This document shows positions 1-14,358 of a stretch of DNA of 14,358 nucleotides, one piece after another. A model generated the notes under the pieces. The model was not told where the DNA came from. It saw nothing but the letters and a program-made list of their open reading frames with translations, and ran no database searches. A program made the translations under genes and the position numbers. Within the stretch, counting starts at the first letter, position 1, and each line of letters starts with the position of its first letter. Location: IMG/VR virus record IMGVR_UViG_3300035698_011115, one strand, 5' to 3'. Origin of the DNA: a virus.

Positions 1-7491: not shown

Positions 7492-7555
7492 TTATAATTC
7501 ACCTGTCCATGTGGACAAATGTTTAACTATTAACCCTCTTTACAAGGAGAACTGT

Positions 7556-7981
7556 ATGATTACGTTATCTGCTTTAGAAGAACAAATTCTTAATAATATT
7601 GATGAAGCAACTGACACATTACTTACACCCATTGATATTAACCGGTCTATTAATGAGATTACAAACACGTTACATATGACTGTAGCTCATAAGATAGTTA
7701 TTGGTATCATGGACAAACTCAATGTTGCTGTAGGAGCGGCGGTAACTCCTGAAGAAGCAATTGCTAATGGAATAGAGATTATTACATCATTTCAGCAACG
7801 CATAGTTGATGATGGTACAGAAGAAAATGATGAATTTCATAAGATCGTTTTAGCTATATGTCGTGAGTTGATCAAGGGTATTCCAGATCTATTAACGATG
7901 GAACTAATTGAAGATGGTGAGTTCGAGGAACCTGTACCTGCCCCATCGACGGAAGAATCACCTGAAGCCCCAACTGAATAA
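7556..7981 (+). CDS. hypothetical acidic protein (141 aa; alternative upstream start at 7511)
   Basis: ATG 7556 has a perfect AAGGAG 6 nt upstream, whereas the track start 7511 has none. The C-terminus is acidic and Pro-rich (EDGEFEEPVPAPSTEESPEAPTE). Confidence 0.6.
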   Translation: MITLSALEEQILNNIDEATDTLLTPIDINRSINEITNTLHMTVAHKIVIGIMDKLNVAVGAAVTPEEAIANGIEIITSFQQRIVDDGTEENDEFHKIVLAICRELIKGIPDLLTMELIEDGEFEEPVPAPSTEESPEAPTE

Positions 7982-7990
7982 ATATGATAT

Positions 7991-8065
7991 GCGTGATTGG
8001 TGTTAATGGCAGCATGCGGGATTTCCATTCCTGAGGTAAGGGTTCAAATCCCTTATTGCGCTCCA
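7991..8065 (+). tRNA. tRNA-Gly (anticodon UCC), CCA encoded
   Basis: The acceptor GCGTGAT pairs with ATTGCGC (two G-U). The anticodon stem CGGGA/TCCTG carries loop TTTCCAT. The variable loop is 4 nt and the T-arm is AAGGG-TTCAAAT-CCCTT, followed by TCCA. Total 75 nt. Confidence 0.75.
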
Positions 8066-8154
8066 TCTTTTGTTTGAATTTTCTTTAACGCTAAGGACAT
8101 ATATTAAATAAAGGAAATGGAAGATATTCTAGTGAGGATTAAATTTTAGACTCA

Positions 8155-8275
8155 CCTACCATGTGTAGGCGGAGATACGGTGGCGCAACGCGGCTGATGC
8201 GTCACTAGCCGGTGCAGACACGGACGTTTATAGGCGGGAAGGGTTGGACTTCAGGGTACAACCCTTCATTTCACG
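8155..8275 (+). ncRNA. GC-rich structured non-coding island (candidate small stable RNA or 5'-UTR structure) between tRNA-Gly and the next gene
   Basis: About 120 nt are markedly more GC-rich than their surroundings (GGCGGAGATACGGTGGCGCAACGCGGCTGATGCGTCACTAGCCGGTGCAGACACGGACG...). Hairpins include ACGC-GGCTGAT-GCGT and a perfect 9-bp stem GAAGGGTTG/CAACCCTTC (8238-8267). There is no tRNA T-loop motif and no ORF with a Shine-Dalgarno. Confidence 0.3.
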
Positions 8276-8283
8276 GAGATAAT

Positions 8284-8607
8284 ATGAGCAAGAACCAAGT
8301 TGATCTTTGCGAAAAACGAATGAAACAATTGGCAGATCCTAAATATTTAGGAGTTGATTGTTATAGTATATATCAATCAATATCTGCATTAGCAGCTTCT
8401 CGTTTGAGAGCAATGGCAGATCATCCATATGGATACCCTTGTGCTAAAGGGATGACATGTAAAAAATGGAAAAAGAAATTAGATAAAATGGCAACTGCAT
8501 TTGAGTTGTTATTAGAAGATGACTATGAAGTTATAGCGAAGAGACAAAAAGAAATTGATAAAGGGTTGAAATTGTTTTCGCAATGGTTTCAATCTCTTTG
8601 GACATAA
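8284..8607 (+). CDS. hypothetical protein (107 aa)
   Basis: ATG 8284 has GGAG 6 nt upstream. The track's longer 8212 start would read through the GC-rich structured island and lacks a Shine-Dalgarno. Confidence 0.6.
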   Translation: MSKNQVDLCEKRMKQLADPKYLGVDCYSIYQSISALAASRLRAMADHPYGYPCAKGMTCKKWKKKLDKMATAFELLLEDDYEVIAKRQKEIDKGLKLFSQWFQSLWT

Positions 8608-8660
8608 CTATCTAAAATTTGCAGAAGATTTAGTAGAATCAATAATAAGAAGAGGGTGAC

Positions 8661-9074
8661 ATGAATCTAAATACGGCAATTATGGTTGCATCAGAAGCAC
8701 ATAGGTTCCAAAGTCGCTGGGATGGATCAGCATATATTCTTCATCCTATTCGGGTGATGATGGATATGGATACAGAAGAAGAACAGATTGTTGCAATATT
8801 ACATGATGTGATTGAAGATACAAAAGCAATTTATAGAGATTTGCTGGATTGTGGATTCCAAACTAATGTCATTGCCGCAATTGAAGCCATGACAAAAGTT
8901 GAAGGAGAAACATACGAGGTATATATTCAGAGAGTTAAAGAGAATAAACTTGCTAGGAAAGTTAAACTAGCTGATATCAGAGACAACTTGGATGTTACTA
9001 TACTTAGAAGTGTATCTGACAGACACAAAGAACGCATTAACAAGTATTTGAATGCAATACAATATTTATCGTAG
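8661..9074 (+). CDS. HD-domain (p)ppGpp hydrolase, small alarmone hydrolase (SAH/Mesh1/SpoT-N like)
   Basis: SpoT/RelA-type HD hydrolase motifs are present: EAHRFQSRWDGSAYILHPIRV and ILHDVIEDT, with a later KLADIRDNL. An AGAGGG Shine-Dalgarno is present. The 137-aa protein has no synthetase domain. Confidence 0.7.
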   Translation: MNLNTAIMVASEAHRFQSRWDGSAYILHPIRVMMDMDTEEEQIVAILHDVIEDTKAIYRDLLDCGFQTNVIAAIEAMTKVEGETYEVYIQRVKENKLARKVKLADIRDNLDVTILRSVSDRHKERINKYLNAIQYLS

Positions 9075-9083
9075 GAGGTTATT

Positions 9084-9338
9084 ATGACTGATGAGTTATT
9101 AGATGCTACTCCATATAAACCATTACCTGATGCAGAAGCGGATATAGTAAGTGAAGCAATTATAATTCGTATTGGTGGACGTGTTATATCTGAGATGTGT
9201 CCTATCCCAGAAGATATTTGGACGGATGAACAGAAGCGTGATATGTTGCATACATTGTCACTTACTAGAGATAGTATTAACATAATGATTGGTATGGTTA
9301 GAGCGAGACTTCCATACTTTGATTTGCCGATAATGTGA
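9084..9338 (+). CDS. hypothetical protein (84 aa)
   Basis: A strong AGGAGG Shine-Dalgarno lies 6 nt upstream. No recognisable motif. Confidence 0.6.
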   Translation: MTDELLDATPYKPLPDAEADIVSEAIIIRIGGRVISEMCPIPEDIWTDEQKRDMLHTLSLTRDSINIMIGMVRARLPYFDLPIM

Positions 9339-9360
9339 TATAGTTGTTAGAAGGGTAACT

Positions 9361-9678
9361 ATGAAAGATGATGTGGATGAATTATGGAGTTTAGATAAAA
9401 AAATGTATGTAGATGATATCGTTGCATTATCAAATGAGTATCAAGAATTGGTACGTGCTATAAAAAAACTTGAACACATGGTGGGAGATACTCTCAGTGT
9501 TAGTCTCGAGGTTGAGTTACGCACGTTTAAAGAAAGTGATAGTATAGGAGGACGTTTAAAAATACACCATAATGAAGCTCCATTTAATTATATGAAAGCT
9601 GGTGTACACCATATACTGAATAGTATGGTTGAAAGAAGGGCAGAAATCAGTAGTATATTGGAAGGGGTAGTGGAATGA
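9361..9678 (+). CDS. hypothetical protein (105 aa)
   Basis: A GAAGGG Shine-Dalgarno. Its stop overlaps the next start (ATGA). Confidence 0.6.
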   Translation: MKDDVDELWSLDKKMYVDDIVALSNEYQELVRAIKKLEHMVGDTLSVSLEVELRTFKESDSIGGRLKIHHNEAPFNYMKAGVHHILNSMVERRAEISSILEGVVE

Positions 9679-9962
9679 AGTTACCACAAATTGTTAAATA
9701 TTCTCATGAATATGCCGAATTAGCAGAACAAGTACATATACTTAATCTCATGTGTGGTAGTGAATCTAATGAGGTTAACAATCTTACTATAGATGCCTGT
9801 TTAGCTGACAAAACCAATAGAGTATATAATAGGCATATACTAGCATATAACAATCAACCAATATTCAAGATAATACAATTTGGTTTACGTAAAATGGCAC
9901 AAGAGTTACAAGGAAGAATGTCAGAGATAGCTCAACTATTAGAAGGAAAGGATAATGGCTAG
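9675..9962 (+). CDS. hypothetical protein (95 aa)
   Basis: Translationally coupled on both sides: an ATGA overlap upstream and an 8-nt overlap with the downstream ATG. Confidence 0.6.
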   Translation: MKLPQIVKYSHEYAELAEQVHILNLMCGSESNEVNNLTIDACLADKTNRVYNRHILAYNNQPIFKIIQFGLRKMAQELQGRMSEIAQLLEGKDNG

Positions 9963-10545
9963 GACTTGGTTTACAGCGGATTGTCATTTTGGGCATGCGC
10001 GTGTTATAGAATATTGCAAACGCCCATTTGCAAACGTGGATGATATGGATGAGGCACTTATTCAAAATTGGAATGATAGAGTGCAGAAAGATGACTTTGT
10101 GTGGGTCTTAGGCGACTTTTGTATGTCACGTAACATGCAAGTTATACAAAAGTATTTAAGTCGCTTGAGGGGCCGTGTAGGTATTGTATTAGGCGATCAT
10201 GATGCATATGCTAATGTTATGAGTGAAGCAGGGTTTGATAAGGTTAGAGATCTTGTTCACTTCAAAGATAGTGAGCATTTAGGTCATGTTAACATGGTAT
10301 TGTGTCATTGGCCTTTTGCTATTTGGAGAAAATCTCATTACAACAATTGGCATCTTCATGGGCATTGTCATAATCATTATCAAGGTGAAGGAAAAATACA
10401 TGATGCTGGAGTTGATGCCAATGACTTTAAGCCTATATCACTTGAACAAGTAATTGCCATTATGAATGACAAAAAAGATAATGCTAATTTCGTTGGTGAT
10501 AAGAAAGTCAATTCAGTAAGAAGGTATGATAATAAGCCCTTGTAG
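9955..10545 (+). CDS. calcineurin-like metallophosphoesterase
   Basis: The metallophosphatase motifs occur in order: D-x-H (TADCHFGH), GD (VLGDF), GDHD (a GNHD variant) and GH-x-H (HGHCH). Confidence 0.75.
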   Translation: MARTWFTADCHFGHARVIEYCKRPFANVDDMDEALIQNWNDRVQKDDFVWVLGDFCMSRNMQVIQKYLSRLRGRVGIVLGDHDAYANVMSEAGFDKVRDLVHFKDSEHLGHVNMVLCHWPFAIWRKSHYNNWHLHGHCHNHYQGEGKIHDAGVDANDFKPISLEQVIAIMNDKKDNANFVGDKKVNSVRRYDNKPL

Positions 10546-10590
10546 TTCAATGGATGGAAGATACGGGTTCGAATCCTGTCAGGGGTACCA
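10536..10590 (+). other. truncated tRNA-like element: acceptor stem + D-arm + T-arm + CCA, but no anticodon arm (55 nt)
   Basis: The acceptor GCCCTTG pairs with CAGGGGT (two G-U), followed by U8 A9. The D-arm is GTTC-AATGGATG-GAAG. Only AT separates it from the T-arm ACGGG-TTCGAAT-CCTGT, which is followed by A-CCA. The metallophosphoesterase stop codon lies inside it. Confidence 0.45.
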
Positions 10591-10607
10591 TTTTTGAGGA
10601 GGTGAAG

Positions 10608-10805
10608 GTGAATATAATTGATTGTGATAATTGTAAGTTTCGCAAATATTATTTAGAACATTCACGTCATTCTCCTACATGTGAAAATTGCAAGATACAT
10701 AAGCAATTACCAAAAGACAAACAAGAGAAGATACCTAAATGGTACAAGGGACTGTGTGAGGCCTGTTATAATGAGATGACAAGAAAAGACGCACCAATGA
10801 TGTAG
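10608..10805 (+). CDS. small Cys-rich zinc-finger protein (three CxxC pairs), GTG start
   Basis: A strong GAGGAGG Shine-Dalgarno lies 5-6 nt before GTG 10608. The Cys pairs are CDNC, CENC and CEAC. The track's ATG 10554 lies inside the tRNA-like element and lacks a Shine-Dalgarno. Confidence 0.5.
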   Translation: MNIIDCDNCKFRKYYLEHSRHSPTCENCKIHKQLPKDKQEKIPKWYKGLCEACYNEMTRKDAPMM

Positions 10806-10830
10806 GCAATACGAGGAGGCGTTTTATAAA

Positions 10831-11121
10831 ATGTCATGGCAAGATTTGGTAAATGGTACATTTGAATTGTCCGGAAGTTTTTTCATACTATTATGTATTA
10901 TCAAAACACATAACGACAAAATGGTTCGTGGTATACATTGGCTCAATGTTGGATTCTTTACTACATGGGGTTATTGGAATATATACTTTTACCCACATTT
11001 GAATCAATTGTGGAGTGCAGTTGGTGCAGTCAGTATTACTATGATGAATACTATTTGGTTATGTCAATTGATTTATTATACTCGGAAAGAGAAAGCTACA
11101 CAAACATGGGTTGGAGAATAA
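10831..11121 (+). CDS. small integral membrane protein (2-3 predicted TM helices), hypothetical
   Basis: A GAGGAGG Shine-Dalgarno is upstream. The hydrophobic segments are FFILLCIIKT, VGFFTTWGYWNIYFY and AVGAVSITMMNTIWLCQLIYY. Confidence 0.6.
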   Translation: MSWQDLVNGTFELSGSFFILLCIIKTHNDKMVRGIHWLNVGFFTTWGYWNIYFYPHLNQLWSAVGAVSITMMNTIWLCQLIYYTRKEKATQTWVGE

Positions 11122-11122
11122 C

Positions 11123-11491
11123 ATGAACGCACTCATTCTTGAAGATGATCAAGTAAGAATCAAACAATTCAAACAGAGAATGTTAGAAAAGAATTGGATT
11201 GGTACTTTTGTAGAGACTGCAAATGATGCAATCCAGCAATTAAGTAATCATACATTTGATATCATATTTCTAGATCATGATTTAGGTGGAGAAGTATACG
11301 TTTCAAGTGATCATACGAATACTGGTGCAGAAGTAGCAAGATGGTTAAATAAAAATCCAACTCATGCTCAAGTAATTATACATAGTTTTAATCCAATTGG
11401 TGCCAAGTATATGCATGAACAAATAGATGGTTCACTTCGTATACCTGCTATCTGGGTAGACTATAAATTTCATGAGGTGATACATGATTAA
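11123..11491 (+). CDS. second standalone receiver-like (REC/CheY-fold) domain protein
   Basis: The residues sit at REC-like positions: acidic ALILEDDQ, putative acceptor Asp in FDIIFLDHDLGG, and Ser in VIIHSFNP. GGAG lies 6 nt before ATG 11123; the track's 11111 is a TTG. Confidence 0.6.
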   Translation: MNALILEDDQVRIKQFKQRMLEKNWIGTFVETANDAIQQLSNHTFDIIFLDHDLGGEVYVSSDHTNTGAEVARWLNKNPTHAQVIIHSFNPIGAKYMHEQIDGSLRIPAIWVDYKFHEVIHD

Positions 11492-11666
11492 GTGGTTGAA
11501 ATGCTTATTCGTTAGAGGTCATCATTGGATATTTGATAGTAATGTGTATGGTGACCAAATAATGACTATAGGTGGCGACAGATCTATTTGGAAGTGTTCT
11601 AAATGTGGAGCATATCAACATAGAAGGGATTTACATTATGAAGAAGCAAAAGGAATGAAAGAGTAA
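11484..11666 (+). CDS. small protein with a C-terminal CxxC (60 aa), hypothetical
   Basis: A GAGGTGA Shine-Dalgarno. It overlaps the previous gene by 8 nt. [10 protein letters not shown] motif is present. Confidence 0.45.
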
Positions 11667-11670
11667 GAAG

Positions 11671-12030
11671 TTGATACTACATCTGACTAAAAAGGATTTT
11701 GTAGTTGAGACTAAACGAGGTAGTGGTCCAGGTGGACAGCACCGTAACAAAACAGAGAGTGCAGTCACCATAAAACATCCACCAAGTGGTGGAGTTGGTA
11801 ATTCTCAAGATCAAAGATCACAACATGCGAATAAGAAAATTGCATTTAAGAGATTGATGGAGAGTGCCAAGTTTAAAATTTGGTTGAATGCAGAGATATT
11901 TCAAACATCTCAACTTAGAGATAGTGTCACCCAACATGCAAATATAAAACTAGACCCAGAAGACATCAAGGTAGAAGTAATGCAAGATGGACGATGGGTA
12001 GAAGAAAGAGACAAATCATGGATTGGTTAG
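11671..12030 (+). CDS. ArfB/YaeJ-like peptidyl-tRNA hydrolase (RF-1 family GGQ domain)
   Basis: [16 protein letters not shown] is the catalytic GGQ motif of class I release factors and ArfB. The size (119 aa) and basic C-terminal region resemble ribosome-rescue factor ArfB. The track start is TTG 11671. Confidence 0.7.
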
Positions 12031-12248
12031 AATGTATTGACAATCGTCACATTGTATCGTATATCAACATGAGTCAAATTCGTAAAATAGTAAAGTACAG
12101 TGATTCATTTATGATTTATTATATCCATGGTGATGCACATACTGTAGATGATTTCGTATCTATAAGATTTCGAGATGAGGTAAACATCTTAGCAGACTTG
12201 CAAACTGTAAGTGTGCATAACGTGAATGTCACCAAATTTAAAGAGTGA
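12018..12248 (+). CDS. hypothetical protein (77 aa from ATG 12018; alternative ATG 11994)
   Basis: The ORF overlaps the end of the GGQ gene. The start is uncertain; a purine-rich AAGAAAGAG lies before ATG 12018. Confidence 0.4.
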
Positions 12249-12271
12249 AACCACAATAGGAATAGATAGAC

Positions 12272-12496
12272 ATGGGAAAATGGATAAAAGTTACGTCAGA
12301 AGAGGGTGAAATTTCGTTTATCAGAACAGATGAAGTTCGCGCTATTTCAGAAGATGATGATACATTTGTTATTTCACTCAAACATGATGGGCATACTATA
12401 TATGCTACTCATATTGGTATAGCGGGCGAGGATGATGTGTTTGAATGGGTTATGAAAAAGAATGCTGCTATTATCGTAACGCAAGGTGAGGAATAA
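12272..12496 (+). CDS. hypothetical acidic protein (74 aa)
   Basis: An ORF with a weak AGGAA Shine-Dalgarno. No motif. Confidence 0.55.
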   Translation: MGKWIKVTSEEGEISFIRTDEVRAISEDDDTFVISLKHDGHTIYATHIGIAGEDDVFEWVMKKNAAIIVTQGEE

Positions 12497-12507
12497 ATAA
12501 CACTTGA

Positions 12508-12583
12508 AGGAGTGTAGCATAATTGGCTAATGCGGCGGTCTCCAAAACCGTGTCATATCCGGGTTCGATTCCTGGCATTCCTG
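12508..12583 (+). tRNA. tRNA-Trp (anticodon CCA); 3' CCA not encoded
   Basis: The acceptor AGGAGTG pairs with CATTCCT (A1-U72), followed by U8 A9. The D-stem GCAT/ATGC is perfect. The anticodon stem GCGGT/ACCGT carries loop CTCCAAA. The variable loop is 7 nt and the T-arm is CCGGG-TTCGATT-CCTGG. The discriminator G is followed by AAT rather than CCA. Confidence 0.6.
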
Positions 12584-12594
12584 AATATCCCTGG

Positions 12595-12635
12595 CTAGGG
12601 CTGAAGTTACTATGATTTCAGCCCTAGTCAGTTTT
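12595..12635 (+). terminator. rho-independent terminator after the tRNA-Trp/small-gene block
   Basis: An 11-bp perfect stem CTAGGGCTGAA/TTCAGCCCTAG with an 11-nt loop, followed by TCAGTTTTG (a T-run). Confidence 0.6.
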
Positions 12636-12825
12636 GTAGGATAAACTTCTAAATAAAAGGTACAAAATGGATAAAAACAAAACATTATGACACGACTGGT
12701 TTGCCTGGTATCCAGTGTGCGCCAATATAGATTGGAATAAGAAACACTGGATATGGATGGAATATGTTGAACGAAAATATCACATTGAACTCTTTAAAGG
12801 GTTTTGGAAATATAGGGTGAAATCA

Positions 12826-12972
12826 TGACTACAACATCACATGAAACTATAAAGTGTGCAGTATGTGGAACAGATAATGAAGTGTGCCTCGTATTGACCA
12901 CAACGTCATTTGAGGACTTTCCATATGACAAGGACTTACAAAAGTGGATTGCTGTCTACCCATAGAAAGAGG
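12826..12972 (+). CDS. possible 48-aa CxxC micro-protein
   Basis: ATG 12826 has an AGGGTGA Shine-Dalgarno 4-5 nt upstream and a CAVCGTDNEVC motif. It ends 4 nt before ATG 12976. It overlaps in a different frame the track's TTG-initiated N-terminal extension of the next gene. Confidence 0.35.
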
Positions 12973-12975
12973 ATT

Positions 12976-14187
12976 ATGAGAACCGAAGAAGAAGCAATTG
13001 AGGAGATGATAGAAATTGGTCACCCAATGTATTTGGCATGTGCTGGTGCACCGTTTGATGTAGCAGAACGCATGTTAAATGTAGCAGGAGTATCTAGAAT
13101 ATTTCTGGGTTGCACTATTCCTTATAATCCTGCTGCATTTGATGATTTTATTGATATGAAAATAGGAAGTGGTTATTGTTCAGACATAGGAGCAGTACGA
13201 CTTGCCTCAGCGTCATATAGAAAGGCAATGAAAATTTGCTTTGATAATAGTAAACCAACCCATAATTGCATTGGTATTGGCGCAACTGCATCAATAGCAA
13301 CCAATAGAGAACGTAGAGGTAAAGATCAATTATTTGTTGCTGTGGCAACGCAAAATACATTGGATATTTATCATTATGAATTGAACAAAAGATTGGGTCG
13401 TGCTCAACAAGCAAGTTTCTGCAATGATGTGTTGATAAGTATCATTTCGGATGTTGTATTTAATCATAATATCAACAAGGTTATTCCTATTTGGTATAGG
13501 TATAAAGAGATGATAGTGGATGCTGAAAATACATCATGGTATGAAAAGTATGGAGCATGGCATCCATCTGGAACATCTTTCTTGCATCCAAGTAATCCAA
13601 ATTCTGAGGTAATGGATGGTTATAACCAACCACATTTGGCTGCTGGAATGTTCATCTTCGTAGATAGAAATGGGAAAAGAGTATGGTGGGATGGTTATAA
13701 TGAAGACCATTCACCAATTATATTCCCAGGATCATTCAATCCACTACATGTAGGTCATATTGAGATGGCTGAGATTGTTGAGAAAGCTACTGGGCGTGAA
13801 GTAGTTTTTGAGATATCTCTAGAGCGTGTGAAAAAGGGAGAAATTAGTATAGCTGCTGCTTTCCATAGAGCTGAAAAACTTTATGGGAGATGGGGCTTTT
13901 TGATTGGTGGAGATAACACTAAGTTCCTTCTGGATAAGGCTACTTCATATGATTGTTCAGATTTCTTAGTAGGAGAAGATACATTATCAAGGTTGATTGA
14001 TGTATCCTACTACGAGAATCCAGGTGATATTAATGGAGTGTTGTCTGCTATGAAAGATCTAGGTTTGAACTTCTTCGTATTCAAACGGAAAGAAGTAAAG
14101 ATTCCAGTAATAAATCTTTCAAGCATGATGCATGTAATAAACGAAGACTTTGATATTAGCTCAACAGAAATGAGAGGACATGTATGA
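12976..14187 (+). CDS. fusion protein: CinA-C/PncC-like domain (N-terminal) + NadD/NMNAT-type nucleotidyltransferase (C-terminal)
   Basis: The C-terminal half carries the HxGH nucleotidyltransferase motif (FPGSFNPLHVGH) and a terminal ISSTEMR (NadD ISSTxIR motif). The N-terminal ~170 aa resemble the CinA C-terminal domain pattern (LACAGAP..., GVSRIFLGCTIPYNPAA, IGIGATASIA). I chose ATG 12976 over the track's TTG 12910. Confidence 0.7.
   Translation: MRTEEEAIEEMIEIGHPMYLACAGAPFDVAERMLNVAGVSRIFLGCTIPYNPAAFDDFIDMKIGSGYCSDIGAVRLASASYRKAMKICFDNSKPTHNCIGIGATASIATNRERRGKDQLFVAVATQNTLDIYHYELNKRLGRAQQASFCNDVLISIISDVVFNHNINKVIPIWYRYKEMIVDAENTSWYEKYGAWHPSGTSFLHPSNPNSEVMDGYNQPHLAAGMFIFVDRNGKRVWWDGYNEDHSPIIFPGSFNPLHVGHIEMAEIVEKATGREVVFEISLERVKKGEISIAAAFHRAEKLYGRWGFLIGGDNTKFLLDKATSYDCSDFLVGEDTLSRLIDVSYYENPGDINGVLSAMKDLGLNFFVFKRKEVKIPVINLSSMMHVINEDFDISSTEMRGHV

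Positions 14188-14358: not shown

What the first reader, a model, noticed from the sequence alone, without database searches (positions are those of the whole stretch)
8155..8275. GC-rich structured island in an AT-rich intergenic region: candidate small stable RNA
About 120 nt of strongly GC-enriched sequence with several hairpins, including a perfect 9-bp stem, lie between tRNA-Gly and the next RBS. There is no plausible ORF or tRNA fold. T4 carries two small stable RNAs of unknown function in its tRNA cluster, so an analogous phage sRNA is a reasonable hypothesis. Alternatively it is a structured 5' leader that regulates the downstream gene.
Basis: seen in the sequence. Interest (0 to 1): 0.5.

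Follow-up and report, generated by a model that had tools for sequence, protein, structure and literature searches.

The report
Phage copy of RlfAB-linked small RNA
The GC-rich island after tRNA-Gly is a phage-borne, extended copy of a very widespread but apparently uncatalogued small RNA that in bacteria and in prophages such as P1 sits beside a DUF3800/RlfB gene pair listed as a candidate anti-phage system, so the phage may carry it as a mimic of that system's RNA partner.

Summary
Window 8148-8272 is a GC-rich (64%), strongly folding, ORF-free stretch in an unusually long tRNA-to-gene gap.

It matches no tRNA, no Rfam family, and not the T4 rnaC/rnaD RNAs.

Its first 60 nt belong to a conserved small-RNA family. 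The family has a near-invariant 5' hairpin (CUCAYCURCCAYGUGUAGRNNGAG), a 4-nt linker, a GC-rich second hairpin, then AGC. A covariance model built only from bacterial and prophage members scores the window at 47.6 bits (E about 6e-12).

In more than 120 bacterial genomes of many phyla, and in P1/P7 and Bifidobacterium phage Bbif-1, this RNA has its own sigma-70 promoter and terminator. There it converges on an rlfB-like gene that follows a DUF3800 (rlfA-like) gene, the pair PADLOC lists as candidate defence system PDC-M04.

The window copy has no nearby RlfA/B genes, no fixed promoter and no U-tract after hairpin 2. It carries about 60 extra structured nt ending 7 nt before the RBS of the 8284 ORF. 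Similar orphan copies lie in the tRNA regions of two Vibrio phages and in a 40-tRNA viral contig.

The function is inferred, not shown. The most likely reading is a trans-acting RNA co-transcribed with the tRNAs that mimics the RlfAB partner RNA. Expression and activity are untested.

The parts
7991..8065 (+). tRNA-Gly(UCC) with encoded CCA. It is the upstream neighbour and the probable co-transcription partner.
   Evidence: ARAGORN; Rfam tRNA 52.6 bits.
8066..8147 (+). AT-rich spacer (about 30% GC). It has only a weak sigma-70-like match (TGGAAG-16-TAAATT, 7/12), at a spacing different from the bacterial family promoter.
8148..8272 (+). The whole RNA element: hairpins P1 to P5.
   Evidence: The unconstrained MFE of 8148-8272 equals the family-consistent structure, -44.5 kcal/mol. 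The CM R2 hit covers 8148-8233.
8151..8174 (+). P1, the conserved 5' hairpin CUC-A-CCUAC-[CAUGU]-GUAGG-CG-GAG. CUC 8151-8153 pairs with GAG 8172-8174, and 8155-8159 pairs with 8165-8169.
   Evidence: Matches the family motif CTCAYCTRCCAYGTGTAGRNNGAG. It carries the C...G variant of the covarying pair: across all 128 motif hits listed (which include the window itself), T...A 117, C...G 11, no mixed cases.
8175..8178 (+). 4-nt linker AUAC. The commonest family linkers are UAAC and UUAC.
8179..8206 (+). P2, a 9-bp GC-rich hairpin (8179-8187 with 8198-8206) with a 10-nt loop. It is homologous to the family's terminator stem and keeps the conserved CG...CG core.
   Evidence: CM alignment. Three pairs change on both sides relative to Vibrio phage L130. 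Family helix 2 has 10 of 11 pairs with changes on both sides.
8207..8209 (+). Conserved AGC following P2. In bacterial members a U-tract comes next; here it does not.
8209..8236 (+). Lineage-specific extension with two small predicted hairpins (8209-8223 and 8225-8236).
   Evidence: MFE only. No relatives are available to test it.
8238..8267 (+). P5, the terminal hairpin: a perfect 9-bp stem (8238-8246 with 8259-8267) plus a 3-bp extension. It is followed by AUUUC, which is not a canonical U-tract.
   Evidence: The terminator scan found nothing here. Only a weak resemblance to a terminator-type sRNA model.
8274..8281 (+). CGGAGAUA containing the RBS GGAG (8275-8278). It is an exact repeat of 8170-8177, which is the P1 3' strand plus linker.
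   Evidence: Read from the sequence. An alternative fold pairs CUC 8151-8153 with this GAG.
8284..8607 (+). Downstream 107-aa orphan ORF, followed at 8661-9074 by a small alarmone hydrolase-like HD_4 protein.

Best explanation
Window 8148-8272 encodes a small structured RNA homologous to a widespread bacterial and prophage sRNA.

In its usual form that sRNA is about 70 nt. It is transcribed from its own sigma-70 promoter. It consists of a near-invariant 5' hairpin (P1), a 4-nt linker, and a GC-rich hairpin (P2) that also serves as an intrinsic terminator. It lies convergent with, and overlaps the 3' end of, an rlfB-like gene that follows a DUF3800 (rlfA-like) gene. This pair is phage P1 rlfA-rlfB and PADLOC candidate defence system PDC-M04.

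The phage copy keeps P1, the linker, P2 and the AGC. It has lost the U-tract and the fixed promoter, and it has gained about 60 nt of extra structure. It sits just after tRNA-Gly with no RlfA/RlfB gene in the 14 kb.

Inferred mechanism (not shown): the RNA is made as part of the tRNA-containing transcript and acts in trans. It presents the conserved P1/P2 surface that the RlfA/RlfB proteins, or whatever recognises this RNA, normally bind. It would then work as a mimic or antidote of a host RlfAB-type system.

Shown: family membership, family structure, gene association, and orphan status within the window. Inferred: expression, processing, protein binding, and any anti-defence role.
For: Membership:
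- CM R2 was built from 85 bacterial/prophage sequences without the window. It scores window 8148-8233 at 47.6 bits, E about 6e-12, with P1, linker, P2 and AGC aligned.

Family structure:
- 95.2% of cells are paired against 83.7% in shuffles and 42-56% in slid controls. In helix 2, 10 of 11 pairs change on both sides.
- The P1 Y/R pair covaries perfectly (117 T...A, 11 C...G), and the window has the C...G form.

Independent transcription unit in bacteria:
- 63 of 119 loci have a promoter match of 9/12 or better, against 3% for shuffled upstream sequence. In 60 of those 63 the -10 hexamer ends 8-9 nt before the motif. 111 of 119 have 5 or more T in an 8-nt window after P2.

Gene association:
- 88 of 125 motif loci hold an RlfB-like ORF. 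85 of these are convergent, with a median stop at +57. 74 hold both A and B.
- PADLOC PDC-M04B 6e-69 and PDC-M04A 6e-98; Pfam DUF3800 1.4e-11.
- P1 RlfA scores 3e-107 and RlfB 1e-53 against the locus HMMs.
- Two loci retrieved by protein alone also carry the RNA convergent to rlfB: Bbif-1 at 56.3 bits and Methylobacterium at 38.2 bits.

Orphan phage copies:
- No A/B homologue in the window or in the fetched parts of L130-L136.
- tblastn of RlfB and RlfA over 50,697 phage records finds only P1/P7-likes, Bbif-1 and a few temperate phages. Vibrio phages 1.084.O and 1.121.O are absent from those results, yet they carry the RNA in their tRNA regions.
- IMG/VR contig L135 has the RNA inside an array of about 40 tRNAs.

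P1 is not a local antisense element:
- No conserved complementary site of 9 nt or more was found in the loci.

RlfB-like fold:
Against: - There are no expression, end-mapping or binding data for any member.
- The window phage has no sequenced relatives, so the 3' 60 nt rest on energy prediction alone.
- Only 14 kb of the phage is visible, so RlfA/B genes could lie elsewhere in the genome.
- The host is unknown, so it cannot be checked whether it carries an RlfAB system.
- The role of the RNA in RlfAB loci (antitoxin, activator, guide or substrate) is unknown. A mimic could therefore help or harm the phage.
- Six of the eight P1 pairs were fixed by the search pattern used to collect members, so their invariance is partly circular.
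- The RNA abuts an RBS, which also fits a cis-acting role.
- CM E-values are rough because calibration was short.
Confidence: 0.4

Rival explanations
1. Cis-acting 5' leader. The element is the structured 5' UTR of the 8284 ORF and the downstream alarmone-hydrolase operon. P1 would serve as a protein- or ribosome-binding switch that controls read-through at the terminal hairpin or access to the RBS.
For: The RNA ends 7 nt before GGAG 8275-8278. CGGAGAUA occurs in P1/linker (8170-8177) and again at the RBS (8274-8281). An alternative fold pairing CUC 8151-8153 with the RBS GAG is isoenergetic, -45.7 against -44.8 kcal/mol. In Firmicute members the hairpin plus terminator sits directly upstream of DUF3800-I or -VIII RNAs, an attenuator-like layout.
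Against: In 85 bacterial loci the RNA points at the 3' end of a convergent gene, so it is not a leader there. The downstream genes differ in every phage copy. The terminal hairpin lacks a U-tract, whereas a canonical terminator in the same window has one at 12590-12640. A search of 80 alarmone-hydrolase viral loci found no such element.
Confidence: 0.2
2. Cognate component of a phage-encoded RlfAB-like or other DUF3800 system whose protein genes lie outside the 14-kb window, as in P1, with the RNA gene relocated into the tRNA cluster.
For: P1/P7 and Bbif-1 carry the RNA together with the proteins. SPbeta-like phages carry the motif next to a DUF3800-VIII RNA.
Against: In all 88 loci that have the proteins, the RNA is immediately adjacent. 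The two Vibrio phages with tRNA-region copies do not appear in the RlfA or RlfB tblastn results over the whole phage collection. The window copy has lost the promoter and terminator typical of the cognate form.
Confidence: 0.17
3. Decaying relic. A horizontally acquired sRNA gene or a fragment of an RlfAB locus that landed in the recombination-prone tRNA region and has no current function.
For: The promoter and U-tract are lost. The tRNA regions of the Vibrio phages are mosaic, with a breakpoint exactly at the 5' edge of the element. No partner genes are nearby.
Against: P1, the linker, P2 and the AGC are intact, and base pairing is kept through compensatory changes. GC content is kept at tRNA level in a 39% GC genome. 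Terminator-less copies occur in at least four unrelated phage contigs.
Confidence: 0.13
4. DNA-level element, such as a recombination, homing or packaging site or an origin, rather than an RNA.
For: There is an inverted repeat with a highly conserved sequence, and a mosaic breakpoint lies next to it in the Vibrio phages.
Against: The strand-specific layout (promoter, then hairpins, then U-tract) is conserved in bacteria. G-U pairs are kept on one strand only: 46 G-U in P1 and 53 U-G in P2. Stem covariation is typical of RNA.
Confidence: 0.05
5. N-terminal coding extension of the downstream gene starting at GTG 8212.
For: The frame is open from 8212 to 8607.
Against: There is no SD before 8212, while a strong GGAG sits 5 nt before ATG 8284. 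The 107-aa protein has no homologues with which to test conservation of the extension. Gene callers on two independent contigs used the ATG. The extension would explain only 72 nt of the island.
Confidence: 0.02

Closest known systems
Unnamed hairpin-plus-terminator sRNA convergent with rlfB in phage P1 (between pmgF and rlfB, NC_005856 about 52.91-52.98 kb, minus strand) and in DUF3800/RlfB (PADLOC PDC-M04) loci of many bacteria
   Same: Same P1 hairpin (21 of 24 positions identical to the consensus; two of the three differences form a compensatory pair). Same linker length, a homologous P2 with the CG core, and the same AGC after P2. CM score 47.6 bits.
   Different: No fixed sigma-70 promoter. 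No U-tract after P2. About 60 nt of additional structure. No adjacent RlfA/RlfB genes. Embedded in a tRNA cluster directly upstream of an unrelated ORF.
DUF3800-I to -XI RNA motifs (Weinberg et al. 2017, PMC5737381; Rfam RF02969, RF02967, RF03075 and others)
   Same: Same genomic company: DUF3800 genes in prophages and mobile elements. Highly conserved nucleotides, often a 3' terminator, and unknown function. In Firmicute and other loci, DUF3800-I, -VII or -VIII RNAs lie 45-560 nt downstream of this hairpin sRNA on the same strand.
   Different: No Rfam 15 model, including the DUF3800 models, matches the motif or the island, even at E up to 10. It appears to be a separate, simpler RNA. I could not read the paper's supplement to rule out that it was drawn there.
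Phage T4 species 1 and 2 stable RNAs (rnaC, rnaD)
   Same: Non-tRNA structured RNAs of about 120-140 nt, encoded inside a phage tRNA cluster on the tRNA strand, with unknown function.
   Different: No sequence or structure similarity: R2 scores at most 7.6 bits in the T4 region. The T4 RNAs end in tRNA-like T-arm or CCA features, which the island lacks.
Phage-encoded RNA mimics of defence-system RNAs, for example the pseudo-ToxI repeats of phage PhiTE that neutralise ToxN (from my own knowledge)
   Same: A phage carrying only the RNA half of a protein-RNA system found in hosts. This is the working model here.
   Different: ToxI is a tandem 36-nt repeat processed by its toxin. Here there is a single-copy hairpin RNA and no repeats. 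An antitoxin role for the RlfAB-linked RNA has not been demonstrated.

Membership tests
RlfAB/DUF3800 (PDC-M04)-linked hairpin-terminator sRNA (family defined here) | 5' hairpin P1 with consensus CUCAYCURCCAYGUGUAGRNNGAG, including the covarying Y-R pair | tested here: met
   Window 8151-8174 is CTCACCTACCATGTGTAGGCGGAG, with the C...G form of the covarying pair.
RlfAB/DUF3800 (PDC-M04)-linked hairpin-terminator sRNA (family defined here) | 4-nt linker, then GC-rich hairpin P2 with a conserved CG...CG core, then AGC | tested here: met
   The cmsearch alignment covers AUAC, 8179-8206 and AGC 8207-8209.
RlfAB/DUF3800 (PDC-M04)-linked hairpin-terminator sRNA (family defined here) | Significant score against a covariance model built without the query | tested here: met
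   R2: 47.6 bits, E about 6e-12 in 165 kb. It is the only hit in the window.
RlfAB/DUF3800 (PDC-M04)-linked hairpin-terminator sRNA (family defined here) | U-tract directly after P2/AGC, so that P2 acts as an intrinsic terminator | tested here: not met
   At most 2 T per 8 nt at +45 to +70, against 5 or more in 111 of 119 bacterial members.
RlfAB/DUF3800 (PDC-M04)-linked hairpin-terminator sRNA (family defined here) | Own sigma-70 promoter with the -10 hexamer ending 8-9 nt upstream of P1 | tested here: not met
   The best match is 7/12 at a distance of 5 nt. By contrast, 63 of 119 bacterial loci have 9/12 or better, 60 of them at the fixed distance.
RlfAB/DUF3800 (PDC-M04)-linked hairpin-terminator sRNA (family defined here) | Convergent rlfB-like gene preceded by a DUF3800 (rlfA-like) gene | tested here: not met
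   HMMs A and B find nothing in any window ORF of 40 aa or more. PADLOC gave no PDC-M04 hit for the 9 window ORFs scanned, and Pfam gave no DUF3800 hit for the 19 scanned. Only 14 kb could be tested.
Rfam DUF3800-I to -X RNA motifs | Match to the family covariance model | tested here: not met
   cmscan at gathering threshold and at E up to 10 on 8120-8290 returns only noise hits, sbrA and asX2.
T4-type small stable RNAs (rnaC/rnaD) | Encoded within a phage tRNA cluster on the tRNA strand | tested here: met
   Six tRNAs lie on the + strand, and the island starts 83 nt after tRNA-Gly.
T4-type small stable RNAs (rnaC/rnaD) | Sequence or structure homology to rnaC or rnaD | tested here: not met
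   R2 finds nothing at T4 rnaC/rnaD. R1 and nhmmer found no relatives in other phage loci.
T4-type small stable RNAs (rnaC/rnaD) | Accumulates as a discrete stable RNA processed from the tRNA precursor | not testable with these tools
   Needs Northern blots or RNA-seq.
tRNA / tRNA-like | Cloverleaf with T-arm and acceptor stem | tested here: not met
   ARAGORN and the Rfam tRNA model give no hit in 8066-8283, even at E up to 10.
Known riboswitch or leader classes | Match to a curated aptamer or leader model | tested here: not met
   No Rfam cis-regulatory family at E up to 10.
Type III antitoxin RNAs (ToxI-like) | Tandem direct repeats processed into units | tested here: not met
   The repeat search found no repeat family covering the island.

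The most novel reading that the evidence does not exclude
The near-invariant hairpin sRNA is the missing RNA subunit of the RlfA (DUF3800, RNase H-like) / RlfB (RelE/colicin-D-like fold) candidate defence system. Large lytic phages carry terminator-less orphan copies inside their tRNA arrays as RNA decoys that switch that system off. This would be an RNA-based anti-defence strategy travelling together with the tRNA counter-measures.
Probability: 0.22. Interest if true: 0.85.

Novelty: new variant of a known kind. Interest (0 to 1): 0.68.

Why it matters
- DUF3800 proteins appear in retron type VII, Cas12a2/a3 and Cas13-CASK loci and in PADLOC candidate PDC-M04. Eleven unexplained RNA motifs are known around them, and neither the proteins nor the RNAs have a known mechanism (PMC5737381, PMC7736814, PMC10910872).
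- This work ties one very simple, near-invariant sRNA to the RlfA-RlfB pair across many phyla and in the classic phage P1. P1 is an easy genetic system in which to test it.
- Unrelated phages keep only the RNA, placed among their tRNAs. This gives a concrete, testable hypothesis for the role of the RNA (partner or antidote of an RNase-like toxin) and for a new kind of phage counter-defence.
- It also shows that GC-rich islands in AT-rich phage tRNA regions can be more than T4-like curiosities.

Tried and rejected
Database and relative searches that found nothing:
- Rfam at gathering threshold and at E up to 10 on three nested ranges gave only noise.
- Close relatives of the phage were sought by blastn against 50,697 phages. 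They were also sought through IMG/VR protein-anchored scans with four window proteins and exact DNA scans. No usable relative was found.
- The 107-aa neighbour is unique among 5.8 billion proteins. The only other copies of the locus are 715-bp and 884-bp contigs identical to the window.
- The metagenome scan with a tRNA-Gly 18-mer anchor gave 41 chance hits. None was a tRNA, and none matched the CM.

Hypotheses tested and dropped:
- Leader of alarmone-hydrolase genes: 80 viral loci plus 2 metagenomic loci encoding homologues contain no such element.
- ykkC/ppGpp-type riboswitch, hammerhead or twister: these came from visual resemblance only, and no model support was found.
- The three-way-junction fold was rejected because it breaks the conserved P1. 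The family-consistent fold is the unconstrained MFE of 8148-8272.
- Mini-ORF through P1 (MCRR...): its length is not conserved and the ATG is lost in L131, judged by inspection of the sequences.
- P1 as an antisense element to rlfAB mRNA: no conserved complementary site was found.
- T4 rnaC/rnaD homology: none.

Literature:
- A search for the literal motif, for PDC-M04 and for rlfA/rlfB found no description of this RNA.
- The supplement of Weinberg 2017 is not held in the library.

Full report
**1. The observation**

The window is 39.3% GC. The stretch 8168-8247 reaches 63.8%, tying a tRNA-Ser gene for the highest 80-nt value. It lies in a 218-nt gap between tRNA-Gly(UCC) (7991-8065) and the ATG at 8284. 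That ATG has a GGAG RBS at 8275-8278. The other tRNAs in the window are followed by an ORF within about 20 nt, apart from tRNA-Trp.

ARAGORN finds no tRNA here. Rfam gives nothing at gathering threshold and only noise at E up to 10. Folding energies beat dinucleotide shuffles, with z from -2.0 to -2.9. The 9-bp perfect stem is at 8238-8246 paired with 8259-8267. So the feature is real. Its true limits are about 8148-8272.

**2. The search for relatives of the phage failed**

- blastn against 50,697 phage records found nothing.
- Four protein-anchored scans and two DNA scans of IMG/VR returned no usable relative. The single locus fetched (L002, 38% identity over 83 residues) has no counterpart of the island.
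- The downstream 107-aa protein has no homologue among 5.8 billion proteins except itself, on a 715-bp contig identical to the window.
- The next gene (8661-9074) is a small alarmone hydrolase-like HD_4 protein. Its best relatives are about 60% identical and sit in different contexts without the island. Eighty further viral loci encoding this enzyme also lack it.
- A metagenome scan anchored on the tRNA-Gly gave only chance matches.

**3. The lead**

A permissive blastn of the island alone gave an insignificant hit (E = 2) of 8151-8180 to an unannotated 1-kb tRNA region of Vibrio phage 1.084.O. The match continues structurally. After the shared 30 nt, both sequences have a 9-bp hairpin of different sequence followed by UAGC, and three pairs have changed on both sides.

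Using the Vibrio sequence as query then hit intergenic DNA in several unrelated phages. These were SPbeta/phi3T-like Bacillus phages (E = 2e-5), P1/P7, Bifidobacterium phage Bbif-1, and Geobacillus, Streptococcus and Mammaliicoccus phages.

I derived a degenerate 24-mer, CTCAYCTRCCAYGTGTAGRNNGAG, for which I estimate about one chance hit in the genome collection. It found three IMG/VR contigs. These span Chloroflexota, Clostridia, Gamma-, Beta-, Alpha- and Deltaproteobacteria, Planctomycetes, Cyanobacteria, Nitrospirae, Chlamydiae, Spirochaetes and Bacteroidetes, plus one Bathyarchaeia MAG.

**4. What the family is**

In bacteria the motif sits at a fixed distance downstream of a sigma-70 promoter. 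A match of 9/12 or better occurs in 63 of 119 loci, against 3% for shuffled upstream sequence. In 60 of those 63 the -10 hexamer ends 8-9 nt before the motif. After the motif comes a 4-nt linker (mostly UAAC or UUAC), a GC-rich hairpin, AGC, and a U-run. 111 of 119 loci have 5 or more T in an 8-nt window there.

RNAalifold on 85 sequences gives two helices:

- **P1** is CUC/GAG plus YCURC/GUAGR around a CAYGU loop.
- **P2** is the terminator stem.

Overall, 95.2% of cells are paired against 83.7% in column shuffles and 42-56% when partners are slid. In P2, 10 of 11 pairs show changes on both sides.

Six P1 pairs were fixed by my search pattern and therefore carry no information. The two free positions do. 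The Y/R pair is T...A in 117 and C...G in 11 of the motif hits (a set that includes the window's own C...G copy), with no mixed cases. The neighbouring pair alternates between G-U and A-U.

No Rfam 15 family matches this RNA in P1, in phi3T or in 25 bacterial loci. I found no paper containing the sequence.

**5. Its genomic partner**

In 85 loci an ORF of about 165 aa converges on the RNA, with its stop at a median of +57, inside or just after P2. Upstream of that ORF lies an ORF of about 235 aa.

| Gene | Matches |
|---|---|
| about 165-aa ORF | PADLOC PDC-M04B (6e-69) |
| about 235-aa ORF | PDC-M04A (6e-98); Pfam DUF3800 (1.4e-11) |

These are the homologues of phage P1 RlfB and RlfA, which score 1e-53 and 3e-107 against HMMs made from the loci. 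In P1 the RNA lies between pmgF and the 3' end of rlfB.

Two loci retrieved through the protein alone also have the RNA convergent to rlfB, with P1 variants that my pattern would have missed: Bbif-1 at 56.3 bits and a Methylobacterium replicon at 38.2 bits.

In Firmicute-type and some other loci the hairpin-terminator unit is followed on the same strand by Rfam DUF3800-I, -VII or -VIII RNAs. This links it to the DUF3800-associated motifs of Weinberg et al. 2017, whose function is unknown (PMC5737381).

DUF3800 is predicted to have an RNase H-like fold and recurs in retron, Cas12a2/a3 and Cas13 contexts (PMC7736814, PMC10910872, PMC13594972).

P1 has no conserved complementary target within the loci. 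That argues for recognition by a protein or another conserved factor rather than local antisense pairing.

**6. Membership of the window element**

A covariance model (R2) built from the 85 bacterial/prophage sequences, without the window, scores 8148-8233 at 47.6 bits (E about 6e-12; calibration is rough). P1, linker, P2 and AGC all align, and it is the only hit in the window.

The window's P1 is the C...G variant. Its nearest relative in the scan is the sequence on the Bathyarchaeia MAG contig. That member, like the window, has a non-terminating P2 followed by AGC and a separate terminal hairpin.

For 8148-8272 the unconstrained MFE is exactly P1 + P2 + two small hairpins + the 9+3-bp terminal hairpin (-44.5 kcal/mol).

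Features of the bacterial form that are not met:

- There is no U-tract after P2.
- There is no fixed-distance promoter.
- There is no RlfA/RlfB gene in the 14 kb.

The same terminator-less, 3'-extended, protein-less form occurs in four other places:

- the tRNA region of Vibrio phage 1.084.O (61 bits);
- the tRNA region of Vibrio phage 1.121.O (56.6 bits);
- IMG/VR contig L134 (44.5 bits);
- L135, where it lies inside an array of about 40 tRNAs (40.5 bits).

tblastn of RlfB and RlfA over the whole phage collection returns only P1/P7-likes, Bbif-1 and a few temperate phages, and not the Vibrio phages.

**7. Interpretation**

- *Shown.* The island is a member of this sRNA family. The family is a structured, independently transcribed RNA tied to RlfA/RlfB (PDC-M04) loci. 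The window copy is an orphan, modified form in a tRNA cluster.
- *Inferred.* It is transcribed with the tRNAs. All genes and tRNAs are on the + strand and there is no own promoter. It would act in trans through the conserved P1/P2 surface, most plausibly as a mimic or antidote of the RNA partner of a host RlfAB-type system. I give this 0.4.
- *Rivals.*
  - A cis-acting leader of the 8284 operon, supported by the CGGAGAUA repeat at 8170-8177 and 8274-8281 and an isoenergetic RBS-pairing fold.
  - A cognate RNA of phage RlfAB genes lying outside the window.
  - A decaying relic.
  - A DNA-level site.
  - The GTG-8212 coding extension, which has essentially no support.

**8.

T4 rnaC/rnaD are analogous only in location. 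The family model finds nothing in the T4 tRNA region (at most 7.6 bits). The T4 RNAs have tRNA-like 3' parts that are absent here.

**9. Limits**

- There are no expression data.
- The 3' 60 nt have no comparative support.
- Only part of the phage genome is visible, and the host is unknown.
- The invariance of P1 is partly built into the way members were collected.
- The role of the RNA in RlfAB loci is unknown.
- The supplement of the 2017 motif paper could not be read, so prior depiction of this hairpin cannot be excluded.

Noticed in passing
window 1788-6178: An 862-aa protein with a Major Vault Protein shoulder domain (PF11978, 9.7e-30) and a Vault_3 repeat. It is followed by a DivIVA-like 126-aa ORF and a 466-aa SPFH/Band_7 protein (phrog_11908). 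A vault-like shoulder domain in a phage is unusual.
   Followed up: partly
window 10536-10592: A tRNA-like element of about 57 nt with an acceptor stem, a D-like region, a perfect T-arm (CGGGTTCGAATCCTG) and an encoded ACCA, but no anticodon arm. Rfam tRNA scores it at 29.6 bits and ARAGORN misses it. It overlaps the listed ATG 10554, so the real start of that ORF is probably the GTG near 10607, after a GGAGG.
   Followed up: partly
window 8661-9074: A 137-aa HD_4 protein whose homologues are named (p)ppGpp hydrolase: a phage small alarmone hydrolase two genes downstream of the RNA.
   Followed up: partly
window 1262-1618 and 45-359: A stand-alone response-regulator receiver domain protein (PF00072, 2e-19) sits between tRNA-Ser and tRNA-Met. 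The C-terminal part of a dCMP/cytidine deaminase lies at the window start.
   Followed up: no
window 12590-12640: A canonical intrinsic terminator (a long GC stem plus TTTTGT) lies right after tRNA-Trp, followed by about 270 nt with only tiny ORFs before the 425-aa cytidylyltransferase-like gene. It shows what a real terminator looks like in this phage.
   Followed up: no
window 6210-6251: A near-perfect 20-nt inverted repeat (90% complementary, 2-nt spacer) lies 25 nt upstream of tRNA-Ser(GCU).
   Followed up: no
L130 2489-2792 (Vibrio phage 1.084.O, MG592459.1 about 55.1-55.4 kb): An unannotated cluster of odd tRNA-like RNAs with ACCA ends. It includes a mini-helix (ATCGCAGG...CCTGCGATACCA) and an element with a 9-nt anticodon-like loop. 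ARAGORN calls none of them, including a tRNA-Met that Rfam scores at 42.6 bits.
   Followed up: partly
L138 1505-1689 (phi3T); L164; L193: The hairpin-terminator unit is followed on the same strand by Rfam DUF3800-VIII, -I or -VII RNAs. This suggests a modular arrangement of a common 5' unit plus a variable RNA that the Rfam models do not capture.
   Followed up: partly
L135 (IMGVR_UViG_3300045391_005805), 1-8100: A viral contig with about 40 tRNA genes in 8 kb. The family RNA is at 5231, and a weak YrlA (Y RNA-like) hit lies at 5706-5784.
   Followed up: no
L130 2995/2996 against L131 1962/2522: The mosaic breakpoint between the two Vibrio phages falls exactly at the 5' edge of the RNA element. 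In 1.121.O a 560-nt insert with a 131-aa ORF separates it from the shared upstream sequence.
   Followed up: no

Follow-up and report, generated by a model that had tools for sequence, protein, structure and literature searches.

A tRNA-Arg-derived element without an anticodon arm lies between two genes in a phage contig

Introduction

The plant mitochondrial t-elements are tRNA-derived RNAs that are cut by RNase P and RNase Z, receive a CCA tail and remain unaminoacylated (PMC1920247; bioRxiv 10.1101/2024.09.09.612099). In t-elements and mammalian mascRNA, both non-decoding and located at message boundaries, mimicry of the acceptor/T-arm helix recruits RNase P, RNase Z and the CCA-adding enzyme, and neither RNA is aminoacylated. 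YrlA (RF02553) and the tRNA-like domain of tmRNA are likewise non-decoding mimics of the acceptor, T- and D-arms without an anticodon loop. YrlA is circularly permuted (T-arm, closed acceptor-like hairpin, D-arm) and has its two ends in a long Ro-binding stem, and in tmRNA, which has a G3:U70 pair, pseudoknots and a tag reading frame separate the two halves. The tRNA gene fragments described from prokaryotes and phages are terminal pieces, generated by mobile-element integration or CRISPR-spacer capture (PMC9897764). Loss of the anticodon arm can be compatible with charging, as an Aquifex tRNA-Leu lacking the whole arm is still aminoacylated, with A73 and a core of U8-A14, G18-U55 and G19-C56 as determinants; the orientation of the variable region is likewise important to LeuRS (PMC2377443). 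Our literature searches turned up no report of a class of arm-less tRNA-like RNAs encoded by phages, which does not prove that none exists.

Here we investigate a 55-nt element in a 14,358-nt stretch of viral DNA (IMG/VR record IMGVR_UViG_3300035698_011115; hereafter the window), which had been proposed to be tRNA-like but to lack the entire anticodon arm. The element shares with t-elements and mascRNA a tRNA origin, the lack of decoding, a place at a message boundary and an acceptor/T-arm helix. Those RNAs have mapped ends, a cloverleaf-like body and no encoded CCA, and t-elements are conserved across plants, whereas the element is known here from sequence alone, encodes its CCA, has no anticodon arm and occurs in one phage lineage. 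Like the tRNA pseudogenes and fragments (PMC9897764), it has a near-threshold score, has no standard decoding role and appears to be born of an accident at the DNA level; unlike the terminal fragments, it keeps both ends and lacks the middle, and an acceptor/T-arm helix can form. Compared with tmRNA, nothing is inserted between its halves and the 3:70 pair is C3-G70. No Rfam match to tmRNA or YrlA was obtained for the element, and no tmRNA was called in the window. When held against a canonical decoding tRNA, the acceptor stem, discriminator, CCA and T-arm are all in place and the anticodon arm is missing.

Results

Sequence and structure of the element

The element reads GCCCTTG TA GTTC AATGGATG GAAG AT ACGGG TTCGAAT CCTGT CAGGGGT A CCA (Table 1). 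All seven acceptor pairs can form, including the wobbles G1.U72 and U5.G68, as can the five T-stem pairs, G51.U63 among them. The bases U8, A9, A14, G18, G19 and A73 typical of tRNAs are present, and the parts follow in ordinary tRNA order. The acceptor stem, U8-A9, GG of the D-arm, T-arm with TTCGAAT loop and ACCA end listed in the original prediction were thus all recovered.

The D-arm is of the arginine type (GGAT, A20). In the arginine-type register its stem GTTC/GAAG comprises three Watson-Crick pairs and a G10xG25 mismatch, and position 21 is G where A21 is expected. The proposed join of only 2 nt between D stem and T stem holds in this register, while an alternative register (GTTC/GGAA) gives 3 nt and the Rfam alignment gives 7 nt together with a 3-nt D loop. 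GG is present, and each register has either the 10:25 mismatch or an abnormal loop. As the registers differ in pairing and join length, the D-arm is the weak part of the structure. Thermodynamic folding was unremarkable and uninformative as evidence (MFE -13.4 kcal/mol, z = 0.13), with the tRNA-like fold at -11.4 to -11.6 kcal/mol.

Table 1 Features of the element and its flanking genes, in window coordinates.
Feature	Position	Strand	Basis or remark
Arm-less tRNA-Arg derivative, 55 nt including the encoded CCA	10536-10590	+	approximately positions 27-47 absent
Acceptor stem, 5' strand GCCCTTG	10536-10542	+	pairs with 10580-10586
D-arm GTTC AATGGATG GAAG	10545-10560	+	compared with tRNA-Arg sequences
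Join A, T replacing the anticodon arm and the greater part of the variable loop	10561-10562	+	sequence and Rfam alignment
T-arm ACGGG TTCGAAT CCTGT	10563-10579	+	5/5 pairs, canonical T loop
Acceptor 3' strand CAGGGGT, discriminator A and encoded CCA	10580-10590	+	
Upstream gene, calcineurin-like metallophosphoesterase	9955-10545	+	ORF; homologues named phosphoesterase
RBS GAGGAGG (10596-10602) and gene of a small CxxC protein	10596-10805	+	homologues start after the tRNA in L008 and L002

Genomic neighbourhood

The element lies on the coding strand, squeezed between a stop codon and the next ribosome-binding site (RBS) in the same manner as the six true tRNAs of the region. As originally noted, it overlaps the stop of the metallophosphoesterase gene, the TAG at 10543-10545 falling 8-10 nt into the element, and it precedes a strong RBS, which begins 6 nt past the CCA and is followed by an in-frame GTG at 10608. 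This GTG is probably the start of the CxxC gene, and the ATG at 10554 inside the element is a spurious extension of that ORF. A Pfam search of the phosphoesterase ORF gave no match at E<0.01. Comparable packing is seen elsewhere in the window, where the last base of ORF 687-1157 is the first base of the tRNA-Ser and ORF 1262-1618 overlaps the tRNA-Met by 10 nt, the same overlap as between the phosphoesterase ORF and the element. CCA is encoded in five of the six true tRNAs and is followed by a T-rich stretch. Promoter and terminator scans around the element gave no excess over shuffled sequence.

Support for the element as a real feature

The element is real. The Rfam tRNA model RF00005 scored it at 29.6 bits, marginally above the gathering score of 29, with an E-value of 0.009 when the whole window was searched and 1.5e-4 for the local stretch; two bases stand in for the 17 positions that the model assigns to the anticodon arm. 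On the same model the true tRNAs of the window reach 52-70 bits. A strict pattern demanding 7/7 acceptor pairs, 5/5 T-stem pairs and a TTCRA loop was run over lengths of 40-95 nt on both strands of 1.01 Mb. It returned 53 matches at normal tRNA lengths, and the short matches consisted of the element alone (51 nt; in the window and in L007). L007 is an independent contig assembled from another sample; it is 99.7% identical to the window, with two mismatches over 745 nt and none in the element, and the identical 55 nt are found at L007:101-155. Because the same 55 nt recur in an independent contig, an assembly error is ruled out. ARAGORN found no fold with an anticodon arm in either standard or intron mode, the outcome named beforehand as a refutation of the prediction, and gave a single junk call at an 80% threshold.

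An Rfam score that barely reaches the threshold and a thermodynamic z of 0.13 would also suit a match by chance, an artefact of assembly, or a working tRNA with an anticodon arm that is concealed by an intron or comes from elsewhere. Such readings are already refuted and hardly credible, given that the strict pattern had no false positives in 1 Mb, that the element is repeated in the assembly of a second sample, that its slot is syntenic with a tRNA-Arg and that the intron mode of ARAGORN returned nothing credible.

A tRNA-Arg slot in related phages

Two diverged relatives containing the slot were found. The ENA samples behind L007, L002 and L008 are ERZ27315773, ERZ27316532 and ERZ27316756. 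L002 is 72% identical to the window at the nucleotide level over 1.1 kb across the slot, and between its phosphoesterase and CxxC genes carries a tRNA-Arg(ACG) of 79 nt at L002:1860-1938 (51 bits). L008 aligns collinearly with the window (80-85% identity) and carries a tRNA-Arg(ACG) of 76 nt at L008:4086-4161 (43.8 bits), with the same CxxC gene directly downstream. The CxxC homologue of L008 (4195-4395) starts past the tRNA, as does that of L002. The spacing between D stem and T stem is 24 nt in the tRNA-Arg of L002 and 22 nt in that of L008. As a full-length tRNA-Arg(ACG) fills the slot in both relatives, the element is a tRNA-Arg without approximately positions 27-47.

The comparison with full-length tRNAs agrees with this origin: 13 of the 40 nearest to the element are tRNA-Arg, including the best match, and the element has GTAGTTCAATGGAT.GAA and GCCC...GGG(T) A CCA in common with these tRNA-Arg sequences. 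G1.U72 and the GGAT D loop are shared with the tRNA-Arg of both L002 and L008. The proposal of a deletion-derived tRNA remnant, for which both the tRNA covariance model and a syntenic full-length tRNA had been named as checks, is therefore well supported.

The relationship to the orthologues is nevertheless not close. By our own count, identity in the shared parts is approximately 66-68%, against 83-90% for the Ser, Cys, Gly and Trp tRNAs of the window and L008. All stem differences are compensatory (3:70, 6:67, 49:65, 50:64 and others), and in its D-arm the element differs from both orthologues at conserved sites, with the G10xG25 mismatch and a G in position 21. The low identity implies that the slot is fast-evolving or has been replaced, and the element is perhaps not a direct descendant of those very genes. 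Descent from the tRNA-Arg(ACG) of the slot is likely, but a different tRNA-Arg gene may have taken its place there.

Apart from the window, only L007, which is 99.7% identical to it, was found to have the arm-less form at this slot. Exact-junction searches of IMG/VR, JGI metagenomes and GTDB genomes gave no match, and a megablast of 9900-11200 against the INPHARED phages gave no close relatives, with all protein matches there at 37% identity or less. The window's own phosphoesterase was not on record, and its use as an anchor in IMG/VR led to one distant locus, which is without tRNAs. The slot was absent from more distant homologues of the 96-aa protein. The codons CGU, CGC and CGA are used 25.5 times per 1000 codons in the phage of the element and 17.3 times in L008, and codon usage gave no sign of adaptation to the loss of tRNA-Arg(ACG).

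A conserved arm-less family in other phages

Pattern scans showed arm-less tRNA-like elements to form a widespread family in phage contigs (IMG/VR and GTDB). Its members measure approximately 58 nt to the discriminator, or 61 nt with the 3' tail, and consist of an acceptor stem, U8-A9, a D-arm and a T-arm arranged as in an ordinary tRNA. A linker of 8-9 nt that resembles a variable loop joins the D stem to the T stem; of the 87 unique sequences, all except 4 have 7-9 nt here, and the 8-nt consensus is CTTGGKKY. The acceptor stems show strong covariation; the perfect GCTC/GAGC D stem was imposed by the search pattern. CCA is rarely encoded, some members lie just upstream of an RBS, and the 'Group A' elements, located downstream of capsid genes, are the best-conserved stretch of their locus. 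No cultured relatives of the family were found.

Several candidates were rejected. A BLAST match in Enterococcus phages proved to be a YrlA-like module with permuted order, and a Rhodococcus phage 'tRNA-OTHER' has an anticodon arm. Long Y-RNA-like acceptor extensions were not a family trait, as at least 5 extra pairs occurred in 9% of cases against 6% of controls. Most pattern matches in genome contigs were false positives formed by the anticodon arm of ordinary tRNA-Thr-type genes. The M3 RNA of phage phi80, considered as an arm-less RNase P substrate, is annotated as a homologue of oop RNA. Among other contigs, the YrlA-type permuted layout was seen in L461, a comparable singleton with a 0-nt join, unique in IMG/VR, is found at L179:5133-5186, and L210 contains a 46-nt stump, left when a neighbour-type tRNA lost the part between its CAG repeats.

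Discussion

The account that we favour, and consider probable, is that the element is the remnant of a tRNA-Arg after an internal deletion, non-decoding, probably processed and without a selected function. The deletion would have taken the anticodon stem-loop together with the larger part of the variable loop (approximately positions 27-47, 21 nt). Without an anticodon the element cannot decode. C35 is the main identity element for arginyl-tRNA synthetase, and in its absence charging as tRNA-Arg is unlikely. The element would be transcribed within the polycistronic RNA of the flanking genes, almost certainly so because it lies on the coding strand and is packed between genes like the true tRNAs. 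A minimal RNase P substrate consists of an acceptor stem, a T-arm and CCA, and with all three intact the element is probably still excised. The restriction to one lineage, the D-arm departures, the 2-3-nt join without a variable loop and the occurrence of singletons elsewhere are all signs of a one-off event.

Some observations sit less well with a relic. The acceptor stem, T-arm, T loop and CCA show no flaw at all, contrary to what a long period of neutral decay would lead one to expect, and the age of the deletion is not estimable from a single lineage. Identity to the orthologues is about two-thirds, against the much higher values for other tRNAs, the phage still makes heavy use of CGU, CGC and CGA codons, and clearly selected arm-less tRNA-like elements exist in other phages, so that loss of the arm does not by itself equal loss of function. 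A selected function is therefore possible, and the most likely reading is still a young relic, perhaps cut out of its transcript, that would have no selected function of its own.

The rival readings differ in what the remaining structure would do. As a phage counterpart of plant mitochondrial t-elements and mammalian mascRNA, the element could have been kept as a processing signal: an RNase P cut at G1 would end the phosphoesterase message, removal of 3' sequence up to the CCA would let the downstream message begin a few bases before its RBS, and selection would hold the acceptor/T-arm helix despite the lost decoding. The contrast between an intact acceptor stem, T-arm and CCA and a degraded D-arm fits this role, as does the precise placement of the element between stop codon and strong RBS. 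All tRNAs of the region are wedged between same-strand genes in this way, which means that tRNA excision must already shape the messages there. The t-elements set a precedent (PMC1920247; bioRxiv 10.1101/2024.09.09.612099), and a 'Group A' arm-less element located between a hairpin and an RBS is the best-conserved piece of its locus. The context thus makes the role plausible, yet we think it rather doubtful that the element has been kept for it, as it is known from one lineage with no sign of conservation, and an ordinary tRNA in the relatives' slot would do the same job, so that the deletion may not have mattered. Only slightly less doubtful, in our judgement, is the broader proposition that the element is alive as a non-decoding punctuation mark at which RNase P and 3' processing part the phosphoesterase and downstream messages.

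A non-decoding mimic that is bound or modified by a tRNA-handling protein appears improbable. It might act as a decoy for a defence nuclease or nucleotidyltransferase that recognises the acceptor end or the elbow, or as the substrate of a synthetase that ignores the anticodon, and U8, A14, G18G19, U55C56 and A73 are all in place. The idea proceeds purely by analogy with the arm-less Aquifex tRNA-Leu, which is still charged, and the element lacks the variable region relevant to LeuRS (PMC2377443). It has a mismatch in the D stem and no G3:U70 pair, a search of the window identified no partner gene, and none of our analyses supported a decoy role. To our knowledge, phage tRNA counter-defences concern anticodon-loop nucleases and so need the very part that is missing here. 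Membership in the conserved arm-less family as a diverged relative, in place of a local deletion, is largely refuted and very unlikely. The order of acceptor stem, U8-A9, D-arm and T-arm with a short join is the same, and the largest sub-family has the very same acceptor 5' strand, GCCCTTG, but acceptor stems beginning with GCCC are common among tRNA-Arg. R1, the covariance model of the family, gave the element 28.0 bits against 49-72 for held-out arm-less elements, and ordinary tRNAs scored 22-46 bits, several of them above the element. The D stem is a mismatched GTTC/GAAG in place of a GCTC/GAGC that is perfect by search design, the join is 2-3 nt instead of 7-9, the CCA is encoded where the family rarely encodes it, and the D loop is of the arginine type, which that of the largest sub-family is not. 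Finally, the element is a singleton, seen in the window and L007 only, whereas the family is conserved with covarying stems.

On its own, the element matters mainly for annotation, since Rfam would report a non-decoding element as a tRNA and gene callers run a spurious ORF extension through it. The tRNA-Arg(ACG) carried by relatives is gone from this phage lineage, and the element illustrates one route by which decoding is lost while the requirements for RNase P and a CCA end are kept. Following up the element exposed the large, structurally covarying arm-less family in phage contigs. If these arm-less elements are processing or protein-binding signals, they would form a common, unannotated class of phage non-coding RNA, and the element, whose full-length orthologues are at hand for comparison, would provide a natural 'before and after' case. 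Should the element itself act as punctuation between messages, it would be an early, independent case of what the arm-less family appears to have become, and phages would repeatedly recycle tRNA genes into arm-less structural RNAs.

Sequence and fold of the arm-less element

The original prediction of a tRNA-like element without an anticodon arm was confirmed by stem pairing and by the Rfam tRNA covariance model, which scored the element at 29.6 bits, just over the cut-off of 29 (52–70 bits for the true tRNAs of the window), with 2 nt standing in for 17 anticodon-arm positions. The acceptor stem is paired at 7/7 positions, including the wobbles G1.U72 and U5.G68, and the T stem at 5/5, closing the canonical T loop TTCGAAT. 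The element also has U8, A9, A14, G18G19, discriminator A and an encoded CCA, and all the predicted landmarks (acceptor stem, U8-A9, D-arm GG, T-arm and 3' ACCA) are present. The proposed two-base join between D stem and T stem stands in the arginine-type register, where GTTC/GAAG forms three Watson-Crick pairs plus G10xG25, but not in alternative registers, where the join is three bases, or seven in the Rfam alignment with the D loop shrunk to 3 nt. The folding energy is unremarkable (minimum free energy −13.4 kcal/mol, z = 0.13; tRNA-like fold −11.4 to −11.6 kcal/mol). ARAGORN called six tRNAs in the window (Ser-GGA, Met, Ser-GCT, Cys, Gly, Trp) and left the element uncalled, and its intron mode found no hidden anticodon arm; a call at the 80% threshold was rejected as junk, its 84-nt "intron" running into upstream coding sequence. 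No credible alternative fold with an anticodon arm or intron thus emerged in either mode.

The element is neither a chance match nor an artefact. A strict pattern (7/7 acceptor pairs, 5/5 T-stem pairs, TTCRA loop, lengths 40–95 nt) was searched on both strands of 1.01 Mb of phage contigs, yielding 53 matches at tRNA lengths (70–93 nt); the sole shorter match was the element itself, present both in the window and in L007. The latter, a 745-bp contig assembled from a different ENA sample, has 99.7% identity to window 10436-11180 (2 mismatches). All 55 nt are identical in the two.

Locations of the element, its neighbours and related features (L-numbers denote other fetched loci)
Feature	Location	Strand	Details
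Arm-less element	window 10536-10590	+	GCCCTTG TA GTTC AATGGATG GAAG AT ACGGG TTCGAAT CCTGT CAGGGGT A CCA
Phosphoesterase ORF	window 9955-10545	+	10-nt overlap with element; TAG at 10543-10545
CxxC protein gene	window, in-frame GTG 10608	+	~65 aa; after GAGGAGG
ORF	window 687-1157	+	last base is first base of tRNA-Ser (1157)
ORF	window 1262-1618	+	10-nt overlap with tRNA-Met (1609)
tRNA-Arg(ACG)	L002, between phosphoesterase and CxxC genes		79 nt, 51 bits
tRNA-Arg(ACG)	L008:4086-4161	+	76 nt, 43.8 bits; directly upstream of CxxC gene
L179 element	L179:5133-5186	+	54 nt, 0-nt join, encoded ACCA, 29.6 bits; in eight-tRNA phage array
Group A slot, arm-less (8 contigs)	L207/L185, L209, L211, L214-L217, L219
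Group A slot, full-length tRNA (Thr, Met or Asn)	L213, L218, L221
Group A slot, 46-nt stump	L210
Group A slot, empty	L212, L220, L222-L225
Arm-less family members	L226-L447, e.g. L230, L248, L288, L304		IMG/VR and GTDB
Arm-less family member	L180:9242-9302	-
Arm-less family members	L199, L201, L182
D12-methyl RNA	L271:3536-3599
D12-methyl RNA	L262:7160-7223	-
D12-methyl RNA	L407:5061-5124	-
D12-methyl RNA	L237:2909-2972
YrlA-like match 1	L461:1185-1306 (MN027503.1:106904-107025)		47.8 bits, below cut-off 69
YrlA-like match 2	L461:853-960 (MN027503.1:106572-106679)		34.4 bits, below cut-off 69

Genomic setting

Every gene and tRNA in the region lies on the + strand, closely packed. As anticipated, the element overlaps the stop codon of the calcineurin-like metallophosphoesterase gene and precedes a strong RBS, GAGGAGG, which starts six bases past its CCA. 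An ATG at 10554, inside the element, was rejected as the start of the downstream CxxC gene and regarded as a spurious gene-caller extension (cf. L007 gene 119-370), since the CxxC homologues in the diverged relatives L008 and L002 begin past the tRNA. In five of the six window tRNAs, as in the element, the CCA is encoded and a T-rich stretch comes next. Promoter-like and terminator-like matches near the element showed no excess over shuffled sequence.

The window tRNAs at 1157, 1609, 7991 and 12508 have 0–12 nt to spare, or overlap, relative to same-strand ORFs, and tRNAs wedged in this way imply that tRNA excision must set message ends here. Directly 3' of tRNA-Trp, the only window tRNA without an encoded CCA, a perfect 19-bp hairpin with a trailing TTTTG (12591-12631, +) is likely an intrinsic terminator ending a tRNA-rich transcription unit. 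The same region encodes an 862-aa protein (1788-4376, +) with major-vault-protein shoulder and vault-repeat domains and an SPFH/Band 7 region and, downstream of it, an SPFH/Band 7 protein of 466 aa (4778-6178, +); vault-like and stomatin-like proteins were unexpected in a phage tRNA region. A cytidylyltransferase-like (NMN-adenylyltransferase-type) gene lies at 12910-14187 (+), and in L008 (9355-13431) Nudix, NAPRTase and Nudix genes come after such a gene, an order that suggests a phage NAD+ salvage module.

Relatives and arginine origin

Nucleotide and protein searches found no close relatives of the window phage in INPHARED or IMG/VR, and protein searches reached two diverged ones. L002 encodes a phosphoesterase with 63% identity to that of the window and shares 72% nucleotide identity over 1.1 kb across the element's slot; L008, a 20-kb contig (JGI copy: L095), is collinear with the window at 80–85% identity. 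Both carry a full-length tRNA-Arg(ACG) in the same slot, in agreement with the proposal of a deletion-derived tRNA remnant, for which syntenic positions were to be compared. Among 359 full-length tRNAs from all fetched loci, tRNA-Arg accounted for 13 of the 40 top matches to the element, including the best, and these arginine tRNAs have GTAGTTCAATGGAT.GAA and GCCC...GGGT-A-CCA in common with it. G1.U72 and the GGAT D loop are common to the element and both orthologues, G1.U72 also occurring in the window tRNA-Met and hence not being unique to this lineage. Compared to arginine tRNAs, positions 1–26 and 48–76 are kept and about 27–47 are absent, i.e. the whole anticodon stem-loop and four variable-loop bases. 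A two-deletion alignment, with GGAAGATA as anticodon loop and 3' stem remnant, was discarded, as 6/9 matching bases are by our estimate not significant given the offsets. An origin of the element from a tRNA-Arg gene, by internal deletion of the anticodon arm, is very probable and has good support.

In L008, the closest long relative, the tRNA-Arg(ACG) has an aberrant T loop (ATCATAC in place of TTCRANY), and constraint on the arginine slot may be relaxed or unusual throughout the phage group. Upstream of the window-collinear part, L008:1024-1105 (+) gave a weak tRNA match (31.9 bits, uncalled by ARAGORN) that may represent a further tRNA of degenerate or long-arm type. Among the other fetched loci, a 46-kb viral contig encoding a >3,500-aa protein also has a full-length tmRNA (L010:4498-4917, −; 104 bits).

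Relic or functional RNA

Overall, the most likely reading of the element is a young relic, with transcription continuing and excision from the transcript probable as well; remnants of tRNA genes are a known class, to which it belongs. The arm-less form occurs in one lineage only, and at conserved positions its D-arm is unlike that of either orthologue (G10xG25; position 21 is G). Nor can so short a join accommodate a variable loop, which in tRNA is packed onto the D stem. Comparable one-offs also exist: the L179 element, the closest structural analogue, is a singleton with no second copy in IMG/VR, and the 46-nt L210 stump reflects a deletion between CAG repeats of a neighbour-type tRNA. Several tRNAs next to it in the L179 array are of unusual length (Trp 84, Cys 83, Lys 86 nt).

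Several points speak against a relic. Acceptor stem, T-arm and CCA show no flaw, every stem difference from the orthologues is compensatory (changes that may be older than the deletion), and CGU/CGC/CGA codons reach 25.5 per 1000 in the window phage vs 17.3 in L008. In shared parts the element is about two-thirds identical to either orthologue, vs 83–90% for other tRNAs, indicating that the slot evolves fast or is replaced. As the tRNAs here all punctuate a polycistronic message, the acceptor/T-arm helix and CCA probably still direct RNase P and 3' trimming. We leave at least a modest probability for the retained half, seen in a single lineage, being kept as a processing signal or other non-decoding tRNA mimic. 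The closest working analogy is the plant mitochondrial t-element; such elements derive from tRNAs, undergo cleavage by RNase P and RNase Z, receive a CCA tail and are not aminoacylated (PMC1920247; bioRxiv 10.1101/2024.09.09.612099).

Arm-less elements in other phages

An IMG/VR scan for D-arm and T-arm joined via a short gap returned 32 stretches, 12 of which combined a fully paired (7/7) acceptor stem with the absence of an anticodon arm. Eight of these 12 form "Group A", 61-nt elements (discriminator and CCA included) on high-GC siphovirus-like contigs, in the order major head gene, small ORF, GC hairpin ending CACCA, element, GGAGG RBS, 150-aa ORF and head-tail adaptor. In relatives fetched via the downstream protein, the slot holds an arm-less element, a full-length tRNA, a stump or nothing. 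Where the arm-less form is present, no other part of the locus is as well conserved (mean identity of the element 93% vs hairpin 79%, upstream coding 88%, downstream coding 74%, spacer 55%); the element varies only in D loop and linker and at 1:72, where the swap is compensatory.

A CCA-independent pattern, GTAGCTCA N5-9 GAGC N3-12 GGTTCRANTCC, gave at least 120 matches each in IMG/VR and GTDB genomes. Among the matches listed, 102 of 114 parsed viral ones paired at 6 or more of the 7 acceptor positions when read in the correct register, vs only 0–6 in registers slid by 1–3 nt, and 27 of 100 parsed genome matches passed acceptor, T-stem and linker filters; most other genome matches were ordinary tRNA-Thr-type genes, the pattern having fallen on the anticodon arm. 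Family members consist of acceptor stem, U8-A9, perfect D-arm, 8–9-nt linker and T-arm (~58 nt up to the discriminator, or ~61 nt once the 3' tail is counted), and lack the anticodon arm. The matches listed comprise at least 87 unique sequences, which group into 52 clusters at an 80% identity level and carry 67 different fully paired acceptor strands. Of these 87, 63 have an 8-nt linker (consensus C-T-T-G-G-K-K-Y) and 19 a 9-nt one, and CCA is encoded in 5/126 matches listed. Across 38 cluster representatives, both-sided changes affect 6/7 acceptor and 3/5 T-stem pairs, and the covariation score is 0.737 vs 0.139 shuffled, although full pairing had been a criterion for choosing these representatives, which makes the unselected register counts (102/114) the fairer evidence. 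The flanks do not extend the acceptor stem. Rfam scores the elements at 40–47 bits as "tRNA", with zero ARAGORN calls among those tested. Searchable literature yielded no description of such a family, and no cultured carrier was found, neither being proof of novelty.

D12-methyl RNA (RF02950, 84–91 bits) lies ~300 nt from elements of the GCCCTTG sub-family, in a stretch rich in non-coding RNA that also holds a normal tRNA. Enterococcus phage vB_OCPT_Ben (L461, MN027503.1) has two unannotated Y-RNA-like (YrlA, RF02553) matches, the first holding a permuted tRNA-like module (T-arm, 8-bp acceptor-like hairpin, U8-A9, D-arm). In 21 records of Schiekvirus-type Enterococcus phages the matched junction of 30 nt is found again at 90% identity. 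In Rhodococcus phage RER2, L462:555-628 (JN116827.1:45047-45120) is annotated "tRNA-OTHER", and as tRNA-Arg or tRNA-Val in sister phages; its anticodon-arm-like hairpin has the loop AGACGTG, i.e. ACG with non-canonical G33 and T37.

R1, a covariance model built from the 38 representatives, scored held-out arm-less elements at 49–72 bits and ordinary full-length tRNAs at 22–46 bits. The window element scored only 28.0 bits and is not a member (L179 element 37.9, L210 stump 35 bits). It has neither the family linker nor a perfect D stem, and its D loop is arginine-type; its GCCCTTG acceptor strand is that of the largest sub-family, GCCC-initial stems being typical of tRNA-Arg too. The low R1 score and its own linker and D-arm features mark it as an independent, more drastic deletion. 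The conserved arm-less family is widespread and separate from the window element, and is the more interesting result of the two.
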